A stretch of 62,202 nucleotides of DNA, counting the filler, from Ionaspis alba (lineage: Eukaryota), in NCBI GenBank assembly GCA_964255285.1. It is 2 parts of 2 records of this genome, joined end to end, with 100 filler letters (N's around TTAATTAATTAA, not from the genome) between each part and the next. Parts side by side here need not be neighbours in the genome. Positions count along the whole stretch, not along the records: positions 1 to 31,056 come from CAXUUL010000112.1; 1 more part is not named here. The stretch is one strand, 5' to 3'. The notes under the pieces are model-generated. The model ran no database searches. It was given only the letters and a program-made list of their open reading frames with translations, and had not been told where the DNA came from. Positions 1 through 62,202 of this stretch are shown here, one piece after another (position 1 is the stretch's first letter; each line of letters opens with the position of its first letter). Made by a program: the position numbers and the translations under genes.

Positions 1-390
1 CCCCGGACGACGACCTTCACTCGTTCTCTCTCGGGCTGGCAGTCTGGCCCTGGTCGCATCCCAGAATGACGCTACGTCCTTTTGGTTTGGAGCATATTTC
101 CCTATTAAACCTCTGGGCGAGCCTCCGTCACTGCTGCTGCGCTTCTCGGCCCTTGGTATAATATAATCCACAGTTTACGCCCTCACCGTCCTTCTTGTTC
201 ATCCAACACTGTCCACTGTTCTGATCACTGCCTTCCCATGGTTGCATCTTCGCCGTTACAAGTTCTGTATCCACCTTCATCTTCACCTCCACCTTCACCT
301 TCGCGCTTCCTTACACCCCAAGCTTGGCATCAGCCACTTCGATGTCGTTGTGTTTGACCGTCATTGAATCAGCCCAGTAGTCGAGTTCCA

Positions 391-3075
391 ATGTTTCGCA
401 ACAGGTGAGTCCATCAAGCCTGCCAGAGCCTATCCTCCCTGTAGTAATTGCGGTTCCTTGCGCCGTTTCCGTTCACATGCCCGAGTCGTTCCACACCAGT
501 GCAACTTGGCTAACGCGCAATCGAGCAGAAGGAATTCGCAGAAACCTTCGGACGAGCTGTACGCCTCGTTCAAGCAGACTTTCCCTGGAGTCGGTCCAGG
601 GACGGCATCATCATCGGCGGTGGCGACTGAAAGCACGACTTCGTTAAGCGATGCTCTCACCGACCCAATCATGCACAATAGGTACGACTTTCATAGTCCC
701 CCAGAGCAGGACAAATATTTGACGCGAGACAATCGTCGAGATACCCCCAAGAGCGCGTTGTCAAAACGATCATCGCGAAACTTGCGAGACTAACGTTCTG
801 AATGAACAGACAATTCGGAGAATTGAAGGATCACGACATCACGCCCCGAGGATCGCATGAGCAGCCATGGCGATTCACACCCTCGCTCCTCGATCCCAAC
901 TCCTTTTCTTTCTCCGCCTTCGCCAACCAACCACCCGGCTGTTACACACCGACACCAGGCGGCATGAATACGCTCTACCACAGTCAAGCTGGCGATCTGC
1001 ACACACCCAACATGGGATTCCACCTCGGTACGCCACTATCGATGCCTATGTCGGACGGCTTGGTACACGCCGCACCGCCCTTTGATATGCATGGATTTCA
1101 AGTCCAAAGTTTCGTGCCACAGCCATTTCAGCAGCAGGCACCGTTCCAACAGCAGCAGTCTTTCGCTCCCAGTTCTTTCGTTCATCAGGATTCAGGGTAC
1201 GAAGCCATGGAAGGATCACCAGAGGATGACCTGGATGTCAATCCGGAACATCTAGTCGAGCAGCACACTCTACCCATCCAATCGGTTGGCCTTGGCGGGA
1301 GGATGGCAGCACCGCCGGTCCCCTCCCATGAGAAGTTCGTCTATTCCCTCTGATTCCATTCGCACCGGAGACTGACCATTCCCCCAAGATTCCGTTACAC
1401 TGTTACCTTGAATGCTCCGACGGCCATGATCCGCCACGCTGAAGAAATCCCGGTGACCTACCTTAACAAAGGTCAGGCATATTCCATGACGATCGTCGAC
1501 AGCGTTCCGTTGGCACCGTCCCTGATGCCTGTTAAGTATCGCACGGTCGTTCGTATCTCCTTCGAGGATGAACAACAGCGTCTGCGTCCATCGGCTTGTT
1601 GGCAACTATGGAAGGAAGGTCGAGGGCTTGCTGAAGCACATCAGCGCGCTGGTAAGCTTCAGGCCGTCGAATATGTAGACCCTCATCCTGGAGGAGGAGA
1701 TGACAATACCCGGCGACCACGAGTAGACCTGGAGAACGCTTCGTTCGATAGCTTCTCGGTAATTTGGAGCCCCATGGCTGGCACCAACGTTGCCGATTGT
1801 TCCGTAGCTGTTCGTTTCAATTTCCTCTCGACGGACTTCAGTCACTCCAAAGGTGTCAAAGGGATTCCTGTTCGGCTGTGTGCGAAGACGGAACTCATTT
1901 CGTCCGGCACACCGGATTCGCCACCGGTACCGGAGCCCGAAGTTTGCTACTGCAAAGTCAAGCTTTTCAGAGATCACGGTGCAGAACGCAAGCTCTCCAA
2001 CGACGTTGCTCACGTCAAAAAGACAATCGAGAAAGTCAAACAGCAGATCTCACAAGTCGAATCCGGCATCAAGGACTTTGGAAAGAGGAAGAGGGGTGGG
2101 TCAATTGCGGGAAAAGCTGGGGGCGAACGACCAGGGAAGGTTCAGAAGCACAAGAGAACGTGGTCGGTATCTTCGCACAGCTCCACCGGGCGACCTGCGG
2201 TGGAAGAAGATTTGCACCAGAAGCTGGCCACCGTACAGGATATGTTCACGTCTACCCGCCCGGTCAGCGTGCTCTATCTGAAGGGCTTAGAGCAGGACGA
2301 TCCCGACCTCTTCCCTGTAGCATTGCCTGGGGAACAGCCAGATCCCACGAAGAACCAGGACCTCAGTCGAAGTGAGTCTTGGGAGCGAAGGCCGAGCGCT
2401 GAAATCACTCCGGCAAGCTCTTGTCTTGTTTCGCCCGTCCCAAGTTCGCAATCAATTCCTTCCCAACCTCGCTCGAAGGATCGACCCACCTTCCAGCAGC
2501 CAATTCCTTTCAATCCCACCCTACCGCTCGTCAATCCCGATTGGACAACCTCAACCTCCCTTCAAGGAGGAGATGTTTCGGCCGGTACGGTCCCTCGAGC
2601 CATCAAGATCCAAAAGATTGGTGATGGCAACGACCTTCCCGCCTGGATCGAAGCTCTTGGTGTCGATCCGTCCTATCAACCTCCACCCGAGCGGCTGGTG
2701 AAGCCTGTCGCTTGCTTCTACGTTCTCATCAAAGTCGGCGGAAAGGATTTGGATGGCGATTATTATCGAGCGGTTTATCTCATGGAAAAGACTCTCCACA
2801 ATCTCATCCGGAGCATTACGGCCAAATGCGAAGTCGACCCGTCCAATGTCCAACGAACGCTACGCATCAACGATAGAGGTGTCAAGATCATCGTCGATGA
2901 CGAGGTCGTTGGCGAATTTTCCGAAGGGCAAGACATGAGGGTGGAATTCGATGAAATTGACGTCTCGAGCGCTGTCAACCAAGATCGCGAATCGTTCGTC
3001 ATGGAGCATGATGCGCCACATCTCACTGCCGTGCCCTTCGATCGCAAGGTTCTAGAGATGAAGCTCTTCTTCTAG
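391..3075 (+). CDS. Grainyhead/CP2-family transcription factor (4 exons: 391-404, 529-681, 810-1334, 1389-3075)
   Basis: Spliced N-terminus MFRNRRNSQKPSDE. CP2 DNA-binding motifs PVTYLNKGQAY, VRFNFLSTDFSHSKGVKGIPVRL and CKVKLFRDHGAERK. GT-AG introns with CTAAC/CTGAC branch sites keep the frame. Confidence 0.93.
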
Positions 3076-5479
3076 ATCACGTGACTTGCTACTTGGTTGT
3101 TTTTTTATTTTTTCCTTTTTCCCTCCCTCCGTTTAGGTGTTTACGAGATACCCACTTTTGCAGGTCGATATATTCCAGACCTCTAGGTCGCTCAAGACAG
3201 CCTCGATTGAAGTCTTTGGCAAGAGAGGCGGCCGGGACAAATCTATTCTTCATTGGGTTGGTGGCTTGTCTTTTGCACATTGCGTTGAGTTTCGCTCGAG
3301 GGGTGGACTGCTAAAGACGGCTACAACCCTCGACCCCGAAATCGGCTTTCGGACCAACGAGTAGTCTTCATTTGGGGTGGGGAATCGGGCGAGCTAGTCT
3401 CTAATCTTACTTAACCTGGGTCACGATTGACTTGGGAGATGATATACGGGTCTCCGAGCAACGACATAATTTGCAAACTTTTCTTCTTTTACGGTCACGA
3501 CGCACACGATACCACTATACCCGATCCCGGACATATGCACCATTTTTTCGAATTTTACATCGCTTGGAACGGAACTCCTTGATTAACTCACTTTTGCCGT
3601 ATACGGTGTTATCCTTTTCCTTCCTGTTCCTCGGTGTTCCCTGTGATTCTGTTTGCGAGATACCCAGGGGTCAAGAAGTGGCTTGTGTTCCATTTCTTCC
3701 TCCAGCTCGACGTGGCACCATACAAATAAAGATGGGCGGTGGGGTCACTGATTCACGAGTACTGTCATTGCAAATATCGTATAGTCTCTCCCCTCACGGC
3801 GCATCGCTTGAATACGTTGAATCGGTGAATCATCATTCCCCGCCATCCACAACCACTTTCCCCGATCATTACCACCCCCCTTCCCCCAGTACTTCACACC
3901 ACGTACCACAAATCCCAAGAAGAAGAACCGATGCCTCCACTCCCCACCCCGGTGTGACCTCACGTCATTAGCAGCACCTGACCTCAACTGCTTTCCCCTG
4001 CAGCATTTCTGGTCCCTTACATCCAAGCTGCATCCACTCCGTTCGTCCAGGATCATCCCTTCTCGCTTTGCTCGCTTCGGCACCCCAAACCCGTTCTGAC
4101 CCCGCTCTCCAGCCACCCCTAGTCATGGCACTTCTGTTTCGCCTTGCGCTCGAGAGGCTTGTTCTCTGCCGCGAGCCGCCACTTTGGATCTGACTCCAAT
4201 AAAGAACCATCCTTTCTCCCCGCTTTTCTCCCTCCTCCCTCTCTCCGGGCTACCCTCTGACGACCCTGAAGATTGCAAAAAGACCTGATTTCCAATGCGA
4301 AACAGCCACTGGTAGCGGCAGGCAATGGACAGTCCAGTGCCAACCATTTAAGCTGTGGCTCTGCTTCCACCGTTCGCATCGCCCAATTTGCATTTGGGCA
4401 CCATCGTCATCGTTACGTTCGACGGTTATCGCTAGAGGTGCCCCTTACAAGTGGCGGCTTCCGAGCAGGCAAGAACGACAAGGTTTGAGCGATCGGCAGC
4501 CCGACTCGGTCGTGTGCATGTCGTGGAATTGTGGCTGTGCACCGCCACTGCCGCTTTCCCACCTGTCCCGCAAGCCCAATCAAATACTCTTCTGGCTAAC
4601 TCGAACAACTAGGAAAGATTGGTTCTGGACCTGGCAAGGAAAAGTTGCGCGATTCCATGCTCAGCCTTAGGATCTGCTGATAGGACGTGCGTCAGGATGA
4701 TGATGATGATGATGAGCTCACTGGGGTGGCGGATAAGAATAAATAGCAAGTGGCGCATGAGGCACGCGAGAGGAACCAGTCGGTCGATCATCGGTTGTTT
4801 GGGGATGAGGGATACTTTTGGAACATTTTGAAAGAGATTGGCAGAATCACCAAAGGATCGACAGCACTGATGAATTAATCAGATTTAGATATGCTTGGAT
4901 AAATGGCTTGGCTATCTCTGACATGGAAGAATGCTGCCTTGGTCCTTCGAGTTGCCAAATAGGGAACCTCAAGATCGACTGATCTGTTTCAGATCAATAT
5001 GCCTGTGTCCTGTAGGAAGATCAGAAGTGCATGGTAATTCTGATGCTGTGGTCTAATAAAGTACTCGAATAGGAACTGTAAATAGTACATGGTCGGGCTG
5101 TGCGAAGGGAATATCTCGCTATATGTTGGGGATTGTCAGCTGATTTGAATGGGAACCAGTGGGTCAGGTCACCGCAATGGCCCACTATTTCAGACGTCAA
5201 TATGGGGTGTACAGCAGCGTACTTGGAGTGATAAAAAAGCGGTGACTCTATGCGAGTATAGATATGTTACACTGTTCACACTGATCAGATAGTCTTGATA
5301 TAAATACAATAAAACTGTTCCCTGGGATTTGAATATCAGAATGTTTACAAGCTAGACCAATAGATAAGAGGTAATGTTCCATATGCTCCAAAACACATGA
5401 ACAATTTTCTGCCCAATTCTGGAGACCCGCGAGCGATAATAAAGTGTAGTAAGAATTTTGCACAATATTTGAAAATCAA

Positions 5480-5627
5480 GTCTCGTTGGCGCAATGGTTA
5501 GAATTTTCTTTCACAATAAGCGTAATACCAACAATGACTGATGCTTTTCACTCAGGTAGCGCGCCAGACTTCTATAAAATTCAGGTCTGAAATCTGGAGG
5601 CTGTGGGTTCGAGTCCCACACGAGATG
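5480..5627 (+). tRNA. tRNA-Arg-TCT: tRNA-Arg(UCU) with a 59-nt D-loop insertion (5497-5555) and a canonical 17-nt intron (5575-5591)
   Basis: Acceptor stem GTCTCGT/ACGAGAT, D-stem GCGC/GCGC, anticodon stem CCAGA/TCTGG with loop CT-TCT-A|A, T-arm GTGGG-TTCGAGT-CCCAC, discriminator G. A-box TGGCGCAATGG and B-box GGTTCGAGTCC are present. Confidence 0.92.
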
Positions 5628-6460
5628 GATGAAATTTTGCTATTCATTTTGTTCGATAAGAATATAGAATGTGTTCAAATCATTTTGACAGTTGATCGAA
5701 GGTTGTTGAACGAATGGAATGGTGACTCAAACCCTATTGAACGTGTCGAATTCCAAAGAATCAGCCGTTCTGTCTCATGGCTTAGAAAATTGTAGAAGAA
5801 TATCTAGAGCATTCATGAACATCAATAATAATGATTGATGCTGTGATAAGAACATGGAGCAGAAGTTGTCGATAACAACGTCTTGGTGTCTCCTAGTCAC
5901 CTTACTACCCACAATCGCCTCCAATGTTTGACGATAAGTCGTGGCTTTCGATCGAGATCAGATGGGAAATGATCGGCATGTGTTTCCAACGTGTTAGTTA
6001 TAAGGGGATTGGATCAACGAACAGTGGGAAGAGACGTTGGTCAGTATCGATGGCAAGGATGGGTGCATCTAAGGGGCAAGCGAATTTTTGCTCATTCTCC
6101 CACGCATAATGTGAACCTATAATTGCTTCAAACGTTTCTATCTTCAGCGATGTGAGGATGGTAGTAGACCTACCCAATCTAGGCCGAAGGTATGCTAATA
6201 TACGAAGGAGAGATCTGATTAGATTCTGGAAGGGCAATAGGCGGTGAAGTTAGGTTGTCGTTTTTATATAGCTGGGAGCGATTTGTTTCTGTATGATCAT
6301 TATATACGGTATCATAACGCGTGTATGTATCTATAGAATCAGGCCTTCCCCGGACCACCTATCCAGCTCTCCCTCTCCATCATCATTACAACATTACGTT
6401 CGATGCCATTATATATACCGAATCGAGAGAACGCCGGATTTGTGCAGTGTGAACATCACA

Positions 6461-9021
6461 TCATCGGGTAATAATCAAGGCGAGTCCTTCCACAAAGGTG
6501 CCGCAGATGCCCGAAATGCCTCCAACACTATAACCCGTGGGAGGCGTCAATGTGTGTCTATTCCTCCAGTTAGTTGCGTTGAAGTAGATACATCGTCACC
6601 GCACAATGTAGTGACATACGTGGAACCAGCAAACTCGTCACCGAAGAATCTCGAACGTCTGCCGGTACTCGTCCAAACTTGGAGACCGTTGATCACGTTG
6701 TTGGCTCGGACGAACAGACCTAATAGGATCTCACCGTTCCGTGTGTCTATGTATGAAAAGGTAAGTATGGATCAACTCTAGCCGTGACAGTGATTCTGAA
6801 GACTGACCGAACCCAAAAGTGCCTACGGTATCTGGTCCTCCCGAACTTCTCCGCCCAAATAACTGGCTTGTCGAATTCTCGAAAAAGAACTCCATGCCAG
6901 TCACTGCAGGCTCATAGTACACCTTGACGGTTAGTAGAACGGTCTTCAGATCCACGGCACTGCGAAGTATCATGTCCTCCGGATCGTTTCCCGCGGCAAC
7001 AGACGTACCGATTTGATTTCCACGGAAGCCTATACGTCCTTTCTCCATTTTGATTACACCCTTGGACAACGACTGTCTTGAGTCGGAGACGGTGCAGCGC
7101 TCGCCCGCGATAGAGTATATCTCGAGACGAAGAGGCTTCTTCCTGTGTTCCTGAGGCAACCACTTCCGTAGTTCACCTTCGCTCAACAGCAACTCCCTTG
7201 GTGGACCATCCGAGGTATCGGGACCAGGCCTCCAGTACTCGATCCATCCCTGGCAATACCCGCATCCATGAGGGTGGAGCTCGATCAACGCAATACCCGA
7301 AACGGCGGATACGAAAAATCGCTCTTTGTCGATGGGCCAAACGTGGGCCATCCCCTCCTCGGTACAGTGTCGCCGCTCGAAAGGCATTCTGAAGCACGGA
7401 TGGAAGTTGAATCGAAGAGCATCCAACCGGTGGAGCTTGATCTCATCCGACATTGTTACGAGTCTAGAGCGCTCTCCTGTGCGTACTGAGGAGGCGTCGT
7501 GGATGAGGAATGTGCGGTTGAGATGGCAGTACTGCTGGGGAAGACAGCCAAAAAGACGTGCGATTTCCTGCAGATGAGCACCCATACTCGCACTAGCGGC
7601 CTCCCAGTTTGACGGGGATTCGTTGCGGTAGTTGGCGACAAAATTAGTGTCAGTCCTCGTGCAGTCAGTAAATGCCGAAACCACCTCTTCGATGCAACTG
7701 GGGTAGCACTGCAAATTCTGAGAGCCGAAGATCGCCAGGTGAAGACCGCCGCGTGTACCGTTATCGGCAGCATAGGCAGTGATGGCATTAGATTTCTTGT
7801 CCCAATGAGTATCAAGAAAGAGCGCCGATACATGCTGAGTCTGTCCGGGAAGTGCTTTGAGATGGTGGCTGATTGTGTCTGCCGCAATACCAAAGAGTTC
7901 TCCTCCTGTTGGGTGGACGGTCCCCTCCTGCTGCGATCTGCTCATTTCCCTCAGTTCAGCGACAGTCCTCTCGACGCGCAAAACATGCACTTTGGCCTCG
8001 CTTCTCATTTGCATTCGACCGTGTTGCCTGTCGCGAACCGTAATCGTCCCTGGCTGCCAATCTTCTTCGTATCGAAAACACCTTCTGTACAGTCCGTGGC
8101 GATGCATCTGCTCTGCAATAAAAGCTTGCCAAAGGTAAGCGGCCATGCGATACTTCTGTATTGCAACGTCCAAGCCATTGCCCTCGCGCGCAATCCTTTC
8201 CGGGACAGCATCGAAAGTTCCCGGCGAATCTTTGCCAAGGAGTAGAACGAGGTGCAGTGGCGGGACATCAGTCATCGGAATGAAGGTGGTCTTCACCGTC
8301 AATCGGCGATAGTCAGGAGGGCAACCACGTGGAATCTTGCCCGAGTGGAAGTCCAGGTGGACCTCATTCCATCCAGGGGATAAGAGAACCAATGCCTTGA
8401 ATTGAGATTCGACGACCGGCCATTGGACCGGTGGGAAGTTGTCGAGGTAGTGTGTAACAGTTACTGTCCCGTTCAGTAGGTGCTGCTTCGCATCTCCAAT
8501 CTCTCCACGAACAAGGAGCATGTTTTGGTGAACCTGGGCAGCGTTTGAGCTTGACACGTCCCAGTGCTGTACACAGAGAGCTAGTTTCTTACCATTCTAG
8601 GAAGCTGATGGCCAGGGATCTGAGGTGCATAAGGGAGTACGGAGGGCGCCGCAGAGGTCGACTTCGTGGTCGCAGTCACAGAAGGCGCCTGTTCACCACC
8701 TTCGTCAGACCCATCATAAATATGCAGAGATTGAACAACATCCTCGGACTTGCTTACCACCATGCTGTATCTATTGCTGTCTGGAATTGTTGGAGGTTCG
8801 TGTGGTTGAGGTTGTGGCACGCTTTCGGTCGTTTCAGGTGGTGGAAGGTTGAGGTTCAGCAAAGACGGTTGAATGGAAGATGCAGGTGTCGAGGCATCGT
8901 ATGGAGATTCAAGGGTCGGCGAAGATTTTGTTGTGGGCACAGAGCCGTCAGAGTCGTGAGGTGAAGTCTTGGAGTCAATGCTGACTCTAGAAAACCTCCT
9001 GATGTTCTTGAGGAAGGGCAT
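6461..9021 (-). CDS. YIL108W-like putative zinc metallopeptidase with C-terminal jacalin-like lectin domain; catalytic motif degenerate
   Basis: ORFs 8581-9021 and 6731-8557 join across an intron. Family motifs PPLHLVLLLGKDSPGTFDAVPER, YRMAAYLWQAFIAEQM and LHRLDALRFNFHPCFR. Final exon ends ...GLALIITR* at 6461. Confidence 0.85.
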
Positions 9022-10462
9022 GATGACGGATCAAAGGTAAAGACCTTTTCCGCATGCAAGACTGTCTCAGGAAAGCAGATCAATGGGGCGGCAATGGTAG
9101 CACATGAGGAGAGCAAGCGCCGGTCAACAATCTGGATGGTCTATACAAAGTCTTGGTCTCGCTGAAGCGTGGTGTGGCAGGGACCGGGGTTCACGATCGA
9201 GCGTGCTACGTGCATGGTTTCCCTAAAAGAGGTTGTCCAAGATCTGAAGCGACAGCGATACCCAATCTGGGCGATGAAGAACGAATGACTGACGATTGAA
9301 ATATCTGGGCGATTGTTCGGCCCGGACAATGGGTGAGGCGGAGGAAAGAGGAGTTCCTCACGGAGTGTGGTTGGACCGTTGAATGACTTTATCGGACAAA
9401 TCAAGCTTTTTTCCCAATGCAGCAAACTCCGATAAGTCCATCACTACCACTGTTTCTACTGGTATGACTGGAGTCCGATCTTTCCCACCTGTTCCCAGTT
9501 ACTATGGCTACATAGGGCAGTGCTTGCAATTCCCCCATCTTTGCATTGGCTGTTCGAACGTCTCTACCATGTTTACACGAGATACATAAGACGTCGACAC
9601 AAACATTTGCATACATTCGTGATGCCGGCAGAATCCGCGCAAGCGGGGAAAGACCACGGGCGGTCTCTTGGGTACTGTTACTTGAACTTAGGGGATGACT
9701 CTCCTACCTTAGGTGGCATGGCAATCAATCCGCTACTGTTCGTCCTGTCAATCGAAAATCAATTACATTACGGGGATATGCAAAGATGATGCAACAACTC
9801 GCGGCCAGCAAGCAGTGCAAAGTACCGATGCCGTCAGTGGCTGTCTTGCGGCTCCCTCTCATGCTTTCGAAGGACAATTTGCGACTTGTAGTGGAGCAAC
9901 TCGAGCCCTCGAGCTCTCGAGCTATCTCGACGTTGAGTTTGCCGCCATCTTCTCGAGGTCGAACATTCGAGCATTGTCTTTTCAAGAAAAGCAGCCAGAG
10001 TGTGCAACGTAATACCCATTATCAAATGCCGAACGAAACGCCGAATGAAACGTAGGATACAAGAGGTCGTCGATATCTTCCGGACGGTTATGACGGCACC
10101 TCTGACACAACGCAGCGGCTTCGGCGTTGCGGCAGGCAGCTTTTACTAATGGCACTCCAATTTTTAATCCACCAAACATCAAAATTAACTTTACTTGATC
10201 TTCGCAAAGCACACTTCTGCAAAATGGGTTGCCAGAGAATCATCTGTCGTCGTCAAGTTGAGGCTCGAGAAGAAGGAAAAAGGCATTGTATGTCACACGA
10301 GCTTTCAACCATTGGCGCCATAGCATCGATTCAGTGCATTGATCTGATTGTATAGGCAAGTCAACGGCATTGAACTTTTCAACGGGCCGGTAGAGCAGAG
10401 CCAGTGGGACCATACCCTACAAATCAAAGAGCGGTTCCGCCAAAGCAGTATTGAACAAAAGC

Positions 10463-11954
10463 ATGGTGGAGAAGGACTTGGAGAACGCAAGCGGTTCTTC
10501 TGCTTCCAGATTTACAGAGGCTCTTCCTACCTTCCCCCCCTCTCCTCATGGGGAGGACTTGGAAAAAGAGGCCATCGCCCCGAGAACTTCGAACGCTCTC
10601 CGGGATGTCGTCAGCCGCACCATTTCACACACCTCTACTGCGGATCCAGGACCTCCACCAGACGGTGGTCGAGGAGCTTGGACACAAGCATTCGTAGGAC
10701 ATATCATTGTTTTAAATACTTGGGGCTATATCAATTCCTTTGGGGTGTTCCAGACATACTATGTCGCTGCCCTCAACCACCCTCCTTCAGACATCTCCTG
10801 GGTTGGTTCCGTGCAGATTTTCCTCCTCTTCTTCGTCGGAACCTTCTCTGGCCGACTGACTGACGCTGGATACTTCAAAGCTTTACTCATTGCGGGGACG
10901 ATATTCTACCTCCTGGGTGTCTTCATGGCGTCACTGGCAACCCAATACTGGCAGCTCTTTCTGGCACAAGGTATATGCACGGGATTGGGCAACGGTTTAC
11001 TTTTCTGTCCTGCTATCTCCGTACTGTCCACTTACTTTACCAAGAAGAGAGCTCTTGCCATCGCAATTGCCGCATCTGGCACTGCGTCGGGCGGGACCAT
11101 GTATCCAGCGATAGTGGAGTGCCTTCTACCCAGGATCGGTTTCCCATGGACTATACGAGTCCTTGGCTTTGTGATGGCCGCCTTCCAGGCAATTGCGATA
11201 CTTCTTGCAAGGACTCGATTGCCGCCTCGGACGACAGGCCCACTTGTGGAACTAGCAGCGTTTAAGGAGCTTCCCTACCTCCTATTTACCATTGGTCCGT
11301 CTCTGTAATCAAGACATTTTTGCAAGTGAGCTTACATTCTCAGGAATGTTCCTTAGTTTTTGGGGGTTGTATTTTGCTTTCTACTACGTATTTATATATC
11401 GTGAACCATCAAGAAAGTGTCTTTACTAACAAATCGAATAGATCGGGTCTTTTTCTCGCGCTTACATCCATCTCTCTCAAGCCGACTCTATTAATCTGCT
11501 TCTCATCATGAACGCAGTCGGACTGTTGGGACGAATCGCGCCCGCAATAGTTGCTGATCGGTTTTTCGGGCCGTTGAACACCATCGTCCCGTTTGTTCTC
11601 TTCTCAGGTCTCCTTCTATACTGTTGGGCAGCAGTGTCTTCTCGTGCTGGCCTGATCACGTTCGCTGTGATATATGGTCTCTTTGCTGCCGGTATACAAA
11701 GCTTGTTTCCGGCCACGCTCTCCAGTCTGACAACTGACTTGAAAAAGATGGGAGTCAGAATTGGTATGGTGTTCACTGTAATCAGCTTTGCATGCTTGAC
11801 TGGTCCGCCACTGGCTGGAGCCCTGGTTCAGAAGGACGACGGTGGCTATCTTTACGCTCAAATGTTCGCGGGTACAGTCATGACTGTCGGCTCCATCACG
11901 CTAGTTGTAGCGCGCTTGTCGCGGACGGGCTTCCATTTTAGAGTCAGAATGTGA
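10463..11954 (+). CDS. MFS monocarboxylate-porter family transporter (MCH4/MCH5-like)
   Basis: PPPDGGRGAW, TWGYINSFGVFQTYY, ISWVGSVQ, FSGRLTDAG and GRIAPAIVADRFFG; many TM segments; two introns near 11294-11343 and 11388-11441. Confidence 0.92.
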
Positions 11955-12451
11955 AGGGGTAAAATCTAAACATGGCCCACACGCCCAAAGCATTCGCAAG
12001 TGAGAGGATTGCGAGCTCAGTGTCGGAGTCTTAGTCTCTGTCAGGCGAACAGAGGGACAAGAGCTTGATGTCACATACATCTAATCTTTGCCATCGATCG
12101 TCGAGCTCTTATCAGGAAGAAAAGGATAGCCAGATGACGTATCGAGGAGCTAGATAGCGCAGCGCGGACGGGAATTACTGATTCTCGAGCCAAGAAGGTG
12201 AATAGGGTAGGGAGACATAAGTGCCGGCTCACCCATGTATAGAAAACATTGCCGATACTACCAAGGTTGACATGGGACTTTGCTTCAATATAATGGTCAC
12301 CACCGCTGTTAAATTCAGTGCAAGATCCTTCCGGATGCCTTCCTGCTAGACATCGTGATGCATTCGCCTTTAAACCCCAAAGTACGGGTGAGAGGAATAG
12401 CACAAGACATAATCCTCAAATCTGGTTCGAGACATTTGACCTATCGATTCC

Positions 12452-13152
12452 TCATACAGCGCCGTCCCTGCGCCTTTCCAGTATCTCTCTCCTTAACCTT
12501 TCAGCCGCAACTTCCACCTCAACAATCTTCCCAATGCCCTTCCGCCACCCCTCGTCCAGACCCGTCATTTCCCCGCTGACGTCCTCCTGCTCGCGCTTTC
12601 GGATGCGCATTGTCTCCTCCAACTGCTGTGTTGTCGCTACAAGCTCCTTCTCCATCCTCTTCAAAATCTCCTCCAGCTGCGAATTCCCGATGAGCCATGC
12701 ATTCCTGCCAAACTGCTCCAATAGAGCCAAATTCTGTGATCGAATGTCCAGGTGCGTCACTGAGGCGTAAGCTCTCTGGAGGGTAACGTTCCAAGCTTCG
12801 AGTAGCTTGGCTCTCTCCTCGTCAGAGACCGGTTCCGTAGCAAGCGGTGGCTCGAGAGCTTCGTACCGGGTTGTATCTATGGCGACCAATGGTTGCTTGG
12901 AGGCAATACGTTCCAGCTCGGCGGTGATGATGGGCGAGAAGATTGACGAGGGGATCTCGAGCATGAGAGGGTGCAAGTTCGTGGCGTAGTCCTTGGGGAG
13001 CTCGGCGTCTAGGAGATTGAAGATTTGAGTGCGATTCTGGGGGTGGACATCGGGGTCGATATCTGGGAGGTATCTCAGTTTGGATACACACAATCCCGAA
13101 AGTGTCAGGACTTACAGGGGAGAGAATCGTGAGGGTCTTGCATTAGTGACAT
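12452..13152 (-). CDS. SPF27: Pre-mRNA splicing factor SPF27/BCAS2 (Cwf7)
   Basis: Exon 1 MSLMQDPHDSLP|GTAAGT intron. BCAS2 motifs IDTTRYEA, NLALLEQFGRNAWL and WRKGIGKIVEVEVA. Confidence 0.88.
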
Positions 13153-13326
13153 AGCGATTTGTAGCAGGTCGAACTTGGATCACTAGAAAGGCATCGAGAA
13201 ATTCAAAATCCCGAGGACCCCGACTGCACTCCCATACAGCGAAGAAGCTCAAGATATTTCAAGTTGATTCGGACTAGACCCAGTTTCTTCGATGTCTAGT
13301 CTACATCTGAATAACTATTCTAGACC

Positions 13327-15666
13327 ATGGCGCCCAAGCACCTTACTGCTGCCATTGGAGCAGCCTGCGTTGCCCTTTTCATCACAATTCAGATGATCTC
13401 AACCTCTGGTCTTCCTCAATTCAGTTTCTTGCGTTTGTATTATGTTGGTAACCCAAGAGTTATTTCTATTCCTCAGATCCCCATCAATTCCATCCTCGAA
13501 GATGTGTCTCGCACGGGTAAAGGTACTCCGTACCTCCTCGGGGTTGGCAAAGCAGACATTACCGGGTATGCCGCCTTGATCTCTAACGAACCGCTACGAT
13601 GACTAACAGGGAAGCCCAGTCCGGTGGTGGAAATCAACATGATGGGCTACGCCGACCCCAAACAAGTTGGTTCCGGATTGCGGCAAAGACTCTATTCAAG
13701 GGCTTTCATCGTGGCTGATCCTTCGATACCGGAAGACCGATTCGTGTATCTGGTGCTGGATACTCAGTCCGGGGACACTGCCGTACGGTACGGGATCTTG
13801 GAGGGATTGCAGGCTTTGGGACCGGAGTATGCCACTGTATACGGACAGAAAAACGTTGCCGTTACCGGAACACACTCGCATTCTGGGCCGGGAGCCTGGC
13901 TCAACTACCTTCTGCCTCAAATCACCAGCAAAGGATTCGATAAGCAGAGCTACCAAGCCATTGTAGATGGCACAATATTGTCGGTTAAGAGAGCGCATGA
14001 GAGTATAGCATTAGGGTATCTGAGCTTTGGTTCAATTGAGGTCCAAGATGCCAACATCAACCGAAGCCCCTATGCATACTCGGCTAACCCTGAGGAGGAG
14101 AGGGGAGGATACAAGGACGACGTTGATAAGACGATGACGATGCTCAAGTTCACTAGAGCTGGAGATGGTCTGAGCATGGGCATGTTGACCTGGTTCCCTG
14201 TGCATGGGACGTCCATGCTCGGTAACAACACCCTCATATCAGGCGACAATAAAGGCGTTGCCGCCTACTTATTCGAAAAAAGCGTCAAAGGTCTGGAAGA
14301 TTGTGACGTCGACTTTGTAGCCGGCTTCTCGCAATCCAACGTCGGAGACACGTCGCCGAATATCCTCGGAGCGTGGTGTGAAGACGAGTCAGGCATGCCA
14401 TGCAACTTCGAAGACAGCACCTGCGGAGGTCGCAACGAGCCCTGTCACGGCCGTGGTCCCTTTTTTCGCGAAAAGGACGAAGGCGCCGCAAGCTGCTACG
14501 AAATCGGACGAAGACAATTCTCCGCTGCACGAACCCTCTTCAACTCCCTCGATGACTCCACGGGCATCCCAATCCTCGGCCCTACCGTTCGTGCCCTTCA
14601 TACCTTCCAGGACTTTTCCTCCTTCTCCTTCCACCTTCCCAACGGCACAGCTGCGTCCACCTGCCCTGCCGCGCTGGGCTACTCCTTCGCAGCCGGCACC
14701 TCCGACGGCCCCGGAGCCTTTGACTTCAAGCAGAACTCCAGCGGTGATCCCACTGTGAACCCTCTCTGGGGGGCGGTGCGAAAATTTCTGCACGAACCGA
14801 GCGAAGAACAAAAGCTTTGTCATGCACCGAAACCGATCCTCCTCGATGTCGGCGAGATCCAAAAGCCCTACCTTTGGACGCCTAACATAGTTGACGTACA
14901 GCTCTTCCGTGTCGGGCAGCTAGTCATTATCGTTTCACCTGGAGAGGCCACTACCATGGCCGGGCGACGCTGGAAAGCATCCCTCTCCAACGCTGCCACT
15001 GCCTCCTCTCTCGTTTCGCCGGCTGCGCCATCACCACTTGTCGTTCTTGGTGGTCCAGCAAATTCCTACGCCCATTACATAGCCACCGAGGAAGAATATT
15101 GCATCCAGCGCTACGAAGGGGCCTCCACGCTCTACGGACCACATACACTAGCTGCTTACATCAACCTCACCGTGTCATACCTCCCCTATCTCGCTGACCA
15201 CATCCCCTCTACCCCATTGGCTTCCGGACCGAGTCCTCCCAACAACATGAACGCGTCTCTCTCCTTCATCTCCCCCGTAATTTTTGATGCTGCGCCGCTC
15301 TTTCGCTCTTTCGGCGATGTGGTCGTCGATACACCTTCTGCTGTTGCTCCCGGTCAGACAGTTACGGTCACCTTCGTTGGTGCTAATCCGCGTAACAATC
15401 TTCGGTCGGGGGACTCATATACGGCGGTAGAGAAGCAAGCAGGTAGAATTTGGCACAGGGTATTGGATGACAGCGACTGGGAGGTGTCTATGCGTTGGCG
15501 GAGGACTAGTGAAGTACTGGGTACCAGTGAAGTGGACGTTGTATGGCATATTCCACAAGATGTGGAAACAGGGATATATCGGTTGCGCTATCTTGGAGAG
15601 GCGAGAAGGATTACAGGGAGGGTAGTTGGGTTTGAAGGTGTCAGTGCGAAATTTGTCGTTAAGTAG
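13327..15666 (+). CDS. Neutral/alkaline non-lysosomal ceramidase
   Basis: Signal anchor, then YLLGVGKADITG|PVVEINMMGYA, GTHSHSGP, WFPVHGTS, GDTSPN and QRYEGASTLYGP; one intron near 13566-13614. Confidence 0.95.
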
Positions 15667-16528
15667 AGCGTGTGCAGGAATAGCTGACATGGTAGACGTT
15701 GTCTAGTGCATATGGGTCGACAGGTTTATTGTTTCAAGAGCACTGTTGGTCGCGCTGCGAGGTATTGCTCTAGGACTGAAGGTTGTCGTCATCTGCAGTT
15801 CAGTGACACGTGAGAAGAACGGGAAGGATCTATCAAGATGTTGCGTGGATTTTGAATCTAATTGAAATGAATGCCGATGTTTCTCAACATGACGATCCAT
15901 CTGCATCTTCGATAATCCATGAACGGTTCGCTTCAGTTGCGTGCTTGGCTGTCCTTGGGCAGGTGGTAAGATCAACGCAGTGCTTGGTCAGGGTGCCTTT
16001 TAGAATGCAGGCGTCAATGATGGCCGAGCCTTCCCCACTCCTCTAATAGCAATATAATTATACGTGGGGACGGCTTCCTATTCCTAGCAAAGGTAGTGAT
16101 AGTAAACACAGTTCGCAATGACATCAGCCAGAGCCGACCCACACCGAGCGACTCGAGCAGTCGTATGCTTCCACAGCAGCGCGAAGCTGAAAAGAAAAGA
16201 GGGAATGCCGAAGCCTTGAGTGACAGAGAACAGTACAGGCAAGGATATGAATATGGTCAACCGTATGCGCTTCGTCCGCCGCAAACGACGGAGGTTTAAG
16301 GGAGGTAGGAAACAGTCAAGAGCAAGAGGGTCCATAAATACTGCTTCGAACCCAGTGAGCAGCATCCCTGACCTCGGTCATCTCAAAAGCATTGCCCAAC
16401 CCCTTCGTTCTAGGTAATGCCAATCCACACATCCACCGGATCCGATTCCCTCCCCCTCCCTAAATCAAGTGCTCGAATGCCAATCCCGACTTCCTCTCCA
16501 AACGATCAAAAAGTTGTCGCCTTTGCTG

Positions 16529-17956
16529 CTACTGACTCAACGGATCCACACCCTCAGACCCACTTCCTGCTCGAACCGCTGCTCCTTTCTTACTTGGATC
16601 GTTCTGCCTCATCAACTCGTTCACTGGTCCCAACAGTCTTTGAAAGCCTTCCTTCCCTAGCATGGCAACCTTGACCTCCTCCAAGGAAACAACGCTCGCA
16701 GCCCTCGGCTTGTCATCCAGCAGTGCCAATTCTCCGAAATAATCTCCTTTTTTATAAGTCGTAAGCGCCTTGTCTCCTGTCTCCTTCTTGTAGGCAGCTG
16801 CCCTGCCTGATTCAAGTAGATAGAACGCTTCGCCGCGATCGCCCTCGCGGATGATGGTGCTGCCAGCCGGAAATTTCTGTGTCTCGAGGGAGTCGGCAAT
16901 CTTCGAGTGCTGGTAGGGCTCCAACGATGCGAGAAGTGGTACTTCGTTGAGGAAACTCTCGTACATACGGCGACGGGCAAAGGCTGAGTCCATGAGTATG
17001 CGACGGAAGGTGACACGATCAAGGGCCCAGAGTAGAGAACCTGGCTCGGTCGAGATGACAGTTGCGGCCCGGGGGGCGTTGTACATGAGGGCGAGCTCGC
17101 CGAAGGAGCCACCGGGGCCAATGTCGGCCACCTTTCCCCCAATACCGCCAGGGCCCGGCTGAACGGTGCCGGTCTTGTTGATGTGGATATCGAAGTGGCC
17201 CTTTTCGACAATGTAGAAGTAGTCGCCGGCGTCGCCTTGGGTGATGATCTTAATGCCCTTGGCCGGGATGGGCTTCTCTACCAGAGCGCCAAGAACCTGG
17301 GAGGTCTGCTCGTCGTCGAGGTGGCTGAAGAGAAAATTGTTGGCCACGGCGACTTTGAGGCGGGCAAGCTGGTCTGTGGTCTTGGCATGGTAGGGTGGCT
17401 TCCAGTTGTCGTCCATGCTGGACTGCGGATTCATACTTTCCGCGGAGACGGATGTGCGACGGCCCATGGCGTAGTTTGATGGAAAGCCTTCACCAGAACC
17501 CCCGACTGGCTTGAAGGACGATGGTGGTCCTCCTCCTCCTCCACTTGTCCCTGCTGCTGCTGTTGAAGGTGAAAAGGAGCTGCCAAAGTCTCCGTCGTTG
17601 GCAAAGGGGGAGCTGCCGGAGGAATTGCGGTGGGAGAATGGGGAGTTTTGAAACGAGGGATTCGTAGGGGACATGGTCGATTCCACCTCGTCTTCCTCTC
17701 GCAGTTGCTGCATACCTCCACCTGCTGCGGGGCTACGTTGATGCGTGCCACCACCGAAAGGGTTGCCGCCCGGGAAATTCGACTCTGCCATTCTGATCCC
17801 ACCAGACTTGGTGGAGAGGAGATACTCTGCGCGCTGTGACTCAAGACGACGGTTGAAGAAGTTGGCGCAGAATTGAAGTACGTCTTGAGGTTGGGCTTTC
17901 AGGATCTCACGATTGAGGGTATTTAGCTCGTTGGTGTAGGTTGGTGGTAGGGACAT
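16529..17956 (-). CDS. pkaR: cAMP-dependent protein kinase regulatory subunit
   Basis: N-terminal D/D domain, RRTSVSAES inhibitor site, and two cNMP-binding domains (FGELALMYNAPRAATV; FGELALLDDKPRAASV). Intronless ORF. Confidence 0.97.
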   Translation of the reverse strand: MSLPPTYTNELNTLNREILKAQPQDVLQFCANFFNRRLESQRAEYLLSTKSGGIRMAESNFPGGNPFGGGTHQRSPAAGGGMQQLREEDEVESTMSPTNPSFQNSPFSHRNSSGSSPFANDGDFGSSFSPSTAAAGTSGGGGGPPSSFKPVGGSGEGFPSNYAMGRRTSVSAESMNPQSSMDDNWKPPYHAKTTDQLARLKVAVANNFLFSHLDDEQTSQVLGALVEKPIPAKGIKIITQGDAGDYFYIVEKGHFDIHINKTGTVQPGPGGIGGKVADIGPGGSFGELALMYNAPRAATVISTEPGSLLWALDRVTFRRILMDSAFARRRMYESFLNEVPLLASLEPYQHSKIADSLETQKFPAGSTIIREGDRGEAFYLLESGRAAAYKKETGDKALTTYKKGDYFGELALLDDKPRAASVVSLEEVKVAMLGKEGFQRLLGPVNELMRQNDPSKKGAAVRAGSGSEGVDPLSQ

Positions 17957-18918
17957 GTGACGTGGGAAGGAGGTTTGCAGATACGTCTGGTGGATTGGTG
18001 GATGGCAGGACGCAAAGTGTGGGATGGTGGGAACAGTTCAGTGGAGGATTAGTCCCCGACCTGCTGCTGCTTGACGTCGGTTGATTGCTTGCGCGGCAAT
18101 GCGAAGAATAAGTGGAGGGGTGGGCTAATCAGGTGCAGGGCTGTGTTCTCAGGAGGAGGCAGGTCCGACTGGGTTTTTGTATGCAACTTGGGTCCTGGCG
18201 GATTTTGGTTACAGTCGACAGAGAAACGGGCGGGTAAACCTCCACTGAAGGATCTGTAGTTGTTATTGTTGATAAGAGAAGGAGATCGTGACAATGATGA
18301 TAATGATGGTACGTCGTCGAAGTTTATGAACAGGAATGCATGGAAAGTGGAAGGAAGCCGCCTGTGCAAGTGGGGTCAACGGGGGCACGCCTACCACAAT
18401 GCAAGAACCAAGAGGTTTTTACCTCCTACTTTCTTGCCTGACGTCCGCAAATGCAGAACAATTGTGGGCAACGTGTTAATTGGACCCAACGCTACATATC
18501 CAGTGTTCCAGAAGCTGCCTAGAAGGCATTGCAGTTTTCGAGAACCCATCGAGAATCATCCAGAACATTACTTGATCCGCCCACGGCGACTGAACAAGCT
18601 TTTTGTGCGTCTCTCGATTGACAGCCATTTCTGGCGCGCACGATTTGGAAGGCTTTCCTCACTCAAGAACTCTCACCAGTAAACAGAGTTGGCGCCCGGG
18701 TCGAGTACTGAGACTACCGAAGGCAATAGCTGCATATCCAGTGAAAAGAGAAGTCAAGATTCGTTGGCAATGGAACGCCACGATGAGACGGACGAGATAC
18801 CGTGCGTGGGAGCCCTCGATCAGTCTGTTGTTGCAGGTGATCTGTTGTGGGAGATTTGGCGCAAGAGCTCCAATTTTGTCTCCATCGTATCTATGAACCG
18901 AGTGATGACTGACAAGCC

Positions 18919-19889
18919 ATGTCCAGTGAATTGTCAGATGAGGCGCTTGCAGCGCTGCAAGAGTTCTACAGGGAGAGAGACGATCAGGAGAAACGATTCG
19001 AGGCACTGAAAGCGGCTGCAGCAGCGCCTGATTCTAAGTCCCAGACGCTGCTTTCGATGGAGATATTTACGGAAGACTGGAACTCCAGCCAATTCTGGGT
19101 GTGTAGGTGAAAAGAGGGGATTCTGCGGTTCTCTCTGGTGAGCATGGACAGCTGACGTCCACAGTATAACGACGAAACCGCTACGACACTTGCGAGGCAG
19201 CTTCTCGACGGCTGCACAGCGACTACTTGCATCGCTGTAGTGTCAGCTCCGAGCGTGGTTGTCCAGATTAAGAATCTGATAGTAGGTGGACAGTCCCATG
19301 AGATGTTTTAGGTGCAAAAACGCTCATGATCCGTAGACTTGCGGCGACTATTCCCAACCAGGCCGAGTATGTCTTCTTGAGTTGGACGAGCGCTTTGCGG
19401 TGCTGCAGGAATTCGTTCACTACGATTTCCATTCGCCATTGAAATTACCCTGTACGACCATGCACCTGCTCACTCGATTTGATGTCCTCTGATCCTTGTT
19501 GTGATGCTACCAATAGCAGGCATGAAGGGAAAGTTCGACCGTATCATCTGCGATCCGCCGTTTTTAAGCATCGACTGTCAGACCAAAGGTATCTGCCTCT
19601 TCCCAAAGACAACCGCTGGAGACATGTGGTGAAGGACATTGAGGCTAATCGGGCGGAGTCAGCCGCCATGACCGTCAGATGGTTATCAAAGGCGGGTACC
19701 GGGACTTCAAACGACCGCCCGAACTCCCGTATTGTTGTCTGCACAGGCGAAAGAATGGAAAGTTTAGTAGTGAAGCTATACCCCGGAATTCGAACCACCA
19801 ATTTCGAGCCCCGGCACGCCCAAGGCAGACTCGGCAACGAGTTTCGGTGCTATGCTAATTTCGAATGCAGTCCATGGTCGTGGCGATGA
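18919..19889 (+). CDS. EFM5: eEF1A lysine N-methyltransferase EFM5 (N6AMT2/AML1)
   Basis: LSDEALAALQEFY, EDWNSSQFW|YNDETA, IAVVSAPS, ICDPPFL and LGNEFRCYANFE, across about 5 exons. Confidence 0.9.
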
Positions 19890-21619
19890 ACCGGCTGCGG
19901 CGAAAGAAGCGTCAAACGACAGGCTTTAGAACCCACGTCAGCCGAAAGTGTTGGACAAGACTCAAGACCAAGGGATGCAAGGAGACAGTAGACCATCCTG
20001 CACGAGCATTGAAATGCCTTGGAAGTTCATGACCAGTCTTAGCCATCGTAGATACCTCCCTGCGACACAATGGACTCGGGTCGGGGCGCCTAATGAACCT
20101 ACAGATTGCTTAGATTGAATACCTCTTGTTCTCGAAGAGAATGTATTGGAAGCAGCTCATCGGTGGGGAGACGTTCTGTCGATGTCGTCTACCGCATGAC
20201 GATGACTCCATCCAAAGCTGCCCTAATCTATGATTCGGTGCTATCGATGCGTAGAGAATTGAGGGTAAAGTGCTAAAGCCGGTGCCAAAGCCAGAGCCAG
20301 AGCCAATTCCTTCCATGTATCTACTCTACTAACCTCGAAGGAGGTGGGAGAAGTGTCAGCACATTCATGCTTCTTGCTTGTCCATGACGAAACGAGAAAC
20401 CGATAGATGCAAGGGCAATTCTCTTCTCTGCTTAAGGAGGACGCCCAAGGCGGGCACTCACCAAGCGTCCTCCAGGTGTAGTGTACGCATGATCTCTTCG
20501 ACCAATGATAAAAAGAACGGAGGTAATCCCGCGCCAAGACGGAGGACCTCGTGCCGGGACTCTTGCATTAACTCGTTTGACGGATTATTGTGATCTAGAG
20601 TATGAATAATGCCCCGGATTGCATTATTGTTACCGCCCTGGATATCTACTGCGGAGGGCATCAAGGGTGCCAGTTGGTGCCTACCATCGCCACATTTGCC
20701 ATAATTGCTTCAAACACAGCTTCTCGGTCTCCCTTCAATCGCGTTTCATTTCTGTCTTTCGCACTACCAGCGAGTCTTGTTTTACCCTACGTGCATGCTA
20801 CTGATAGACAGCAGGAAAGACGCCGGACAAAGGAGGAGACAAGAAAAATATCGAGATGGCATATGACTGCTATGACTCAAGCCAGCCACGGCAACCTCTC
20901 ACACTCTCTCACGCTCTCCACGGCGTATTCCACTCTTGCTTACTTGGTTGCTTTCGTTCCTTAGCTGACGGAATCTGGGATTGATCAGCAAACGCGCGAG
21001 CCAGCCATTTGCACTCCATCCTTGGCTTCGCGCTGAACCTGGGCATTTCCATTCCGATCATTCCGATTACCCTGTAGCGGTCAAAGAAACACATATCTTC
21101 TGGCACACATGGGCAAGTCAAGGCCGGAGCTTCGCGTCCGACGTTATTCATCCTTCACCTGTCGGCGCATTATTCATATATTCACAAGGCCTGGATTTCG
21201 GGATTACTGCATCACCGCATTACCGGACGCCGTCAGCAATACACAATGAATGGCATCTTGGCGTGGTCGACATGCCAGAGCGTGATGGAAGCTCGAGGAA
21301 ACTGCCTTTCTCCGTGTATCGCGATTCCGGATGTACCGCGGCTGCTGGAAACATAAAGATGGTTCTGTTTCTCAGCTCTTGTCTACTTCTCTAGCAATTC
21401 GCTCGATTGACTGTGAACTAAGTGCCTCGCAACCGTGTCCCCGTTGTCCTTACTTCGAATTGGATTTCACCATACGCAGCCCTCCTTCATCACAAAGCCG
21501 CCAGTAGAAGAAGTTTCGGTAGATTGAATCCATCCACTCGCTTGCCGGAACCATCACTGTTCACCGTTCATATAGTCTGCCATTGATCTTCACAGCAACC
21601 TTATATCGGTACAGAACGA

Positions 21620-23456
21620 ATGGAGCACTGTTCCGACCACTATGGGAATCCTCAACCGATGATGTCTTCGAACCTTACTTACCATCCTTCTCCTGGTTCT
21701 GCTTCATATTTCAATCATCCTCACGGCCGGGGACTCATCCTAAGTCACATAATCCTTATGGTCGCTGCGTGGTTGTTTGTTCTTCCTATCGGTGAATGAT
21801 CGAATGTCGCATCGGTAAAAGCCCATTGCTGATAAGGTTCGGAGCAGGTGTCGTGCTTAGCATCGCAAATTCTAGATCAGCCTTAGCTGTTCAGCTTAGC
21901 TTTCTGCTTTTGGATGCCGCTGGACTCATTTTCGGCACTGTTTATGACCGCCATACTCCGGATCTGTACCCGAGCAATGTGCATCACAACCTGGGTTGGA
22001 TCCTGACTGTCATCATGGGGGTGCACGTTGGCATGGGAGTACTACTGAGAACTATGGCGTTGAAACGATCCAGGGAGCGGGAGAGCTCGAGTTTCGGACT
22101 CCGCAGTGTGTCGCACACTCGAGGCGCTAATGATCCTGGGGCTACGAAGATTCTCGACCATAGCGCCGAGTCTGGCAGTGCTCGGAGCTCGTCTACCTTG
22201 CTGTCAGACTGCGACGACGACAACCCTAATGCTATTCTCCATGACATGGCGGTACGGGACGACGTCGGGGGCGTCGAGGAGAAAGACGGGTTGCTAAGTA
22301 GTAGAGTAGCGGATCGTTTCTTACCCCGGAGGTTGTCGTGGTTGCCAGACATTCCTGTAGCGAGGATGATCCTAGATCTCTATAAGCTCACGGATAGACT
22401 GATATTGCTTCTTGGATCTGTAGCTCTCACAAGCGGAATGGTGGTCTATGGCGGTATTTTTGTACGTCGCCTAACCCCGAGCTGACCAACTCGAGGTGCT
22501 GATGATCGAACAGAAGGGCGATCAAATTTTCAGCGGTCTGGCACACTTCATCAAAGGCGGAATATTTTTCTGGTATGGGCTCCTGACACTGGGGCGTTAT
22601 CTTGGATGCTACAGTGAGCTGGGCTGGAGCTGGAACCTTCGAGCGGATGACTTCAGGAAGGGAGCTCGGACATCTCTGTTACCGTCAGTGGAAATGGCCG
22701 AATCTTTCCTCATCTTTCTCTACGGATCTACCAATATATTTCTCGAGCATCTCGGCTCATGGGGCGGAGCGTGGAGCCCCGGGGACCTCGAGCACGTTTC
22801 CATAGCTGCAATGTTTTTGGGAGGTGGGCTTGTGAGTAACCGCGCTTCATTGGATATCGGCAATGGCTGCTGATCGCTATCTATAGTGCGGTATGTTGGT
22901 AGAGTCTTCAAAGGTCCGCAACCTGCTCGTCTCAACCCCGACGTCTGCTGCAGGTCCCCGTGGGGGCTGGTCCACGGACGAGCACTCGAGGTCTTCGGAA
23001 ACGTATCGCTTCTCCTTAAATCCGTTCCCAAGCATCATCGTTTTTCTGCTCGGAATCCTTATAAGCTCGCACCATCAATCTTCCATGGTCGCCACGGTAA
23101 TCCATAAGCAGTGGGGCACTCTCCTGATCGTTGCAGCTCTAGGCCGAGGCGTCACCTACATATTGATGTACTTGTCACCACCCAAATCAACGCTCCCCTC
23201 TCGACCACCGTCTGAATTGGTGGTGGCATTCTGTCTCACGTCGGGCGGCTTGGTCTTTATGGGGAGTGCCCACGATGTAGTGGAATCGATTGAAACGTAC
23301 GACCTGGACGCTATGTTTCTGCTTACAGTGATCATAGGGTTGACTGCGTTCGTAACGGCTTGGGCAATGGTCGTGCTGGCGATCAAAGGGTGGGCCGTCC
23401 GCCAGGAGCAGCAGAAGTCAATGCTGGACGCTTGTGGCTCAGCTCAAACTCCGTAG
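21620..23456 (+). CDS. YTP1-like polytopic membrane protein (DUF2427 + Ytp1 domains); start uncertain
   Basis: HIILMVAAWLFVLPIG, TPDLYPSNVHHNLGW, LAHFIKGGIFFWYG, NIFLEHL, DLEHVSI, HKQWGTL and PSRPPSEL; three introns. Confidence 0.85.
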
Positions 23457-24296
23457 GGGAGGTTAAAGCGAGGCTGTGGCGGACGAAGATCTGTTTGGCT
23501 CGTCGCTGATGCACGCAGTGCATGCTTCCGGATGTTTCGGGCTTCCTATGCTATGTGACGCCTTGGCGCAATAAGCCGGAGCGCAAGAATTGATCCCAAT
23601 GCTAACATCCAACGGAGTCGAAGGCTTTGACGGGACAGAATTAGCGACGGTGGTGAGTGGCAGATATGCCGGCACTCGACGCATTCCAGCACCGGCATCC
23701 TCTAATCATCGTGCTGTGCAAATCTTCCATGATACACCTCCATCGATATTTGGCTATGCCGAGTGACTACCGCCTGTGTCTGACGGAGACCAGGCTCGAT
23801 AGAGCTAGACCGCTGACGGAGGCCACTGTTTCGTATCCTCGCGCCGATCCGGTCGGACATTTCGCGATTAGCGAGAATGCTTAATCCCGAGGCTGCTCTG
23901 ATTACCATGTAATCATCCCAAGTCACCCAACTTCGTAAGCACCATGAGTACTGCGAGGAGCCCAGCCGCAAACCTACATATCAGCCGCTTCCAAGTCTCG
24001 TTACGAACAACCTCCTGCTGGATGTTTGGTTCATCGTAGAGAATGGCTGCGACACCCCATCCCATCCTCGCCCCGCTCTCTGGTTGTATCTCCAAGTGAA
24101 ACCTGCAACCATTTACCTGTTCACCTCGGTCTTTGGATTTGTAAGCGTCAGTGATGTTCCGTACCACATGTTCGAGAGTTCGGTCACGCCTTTCAAAAAT
24201 ATCCCTTTCAACTGTGCGCCGCTTCGGACGTCGATGAAAAGGTGCTGCCTGCACTGGAAAACACTCGAGAGTTTCTGACACTCCCTCCCCTTACCA

Positions 24297-25802
24297 ATGT
24301 CTCAAAGGTCCTCGGCACATACGGCATCGACAGAAGCGGCTCTGAAGGAAGGGGAGCACAAACCCACGAGGACCCCGTCCCCATCGAGCACTCCCACTCT
24401 GGCTCAGATTGGTTTTACAGAGGCAACCGCATTGCCAGACACAGCGGATGGATCACGGATCGTTGACCTGGAGAAGGCGGCGGTGACGGCGATAGCCGTG
24501 GATAGTGTCCCACCTGGACCCATGGACCCAGCCTCGTTCCCCGACGGAGGAGTGAAAGCGTGGTTGGTAGTCTTCGGCGCGTTCTGCTGCCTCTTCTGCA
24601 GCTTTGGCTGGATCAACTGTGCATCTTGCCCTTCCCTCCGCTCCAATCGATAGTGTATCCAACTGACCCGCACTTTTCCAGGCATCGGCGTATTCCAAGA
24701 ATACTATCAGACGACCCTTCTATCCTCGCTTCCCCCCTCCACCATCTCCTGGATACCCTCCCTCGAGACTTTTTGCATGTTTGCCGGCGGCCCGCTCTTT
24801 GGCGCCATCTACGATAACTATGGGCCGCAGCCTCTCCTTCTCGTCGGCTCCATCCTGCACGTCTTCGGTCTCATGATGGCCTCGCTTTCCACGCAATATT
24901 ATCAACTGCTCCTCGCACAGGGGATTTGCTCTCCATTGGGGGCCTCGGCCGTCTTCTACCCCGCCGTCTCGTCCGTCGCGACTTGGTTTTTCCGTAGACG
25001 CGCGCTGGCATTCGGCGTCACCGCAGCCGGCTCCTCGCTTGGGGGCGTCATCTTCCCCATTCTCGTGCAGCGACTGATCTCGCGCATCGGTTTCCCATGG
25101 ACCATGCGCGTGGCCGCGTTCCTGATCCTGGGAATGCTGATCATGGCCAACCTGACCGTGACCTCGCGGCTGCCTCCGTCGCCTTCGCCAATCTCGCTGC
25201 GAGCATTCCTGAGACCACTCCGGGAGCGAGCGTTTGGCCTCCTTGTGCTGGCTTCTTTCCTCATTTTCTTCGGACTCTTCATTCCACTCAACTTCGTTAT
25301 CCTACAAGCGCTTGCCATCGGCACCAACGTGGGGCTGGCATCGTACCTCCTCGCGATTCTCAATGCCGTTTCCATCCTCGGTCGCACACTACCCGGCTGG
25401 CTAGGCGATCGCTACGGACGCTTCAACGTTCTGATTGTCATGAATTTCCTCTCGGGAATCATCGTTCTGGCGCTCTGGTTGCCAGCCAAGGCAACGGCAC
25501 CCGTCATCGTGTTCGCAGCGCTATATGGTTTCTCATCTGGAGCGTTTGTGGGCATGATCCCGGCTTGTGTGGCGCAGATCAGTGATATTCGCCAGATTGG
25601 GGTAAGGTCCGGGACGCTATTTGCCGTTGTGAGCATTGCGGCTTTATGTGGAAATCCGGTGGGAGGGGCATTGCTGAGTCGCGACGGGAGGGACTTCTTG
25701 CACTTGCAGGTCTTTTGTGGCGTTGTTTTGTTGGCAGGGAGTGTGGTTTTCGTGGGGGTGAGATGGATGTTAGTCGGAAGGAAACTACTGCAAAAGGTAT
25801 AG
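24297..25802 (+). CDS. Second MFS monocarboxylate-porter family transporter
   Basis: FPDGGVKAWLVV, SFGWINC|IGVFQEYY, GRTLPGWLGDRYGRFN and AQISDIRQIGVRSG; one intron near 24620-24681. Confidence 0.92.
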
Positions 25803-26204
25803 ACGGCTTTTCTTCCAGATCGAGGCTGCTGGGAAGGAAGGTTCCTGTATGGATACAACTGCTTTACAGCTTGGTATGCATGATTGCTACTGATATTAGA
25901 GAGGGCGAGCTCAGGATCTGCTGAGACTGGACAAGATCTGTAAGATTTCTCATCACATACGTAAGGTTGCTGGCACGCGGTTCGCAATATCAATGGAACG
26001 GTTGAATGCGCTCTCGCCTAATAAGACTGTCCCAGTCTATGGGCAGACTGAGCATAGCTGAACACGACTGTTCCGACAGGCATCACAACTTAATGTTACA
26101 TCCATATTACACAAGCGAGGTAGAAAATGCTCCATCATGGATTGCTCATCACATGCAAACCCTGATCGGTCGGCAGCCTGTTCACTCGATCTGTCGACCC
26201 AGAT

Positions 26205-27681
26205 TTACCCTGATAACGTAGTGAAGTCTTCGGTCTCTTTAAACCTGACCTTCCCATCCCTCCCCACCATGGCAATGCTAATATTGGCCGGCTTGTCCGC
26301 TTTTGTTGCGGGAGTTTCGAGTGAGATCTCTGGCTCTTCAGCAGAAGCGGAAGGTGATATCTTCAACCGCGGGGGTAATAGACCATCTTGTACGTTCGCG
26401 ATCTCATTAACCTCACGCGTGGTGAGTACATCGCTAAGGCGTGAAGCCCGGGTTTGCAGGAGTAAGGTCGTGGGACCTTGGAATTGCAGAAAGAGCTGGA
26501 AGACAAGGTTAGTCCAGCAAAGCGTCAAGATCGGCAAACATCTTGTACCCGGTCTCCCCAAATGGTTCTTCGCGACCATGTTCGGAGTTTGAGCAGGACT
26601 TTGCCCACGATTTTCCATGTGTCAGACTCCCGCATTACCCGGAAGATTTTTGTTCCGGGAAAGAGATGTCTAGGTCCAATGCCAGGGATTTGAAAACGTA
26701 ATACGGAAGACTTGAATCGGTAAGGCGAAGGAGGTTTTTTTGTGACGGTGTACGCGACCACGTTACTGACAGTATTCAGTGGTGATCTGAACGGAATGGT
26801 CCAGCGGCCTTACCTCGGGTGAACTACGTATTGCTCTCCCGCCTTGACCATGACCTGATAGATGTGCCCTCCGCCGACCAGGGCAAGCAATCCTCGCCCC
26901 GTAATTTGGGAGCTACCCCAATGCGTTGAGCTCTTCACTCGTCAGCTTGAGATCGTCAGATCTGGTGGATAGTAACGGACAATTTGTCTGTTGATCATAG
27001 GTTTGATGGAGAGTGTGTGACCCGTCCATGCAAGCAAGGCTTTTCTTTGTGCAACTATCCAATCCATGGTTCCATTCAGATGCACAACTGCGAACGAGGT
27101 GACGGGAGATTTTGTAGAGATAATAATTTCTATGGGGCTTGTAGAAGCTATCTGTAGGCACTTAGGATCCGTGGACCAACTGAGCTCAGGCATGCATACT
27201 TTTTGGAAAAAGAACGGTATTCCGAGCAATGCTCTGGGAATTGGCGCGAGCAGGGAAAGTGTTGATACTGTCTGGTACAAGTCAACCTCAGCTGTCCGCT
27301 CAAAGATGTTGTTGTAAACTGACATTCTCCGCTTTTCCACTGACTCCAACTAGAGTCCCGCGTCGGGTGTATAAAATCTGGGAAGCTGACAACGAGACAG
27401 AAAGAAGAGAATAGGGTGCACCGAGGACCTCGAACTTGGCATCTACGTGAAGTTAGTCGAAGACTTCTCGAGGGCGTGGTGTGTCTACCCGGTGCGTCGT
27501 TATTTGGGCTTACAAGAGGTTCTGCAGAAGGGCCGCGTAGGGGGGCCGAAGCTCCAGATGGTGTGGTCGATATGTGAATCCACCTTTTGCCTAGAACACC
27601 CTGTGGTATTGCAGATGGGCGATATCCATGCTTACGAATCTTAATCACACGTCCCCCAACTTCTCCGAATGAGCGGCGCAT
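26205..27681 (-). CDS. AIM24: Altered inheritance of mitochondria protein 24
   Basis: Arg-rich presequence. Spliced exons give [67 protein letters not shown] and [16 protein letters not shown]. Confidence 0.85.
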
Positions 27682-28015
27682 AGTCCTAGATGGTGGGCAA
27701 GCAATTTAACGCATGGTGACTGGTTGATTATACCTAGAAAAATCTCCGCGCAGCAGTAAGCTCTCCAGCCCGCGCTTCGCGCCTGATCGGCCTACACAAA
27801 AGTCAACACAACCTCAGGTCACGCTCCGTTTTCTACTGCCATACACTGTCACAAGCGATCTACTGTAACCTATGATTCTCTTGTTCTTTAGAAAGTCCCA
27901 GTGAGGAGTCCTCGATCCCGCCCGAGTTGGTTAGCAATGAATGATCCCAGTCATTCGATTACCGTGATAACCACCTCCACAATCTAAATGTCGTTCTTCG
28001 GGCACGTAACGCAAG

Positions 28016-30521
28016 ATGATACAACGATGTCTACCGCGCTCGAACCTTATATGCATAAGATCTTCGAAATGTCCGCTACTGCCGGCAACCTGGCTGGTCC
28101 AGCGGCATCCGCATTGGTTGTCTCGTGGAATGCGCCATAGCATCAGCATGAGGCGGCAACAACTACCAAGGCCGTTGAAGGATACTCCACATATCAGACT
28201 CTCCTCCAAGTTCGCGGCCTCAGATAGCATTAGACCGGAGACGCTACAAAAGCTGGTGCCCATCAGGCCTAAAGATCCGCCCAAAACCGAAGCTCTGCTT
28301 GCAGAGCAGACGATTTCGAATAAAGAGCAGAGGAAAGCTGACTGGGCCATATTGAAGGAAATGGCGAGGTATTTATGGCCGAAGGTGAGCCAAGTGCAAG
28401 TCAGCATACCGGAAATGTCTTGTTGATCTTTTCGAAAGGACGACCTGGGTACGAAGACCCGGGTCAGCACAGCTTTTGCCCTACTCATCGGCGCTAAGGT
28501 AGCCCTCTCTGGAGCGGTGGGGCAGATAGCTTTGAGGCTGACCGGCCCCGTTAGGTCCTCAACGTTCAGGTGCCGTTCTACTTCAAAAGCATCGTTGATT
28601 CTATGAATATAGATTTCGCAGTTCTAGGGGGAACCGCTTGGACGGTGGGAGGTGCTATGATAGTAGCATGTACGCAGATACCGAGGCTTCTGTAGACACT
28701 AGCTGACAATGTCGCAAAGACGGTACCACTAGAATAGCAGCAGCTCTGTTCCAGGAACTGCGAAATGCAGTGTTTGCCAGTGTTGCTCAAAAGGCGATTC
28801 GGCGGGTTGCTTGCAACGTGTTTGAGCATCTACTACGACTAGACCTGAGTTTTCACCTTTCAAGACAGACTGGAGGTTTGACAAGAGCCATCGATCGCGG
28901 TACCAAAGGTATCAGCTTTGTACTGACGTCCATGGTTTTCCACATTCTTCCCACAGCCCTAGAGATCTCTATGGTCTGTGGTATACTTGTACGTAATCCT
29001 CAGCCGCCGGCGAGGCTGAGACCGTCTCACCAAATCTAGGCATACCAATATGGCCCAAAATTCGCGGCCATCACAGCGGCAACCATGGTGGCATACACTG
29101 CCTTCACCATTCTGACGACTTCCTGGCGAACCAAATTCCGTAAGCAAGCTAATGCTGCCGACAATGAAGGTGCCACTGTGGCAGTGGACTCTCTCATTAA
29201 TTACGAGGCTGTCAAATACTTCAACAATGAAAAGTATGAAGTTGGGAGATACGATGTAGCTCTCAAATCATACGAAAAGGCCTCGATTAAAGTCACTACA
29301 TCCTTGTCCTTCCTCAATTCTGGGCAGAACATCATATTTTCCAGTGCACTCGCAGCTATGATGTATTTTGCGGCCGACGGAGTGGCAAACGGGTCGCTCA
29401 CTGTTGGCGATTTGGTCATGGTGAATCAGCTTGTTTTCCAGCTATCGGTACCGCTCAATTTCCTTGGTTCGGTCTATCGAGAGTTGAGGCAATCCTTGCT
29501 TGACATGGAAGCTCTTTTTAACCTACAGAAAGTCAACGTGGCCATCAAAGAGCCTGCAGATGCCAAGCCCTTGGTACTCACGAAGGGCGGAGAAATCAGA
29601 TTCGAGAACGTGACCTTCGGCTACCATCCAGAGCGACCGATTCTCAAGAACCTCAACTTGGTTATACCAGCCGGGAAGAAGGTTGCAATCGTTGGGCCGA
29701 GCGGTTGTGGAAAATCGACCATCCTTCGACTGCTGTTCCGTTTCTACGATATACAAAACGGTCGGATCCTAATTGACGATCAAGACATACGAAATGTGAG
29801 CTTGGAAAGCCTCAGGAGATCGATAGGGGTGGTGCCGCAAGACACTCCACTGTTCAACAACACGATCGAACATAACATCCATTACGGCAACATGGAAGCG
29901 ACTTCGGAAGATGTGAGACGGGCAGCCGAAAGGGCACGAATTCACGAGACAGTCGAGAGCCTCCCTGCAGGATACAACACTATGGTTGGTGAAAGAGGAA
30001 TGATGATTTCAGGTGGTGAGAAGCAGCGGCTAGCGGTCTCAAGGCTGATCTTGAAAGACCCGCCACTTCTCTTCTTTGATGAGGCTGTAGGACCAACTCT
30101 TTAGGCCTAGGTGCACTGCTGACAAATCAACAGACATCCGCTTTAGACACGTACACCGAGCAGACCTTGCTGCAGAATATCAACAGCATTCTCAAAGAAA
30201 AAGCGAGAACCAGTGTCTTCATTGCCCACAGATTGCGTACGATCTTTGATAGTGACATGATAATTGTCTTACGTAACGGCCGTGTTGCGGAGAGCGGTAC
30301 CCATAGCCAATTGATAGACAAAGGCGACCTGTACTCTGAACTCTGGAATGGTAGGCTGGACTCGTATTCATGCTTGGTATATCGCGGTTGCTAAATTATC
30401 AACAGTTCAGGAGAACGTTCTGCAGGATGAGAATGCGGGTGATGACAGGGATGGAGACTTGTATATTGAGAAGGAGTCACGTGTGAATGCAGTTGACCAG
30501 CCGATAGATAACCGGAGATGA
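28016..30521 (+). CDS. ATM1: Mitochondrial ABC half-transporter ATM1 (Fe-S precursor export)
   Basis: [29 protein letters not shown], Walker A GPSGCGKS, signature ISGGEKQR and LLFFDEA|TSALD; about 7 exons. Confidence 0.96.
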
Positions 30522-30664
30522 TCGAGCATGATAAGATCGATTCTCGAGTTAGTTTCAATCATGTAGAAGAGAGATCTTCGTGTTACAAGGACGAAGTCCA
30601 TCGGGGAATTGTATCGGAATCCGATCCCGCGTCGGACGCGCGAACCAATCCGCGTAGGAAAAGT

Positions 30665-31056
30665 CAAAAATCAAAATCAAAACTAAGATAAAAAAGGTAA
30701 CTTATTGAAGTTTACATACAAGCTTGAGGATTGACCCCTCCAACAAAACTATTTCCTTCTTTTTTTTCTGATTAATAAATTGGCTATATTGAAATAATAG
30801 CGGGTAAGAGGTACCGCGATTAGGCGGAAGGAAATCTGCTAAACTGAAATAAACTAATAAAATATTTGAATAAATTAATAATTGATTTAATTTTAATTTA
30901 AATAAATTTAAGGTTTTTATTTATAATTAAATTAAATAATAAAATAACTGATAAATCAAAAAAATTTAATTAATTTTATATAATTCTATCTGATTTCACC
31001 CCTAAATTATAATTTATAATAGGTGGATTTATAATCTTAATTATAAATCAAAATTC
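30665..31056. repeat. Abruptly AT-rich segment at a contig end; probable RIP-degenerated repeat or transposon relic
   Basis: Sharp drop in GC with many TpA dinucleotides (ttaattttaatttaaataaattta...), ending at the N gap. No intact ORF. Confidence 0.5.
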
Positions 31057-31156
31057 NNNNNNNNNNNNNNNNNNNNNNNNNNNNNNNNNNNNNNNNNNNN
31101 TTAATTAATTAANNNNNNNNNNNNNNNNNNNNNNNNNNNNNNNNNNNNNNNNNNNN
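31057..31156. other. Artificial 100-nt contig linker N44-TTAATTAATTAA-N44
   Basis: Symmetric 44 N on each side of a 12-mer palindrome carrying stop codons in all six frames. Confidence 0.93.
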
Positions 31157-31722
31157 GTTACCGTATGTCGGCGGCTAGGGAGAAGCGAAACAGTAAAGCG
31201 ATAGTTGGGCCGGTGTTTTGCCGGTGGAAACGTCTAAGCCGCTCAACTCCAGCAGTGAAAGTGTTTATTTGCTCTCCACTGCGGCGTACTATCATGCCAA
31301 GACTTTATGATAAATCAAAGACGCTTATTTCTTGTCAAGTTTTTATATCTTTACGGCGCTGTTCGTCGCCGATTAGAGGGAAGTGATCTTGCCAACATTG
31401 ACAAGCTCGGTCATCACGCATGTCAATGGCTTCAAGAGCAGATATACATGAACAGCTCTACTTCGCATAATTGTGAAAGATCAATCAACGATGAACACAA
31501 AGAATCTCTCCTCAAGAATCTTCATTGACGGCTAAAACGCTTAACGTCCTGATCCTAAACTAAGTCGCACAAACCACTGCTGGGAATCTCAATTCAGCTT
31601 GGTCAAAACCCCAAACCACCCAATGAATACGTAGGCATTCAGTCAAACGAAGCGTCAAAAGTTAGCTGCAACAATTTGCAGGAAGAAGGCCACGATCTAA
31701 CCACCAGTTCAGAGGAAACACC

Positions 31723-34487
31723 CTAGGCAGGTCTTTGCTGACTCTTAGCCTGCAACAGCCCCGTTAACATGCTAAAATCCCCGCGACTTCCTGGTACCGA
31801 CTCAAGCACTTCCTTGATAATGCCGAACTCCACTAGACTGGTTCCTGGAGCTTGTGCAAGTAGCTCCGTGATAGATGCTGAGTTGGCAAGGTCACCCAGC
31901 ACTTGTCTGGCCGCATCTATGCCCGTAGGCGGACTGCCATTATTGTAAGGCTGGTGATAATTCTGCTGCTGTTGCTGCGGCGGCGGCACAAAGCCCGGCT
32001 GTTGCTGCGCAGGGCTACCGTATGGGCCACCGGCATAGGGAGCAAGTGGTGACATCTGCGCACCCGACTGACTCATCGAAGGTCGCTGTTGATGAGAGGC
32101 TTGTGTAGATATAGGGCTTGCGATAGCGCCGCTTTCTGGGTGACGAGGTGTGGCTTGTGCTGAGGGAGTCGTGTTCTCAGTCGTGGTTTTGATGACATAG
32201 GTGATGAGCAGCATGCGCTCGTCGCGCGATTCTTCAAGTGTGGAATTTTCGAGGAGTTCGACGAACTCGGGTTTCTTGGCCGAGCCCGCTTCGAGAGGGA
32301 CAAGATAGATATCGCGGACAGCATTGACTGGGCTCTTGCCAATCACCCCATAGCGCTTTCGGTCAGTGAAATATGTAAACAATTTGTCAAACTGCTCATG
32401 ATCGTTTTGATATTCATGGGGAGTGATAGCGACGACCGAGACGTCAGTGGTTTTGCTCCATCGAAGACCACAGAGATACTGGCTGGCTCTCTCAACATCA
32501 ATACGGCCTTCGATGAGCAGAGATGATGGCATGAGGACGCTCCAAGGGTAGAGCGCACTGAGATTAGCGCCTGCGACATGACGGGCAGCACCGGCAAATT
32601 CGGCGATTGAGGCCATAGAGACAATGCCGTGCCAAACCACTCCCGAGGAAACATCATTGTCTGTTGGGGAATAGGGCTCGTACTCCTCAGCGTCTTCATC
32701 TTTGAGTAATGAGTCAATATCAGGGTCGGATTGTACACCAAGCCCAGATGCCTGGTGTGGAGTGGGTCCAGACGGACGATGACGAGCATTTTGCTTCTCT
32801 CGGTCCGGAGTGTCGACGCTCGACCAGACGTTCTGTATGTTGAAAGATGATGAGGACTTTCTGTCCAGACCGTTTGATGGTCGAGGTATTTGGGTATCGA
32901 CGGAAAGTGGTCTCGCCTTTGTTGGCGACATCGCAGATCCAGAGTATGAGATCTCGTGTGGAATCTCGACCCTAGTTGGGCTGCGAGGACTCATTGGATC
33001 TGGACTGGCTTGTTTTGGTGCCGATGAATCCATGATGCTTTCCCTTCGCCTTGGAGGTAGGTTACTGTAAAAGGACTCCGTGGCTGCAGCATTATGCGAA
33101 TCATCTCCAACAAGTTCCTCTCCCTTATGTGTCCGCCTGATTCTTGGCCCCTCTTCTCGAATAAGCATGTGTTGCTTCTCTGTTTCCTTGATCATCTCTT
33201 TCGTCTTCTCTTGTAGCTCCTTGCTGGCCATATCCAAAGAGGACATCTTAGACAGCTCATTGGGAGAAAGGGAACCCGACAGAAGACGATCTCGAAGTGC
33301 CGAGTTTGCCTTTACGTTGAAAAGGACTGTACGGCATTGATCAGCGTACTGAGCATTGGGCTCGCCTGTATGACCGCAGAAGTTCAGATATACTGCATAC
33401 TCTACTGCAAGGCCGAGTCTAAGACCAAACGTGTCAAGCGTCTGACCAGGCAGCACTTTGAATGTGCCTTGCTTTTGGGCTTGTTTGGCTTGGTCTACAA
33501 ACAACTTGACTAATGCACTAGCAGTCTTCTTCCGAACGTCGCTTTGCAGGTCCGAAACATTTTCCACAAGCTCAGTCTGCAGGAAGACCTCCTTCGAATC
33601 TCGCCGTGCCGGGCCGCCCATTGCGCTAGATTTGCGTCGTTGCTGAGGTGGTGGAGGTTTGGGATCTCTTGGGGTGGAGATCTTGCGGACTTTACTCGAG
33701 GGTTGCTTTACGAATGTCAGTTTCCTTGCAGATGTCGACGTGGCTGAGCTTACCGGCTCCTCAACAGCTTTAGTTTCTAAGGTCAGATCCGTAGGTAGCT
33801 TTCTCTTCTGACCACTTTCTGTTTTGGTCTCTGCAGCGGCAGGGGTTGCCGGTGCTGGCGGCGCTGCAGGTTCCTCGTTGTTCTCAGGGTCTTGACTCTT
33901 CTCTGTCTTGACATCGCTTGGCCGTCCTTTCTTGCCCTTCTTCCCTCCCTTCTTTCTGCGATTCCTTTTCTCCTCCTCTTCGCGCTCTCTTTGTGCTATG
34001 CGTTCTTCCCAAGGTTTTTCGCCTCTCTTGATGGCAGCAAGGAGTTCCTTGTGATCTGCCGGCTTGCATTGTTCGCAGAAGTATTTATCCGGCAAGTCGT
34101 CGGGGTCGAGTGAGATACCCATACACTCATTGTGCTGCCACGCGTCACATTTGTCGCATTGAACCATAGGTCTCCCATCATCTTCGTCTTCTTCCACTTG
34201 TCCACATATGCATCGAATTATTGCATTCTCATCATCACCCGAGGCTGGCGTGGCTTCTTTGGAGGCTTGCTTCGCAGCTTTGCCTCGAGCGCCTTTCCCA
34301 CCTCTTTTCGGAGTATCTTTGTCGGGTTCATCGGCGTTTTTAGTATGTTGGCCTTTTGTAGCCCTGTGTGATCGTCGTATCTCGTCTGATAATCGTAGTC
34401 ATTAGCCATTGTTCAGCAACAAAGTGGGGTGCTCAACACCGCTAAGACGGCGTGGTCGTAAGATGACGCTGTTCACTCACCCGCCAT
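31723..34487 (-). CDS. BYE1: Transcription factor BYE1 (PHD finger, TFIIS-M, SPOC)
   Basis: MA|DEIRRSHRATKGQH start, PHD ...IRCICG...MVQCDKCDAWQHNECM...YFCEQC, TFIIS-M with PRIRRTHKGEE, and SPOC (GRIDVERASQYL, VRDIYLVP). Confidence 0.92.
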
Positions 34488-35132
34488 TGTTGATACACGT
34501 CATGCAGTAAGGTCTACGACCAATTGGTGGTGTTTATTTGCTTCAATTGGGCGGTGAAACTTGGTTCGACCTCACACTCATGAATGAGCTCTACGGAAGG
34601 TCATGAAGTACAGATACAACAAATTCCAACCAATACACCGATCAGGTAAGATTGTACTGTTTGGAGCAGCGCAACCCGAAAGTCCTGCCCCAAGAGATTC
34701 GCCACGCTGTGAGCCAAAGGAGCACTCGACCACAATCACTGAGAGAGGTGAGCGGGGTAATGCGCGTCGATAGGTTTTTTTCCTTCGCTTGCCAAGCGCA
34801 AGAAGCAAGCTGCAAGATCTGATCAAAGACCGGTGACAGTTGTAGCTTGTCAAGAGTGTTGTTGATGAGGTGACCGATAAACAGAATGTGAAGTTCAAAT
34901 GCGGAGAACCGTTTAAGATTATAAATTATTAAGCTAAGACGTCACCTGACATCGAACTACAGCCCTACTACCACTTTCGCGCTGTGACATGAGGGAAACT
35001 CATTGTGTTCAATGCCAAAGGAGGCAGTATAAGTAAATACAACTTGCTTTCGGTCTGATTACGCCTCCTCTGAAATCCTGCTATCCATGTCTGCGTAGTG
35101 GCCTCACCACTTCTCAAAAAAAAGGGGTTGGA

Positions 35133-36107
35133 ATGGCTGACGTACGCTCACTTCTTCGCAACGAGCGTGCCTCGCGCCGAATCACTCATCCCCAAGCTTC
35201 TTATTCTTCAACCGGAAGTCTACTATGTCTTGTCTGTCGCACACAGATCAAGTCAGAGTCATTATGGACGTCCCATCTACATTCAACCCAGCACACTGCT
35301 CAACTACGGAAAGCTCAAACCACACATTTGCAACCCACCCCGAGAACAGTCGCGCCAAGCACGGGCAATCGATCGAACGGGAACAAAAAGCGCAAAGCCA
35401 ATGACGACGATGATGAAGAGGATGCGAGGAAGCGTACAAAAGCTGTCAGCAGCCTACCAGACGGTTTCTTCGACGCCGGAGGCCCAACCGAGGAGGTCGA
35501 AGAGGCTGAAGTTGTCAAAACAGAAGATCTAAAAGACACTGATCCACCGCTTGGCTCAGGTCCCGCTAAACAGCCGTCACTTCCATCTCATCGCCTAACT
35601 ACCACAAAACCTCCACAGGCTGAACCTCAAACAATAGACGAATCCGAATGGGCAGCCTTCGAGCGCGACGTCGCAACACCGCCTCCTTCACCGCCCAGGA
35701 TAACAGTGCTCACGGCTGCCGCTACCATCAGTGCTGCTCCACTTAGTGCAGCCGAAATTGCAGCGAAAGAGCGGGAAACGGCGAGTACGCAGGCAAAGGA
35801 ACGGAGAGAGGCAGAGCTGGAGGGCGAGAAGGAGGATGCGGCGAGGAGACTGGATGAGGAATTCGATGAGATGGAGGTGTTGGAGAGTAGGGTCAGAAGG
35901 TTGAGGGAAATGTGGGAGGCGCTGAGAAAGAGAAATCATCAAGAAGGCGATGGGGAAGAGGGTTATCAGGAGGAGAAGCAGGAACAGGAGAAGGGTTTAA
36001 GAGACGAGGTTGGTGGTAATAAGGTTCTGGCTGATGGTGAGGGTGAGGATAGCGGGAATGATGAAGATGAGGACGATGAAGACTGGAACGGGTGGGGACT
36101 ACGGTGA
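35133..36107 (+). CDS. ZNF830/CCDC16-like zinc-finger, coiled-coil protein
   Basis: CLVC...WTSHLHSTQH C2H2/U1-type finger, LPDGFFD, DESEWAAFERD and an acidic tail. Confidence 0.8.
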   Translation: MADVRSLLRNERASRRITHPQASYSSTGSLLCLVCRTQIKSESLWTSHLHSTQHTAQLRKAQTTHLQPTPRTVAPSTGNRSNGNKKRKANDDDDEEDARKRTKAVSSLPDGFFDAGGPTEEVEEAEVVKTEDLKDTDPPLGSGPAKQPSLPSHRLTTTKPPQAEPQTIDESEWAAFERDVATPPPSPPRITVLTAAATISAAPLSAAEIAAKERETASTQAKERREAELEGEKEDAARRLDEEFDEMEVLESRVRRLREMWEALRKRNHQEGDGEEGYQEEKQEQEKGLRDEVGGNKVLADGEGEDSGNDEDEDDEDWNGWGLR

Positions 36108-36298
36108 AGATGTGTGCTTGAGGAATTGCGTTTTGACGGTCCATGGCATGTTTGGAGATATACCCAATAGCGTTTTGACGACATTGCCAGGTAGTGGCAG
36201 ATTTGATTAGAAGTCGCTCGTAGGCCTACGTAGTAGCAATGTCACAAGACATTGACTCAATAAGCCCGTTGTGTGACAGGAAGCTTCGATCTAGCTTG

Positions 36299-38196
36299 TC
36301 ACTGTTCAGAGCTCGCATTCACCTCTGCCCCTATCTCTGAAGTAGTCGATGGATGCTTTGATACCATGTGCCTCAGGAGCCCTTCTCTCCCAACGTGCAT
36401 CGCTCTCTCAATCTCCTCCTCGCCTTCCCTCAGCATGCCTTTGCTATGCTGAAGGGCAAGTCGCTGCCTCTTCTTCTCCTCCTGCACCTTTCTATCCCGC
36501 TCTGCCAAAGCTTTCTCCCTTCGTTCACGTTCCTTCTTCTCCTTTGCAAGATCGGCTTCCTCTTCCGGAGAGATGTCAGAGCTGGCAGGCGCAGGTGGAG
36601 CGATAGATATGAAGGCTTCGATGAGGGGGTCGCGTATCTGTGGTCTAAGGGAAATGTATCGAATGTCTGTAAGTAATGCTGGTGGAAGGGCTTGCAGGCT
36701 CGTGGAACGGTTGAGTGCATGTAATGGTAGTGCTTTTAATGCTGCTGACAGACCTGACTTCAAGGTGCTTTCAGGGAGCTTAAGGCCTAGTGACAGTATT
36801 AGAATGATGGCCATTCACGGCATGTTGTCGAACATACGATTGATGAATTCGCGATACCACTTCTCGCGATCTTTGTCCGAGACCTTGGTATCGCGCATCT
36901 CCGGCTCTTTTTTATACTTGCGTCGAAATTCTGGCCAATATAGCTTGGGTGTCGCATTATTCTGTAGAAAAGCGAAATAAGGGATCCTAGGATCTTTCTT
37001 CTCCTGCCTTTCCCTTTGCTCCTTGAGCTGCTGTATTCGATCTCGCGTCCACTCGCCCCAGATTTCTTTTCTTGATTTCATATTGGGAAGGCATGTATAT
37101 CTGTCATCCTCGATAATTTTGCCTTCTTCGACGATATTCTCCCACGGCGTGTAAGGATTGATATGGTGGTCTTTCAGCATATCCATGAAAAGCGCTTTCG
37201 AATCCTCTTCGGTCAATGGCAATCCGTCGGCACCTTCTTCCCAACTACCGTCTACATCTTCTCCGTATTCGCCTGGGTCTAGCCCGTAGTCTTGTCCCAT
37301 TGCTGCTAGCTGGTATGCTATGTCGTCTTCGTCAAACTCAACCGGACCATCCTCGACCTTTTCCTCCGTCCTTTGACGTTTGGAAGGATAGTCATCACCC
37401 CCGTCATCAGTGACTTCTACCTCCTCGTACTCATCGCTATCGTCCTCATGTCTTGTTCCATTGAAAGGCTGAACCTCCTCCGGTGCGGATTCAGTAGTCT
37501 GAATGACATTTCCTGACACGGCTGCTTCATCTCCATCTTTTCTCTCAGGCTCGCTCGTTTCTCCCCGTTCCTTTCTCTCTCGCTTCTCTCGCTCGAGACG
37601 GTCGCACTCAACAACACATCTCATGACATCAGGAGGGAACTTCCAATAGCTTTGACCTTCTTCAGGGTTGTAGACAAATCGCCGACCTAGCTTTGTCTTC
37701 ACAAGGAGCCATGGGGAACAGCCAGGAATGAGTTGTTTGGACTTTGGTCTATCTTCCGGGGTAGGCCGCCTTTGATTTTGGGACCTATGCTCGCCTCCGA
37801 CGCCACCTCTGCCAGCAGCAAAGGCTCTGCCCGCATCAAAAGCACCCCGAGAGCTAGGAGGTTGAATATGTGTGCCTGTCCAAACACTGCAAGCGCGGAA
37901 ATCGAGCTCCCGGGAATATACATTATTGCCCTCAACTACAGGTGCCTGAATAGCCGGTTGCTCCTGTAATAGCGCTGGCACCGTTGGCCGGTGGTATGTA
38001 GATTCTTTCGTACTAGAGTTGTAGTAATAAGGGTGGCCTATGCCCACAAAGTCTCAGCGTTGATCTGAGAACTTTTATGAGACCCGATCTTGAACTGATA
38101 GGGTTAGGAGGACATACCTGTAGGGGCTTTATGCTCCGTCCATCCGGGAGGCAAAGGAGGACCTGCTGCCAGCGGCTTGTGAGTTGACTTCAACAT
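36299..38196 (-). CDS. WW and FF domain splicing-associated protein (Dre4/Urn1/TCERG1-like)
   Basis: LPPGWTEHKAPT|GHPYYYN...STYHRP WW domain, second WW-like motif RRFVYNPEEGQSYWKFP, and FF repeats (FMDMLKDHHINPYTPWE; LYWPEFRRKYKK). Confidence 0.85.
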
Positions 38197-38474
38197 GGTT
38201 AGGCTCCCCGCTCGTTCGACTAAATAACGGCGGTAGAGACGACTCTTCGAGTGATTGGTGCACTCAAGGCTCTTGGGGCAGACTGATTCAGCTTAGCGTG
38301 ACGCGTCGCCAAGCTATGGCCTAGAGCTTCATGTACAGCTTCAGAGCTCGAGAGATTTAGTCAAAGTGCTTTGTATACCAGAAAGACCATTTGTCATCAA
38401 ATTCCTCTTCACGATCCTGCTTTCTGTGGCGGGCTCAAACAGGTCGAATACCTTTTCTCCTGCTTCTACACAAC

Positions 38475-39391
38475 ATGTCGAGAAGATATGATTCTAGGGT
38501 GACCATCATTATCCTCGATATGTGTTTGGACTCCAAGCTAAAAGCTAGTTCTAGACTACAATATTCTCGCCAGAGGGTCGCCTGTATCAGGTAGAATATG
38601 CTCTGGAGGCTATTTCTCTCGCAGGCACAGCGATTGGCATATTAGCGAACGATGGAATCGTGCTGGCTGCAGAGCGGAAAGTCACCAGTAAGCTCCTGGA
38701 GCAGGATACCTCAGCGGAAAAGCTTTATATTCTCAATGAGTATAAGATCTCTCGTCCGGTGTGTATTTTCTCTCCTGACTGGTCAATAGCAACATGATCT
38801 GTGCCGTAGCCGGCATGACCGCTGATGCGAATATCCTCATCAACTACGCTCGTCAAGCAGCACAAAGATATCTTCTCACCTACAACGAAGAGATCCCATG
38901 TGAACAACTTGTACGTCGATTGTGCGATCTCAAGCAGGGTTATACGCAACACGGTGGTCTAAGACCGTTTGGTGTCTCGTTCATCTATGCTGGCTACGAT
39001 CCTCAAAGGCATTTCCAACTCTATCAAAGTAACCCTAGTGGCAACTACGGCGGATGGAAGGCAACGAGCGTCGGAGCCAACAACGCTAGTGCACAAAGTC
39101 TACTGAAGCAGGATTACAAGGAGGATTGTGACCTGAAGGAGGCGTGCGGGTTGGCGATGAAGGTACTGAGCAAAACCATGGACTCTACCAAGCTGAGCAG
39201 CGAGAAAAGTGAGTGGAGTTGCGCTGTACTAGAATACTGCAGATTGCTGACATGAAGTCATAGTTGAGTTTGCTACGGTTGGGAAGACAGCCGACGGGAA
39301 GGTGTACCACCATCTTTGGGGTGCCGACGAGATCAACAACTTGCTGAAAGAGCACGGGCTGGCGAAGCAAGAGGAGACAGATACGGGATAG
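38475..39391 (+). CDS. PRE9: 20S proteasome subunit alpha 3
   Basis: [39 protein letters not shown] and [15 protein letters not shown]; three introns. Confidence 0.97.
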
Positions 39392-40141
39392 AACTTCGAT
39401 AGAGAATAATAGCATGCAAGGCGTCAAGGCAAACTTTGGACCTATCAAAGCTGAGACCCTAAGTATCTGGTGAATTATTCTGATGTGTTTGAGTGATGGA
39501 TGACGAGATGCAAACTCAGCTACCGCTGATGTCACAGATACGCTTGAAATTGAATATTCTCACTATAAGTGCACTGAAAGTCCTCTATGGGAGATACCCT
39601 GACCTCTGATGCTGCGAGAAACGGTGGTTATCTCTTGCTGGGTATTATTCAGTATGGAGGGATATCTCTCATCACGCTTGTAGTCTTCTCCTCAATTCCT
39701 GTGGGGCCACGTCGACGACAGCACTATATCAACCTCTTTCTATCACACGTCGTTCTCCTTCAGCTTTCTATATGTCTCTCCAACTAGCGAGACTTTCATT
39801 TCTTACTGCCCTCACTCTTAATAGCAAGGTGTCATCTTTTACGGCGTCTCGGTCAAGTGCATCACCAACACTGGCACGCGCCATTGGTCGGCGGCTACCT
39901 GCTCCTGATTGGATATGATACATGGGTCTCACAGCGAATGGGCTTGCTTGAATAACTTAACATTCTCATTCTTAGCTTGCTGATCAGCTCTACATAGCTC
40001 GAGGTCGAAAACAAGCCCCAGTCTGGAAAAGCAATCCAGCCAATGAAATCCGAAACCAAATAAGACATAAAATGAAGGAACATACAAAATTCCAAGGCTG
40101 TTCGAGGTAAGACCGTCACATTCGTCAATGGCCAGTGGCGT

Positions 40142-40474
40142 TCAAATGGCTTGAAGTCTCCTGTGACGTTCGTAGAGGAGATCATTAATCTCCTTCTCCA
40201 ACGTCTTGACAATGTCCCAAGACTTGTCAATAGACGCTCTAAATCTGGTTCCTTCTCTTTGCCAGCGGCCGATTCTCTCCATCTCCAGACCCTTGCGGCG
40301 GTTTTTCGTTTCGATCTTCTCGCAAAGCTTGCACTTCTGGCTAACCGGAACGGTCTGCATGATGAGTTTCATACCGCACGTTTCACCAGTGCGGTATTCG
40401 CGATTGCAGTGTTGTCTGAAGTGGCCCCACTTCCAGTCTCCACAGGCAAATCGGTGTTGGTCAAAGAAGCACAT
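40142..40474 (-). CDS. Small Cys-rich protein of unknown function (110 aa)
   Basis: Good Kozak context (AAACATG). Six spaced Cys followed by a coiled-coil-like tail. 5'-UTR intron GTAAGT...TAG at 40546-40494. Resembles conserved Pezizomycotina hypotheticals (from recall). Confidence 0.75.
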   Translation of the reverse strand: MCFFDQHRFACGDWKWGHFRQHCNREYRTGETCGMKLIMQTVPVSQKCKLCEKIETKNRRKGLEMERIGRWQREGTRFRASIDKSWDIVKTLEKEINDLLYERHRRLQAI

Positions 40475-43400
40475 GTTTGAGGTTTCTCAAGACCTATATA
40501 TCTCATTAATCCTGTCTTGCGAGAGATGCATTGGATTTCAACTTACTTATTGTGTTTGGTGCTACTGTGGTATCCTTGTGCTAAGTTTCTAGCTTGTTAT
40601 GATGATCGTTTGCTGTTACTGTCTTGAGTCTTAGCTACCAATGATTTGCTCATGGGGCAAGGCAGAGACTAACAAGAAGAAACAACCTGAAGCTTGTTGA
40701 GTATCAAGACTGATAGAGGAAACAATATCTAGTGGCTGAGGTTGAACAATCTGTGGATGCTTTGGAACAGAAGACGAGACAAGAGAAACGAAAGGGGTTT
40801 TTATATTCCATGATGAGTGGAGAAAGGGCAATGATGATCTCGATCTTTCTCTGCGAAATCAACAACAAATGCACAGACCGCTCGTTGATGGACACTTTGT
40901 GCTCCCGCTTGCAGCAACGGCCGTTCCGTCACTCCCATCTCCTCCAATGGAGTGCTACAATTCCAATTCTTGGTCGTTGAATCCACTCTCCGCTAGGACT
41001 TTCTCGTGCTTGGCGGATGATACGGAGCTGGAAACTTCGCATGCACTGCTTGTCACATCCATGGAGAACACATAGTCCAGGTGGCCGGTAGTCCAACTTT
41101 GGCCATTGAGCTGTCTTGCAGCTATCAAGACGTTACTTTCTCCTCTCCAACTGACCCTAGCTAGTCTGGAAAGTTTCTCATTCCCGTGTTCTAGTCCGCT
41201 CTGGTGTATCTGTGCTACCCTCGTCTTCGTATCACATGAGGAATGGATCTACCAAATGTTTACCATTCTCCCATGTCAGCTCCACTTTATGTGTCATTCC
41301 ACTGGTTGACAGGTAACAGCCCGGACACCGCTTTCAATGGCGTTCGAGCACGGGATCATTGGCCAACACATTCTGGAATCGTTGTCTGGATTTGATTCAG
41401 CTTGTGGACCGGAAGGCATGGTTTATCATCTCTTGTACTACCGAGTGGTTTCGACATGTGGATGCCACCATGAAGGAGCATGATTTCGGATAGCCAGTCT
41501 ATCATCCTTGCACAACAAACAGACATGGCTTGAAGTTTTCGTTTATTCTTGCATCATAAACGCAATGTGATATGGTTTCTTGATCAGCGGACTTGGCAGG
41601 CACCTGCATAGCTCAAATCGATCTGGTTCGCCTCCGAGCTTCGGGGTCTCAGTGCCGGAACGCCGATACTTTTTATTTCCAGGGCATTCTGTGATTTGCC
41701 GGGAAAGAATGTCAAGCACTTGCATTGAAGGTGTTTTACGATCACAATGCGCTCATGCTGTTCTGGTTTGTTGGGGAGCTTTCAAGCGTGCACGAGCTGA
41801 ATCCCCGGAAGGCTTGGGGGACACTAGGAAGAAGGTATGGTGGGACTAACATTTCGGGTGGTCGGTCATAGCCTTCAAGTTGAACAAGTCTATATTCAAC
41901 CAACGAACCATCTTCCTCAACCGCCACACCAACCTAGTCGGCCCCTCACTCTATCGATTGCCGTGTCCGTTCTCGATCTCCACCTTGCCGTTGCTGATCC
42001 GACTCCGGGGAGTTGCCAAAAGCCCGGCCCCGCAAAGTGAGAAGATATCGGATTTTGACTTTTGGTCCAGCAAAGGATCAGCAGACAAAATTGATGACGG
42101 ATTGCCTCTCATCACATTGATCGCCGCCACTACGACACCTTCCTGGCATGTGGTTTCTTATGACTGTGCATGCTTATCATGTTCGGCTGGGACTCTCACC
42201 GTCTTGCGAATCTATCCATCCGTTCAGCTTTCAAGGATAAGACACTCTACCAGTCAGACCAACAGATTTGCGGCAAGGAATACTTCCGCTATCTCTTTAT
42301 TCTTTGCCAATCGGACTTCTCCTGCCAGCAAGGCTAACGGCATGACACATTTCCATTGCACAAGCCGAGGACGGCTGGTTTCTGTGTACAAGGCGGATTT
42401 CAGGCGAACTATGTGACGGTTATTGCCTAATCCGGTCACGCTTCGAAGGCTGGATGAGACACCAGACTGGGTCAGGGTCCCCAGCAACACACAAAGTAGC
42501 GACACAAATCATATTGAAGGTCCGGAATGACAGACCAAGTTTGTGGTTCCAAAGTCATGGACTTAATGCTACGCCCCATTGACCTATCCATCTCCGTTGA
42601 ACCCGCGCTCCAGTTGTCCAAACAACCGTCCAAATCATGACCAATGACATCCAGGCTTTCCTGGAGGCTGGTCTGTTGTTGATATAACTCAGAATCTAGT
42701 CTACGTCGTCTAATTATAAGAAACTGAAACTTTCTGACTTCGATAGACGTTGAATTTTACCTCATTTGCCTCATGCACGATCATTAACGGGTTCCCTTAT
42801 GCTGGGACCATTTCCTCTCACCTGACTGCGACGCGACATGACGGGTGTCAGCCATGTCAACAAATGAGCGGCCGGCAATGAGGTCTGGACAATTTAAGCT
42901 ACACAGGTTGTTCCCGGCTAGGCACTTCCTTCAGGTGATAGGCCGCTTGTTGCTGCGAGCTACTGCTGTCGACGCAGCCCTCAACTGGGGATCTCGGAGC
43001 AGGGGCCCCCCTCCTTTTTTCCCTCGCTGACCTTATCCGACTTGCATGAATTTCGTGCTGCCAACTTGCGACGCGTCGATTGGATGGCGGTAGATGCATG
43101 TTGTAGATCCATGTCGGCCTCGGCGCTAAATTTCTTCGAGACAAGCCAAGACATGCTTTGCTCTGCATATCTGAGACGTCAACATTCATGTCACTGATAC
43201 TCCAACGGTTCTGTCGCGTCTTGAACACAGAAACACTTCTGCAGTTTGCATGCTATCCTCCGAGGAGTTTTGTCCGACTTCGTACTATTCGTCATGCTGG
43301 TCTCCACTTTGACGATCTCTCACTGCGTGGGCTATGCTCACGCCTCATCTATACCGTTTCGAGCACTCTAGTTCTCTTGCCTCCGCTTATTCTTGTTCAT

Positions 43401-43595
43401 CGTACCTATTTTTCTCTGGCCTTCCTCACATTGTTGCCCGATAATGCGTAGGAATCTCCCAACCTCCCCTAGGCACCAGCACACCTCGTTACATGCCCAG
43501 CATGCCCATCCTGCCTTCTCCCTTCTCACTCGTATTCCGGGTGCCTCTTGCCTAATCCTCCATGTAGACATCCATCAGCTTCCAAAATTGCACAT

Positions 43596-44599
43596 CTACG
43601 ATCCCTCGTCTTGTTTACTGTCATTGTCAGGGTTCTCAGCCGCTGGCCTCCCGCTCCTGCTTACCACACCACCACCACTACCATTCACCTCTGCCTTCTT
43701 CGCCCTTTCCCTCTCCTTTCTCTTGACCTTCTTCTCCCTATTCCGCCTCGTCCTCTTCTCCCTCTCTGCCGTTTCCTGCTCTACCAATCTCTTGCTTGCC
43801 GCCTCCTTCTCCGCCCGAAATGTAGCCATCCATTTGCGTAGAGCGATCCGTCGTCTCTTGCTAGCTCGTTTTCTGGACTTAGAACCTTCCTCCATAAATG
43901 AAACTAAAGAAGCTTTCAATTTCGTGGCCGTGTGCTGAGAAGGAGACTGAGACTTGAGGGTCGTGACTCGCCACTTTACTTCGTAGCCTGGCTGGTTGTC
44001 AATCAGTCATCGATCATCAAGCACGCTATCCGTGGTGTCGAGAAGGTGGTGAGAGTCAAGGATTCGTCACCACACGAACGTACCCATCGCCGTCCCGCCT
44101 CAGCCACTATGTCCTCCGCGGAAACAGCAGCCACTTCGTACTCTTTCCGCTTCTCAGCAGAAACGGCGGCCGAAAAGTAGTAGCTCAGCGGCCGCTGTGA
44201 ATGGACGAACCCTGGAGTCGACGACACCGGCGACGGAGAGCGGATAGTAATTCGGTGGAACAAGACGTCTTTCGCATTAGTAGGGCCTATGGTGGAAGCA
44301 TTGGTATCCTGTGTGCGAGTAACCGGCCTGGCGAAGAGCCGGAACTCGAACGCTTCGGCATCACCATCGTTTGCAGGATCTTCATGGGGAGGTGGAGAGG
44401 AAGTCTTGAGGCTGAAGTGATCGACGTAGTACGATTGTAGTTGAGCGGTGAGGGCGGGTTCGGGGGAGAGTGATGGTGAGGAAGATGAGCGGAGATCGGA
44501 GCGGCGGATGCTGTGTGGAAGGTGTTAGTTGCTGTGAGAAGCTGCGGACGGGAAAGGCGATGGAGAGGCGGACCGCTTGGAGTTGGGGAGGTCGAACAT
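43596..44599 (-). CDS. Fungal DUF2011-like protein
   Basis: MFDLPNSKR|IRRSDL start, EAFEFRLF, RPLSYYF and AVSAEDIV motifs, and a basic C-terminus EKRTRRNREKKVKRK; two introns. Confidence 0.7.
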
Positions 44600-45019
44600 T
44601 TATAGTGAGGAGATAGAGGCAGTGGTCATAAGTTTGGGTTTCTGATGGCCTGGGAAGGTGGATGGATTTGGTGATCTGTGGAAATTGGTCTCTGGAAGAA
44701 TGGTGGAGTTATTGATACCATCATTGTCTGGACGATTGAGCACAATCTACTCTTGACGGTCTGTGGATTTTGGAGGTGATTATAGCTCTTACTCGTCTAT
44801 AGGTTGACACTGGCAGCAAGTGAGTGAGATCGATGACAATTTCACAGTTCGAAGTGACAGACTCGAAGTGCATTCATTGTTCAGTAGCACACATTCGCAG
44901 CAAAGGGTATCTAAATTCTAGGCGACATGCTCCCACACTCTGACATGCTGATAGCCCTGGCAGGCAACTTTGAACGCCGTTACTTCTCAAAGGAGCAGCA
45001 TCGCCAGAAACGAGCTTCT

Positions 45020-46468
45020 CTAACCAGAAGTACTCGGACGTTCCACATTTTCCCCCTTGCTCTTAACCCTCTTCACCGAGAACGCCTTCTTCAACTTCTT
45101 CAACTTTGCCCATCTCTCCCGGTCCTTCTCATCCCTTGCCGCCCTCTTCTCAACTCCATTCTTCTCACTAACCACACTTCCAACCTCACTAGCCGCATCA
45201 TCGTCCTTCGCACCTGGCACAGGCGGCGGCGGCATCAATCCCCGTCTCGGATTCTGCATATTCCGCACGACCTGCTCCAGGGTCTCCCAGCCCGAGAGTT
45301 TCGGCATCTCCAGATCTCCCTCAGCGGGCTTCAGACCGTCATTCTGGACCGAACCATTGATCCAAGGACAGTACTCGCGGTGTTCTGTCTCCACGTCCAA
45401 GCAGCTCACAATGGCTTCTTGATCACCAAGGCCGCTGTCAGCGCGGGACCGTGGACGGAATAGCCAGAATCCTAGGCGTCGGAAGCAGGCATTGCAGCAG
45501 GCTATTCCAGCCATATGGCCGTACTCGGCCTCCCAGCCGAAAAGAGCTAGACTGAGGGCTTCTTCGTTGATCATGGGTGGGGACGTTCCGTTGGAATGTG
45601 GAGTAGATTGATGTAAAAATTGGGATAACTGTGAAGAGAGGGCTCTGATATCGTAACCTTCTGGTCTCCTTATGTTTGTTGGAAGCTCCGCCGACATACT
45701 GACAAGGGACTCGTAACGGTAGCGTAGCGCATCGAGAGTGGTTGGAGGATGGGCGAGAGGAAGTCGCTGTATAGTAGCTGTAAAGAGCATAGTCAGATCG
45801 CATACCACACAGCATCAATGCCATTTTTAGTAGGGTCACATACCATCACAACCTCTTATCCTCCATAAACAGCTCTCATCATGCTCAGTCACAATCATCC
45901 TCGCATACTTCTCCACCAACTGCTCATGCGCCGCAATCTTCCAATCACTATCCTCATCTGTATGCTCCTGATCTTCTTCAGCAGTAGGTACGTAATAATG
46001 ACCCAGCGAAACGACCACTTCTTTCCCACATCCAGCACACCCTACTCTTTCTCTTCCCACGCACCGCCAGCCTCTTTTGGCCCACTGGACCTCGTTGACG
46101 GGATCTGGCTTCGACATCCACTTATCGACATAACGGAAGGTTCCGAGTCGTTCTAGAAACTTTCCACGATCCCAGGGTGTGAAATTCGGCGGCTTCTTCT
46201 CTCCTGCTGCAGCGCTATTCTGTGTCATTAACGTCGCTAGTCTCCTCCCACCGGCATCTAGCGATATTTGAGATCCGGTCGAGACGTACGCGCTTTGAGG
46301 TCGAGTCACGCGTGATTTCTTAGCAGGAGACTCGATGTTGGCGGGGAGAGTTGTGGTTGAGGCATTGGCTTTGTGATTCTTGGAGGCGAGAGAGGTGCTG
46401 GAGCTGTTGGAGATGGAGTCCAATATTCGATGGAACTTCCGCTTCGTTGTGCTCAGAGCGTAGGCCAT
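45020..46468 (-). CDS. C3HC zinc finger / Rsm1-like protein (ZC3HC1/NIPA/Pml39 family)
   Basis: PWDRGKFLERLGTF, WAKRGW, CAGC...HDESCLW and LALFGW...CNACFRRLGFW...EHREYCPW; one intron. Confidence 0.88.
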
Positions 46469-46959
46469 TTTTGACGAGATGAGAGACGTGGATCTCTTGA
46501 CAAACGGCTTTGAGGAAGAAGAAAGCGGGATTGTTGATGATGCTCGGTTGAACTTGCCTCTTCGGCTGGAGAGCACCGGGAACAAAAGTCGGAACATCTC
46601 GCACTACAGTTGCAAAGAAATCTTGTACCATTTCACCCATACGATATGCACGTTTTTGATTGTAATTGAGTACGAAGAATAAAAGCAGGACTTGTGAATA
46701 TTCGTACTTTCTACGAAGTCTCCTCTGGGTCGTGTCCGAGGGAGCAGCTTAGGGTTTCTCTGCATTGGTATTCAGGTATTGGATGAAACCAAAAAATTCT
46801 CGATTCTTGCCCTTCTCCAACCCTAAACACCTTCTAGTCATCTCAGTTGGAATCCTGGCTTTGGCAATCCTCTACCGTTCAGTTGACCGTCTCAAGCTCA
46901 TTTCTCATCAGTTTACTGGACTCTCCCACTACTCCAAGTTCTCGTCACTAAACACCAAA

Positions 46960-48015
46960 ATGTCATATACCAAAGAACTGCGAATTGCTTCTTTGGCGGT
47001 GCAACGAGCTACTATCCTTACTCAAAGGGTCTTTCATGAGAAGGTCAAGGGAACTTTGTCAAAGGATGACAAGTCCCCTGTGACCATTGGAGATTTTGGT
47101 GCTCAAGCGTTGATTATCCAGGCTATCAAGCACAACTTCCCACAAGACGAGATAGTTGGCGAGGAGGAAGCGAGCTCACTACGTAGCAATTCCGGCCTTA
47201 CGGAGCAGATATGGGAGCTTGTGCAGAACGCAAAGCTAGATGATGGCCTAGACTCAGAGCTCGGGGGTCAGCTAAATAGTGCAGACCAGATGCTAGAGGC
47301 TATCGATGCAGGCAATAGTGCAGGAGGTGCGAAGGGTCGGTATTGGGCCTTAGATCCGATTGACGGCACAAAAGGCTTCCTACGAGGAGGCCAATACGCC
47401 GTCTGCTTGGCACTGATTGTTGACGGTGAAGTCAGGGTTGGTGTTCTCGGCTGTCCGAATCTGCCAGTAGACGACAAGGCCCCGTTATCAGCCGATGTGG
47501 GAGGAGCGAATAAGGACAAGCACCAGAGAGGAGTCCTGTTTGCTGCTGTCTATGGAGAGGGGGCTACGAGTCGTCCTTTGGGCACAGGAGACCTACTGCC
47601 GAGCCAAGCAATTCATATGAAGACACCAGCGATGGAAGATGCTAGTTTCTGTGAGAGCGTTGAGGCAGGGCATTCTTCGCATGGTGATCAAGCTGCTATT
47701 ACGAAGGAACTCGGTATCTCCAAACCAAGTGTCCGGATGGATTCCCAATCAAAATATGGGTCCGTCGCTCGAGGTGCTGGTGATATCTACCTGAGACTGC
47801 CTGTGAGCGCTACTTACCAAGAAAAGATCTGGGATCACGCTGCAGGCGATCTGATCGTCCGAGAAGCTGGAGGAATCGTCACCGATGCAGTGGGCAACCG
47901 CTTGGACTTTTCGCAAGGCAGGACTTTGTCTAAGAACAAGGGCGTCGTAGTGGCACCCAAGGCATTGCACTTTGAGGTCTTGAGTGCTGTGAAGAAAGTG
48001 CTCGAGGCGAAATGA
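46960..48015 (+). CDS. MET22: 3'(2'),5'-bisphosphate nucleotidase (possible longer isoform from ATG 46783)
   Basis: KDDKSPVTIGDFGAQA, WALDPIDGTKGFLRGGQYAV, RMDSQSKY and EKIWDHAAG. Confidence 0.96.
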   Translation: MSYTKELRIASLAVQRATILTQRVFHEKVKGTLSKDDKSPVTIGDFGAQALIIQAIKHNFPQDEIVGEEEASSLRSNSGLTEQIWELVQNAKLDDGLDSELGGQLNSADQMLEAIDAGNSAGGAKGRYWALDPIDGTKGFLRGGQYAVCLALIVDGEVRVGVLGCPNLPVDDKAPLSADVGGANKDKHQRGVLFAAVYGEGATSRPLGTGDLLPSQAIHMKTPAMEDASFCESVEAGHSSHGDQAAITKELGISKPSVRMDSQSKYGSVARGAGDIYLRLPVSATYQEKIWDHAAGDLIVREAGGIVTDAVGNRLDFSQGRTLSKNKGVVVAPKALHFEVLSAVKKVLEAK

Positions 48016-48276
48016 TCATTCTCGGCGTCCAAAAGATGTCGGAAGTGGAATCTACAGACTTTCATGAAAAATATACTCCTGAAATCATCCGTAACTCAAA
48101 TAACGAACACTTCTCACAAGCATATGAACATGACATAGACGAAAGAGTTGGCAAGATGCAATTAGAAATGGACAGCAATGTGTGCATCCTTATGATACAT
48201 GTATTCGACAGAATTCGGGCAATCCTTGGGATGCTGGCAAGATATGCAGCATAGATAGTACTGTACTATATACTTC

Positions 48277-49127
48277 CTACTTGATCTTCTTCGCTTTCAA
48301 CTTTATCGTCTCCCCATTCACAAAGATCCCCTTGCCCTTATACGGCTCCGGCTTTCTCCACATCCTGATCTCCGCCGCAAATTGATTCACAACCTCCTTA
48401 TCAGAACCCTGCAATAAGATTCTCGTAGGCTGAGGCGTGCTGGCCGTCACTCCCACTGGGACCCCAAGTTCAATCGGATGTGAGTAGCCAACCTTCAAAG
48501 ACACGAATTTCTGGCCTGGATATTCGGGCTGCTTGGTCACGGCTGTTGTCTCTACGGTAGCTCGGAACCCGACTCCGACGAGTCGTAAAATCGCGTTGTG
48601 TCCTTCTGATACTCCGAGAATGTGATTTTGGATATATGCGCGCGTGGTGCCTGGAAATTGTCAACCCAGTCCCTCGTGAGAACAGAACATATAGACACTC
48701 ACCCCACATCTCCCTTTGTTTCCGCTCTTCCTTGTCCGAAATCTTCAGCGTAGCCTTCCTCGTCAGAGGGTCTTGATTGAAGCTCATGTATATTGGAATT
48801 GGCACTGTCATCTTGCCTGAGAACCAGTTAGTAATGTTTTAATGAAAATAGAGGTCTGCGACTGGGTATACCCAACGGCCCTTCAACCTCGAGAATTCTT
48901 GGGGGTTCCACTCGGCGAACGACATTTTTCTTCGAGTTGGGTGGTTCGAGAAAACGTAGATTGACATCGGGAGGTAATGATAATGGAGCACGCCCGATTC
49001 GACTTTCGCGGTTCGTGGAGCTCGAGAATGGTCGCACAGACGGAGCGCTGGCAAAAGCAGGCAGGAGGAAGTCTGGCAATGATGTGATAGAAGCACGTAT
49101 TGGCTTCGCTTTGGTTGAAGACAGCAT
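48277..49127 (-). CDS. MRPL6: Mitochondrial ribosomal protein uL6m
   Basis: Presequence, SRIGRAPL, VEGPLG, QREMW|GTTRA and WRKPEPYKGKGI; two introns. Confidence 0.95.
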
Positions 49128-49735
49128 GGTGAGCTGTAACCAGCTCCAGGTGAAAACAAAGTCTCACCTAGTTGCTCTGAGGGCTCATCTTCAATGCCAA
49201 GACTTTTGCGATCACAGGGCTTAGACCTAAACTCAAAACCAACAACTCATTTGCTCCTCGGCTCTACCAAAACGTCCCGTTTTTCGCGGTGGTTGCGCCT
49301 GCCAAATCCATTGTTGTCGTGATAGCATACAAAGTTACACGGACACTCAGTCCAAGACGATCGGAAGACCGAAGACTCTTTGCAAACCTAAGAAACGATG
49401 TCGATGGGCGCCCAGCTGGAGAATCTCAGGAAGCCGTCCGGCGTTGAGGAGAGCTGCGGTGCATGATGGGAGACCGACAGTGAAGTAGTGAGGATTGTCA
49501 AGTTCCAACCGGACGACGGTCTTTCACTTACAAGATTTCATCCTTTCTTAGAACTTTGTTCTTCTCTTCTATCCTTACTTCTCTTTCCTTCCTCAACAAC
49601 CAACCTACCTCTACTTGTTCTACTAGTCTCCGAAGGTCAATCTATGTATGATTGACATTGTTAAAGCTATATTGTATAACCACCTAAGATCTTGTTTGTT
49701 GTTACTCTGCCTAGCTAGAAGTTGTGTATTTGAGC

Positions 49736-51808
49736 ATGTCGCCCACGACTTTTTCGAGAATGTTGTGCTTCGTTGTGATCTGCGTAGTAGTTCTCATTGA
49801 TCAGGCAGCCGCGGTTGGTCTGTGGGCAAGACAGAGGAGTATTTCATATCTCTACACTACAGATATATACTCAATACGATTTGAAACTGACATTTCAAGC
49901 AGATGCAGTTGTGATGCAAGCTCGGCCCAAAGACTATACCGAGTCAGATCTTACACTCCAACTCAGCAGTTCCATGCACGATCGCTCCGGAGTCTATTCG
50001 AAAGCTTTGGTTTTACTGGTACAAATGCAGACGGCGCCCTCTTGTAGACGATTAGCCGCTACGGACCTCATAACGGACTGTCGATCAATTGAAGGGGCAA
50101 CTTCAACGTCAGCATCAGATTTAGATGATGTGAAGGAGATTTACGCTGCACGCCTTGCTCTCTGCGAGCTACAGCGTGCAGATGCCCAGATACCCTCTCA
50201 GTGCGAAGTCATCTCCAAGATAAGCAAGGACTCCGGGGCGAAGACCAATGGGGATGTGACCAATCACGTTCTGCGATTATGCCTGAAGAACTTGGAGTCG
50301 AGACCGCAATGGTGGACTAGCTATAGCAATGCCTTGCAAGAGACTGAGGTCATGTGCCAAGCTGCTCGTATCGAGATCGAGAAAGGTGAGAAGTACTTCT
50401 CAATGAGCCGTAGTAGATGTCTTAACCCCTTTACAGATGATCTGATTGAGCTGCACAAGAAAATGGTCCGAACGGGTTCTGGCATTGATGCTACACTAAC
50501 CCACGCATTGGCCGAGGCAAATGACCGACTTCTTCAGCAACGGAATTTCGTAGCAGCCGTCAAATCTATCCAGAAAGACCTTCTTCAAGACATCGAGAAT
50601 TCTCGGACAGAATCACGCTCTTTTTTCTATCAACTTATGGGGAAATTTGAGTCAAATTTGGGCTCAGTGATACGCAGAATGACTTCAGGGATTCAAGTTG
50701 TTGAGAAGGACATCGCAAACCTGGACAAAGTGAGCACCTAGAAATTCCATAATTAGTTGCGGAGCTAACAGAACAAATTAGTTCTTACAGAAGTCCAACG
50801 ACGATGCCTTACTCCTCAACAAGAACATCGGGAAGGTGTTCCAGCAACTGGTCGACGGTAGCTCGGAGTTTGCAGCTAGTCAGACACAACAGTCTGACAT
50901 TAACCGAGGTCTTGCACTGGATTTACAGAACTCTCTGGAGTCAATGCAAGGTCAACATGTCAGTGCAATCCTTGGTGCATTCGGGGAGATCCACAGTAAG
51001 CTTGTGAGTGTATTCGCGTTATACTGAAACGCAGAAGATACTGATTGATCTTAGCAAATGTCCAATGAGCTTATGGTCATGATGCACGTGAAGCAGACTG
51101 CCTTGGGCGAGGTCTGTGTTCTTGCAATGTCCACAAATCTCATAAGGTTACTCTAACGTCGAAGCAGCGACTAAACTTTCTCGACACGTCATTCGAGAAG
51201 TTGGAAACGAAAGCCGAAGCGTTTCATACCTTACAGACCCGTCAAGCTGAGACACAAGGTCAACTTTATGAGCAAATGCAGAACAACATGCAAATAACTA
51301 CTGAGAAACTTGCCGCTATCGATGCTTCAGCTTCGAGTATTGCGTCAAAGCTCAAGGATCTCTCAGCGGTGCTGTCACAAATAGCCAGCCTCGGAGGAAT
51401 GCTCGGTATTCTACTCCGATGGAAGTGGCCTTGTATGGCAGCCGTGATGGTTGCATGGTTCAGCCCACGTTTTGCCTTCTGCACTGCGGCTACAATAGGT
51501 ACACTTCCCTCATCACGTCTCGTTGCAGATTATACACTGATGCAATCATAGCTACGGTCTATCTCTCGTGCACGATCTGGGATGCCATTCCCCTCAACAT
51601 CATCCTGATCCGAAACGTCTTAGGCTACCAAATCTCGCTCGCAACTCTCGTCCACCTCACAGCCGCTCTTGGCCTGAGCTGTGTCATGTTTCTGTTGTTT
51701 CGGAGTTCTCGAATTCGAAAGTTGCTCGAAGCAATTACAGATCTGTCATCATTACCGCATCTCGGGTACGAGAATTGCCGACGTAAACACCGGATCTGGT
51801 CTATCTGA
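49736..51808 (+). CDS. KAR5: Nuclear membrane fusion protein Kar5/Tht1 (Brambleberry family)
   Basis: Signal peptide, Cys-rich domain (YAARLALCEL...CLKNLESRPQWWTSYSN...MCQAAR), coiled coils and C-terminal TM segments; multi-exon. Confidence 0.85.
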
Positions 51809-52375
51809 ACCTATCAATTTGCGGATTCCACGAGGCCACACATCACTTTTGCCACCACCGCCATCTACAGCTACCAGAAACGATCTATTCCTAACATTCA
51901 TACCTGGCGGTCACCCCCTCACATCTTGGCACATATCTAGCTCATGGCTCGAGCTCACAAATATTTACTAGCACTTGGAGATGGCTCGTTGGGTTATTCT
52001 TGACGACAATATCCTTTATCTGGCAGACTTGTGACTTCAGCGACATCTGCCATTGCGGAGTATTGGAGGTTTTGCCAAGGTTTTGCTTCATCTGCGATAC
52101 ATTCAGTGTACATAGCTTAACCGTGCTTGAGATAAGAGTGCTATCCATTTTCATCCAAACAAGAACAGGCCATCCTTCTAGATCAGACTTAAAATAACGT
52201 ATGCTATGTATCTGGCGCTCTGATGTGCCCGGAGACAGGGACACTCAAGGCCTCCAGTAATAATGGTATCGAAAGATGTTGCACCTACCGGTACATACAA
52301 AAATTCACATCCCATATGCAAAGAGCAGGACTCGATTCCATAAAACCACTGTTGGTACAATCCGAAAGCGCCTTC

Positions 52376-54433
52376 TCAATCCCTCAAAGCCTCTATATCC
52401 ACAATCTGTGCTCGAGATCAGCTCACTTCTCGGCCCACATTTGTGAAAGACCACTTACCTCCTTCACAGCCTCCGTGGTCAACACCAACGGATGCTCCGC
52501 CTGCACCGCAATACTATCTTCAATCCTAATCCCCAGCCCTCTGAAATGCTTTGGCCAGCGGTCCCCGTCGGGAACGTAGACTCCACTTGTGAGACAAAAG
52601 ATCAGCTCGTCGTATTGTAGAGTCACCGAAGTGAACAGAAAAGAAATGACCTACGGTTCAATAGTGACGCACTGCCCAGCTTTCAAAACCTCCTTTCGAG
52701 AATACCCCGGCGTATCGTGCACATCAAGACCAATATAATGACCCAAATGGTGCGGGAAGAGCGTTTCAAGCGCCTGAACTTCCCCATCAGCTCTCCAATA
52801 CTTGCCGAACCAACCCTGCAAAAGACCATCGGTAGTTCACCTTTCCAGACATATCAAACCCCAAGCCCACCAAATTATCCTTTAGCCCCTTTTCAGCAAT
52901 CTCGTGCATCTTATCGAGGGAGAGATTGGCGCTGGCACGGCACAATGAGACGCAGGTGCGTTGGACGGAGAGGATCGCGTTGTAGAGGTCGGCATTGGGT
53001 TGAGTGAATTTGGGGTTGACGGGGAAGGTGCGCGTGATGTCGGTTATGTAGCTGCCGTATTCCTTGTAGCGAATTAGATAAAGTGAGACGATAGAGAGGA
53101 GGTGGGGGTGTACTCCGCCGGCGTCTACGAGGACGAGGCTACCGTCCCTAGGGGAGGTTAGTGGAAGACATTCGAAGGTGAGGAGAGGAGAACTGACTTG
53201 AGGACGTCGTCGTTGCGGACATAGTGAATGCTATGTGCGTTCTAGAATTATGAGTACAACATCTAGGTGAGAGGGGAGAGTTCTGGCACACTTTTCCACC
53301 CGCGATAACAGGCACATAGGCTGAAGTATCACATCCTTGAGCTTTGAATCTGTATTCGAGAAACGCGCCCAGGTCCTTCTCCCTTGTCCAAGATTGTCGC
53401 ATTGCCTCAGTAAAAGCTCTGCCAGATGCTTGGCCAGCTCTTCGCATGTTCTTGACTTCGGCATCGCTCTTGAAGGCCCGGATGTCATTGATGAGTGGTT
53501 TCAGCGGTTCGACTTTGCTCGAACCGAGTATTTGCGCAAAGCCTTCGGACTTCGAGGTCGGGCTTGAGAAGAAGCGGGAGAAGACGGTGGAGGGTGTGGG
53601 TTTGAGGGGGATGTCGGTGTAGACTGTTGAGGCCGAGGACACGAGGGGTGTGAGAAGGGCTTTGAGTTGGTTTATGTCACCGGTCTTGTTGTAGTTAGGC
53701 ACAGTGGTTGAAAGAGAGGGAATTGTAGTCTAGCTCGTACTTCGTCCGCGTTGAAGACATCTATAGCAGCTTCCAATCCTGATCTTGCTCCATCCCACAG
53801 TTCTGCTTTCGGATCTTTTGGTCGGAGGAAAAGGTGGAAGATATGGTCGCCCTCGTCTGCGGACTTCTCTATTTATCATGAGTTCTTGGTCACACTTCTT
53901 GCGGCCTCCACAATATACCTATAACCGCCAGAGCTTCCGGTTCATTGAATCCTACTGCCGTATCAACAGGGCTCGTTTATAAGTGCATTCTCTGATGCCT
54001 TACCCGTCAAGTAGAAGAAGTTGGAATCTTGGTGGAACTCGTAAAACACCGCGCCGGATCGGTACTTTATTTCTGAGGCGGCGAGTACTGCAACACCATT
54101 CTTGGGTAGCTTCGAGGCAAGCTTCGATCGCCGCTGAGCGTACTCGAGAGCGGTAATACCAGGTGTGACTGATGATATTTGAATTAGCGTTCTGCAAGAA
54201 GTTTTTTGACTAGATTTGGGCGTACGGTCGCCAGCCTTCAGCAGATGAGGATGCGTCTCATGCACTGGCTGGCCAAACCGAAGCTCTGCTGCGGATACGG
54301 TGCTGTTGAACCTCTTCGATCTGGAGGCTGCCCCTGCCTCAGATCGAGAAATTGTCACGATATCCCGCCGACTATAGCGACAAGTCCTGTGAGGTCTCGA
54401 AGAGATCCACAGACCGTTGAGGCATCTTTTCAT
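52376..54433 (-). CDS. ICP55: Mitochondrial intermediate cleaving peptidase 55 (M24B Xaa-Pro aminopeptidase)
   Basis: Presequence, FGQPVHETHPHLL, FHQDSNFFYLTG, LVDAGG, DITRT, FPHHLGHYIGLDVHD, VTIEP and GIRIEDS; ends IVDIEALRD*. Confidence 0.92.
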
Positions 54434-54579
54434 AGCTGCGCAATGGCTGTTGATAGGAGCTCGGCGTTAGAGATGCCTTCTCGCCAAACATTTCCGAACT
54501 CGACGTCATTTGGCACCAGCCTCCATAACGGCAGCCTCGAGCGCCACAGTCATGGTATTCAAGATGAAGATATCATTCG

Positions 54580-55694
54580 ATGCTGACAAGGCCAATTTTA
54601 AGGATATCTGCTATTTCATTCATTACTCGGATCGGCTTCCGCAAATATCGCGGCATGGCTTCAACAGCCAGTGCTCTATCGTCGGCGGCTGATCTGGAAT
54701 CTTTCAGAAAACATCTCGAGTCCTCTAATCGTATACTAGCCCTCTTAGGAGCTGGACTATCTGCATCTTCAGGTCTTCCAACATTTCGGGGCGCTGGGGG
54801 AATATGGAGGAACTACGATGCAACCATGCTTGCTACTCCCGAAGCTTTCGAGGCAGATCCAGTCCTAGTCTGGCAATTCTATAGCTACAGGAGGCATATG
54901 GCTCTACAGGCGGAGCCGAACAAGGCGCATTATGCACTTGCAGAGCTGGCAAAGAAGAAGCAGAACTTCTTGACTTTGAGTCAAAACGTTGATGGTATAT
55001 CCAAGCGAATATAGAACCAGCTGTTTAGAAAGGGCTAAGTTGTGGCTTAGGGCTCAGTCCGCGAGCCGGACACCCAGCGTCGAAGTTGCATCTTCTACAT
55101 GGATCACTCTTCGATGTCAGATGCACCAACTTCTACTGCAATTACTCCGAGCAGGACAACTTCACCGATCCAATTGTCCCTGCACTCGCTATACCCACAG
55201 CAGGACCACAACCTGAGCCAAACACTATGAGCATGAATGGGGCCGTGGCTGCAGATTCACTGTTTACTGCAATGGAGTACAACATGGGACACTCCAGAGA
55301 GCTGGACATCTCGGATGCGGGCATACCAATCCCCAACATCAAAGTCCAAGATCTTCCACGGTGTCCTAAGTGCAAGAACGGCCTCTTGAGGCCAGGAGTA
55401 GTCTGGTTCGGGGAGATGCTCCCGAGCGATACTCTTGCAGCCATAGACGACTTCGTCGACGAAGACGAACCCATTGACCTGATCATGGTCATCGGAACAA
55501 GTGCGAAGGTGTACCCAGCAGCCGGCTATGTTGATCTGGCAAGGCAAAAGGGAGCCAGAGTGGCAGTGGTCAATGTGGATCGTGCGGACACTCCCGGAGG
55601 CAGGAACGGGCTGGTTCAAGGGGATTGGTTCTTCCAGGGGGATGCGGGTGCTGTGGTTCCAGAAATGCTGAGGTCGGTGATTGGTGATCTTTGA
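54580..55694 (+). CDS. Class III sirtuin (SIRT5/CobB-like NAD-dependent deacylase)
   Basis: GAGLSASSGLPTFRG, WQFYSYRR (YxxR), QNVDG|L, LHGSL, Zn ribbon, RPGVVWFGE and GTSAKVYPAA; one intron. A second in-frame ATG lies at 54655. Confidence 0.92.
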
Positions 55695-55765
55695 TATGCA
55701 CATTGAAATTCATGCGAGGGGAGGGATGATGTTCACTATCTTCGGAACGATGGTAGACCAGTGTC

Positions 55766-56185
55766 CGGCAAGGATCGGGTCTAGACCTCAGAACGATATA
55801 TGCGTTCACATGTTCTTGAGGCGCCGGCGTAGGCACGAGGGATCCACGCGAGACTCAGTGGATCGGATCAGGGGCAGTCCAACCGGGAATATATTGATCC
55901 TAGGGGCTTCCCCGCCAAACGCCATGCCACGCGGTACGACCAGGTACATCACTGTTGTCCCATGCATTTGTGTTTCTCTGCCTTCCTGTCCACGATGACC
56001 GTTCTCTCCGGTGTAAAGCAATCCTCTCTGTCATGCATGCGGCGGATAGTCTCGCATGTCGTAGAAGCGTTACGACAAAGTGTTTGGCGCTGGAGCGGCA
56101 AAGTGATCCGCCAACCTTGGAGGGGGGAATGGCGGGGTAGCGAAGCCCGAAAACAATCCCTACAACATAAATTCACTTTCCCCGC
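55766..56185 (+). promoter_or_regulatory. PCK1 upstream region with a CGG-N7-CGG site (AcuK/AcuM, AOD2/AOD5 type) and CreA-type SYGGRG sites
   Basis: CGGcaaggatCGG at 55766-55778. SYGGRG or its reverse complement at 55910, 56090, 56132 and 56180. Confidence 0.5.
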
Positions 56186-56592
56186 GCGGAAGGAAGCCTT
56201 GGGCAGGGCGGAGCAGGCAAACGGCAGTCTGTCCCTTTCGACCTCAGCAGTATTATGTCATTCTTCCTTTCTTCCATACAACCCCATCTGAGGTCGTACA
56301 CTACTACAAGTACCCTGAACTGCTGCCGACTGTGCATGTTCCGGAATTATACGCATTGCAGGAAGAATCAAGCAATTCCTCAGACCCAGAAAGGCAGATC
56401 TAGGTGGTTACACAGCGCCTCAGCCCCCCTAAGTCGAGCTTGTTTCACAGCCTCGGGGTAAGTCGGGATCTCGGCCAGACTTCCTCCATCCCTCTCAGGT
56501 ACGGGACAAGGTCCGATACCGTCCGCAACCAGATCGTCGCTGAAATACCGAGGACTAAAGCACATGTCAGGCAATCAAAAGCATTCACAATA

Positions 56593-59134
56593 ATGTCCGC
56601 TCTCCCAGCCCCGAAACCCAATCCCGAACGAACTGCTTCTCCAGGTCCCCTCGCCAGCGATTTCGCAAGACAGCAGGTTCTCAAGCAGCAGAAGAATAAC
56701 TTCCATTCCTCGTCTCTCAAAACCATGAGTGTTAATCAGACTAATCTTCACCCTCATGGTGTCCAGTAAGTCATTGCTCACCTTTTTGTGCTTTTCACAT
56801 GGCAATTACGGTTCGTTTGACCGTCAGGCTGTTAACTAACCATTGGCTTTCTCCAGACCCTCGCGGGAACACACCGAACTGGAGGAGGAACTCCACGAAA
56901 TTGCCCACATCGACTACGACCGTGTCGCCATTGTTCGTGGCCCTTTTCTCCTTCGTCCGTCGACTTACAGAAACTGACATTGCGACAGATTGGCAATCCT
57001 TCCGTGGCAGCGCTATACGAAGATGCCCTGGTATACGAGACCGGTTCGGCCATCACATCGACAGGTGCATTGACAGCATACTCTGGCACTAAGACCGGTC
57101 GATCACCTCTGGACAAACGAATCGTGAAAGAGCCTGGTTCTGAGAAGGAAGTGTGGTGGGGACCCGTCAATAAACCAATGACGCCGGATGTCAGTACAGA
57201 TCCGAACGAGCACGCGAGCAATTTTTCTTTTCCACCTGATTGGTATCGATCGACGCCTTGGTGGTGGTTGTCATCGCTTAATCTTGGCGTAATCCAGCTC
57301 ACGCGTTGTTTTCCTCGCGTGTGCCGGGATTACTATCTCTTATCTGCCCTTGCCCTTAGCTCCCGCTTCGATCATCACGTGTGGCAGTTGAATTGCTGAC
57401 AATTATCGATTTACAGGTCTGGAAAATCAATAGAGAACGGGCTATTGATTACCTGAATACTCGCAACCGCATTTATGTCGTCGATGGATTCGCCGGCTGG
57501 GACGAGAAATACCGAATCAATGTCCGAGTCGTCTGCGCCAGGGCTTATCATGCACTTTTCATGCGAAACATGCTTATTCGACCATCGCGACAAGAATTGG
57601 AGCATTTCAAACCTGATTATACGATCTACAATGCAGGTTCTTTCCCAGCGAACAGGTTTACAACTGGTATGACCTCGGCAACCTCGGTGGCCATCAACTT
57701 TGCAGAAAAGGAGATGGTCATCCTAGGCACAGAATATGCTGGTGAGATGAAGAAAGGGATTTTCACGGTCCTGTTTTACGAAATGCCTGTCAAACATAAT
57801 GTTTTGACTCTGCACTCTTCAGCAAACGAGGGCAAGGATGGGGATGTGACTGTTTTCTTTGGATTGTCCGGCACGGGCAAGACGACTCTCTCGGCGGATC
57901 CCAAACGTGCTCTGATTGGTGATGATGAGCACTGCTGGAGCGAGAATGGTGTTTTCAACATTGAAGGAGGAGTAAGTTCAAAAAGTGCTCCACGTCGGAT
58001 TCCTCGACTAACGCATCATCAAAGTGCTACGCCAAATGTATAGGCCTTTCCGCCGAGAAAGAACCCGACATCTTCAACGCCATCAAATTCGGCTCCATTC
58101 TCGAAAACGTCGTCTTCAGCCCCGAAACCCGATTAGTTGACTACGAAGATTCAACCCTTACAGAAAACACCCGCTGGTAAAGTCTCTTCCCTTCCTCTAC
58201 CTCCCGAACATACTCACCAATCCCACAGCGCCTACCCCATCGAATACATCGACAACGCCAAAATCCCTTGCCTCTCCACCAACCACCCCAGCAACATCAT
58301 CCTCCTCACCTGCGATGCCCGCGGCGTGCTGCCACCAATCTCCAAGCTCAACAGCGCCCAGACCATGTTCCACTTCATCTCGGGCTACACCTCCAAGATG
58401 GCAGGGACCGAAGACGGTGTCACGGAGCCGCAGGCGACCTTTTCGTCGTGCTTTGCTCAACCCTTCCTGGCGCTGCATCCTATGAGATATGCGAAGATGC
58501 TGGCAGACAAGATCGAGCATCATAAGGCGAATGCTTGGCTGTTGAACACCGGATGGGTCGGGGCGGGAGCTACGACCGGTGGGAAACGTTGCCCGTAAGT
58601 TCTTCCTATTCCCTCCCTACCTACCCTACTCATCACTAAACCTCGTGGAAAGGCTGAAATACACCCGAGCCATCCTCGACGCCATCCACTCTGGCGAGCT
58701 CGCCAAAGCCAAATACGAGACCTACGAGACTTTCAATCTCAGCGTCCCGACTACTTGCTCGAACGTCCCGGATGAGTTACTCAATCNNNNNNNNNNNNNN
58801 NNNNNNNNNNNNNNNNNNNNNNNNNNNNNNNNNNNNNNNNNNNNNNNNNNNNNNNNNNNNNNNNNNNNNNNNNNNNNNNNNNNNNNCGTCCCGACTACTT
58901 GCTCGAACGTCCCGGATGAGTTACTCAATCCTGCCAAGTCGTGGACCGGCGATGCGGATTTCAAGGAGGAGGTCACGAAGTTGGGGGGCTTGTTTGTGGA
59001 GAATTTTAAGAAGTATGCGGATGAGGCGACGGAGGATGTGATTAAAGCTGGTGAGTTATGCTTCTTTGAGTTTGGAGGGAGGTGTTTGTGGGGGGTTGCG
59101 TGCTGACGGGTGTGGGATAGGGCCGGCTGTATAA
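56593..59134 (+). CDS. PCK1: Phosphoenolpyruvate carboxykinase (ATP)
   Basis: [58 protein letters not shown] and [13 protein letters not shown]; ends GPAV*. Contains an artefactual N gap. Confidence 0.97.
58743..58930. other. False scaffold gap: 100 N flanked by an identical 44-bp duplicate
   Basis: 58743-58786 equals 58887-58930. Collapsing the gap and one copy gives continuous PEPCK sequence [19 protein letters not shown]. Confidence 0.92.
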
Positions 59135-60188
59135 AAGCTTGATTGGTGACGGTGGCGGGTAGGGGGTTCGATTGGGTATTTGTTTGAGTATTGTGGAGAG
59201 GTGGGTGTGTGTGAAGATTGATATTGTTGGACGTCATGGCCAGCGGGGCTTGCTTACATTTTCCTTCTTGTGGAGTGAAGGGAAGACATGGAAGGCAGGG
59301 TGGGTGGATGTGTATGTTAGAGATGAATTAGTCTTAGCGAGGCTGCATGTATCATCTACCCAATTTGAGGTGTCACTACTCGAGAGATATGTGAAGGCTT
59401 ACCCGAAGATTACTTGCACTTACTGTGAAGATCGTCTTGGCAATAATGCCGGCATGTCAGCAAAGCTTTTCGCTTCGGAGGCGCAGGAACCTCGAGCCCT
59501 TGTAGATATTCCCCTTATCCATAAGCCACGGGGCTCACGTTAGCCGCGGTAGCTAAGCCTGGCGAGGCTGCCTATTCTCCGATCATTTCTACCACATACA
59601 TTTGAGTTCGCATTGTCAATTCAACGATATCTGTCCGATATCTTGTGATGACGCTGTCTGGTCGTTCGTCACTTTTCAATTTAGGAGACTCCTAGAGGCT
59701 GGGAGTCCAGAATGGTATCTCCATTTTCTGAGTTGCAGTGGCAATGATGCAAGACGAGATCGCCCGTGATTACTCCGACCCTGATCCCGTCCCCCATCAG
59801 CCGCAACAAGACTGTGATACGTTCATACGAGAAAAATGCCTGATTGGCCCCGTCATCGTCGCAATTTGATAATCTTCAGCCCGCCGCCGGCCCGAGAGAT
59901 CGCTTGGGCTGAGTCGCAGTGTAAGCATGGGATTGGCGTGGCACCTTTTCGCTGCGGGCACCGCACCTGTAGGCTGCCGTAATTTCATGCTCTGGGAGCG
60001 AAGGATTCGGGCTGAGGCGGCTTGTTGGCTTTGACTGTTGCAGTTTCTTGCTTGGAGGAGGAGGAAGAGGAGGCTGATGATTTTTCTGTGCTACTGTTCC
60101 GAATCCATGGCTCAATTGCGCCCAGAAAGTCTTTTCTCTGTCATGAACATGATGCTTGGTTTTGTCGTTCTTTCGTTTCGTTCTTCCT

Positions 60189-62202
60189 ATGGCTTTCTTC
60201 CTATTCTGGAAATTTATTCACCATGTCCTATTATGTATGCTTCTCTTTCCTTTCGATATAATTGCTCGTGATGCAGACTTCGAAGGGCTTCTCTCGCGGC
60301 CGCTGTCGGAGCCAGAGCCGGATTACATCCCGAAGAAAATCCACTTCGTATACGTGAAGTTGATGCCCTTGACATGGATGGAATATGCAGCAGTCAAAGC
60401 TTCACTTGCACTAACTCCTGAGAGCATCAACCTATGGATACCGCACGATCAAGGCGACCCGCCGGGTCCAATCTGGCAAAGCGTCCTCGCCATCAACGGT
60501 ACCGTCTTGCGGCGGATAGAAATGCCAGACAGTGTCTATGGAAACAGTGTGAAGGTCATCCAGCACGTTGCTGATGTTGTCAGGCTCATGGTGCTTCATG
60601 AGGAGGGAGGTACAGTCTGATATATGCTTACATGATTTTGTTCATCATTAATAATACATCCAAGGTATTTACTTGGACACAAATGCAATGGCATTACGCT
60701 CGTCAGATCCGGTCATATACAACTCATCCACAAAGGCAACAGTCATGGCATTGGAAGGCAGCTCTGGGATTTGCAACGCTGTCATCATGACAAAACCACG
60801 AGCGCCTTTCCTTCGCCGTTGGATGGAACATTATGCTGGATTCAGGGATAGCAACTGGTCAGGTTTATCCGTTATCAAGCCCTTCAAAATGTGGAAGGCA
60901 GGCGATCCCGACATCACTGTTCTTGATGATCATGCCTGGTTTTATCCTGTGTGGGATAATTACAATTATGGTCTTATGACTTTGTGGCTCGGCAAGAGCT
61001 GGTGGGACATCGAAAGAAATTACGGGGTGCACTTTTGGCCGTGGCAACGGGATCCTGGTCCACCATATCTCAGACTCAATCCCAGCGATACGAGATTAAT
61101 TGACACCCCTCTGTTCTGCAAGATTCGACACCTTTTCGATGATCTCGACGGAGATGGATACCAGTCTTTGGCCCCAGAGAAGAACGCCAATTGCTCGTTG
61201 ACGTGGATGAACAGTACTGCTCCCCATGCGAATGGTCTACTCTCGGACTACAGAATCGGCTCGGACGACGATAACCGCAAATGGGTGGATTCTTCTGGCA
61301 ATAACTTTCATGGCTGGGCCCCGAATGGTACTGTCCTTATTCACAGTGATACTGGAGATTCGCCTCCACGAATTACGAGGAATTTCACAACCGGTTCATA
61401 CGCCGTTCTACCTGTACCAGCGGATTGGGATGTTCGCACTGGAGCCATCTCAATGTCCTTCAGCTTTGACAACGCCAGCTGGGTCTCAAGAGATCCTAAA
61501 AAGTGGCAGCAAGTCGCGGTGGACTGGTGGCGTAATAGAGGCAAAGAGTGGCTTCTCTGGAAGATCCGCTTCGCCCAAGCTGGTGCGATGGACCTTAGTC
61601 TCGAACGGAGCCGTGGGAACTCCACAGAACCCATGCTACGACTGCGCTGGATCCCTGAAACTATGTTCCGAAACCATCTGACCGATAGTGAGAGTCTGGA
61701 CTGGCAAGTCTCAGATCCAAGGTGCCTATCCAACGATCCATTGTCTATAACAGACTCCAAACGTATTAGCTAACTCAATTATCCATAAACAGACTCCACG
61801 ACCTCACCGACTCATCCTTCCACAACCTAACCATCTCCTGGTCCCGAACCTACAACCCCTCCATAACAATAACTCTCGATAACCAAACCCTCGCCCACAC
61901 ACCTATCGCTTCCCTCCCATCCCCCAAAATCGCTCAAGAAATCTGGCTCAACGCCCGAGGTTGGAAGCGAGATTGGAAGGCTAATCCCGGCTTCCAAGGC
62001 CAGATAGCTGGCTTCCAGCTTTTCTCTCGACCTCTCTACGAGCCTGACGAGTCAGGCCAGCGGACTAAAGTGAAAGGCCCGCCATTCAGACTGCTGAGGG
62101 TGCTGCCTAGTGGGGATGTACAGAGAGTGGTGCTGTTGCTGGGGATGACGGTGACAATGGGAATGGTGTGGCGGTGTTGGAGGTGTTTGAGGGGGTGGGG
62201 GA
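60189..62202 (+). CDS. GT32-like (DxD sugar-binding) glycosyltransferase fused to a LamG/concanavalin-A-like domain; 3' end outside the window
   Basis: Hydrophobic N-terminus, IPKKIHFVY, HVADVVRLMVLHEEG|GIYLDTN, CNAVIMTKPRAPFLRRW and YGVHFW. Then WVDSSGNNFHG, FHNLTISW and GFQGQIAGFQLFSRPL, with a hydrophobic segment at the window edge. Confidence 0.8.

Follow-up and report, generated by a model that had tools for sequence, protein, structure and literature searches.

The window, i.e. the whole stretch of DNA analysed (62,202 nt, filler included, from Ionaspis alba), carries on its plus strand a whole tRNA-Arg(UCU) gene at 5480-5627. It consists of three exons and two introns and was delimited by sequence reading, by location with a script and by covariation of the cloverleaf over five genes. 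Exon 1 (5480-5496) corresponds to tRNA positions 1-18 and comprises the 5' acceptor strand, U8, G9, the 5' D-stem strand and the D-loop bases AATG. Exon 2 (5556-5574) supplies positions 19-37, namely the D-loop bases GTA, the 3' D-stem strand, G26, the 5' anticodon-stem strand and the loop sequence CTTCTA, which contains the anticodon TCT. Exon 3 (5592-5627) provides positions 38-73, with the 3' anticodon-stem strand, the variable loop AGGCT, the T-arm, the 3' acceptor strand and the discriminator G. Exons 1 and 2 are separated by a 59-nt insert in the D-loop (5497-5555), and exons 2 and 3 by a canonical tRNA intron of 17 nt at site 37/38 (5575-5591), which was located by script and whose boundaries can slide by one A. 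A tRNA-Arg(UCU) gene with this combination of D-loop insert and 37/38 intron had been proposed by an earlier sequence-only reading of the window, and all of its parts were recovered at the same positions.

The acceptor stem forms seven of seven pairs between 5480-5486 and 5620-5626, and the D-stem pairs GCGC (5489-5492) to GCGC (5559-5562). The anticodon stem, CCAGA/TCTGG, closes a loop composed of CTTCTA, the 17-nt intron and an A, while the T-arm reads GTGGG TTCGAGT CCCAC and is followed, after the acceptor strand, by G5627 as discriminator. In tRNA genes, the A box extends over positions 8-19, according to the available text of PMC3978253. The A-box region of the window gene, TGGCGCAATGG, occupies 5487-5497, and the insert begins with the final G of this region. 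As this G completes TGGCGCAATGG, the A box is intact in the unspliced DNA, a point that the sequence-only reading had also made. The B-box region, GGTTCGAGTCC, lies at 5606-5616 and was assigned by sequence reading and script.

An AT-rich, TATA-like element of putative function (5436-5443, plus strand) was recognised by eye approx. 40 nt upstream of the gene. A TATA-like AT-rich stretch is present roughly 20-55 nt upstream of each of the five genes compared, as judged by eye over 60 upstream bases and without a statistic. Two T4 runs on the plus strand, located by script (5635-5638 and 5647-5650), are the sole candidate Pol III terminators close downstream. The corresponding runs in the other four genes are T6, T6, T5 followed by T7, and T4, such that runs of T4-T7 occur within about 6-35 nt 3' of all five genes, which fits transcription by Pol III. 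ARAGORN reports no other tRNA in the 62 kb, and the gene is solitary there.

The presence of the D-loop insert in the DNA is no assembly slip. A contig from one public run, possibly the window's own source, spans the whole stretch at a word depth of 118, and a second run of the same study contains identical pieces at a depth of about 3. The contigs of both public runs hold the unspliced DNA form and no joints.

Putative splice signals of the D-loop insert

By its sequence, the 59-nt insert between G18 and G19 is of the spliceosomal (GT-AG) type, and it has equivalents in four other fungal genes. It starts with the putative 5' splice site GTTAGA (5497-5502), contains the branch-site motif CTGAT (5538-5542) with a putative branch A at 5541, 14 nt before the intron end, and terminates with the putative 3' splice site CAG (5553-5555). 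A pyrimidine-rich stretch lies between CTGAT and the terminal CAG. Removal of 5497-5555 joins G18 to G19 and restores the D-loop AATGGTA in a cloverleaf with 21/21 pairs, whose D-arm is also recognised by ARAGORN. The signals and the predicted spliced product agree with what the sequence-only reading had described. The insert boundaries can be slid by at most three bases because GGT is repeated at both ends, and just one of the possible registers yields GT...AG.

The combination of signals in the insert exceeds what chance would produce. In a set of 1,242,950 segments, each 50-59 nt long, taken from both strands of the window and with real mRNA introns counted in, GT...AG together with CTRAY at 8-20 nt from the end occurs in 1.85e-4 of segments. 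Requiring A4, G5 and a terminal YAG in addition lowers this rate to 1.2e-5. Candidate mRNA introns of the window, which are unvalidated, measure 47-66 nt, have their branch motif 9-15 nt from the end and in several cases use CTGAT. They were obtained by ORF joining, and the 78 candidates, with many alternative donors per acceptor, are noisy and were used for the size range alone. A copy of the insert is not found elsewhere in the 62-kb window, where the best chance match is 11 nt long.

The 5' splice-site consensus of fungi is GTRAGT-like. Measured against its relatives, the window copy has the weakest signals of the five genes, with T and A at +3 and +6, respectively, and CTGAT in place of CTAAC, and this counts against a functional spliceosomal intron in this particular gene. 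The T-runs within the insert are 4 long (5504-5507 and 5545-5548), as had been noted. The accompanying argument, that Pol III would not be terminated by runs of this length, carries little weight, as the T-runs downstream of the gene itself do not exceed 4 either.

Equivalent genes in other fungi

Metagenomes were scanned with a pattern of three elements, namely an A-box region, TAGCGC and a B-box region, with gaps of 40-70 nt between the first two and 20-50 nt between the last two; it imposed no GT, AG, branch site or anticodon. Eight loci were retrieved, and four of these (L001, L002, L006 and L007) are tRNA-Arg(UCU) genes with both introns, i.e. a D-loop insert of 50-53 nt and an intron of 15-19 nt at 37/38. 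The remaining loci were rejected as split tRNA genes and are excluded from all five-gene counts: L003 and L004 are ordinary tRNA genes behind a chance match, and L005 and L008 are adjoining tRNA genes that jointly satisfy the pattern. In a control, the same pattern matched once in 596 billion bases from bacterial and archaeal genomes (L009, rejected as an ordinary bacterial tRNA behind a chance match) and not at all in the viral collection.

The comparison comprises five genes, in which the A-box region, the 3' D-stem strand and the B-box region are fixed by the search pattern. Conservation of the B box among the loci is forced, since it is part of the scan pattern. The anticodon lies outside the pattern, and the anticodon loop nevertheless reads CTTCTA followed by A in 5/5 genes. 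Over the exons, all 105 of 105 cells of the cloverleaf are paired, with changes on both sides in 10/21 pairs, including all seven acceptor pairs. When the partner strand is slid as a control, merely 30-64% of the cells pair.

The D-loop inserts of the window gene and its four relatives are 50-59 nt long and begin with GTTAGA, GTGAGA, GTAAGG, GTAAGT and GTAAGC. GTNAG is therefore common to 5/5 inserts (G1, T2, A4 and G5), whereas +3 is a purine, A or G, in 4/5, the T of the window gene being the exception. CTRAY is present in all five at 10-14 nt from the 3' end (CTAAC in three, CTAAT in one and CTGAT in one; distances of 14, 11, 11, 12 and 10 nt), and each insert ends in YAG. The interiors, in contrast to these signals, share an identity of 0.41-0.59, as compared to means of 0.46-0.58 after shuffling. 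This is the outcome of a comparison that the sequence-only reading had proposed, namely of conserved splice signals against a diverged intron interior.

The inserts occupy two registers. In the window gene, L001 and L007, the junctions are AATG|GT..AG|GTAGC, and in L002 and L006 they are AATGG|GT..AG|TAGC. The registers differ by one base, with GT and AG shifting together, and the spliced D-loop is AATGGTA in 5/5 genes. A joint shift of GT and AG with the register is expected from the GT-AG rule and not from a cut placed by tRNA geometry.

Neither blastn nor tblastx detected similarity among the five loci outside the exons, with about 1 kb available on each side of the metagenome genes, and no synteny was found between the window and the four loci. 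One of the other loci appears Helotiales-like. The best named matches of L002 are scattered over Colletotrichum, Fusarium and Corynespora, and L001 and L007 have no usable ORF in their available flanks (about 1 kb on each side).

Standard tRNA finders largely miss these genes, as had been predicted from the window gene. ARAGORN with default settings found 0/5. With introns allowed, it placed the ends of the window gene correctly and assigned the false identity Val(cac); on the window gene minus the insert, it returned an intact D-arm and a misread anticodon arm. Rfam RF00005 at its gathering score recovered 1/5 genes (L006, 46.8 bits), and on the window the model aligned to 5557-5619 with 22 bits, below the gathering score of 29.

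Proposed maturation and rival explanations

Taken together, the four further genes, the kept signals, the interiors diverged to random and the covarying exons support the proposal made from the window gene. The 59-nt insert is probably a true intron of the spliceosomal type (GT-AG, U2-type), located in the D-loop of a nuclear tRNA-Arg(UCU) gene that functions in a lichen-forming ascomycete, and it probably represents an intron type without earlier description for tRNA genes. Judging from the five sequences, the intron is no recent accident of the window genome: the same site is occupied in at least four other Pezizomycotina-like fungi, which points to one old gain or a small number of gains. 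Thereafter, the intron would have slid by one base in some lineages, leaving the mature tRNA unchanged. The wider proposal, that the tRNA-Arg(UCU) family of several classes of filamentous ascomycetes has an old spliceosomal intron as a fixed feature and that their decoding of AGA may depend on the spliceosome, is given roughly even odds.

Maturation would most likely begin with transcription by Pol III from the internal A and B boxes, and the A box would be left intact because the intron begins directly after it. The D-loop intron would then be removed in the nucleus by the spliceosome, and only after this step could the mature D-arm and the D-loop/T-loop corner form. Finally, the tRNA splicing endonuclease and the tRNA ligase would take out the 17-nt intron at 37/38. 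The endonuclease would rely on both of these structures when it measures where to cut. In the available parts of PMC4090602 and PMC3978253, Sen54 is described as touching the D-arm and thereby positioning the endonuclease.

Several observations sit less well with this route. If intronic T4 or T5 runs act as Pol III stops in these fungi, some of the transcripts would be cut short within the intron; L006 has a T5 in its intron, and its first downstream run is also a T5. Pol III transcripts carry no cap, and the cap helps to recruit the spliceosome. The first exon is merely 17-18 nt long plus the leader, which likewise counts against splicing by this route.

Some of these difficulties would be eased if the same intron were removed by the same spliceosome from a precursor made by RNA polymerase II, starting at the upstream TATA-like region or by read-through and released by RNase P and RNase Z. 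Transcription of this kind would account for the recruitment of the spliceosome and for the tolerated T4-T5 runs, and the longest intronic run is indeed as long as the first downstream run in two of the five genes (T4 in the window, T5 in L006). The AT-rich stretches seen by eye upstream of all five genes can be read in the same way, but in some fungi and plants, Pol III genes commonly have TATA-like elements upstream as well. The T4-T7 runs downstream of all five genes are Pol III-like, and both internal boxes are kept in 5/5 genes, even if the search pattern required them. A Pol II-transcribed tRNA has a precedent in tRNA-Sec of Trypanosoma brucei, as reported in 2010 (PMC2943599, in the part available), whereas fungal U6 genes offer a precedent for spliced Pol III transcripts (PMC5855946, likewise in part). 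On balance, a Pol II precursor is considered unlikely. More improbable still is that the window copy is a decaying or poorly spliced near-pseudogene of a working intron-bearing family, with other copies supplying tRNA-Arg(UCU). Its splice signals GTTAGA and CTGAT are the weakest of the five, its downstream T-runs are merely T4 and it stands alone in the 62 kb; however, its 21/21 stem pairs, anticodon loop and both boxes are intact, and neither the branch motif nor any of G1, T2, A4, G5 and YAG is missing. CTGAT also recurs in several of the window's candidate mRNA introns, and G1-U72, a seeming sign of decay, is common to 3/5 genes. An insertion-inactivated pseudogene, which the sequence-only reading had itself named as a counter-explanation, is rejected: the site is occupied in four other organisms and the exons are under structural constraint.

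A further rival is excision by a protein, either the tRNA splicing endonuclease or some other enzyme, that recognises a bulge-helix-bulge or similar fold, as with the D-loop introns of archaea, the red alga Cyanidioschyzon merolae and nucleomorphs. Excision via a bulge-helix-bulge, with cuts at positions other than GT/AG, had also been named as a counter-explanation by the sequence-only reading. Eukaryotic D-loop tRNA introns of this kind exist, according to the available text of PMC3978253, and removal of the 37/38 intron already makes this gene dependent on the endonuclease. A strict test nonetheless found no register in the five genes with a 4-bp central helix and flanking helices, and a relaxed test was positive in 2/5 genes at differing offsets, compared with 92-236 of 500 trials for shuffled introns; both tests used a custom script without a positive control. 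No such structure was conserved in either test, and this mechanism leaves unexplained why GT, A4, G5, CTRAY and YAG are kept and why GT and AG shift with the register. It is therefore regarded as highly improbable, and a spliceosomal intron remains the explanation favoured by the conserved signals.

Implications and comparison with known introns

If this interpretation is correct, the gene would encode the first tRNA known with a spliceosomal intron, and the maturation of a single tRNA would involve two unrelated machines acting in a fixed sequence, first the spliceosome and then the tRNA endonuclease. U6 would be joined by a second class of Pol III transcripts as a natural substrate of the spliceosome. 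An entire isoacceptor family would also have gone unseen by routine tRNA annotation, and for lichen fungi and other Pezizomycotina, tRNA-Arg(UCU) may be wrongly absent from the tRNA gene sets or listed there as a pseudogene. The family would offer a natural case for the action of the spliceosome on a short, uncapped and highly structured Pol III transcript, for the ordering of two splicing systems on one RNA, and for intron gain in non-coding RNAs outside the spliceosome.

The literature searched, which covered few subscription journals, contained no description of a tRNA gene with a spliceosomal intron, and the available portions of PMC8450103, PMC3879985, PMC4090602, PMC12530127, PMC5855946, PMC12513839, PMC10275265 and PMC3978253 do not mention one. 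In the review PMC12530127, as far as its text was available, spliceosomal introns are assigned to Pol II transcripts, mRNAs among them, and the three types of nuclear intron are regarded as having no relation to each other. Both this Pol II-only view and the rule, given in the available part of PMC10275265, that eukaryotic tRNA introns occur at 37/38 only would be contradicted by a conserved tRNA intron of the GT-AG type.

A close parallel is provided by U6. mRNA-type introns occur in the U6 genes of many fungi, among them Schizosaccharomyces pombe (Tani and Ohshima 1989/1991 and Canzler et al. 2016, both via PMC5855946). The accessible text of this source describes spliceosomal introns with canonical signals, otherwise unconserved, in these Pol III genes and also reports spliceosomal introns in U1, U2, U5 and rRNA genes. 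As in fungal U6 (PMC5855946, in part), the host here is a small non-coding RNA gene of the Pol III type, and its intron is short, with canonical signals and little else conserved. Unlike a tRNA, U6 is located at the spliceosome's catalytic centre, and intron gain by reverse splicing is usually explained by this closeness. Unlike U6, on the other hand, the tRNA-Arg(UCU) gene also holds an endonuclease-type intron, so that one RNA would need two unrelated splicing systems.

The rRNA introns of ascomycetes resemble the present case in that a spliceosomal-type intron resides in a stable RNA gene not made by Pol II, and the window, which is from Lecanoromycetes, belongs to the same broad group. Their hosts are reportedly mostly lichen-forming fungi. 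The rRNA introns lie in Pol I-transcribed rDNA, whereas the host here is a tRNA of 73 nt. Spliceosomal introns in ascomycete rRNA genes are attributed to Bhattacharya et al. 2000 in the available text of PMC5855946.

D-loop introns, more than one intron per tRNA gene and failure of standard finders are shared with Crenarchaeota, other archaea and the nuclear genes of Cyanidioschyzon merolae, where non-canonical bulge-helix-bulge tRNA introns occupy sites that include the D-loop (PMC3978253, available part). There, an RNA fold defines the intron and the tRNA endonuclease cuts it out, whereas no such fold is conserved in the family of the window gene; GT, the branch site and AG are conserved instead. 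Canonical eukaryotic tRNA introns, finally, separate N37 from N38, being removed by the tRNA endonuclease, as stated in the accessible part of PMC10275265. The intron at 5575-5591 and the second introns of the four relatives (15-19 nt) are of this kind, and the D-loop intron that accompanies them departs from the rule both in position and in type.

Structure and setting of the split gene

The tRNA-Arg(UCU) gene at 5480-5627 (+) of the Ionaspis alba window is complete and lies in three pieces. Exon 1 (5480-5496, +) runs from the 5' acceptor strand (GTCTCGT) through TG and the 5' strand of the D-stem (GCGC) to AATG of the D-loop. A 59-nt insert (5497-5555, +) separates it from exon 2 (5556-5574, +), which has GTA, then the 3' strand of the D-stem (GCGC), G26, the 5' strand of the anticodon stem (CCAGA) and CTTCTA of the anticodon loop. 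A second intron of 17 nt (5575-5591, +) occupies the usual 37/38 site of tRNA introns, and exon 3 (5592-5627, +) starts with A38 and TCTGG, continues with AGGCT (variable loop), the T-arm (GTGGG TTCGAGT CCCAC) and ACGAGAT (3' acceptor strand), and closes with the discriminator G. The insert begins with GTTAGA, with an unusual T at intron position +3, and ends with CAG; CTGAT at 5538-5542, 14 nt from the insert end, is followed by a pyrimidine-rich stretch. GGT is present at both borders, which can therefore slide by up to three bases, with GT-AG in one register only. Reading of the sequence and location of the parts by script found all statements of the sequence-only reading on this gene correct, confirming its observation of a split tRNA gene.

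The window DNA at this locus is sound. The whole stretch is found in a single contig (depth 118) of one public run, possibly the window's own source, and identical pieces occur in a second run of the same study at a depth of about 3. A 2386-nt contig from that second run (X2, record 5; depth 35) shares with the window only a 32-nt T-arm part of the gene (5588-5619, two differences) and is unlike it on either side; it probably represents the tRNA gene of a different organism of higher abundance in that sample.

Standard tRNA finders had been expected to miss such genes, and for the window gene this holds true of both default ARAGORN, which calls no tRNA in the window, and Rfam, which finds nothing there at gathering score. 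With introns allowed, ARAGORN sets the ends correctly (5480-5627) but wrongly reads the gene as Val(cac), with an intron of 57 nt, and it draws an intact D-arm once the insert is removed by script. A sensitive Rfam search matches only 5557-5619, at 22 bits versus a cut-off of 29.

The window has a G+C content of about 50% and fungal gene content, including a CP2/grainyhead-type transcription factor (1354-3072, +), a PF12044 peptidase (6734-8596, -), a neutral ceramidase (13624-15663, +), a protein kinase A regulatory subunit (16532-17956, -) and a Tht1-like nuclear-fusion protein; the first four are ordinary neighbours of the tRNA gene, which itself lies within about 3.6 kb (3076-6730) devoid of a long ORF. 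The kinase subunit shares 72-76% identity with proteins from Xylographa, Ptychographa, Lambiella and Icmadophila, and its best named matches are all from lichen-forming Lecanoromycetes. A search for a second copy showed no repeat of the insert within the 62-kb window.

Related genes and their conserved features

A metagenome collection was scanned once with a pattern made up of an A-box region followed, after 40-70 bases, by TAGCGC and, after a further 20-50, by a B-box region. The pattern contains no GT, AG, branch site or anticodon, and the D-stem is the only stem it demands. Eight loci were returned. Four of them (L001, L002, L006 and L007) are tRNA-Arg(UCU) genes. In each, the 37/38 intron measures 15-19 nt, and an insert of 50-53 nt interrupts the D-loop where it is interrupted in the window gene. 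The other four were rejected as split genes and excluded: in L003 and L004 a chance match lies upstream of an ordinary tRNA gene, and L005 and L008 represent adjoining tRNA genes. The same pattern gave one chance match (L009) in 596 billion bases of a prokaryote control and none in a viral collection.

Two of the rejected loci hold closely packed tRNA genes. The metagenome contig L005 carries three uninterrupted tRNA-Arg genes (TCG, TCT, ACG) head to tail within 230 bases (864-1090, -), spaced by just 2-5 bases. L008 (814-1290, +) is a dense tRNA cluster in which the ARAGORN calls are Pro(TGG), Ile(TAT) and Thr(AGT). Two more tRNA-like stretches between these go uncalled; one of them combines an anticodon arm resembling that of Arg(TCT), free of interruption, with an 8-nt D-loop, AATGGATA.

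The split genes come from different organisms: their acceptor and anticodon stems are distinct and their flanks lack similarity. Acceptor stems differ in all five genes, the anticodon stems (CCAGA, TTAGA, CAAGA, CGAGA, TCAGA) are each matched by their partner strand, and blastn and tblastx found nothing in common between the flanks. The G+C content of the loci is 43-50%. L006 is probably from the Leotiomycetes, a class other than that of the window, since the gene beside it is nearest to succinyl-CoA:3-ketoacid CoA-transferases of Hyaloscypha, Cadophora and other Helotiales (60-71% identity). L002 is from a Pezizomycotina-like fungus of no clear class. The D-loop intron is probably conserved across at least two ascomycete classes. 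L006 is also the sole one of the five genes detected by the Rfam tRNA model at gathering score (46.8 bits).

In an alignment of the five genes, the split cloverleaf is paired in 105 of 105 cells, and 10 of the 21 pairs, including all seven acceptor pairs, show changes on both sides. None of 500 shuffles matched these values, and pairing falls to 30-64% when the 3' partner is slid by 1-3 columns. The D-stem and most of the T-arm are fixed by the scan pattern and hence uninformative for covariation; the pattern leaves free the first pair of the T-stem and the whole of the acceptor and anticodon stems. This exon pairing, with its compensatory changes, rules out a family of insertion-killed pseudogenes.

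The inserts themselves carry spliceosomal signals and nothing else that is conserved. They start with GTTAGA, GTGAGA, GTAAGG, GTAAGT and GTAAGC, contain CTGAT, CTAAT, CTAAC, CTAAC and CTAAC at 14, 11, 11, 12 and 10 nt from the end, respectively, and all five end in YAG. Their interiors are as unlike as shuffled sequence (identity 0.41-0.59 versus shuffled means of 0.46-0.58). GT..AG with CTRAY at 8-20 nt occurs in 1.85e-4 of all 50-59 nt segments of the window, and in 1.2e-5 when A4, G5 and YAG are added, real mRNA introns being counted in both fractions. The most telling detail is a register shift. The intron lies between G18 and G19 in the window gene, L001 and L007 (AATG|GT...AG|GTAGC), and between G19 and U20 in L002 and L006 (AATGG|GT...AG|TAGC); GT and AG move along with it, and splicing would yield the D-loop AATGGTA in each of the five genes. 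Such a shift would be needed by the GT-AG rule and not by a cut that follows tRNA geometry, and a one-base slide could proceed via a viable intermediate, a tRNA with an extra G in the D-loop. Same-site inserts, kept signals and exon covariation together support the proposed reading of the insert as a spliceosomal-type intron.

Alternatives: endonuclease removal, decay of the copy and choice of polymerase

A bulge-helix-bulge, described as a requirement of the endonuclease-type introns in D-loops of archaea and Cyanidioschyzon merolae (PMC3978253), is absent from the insert borders. A purpose-written script without a positive control found it in none of the five genes under a strict test; under a relaxed test two of five matched, at differing offsets, and shuffled introns matched in 92-236 of 500 trials. 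The window copy could still be a weak or dying member of the family, as its splice signals are the poorest of the five, although it has perfect exons, and its G1-U72 pair occurs in three of the five genes.

The precursor may be a product of Pol III or of Pol II. The A and B boxes and the downstream T-runs speak for Pol III, whereas T4 and T5 runs within two of the five introns and AT-rich stretches upstream of the genes leave room for Pol II. Judged by eye, these stretches are TATA-like and lie about 20-55 nt upstream of all five genes, within 5420-5479 in the window and within the 60 upstream bases in L001, L002, L006 and L007. The T-runs downstream of the window gene (5635-5638 and 5647-5650) are not longer than the two T4 runs within its insert, and if T4 is a true terminator in these fungi, the latter need explaining. 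First downstream T-runs of just 4 are seen in two of the five genes (window, 5635-5650; L007, downstream flank), and the D-loop intron of L006 (1011-1060, +) contains a T5 run equal in length to the first T-run after the gene.

Proposed maturation and comparison with known introns

A spliceosomal-type intron at this site would start directly after the A box, with the box completed by the intron's first G or the preceding G, so that the promoter would survive in the DNA. In the 5' half, the D-loop site may be the only one at which an insertion disturbs neither the A box nor its spacing from the transcription start. With the intron in its loop, the D-stem could still pair; the corner between D-loop and T-loop would be unable to form, as G18 and G19 are then split apart or adjoin the splice site. 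Sen54 is reported to read the D-arm and mature domain to place the endonuclease (PMC4090602; PMC3978253). Because of this reliance, nuclear removal of the spliceosomal intron would have to precede that of the 37/38 intron.

A full-text literature search, with most subscription journals outside its coverage, found no report of a spliceosomal intron in a tRNA gene. A 2023 tRNA review places eukaryotic tRNA introns between N37 and N38 (PMC10275265), and the tRNAscan-SE 2.0 paper speaks of one intron at most per eukaryotic tRNA gene. A 2025 paper describes spliceosomal introns as belonging to mRNAs and other products of Pol II, and regards the three types of nuclear intron as unrelated (PMC12530127). 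A review of U6 lists spliceosomal introns in U6, U2, U5, U1 and rRNA genes, tRNA not being among those listed, and the U6 gene of many fungi provides a precedent for a Pol III transcript as spliceosome substrate (PMC5855946). Spliceosomal introns are thus known in non-coding RNA genes, and the genes described here would represent the first case in tRNA, beside an ordinary tRNA intron.
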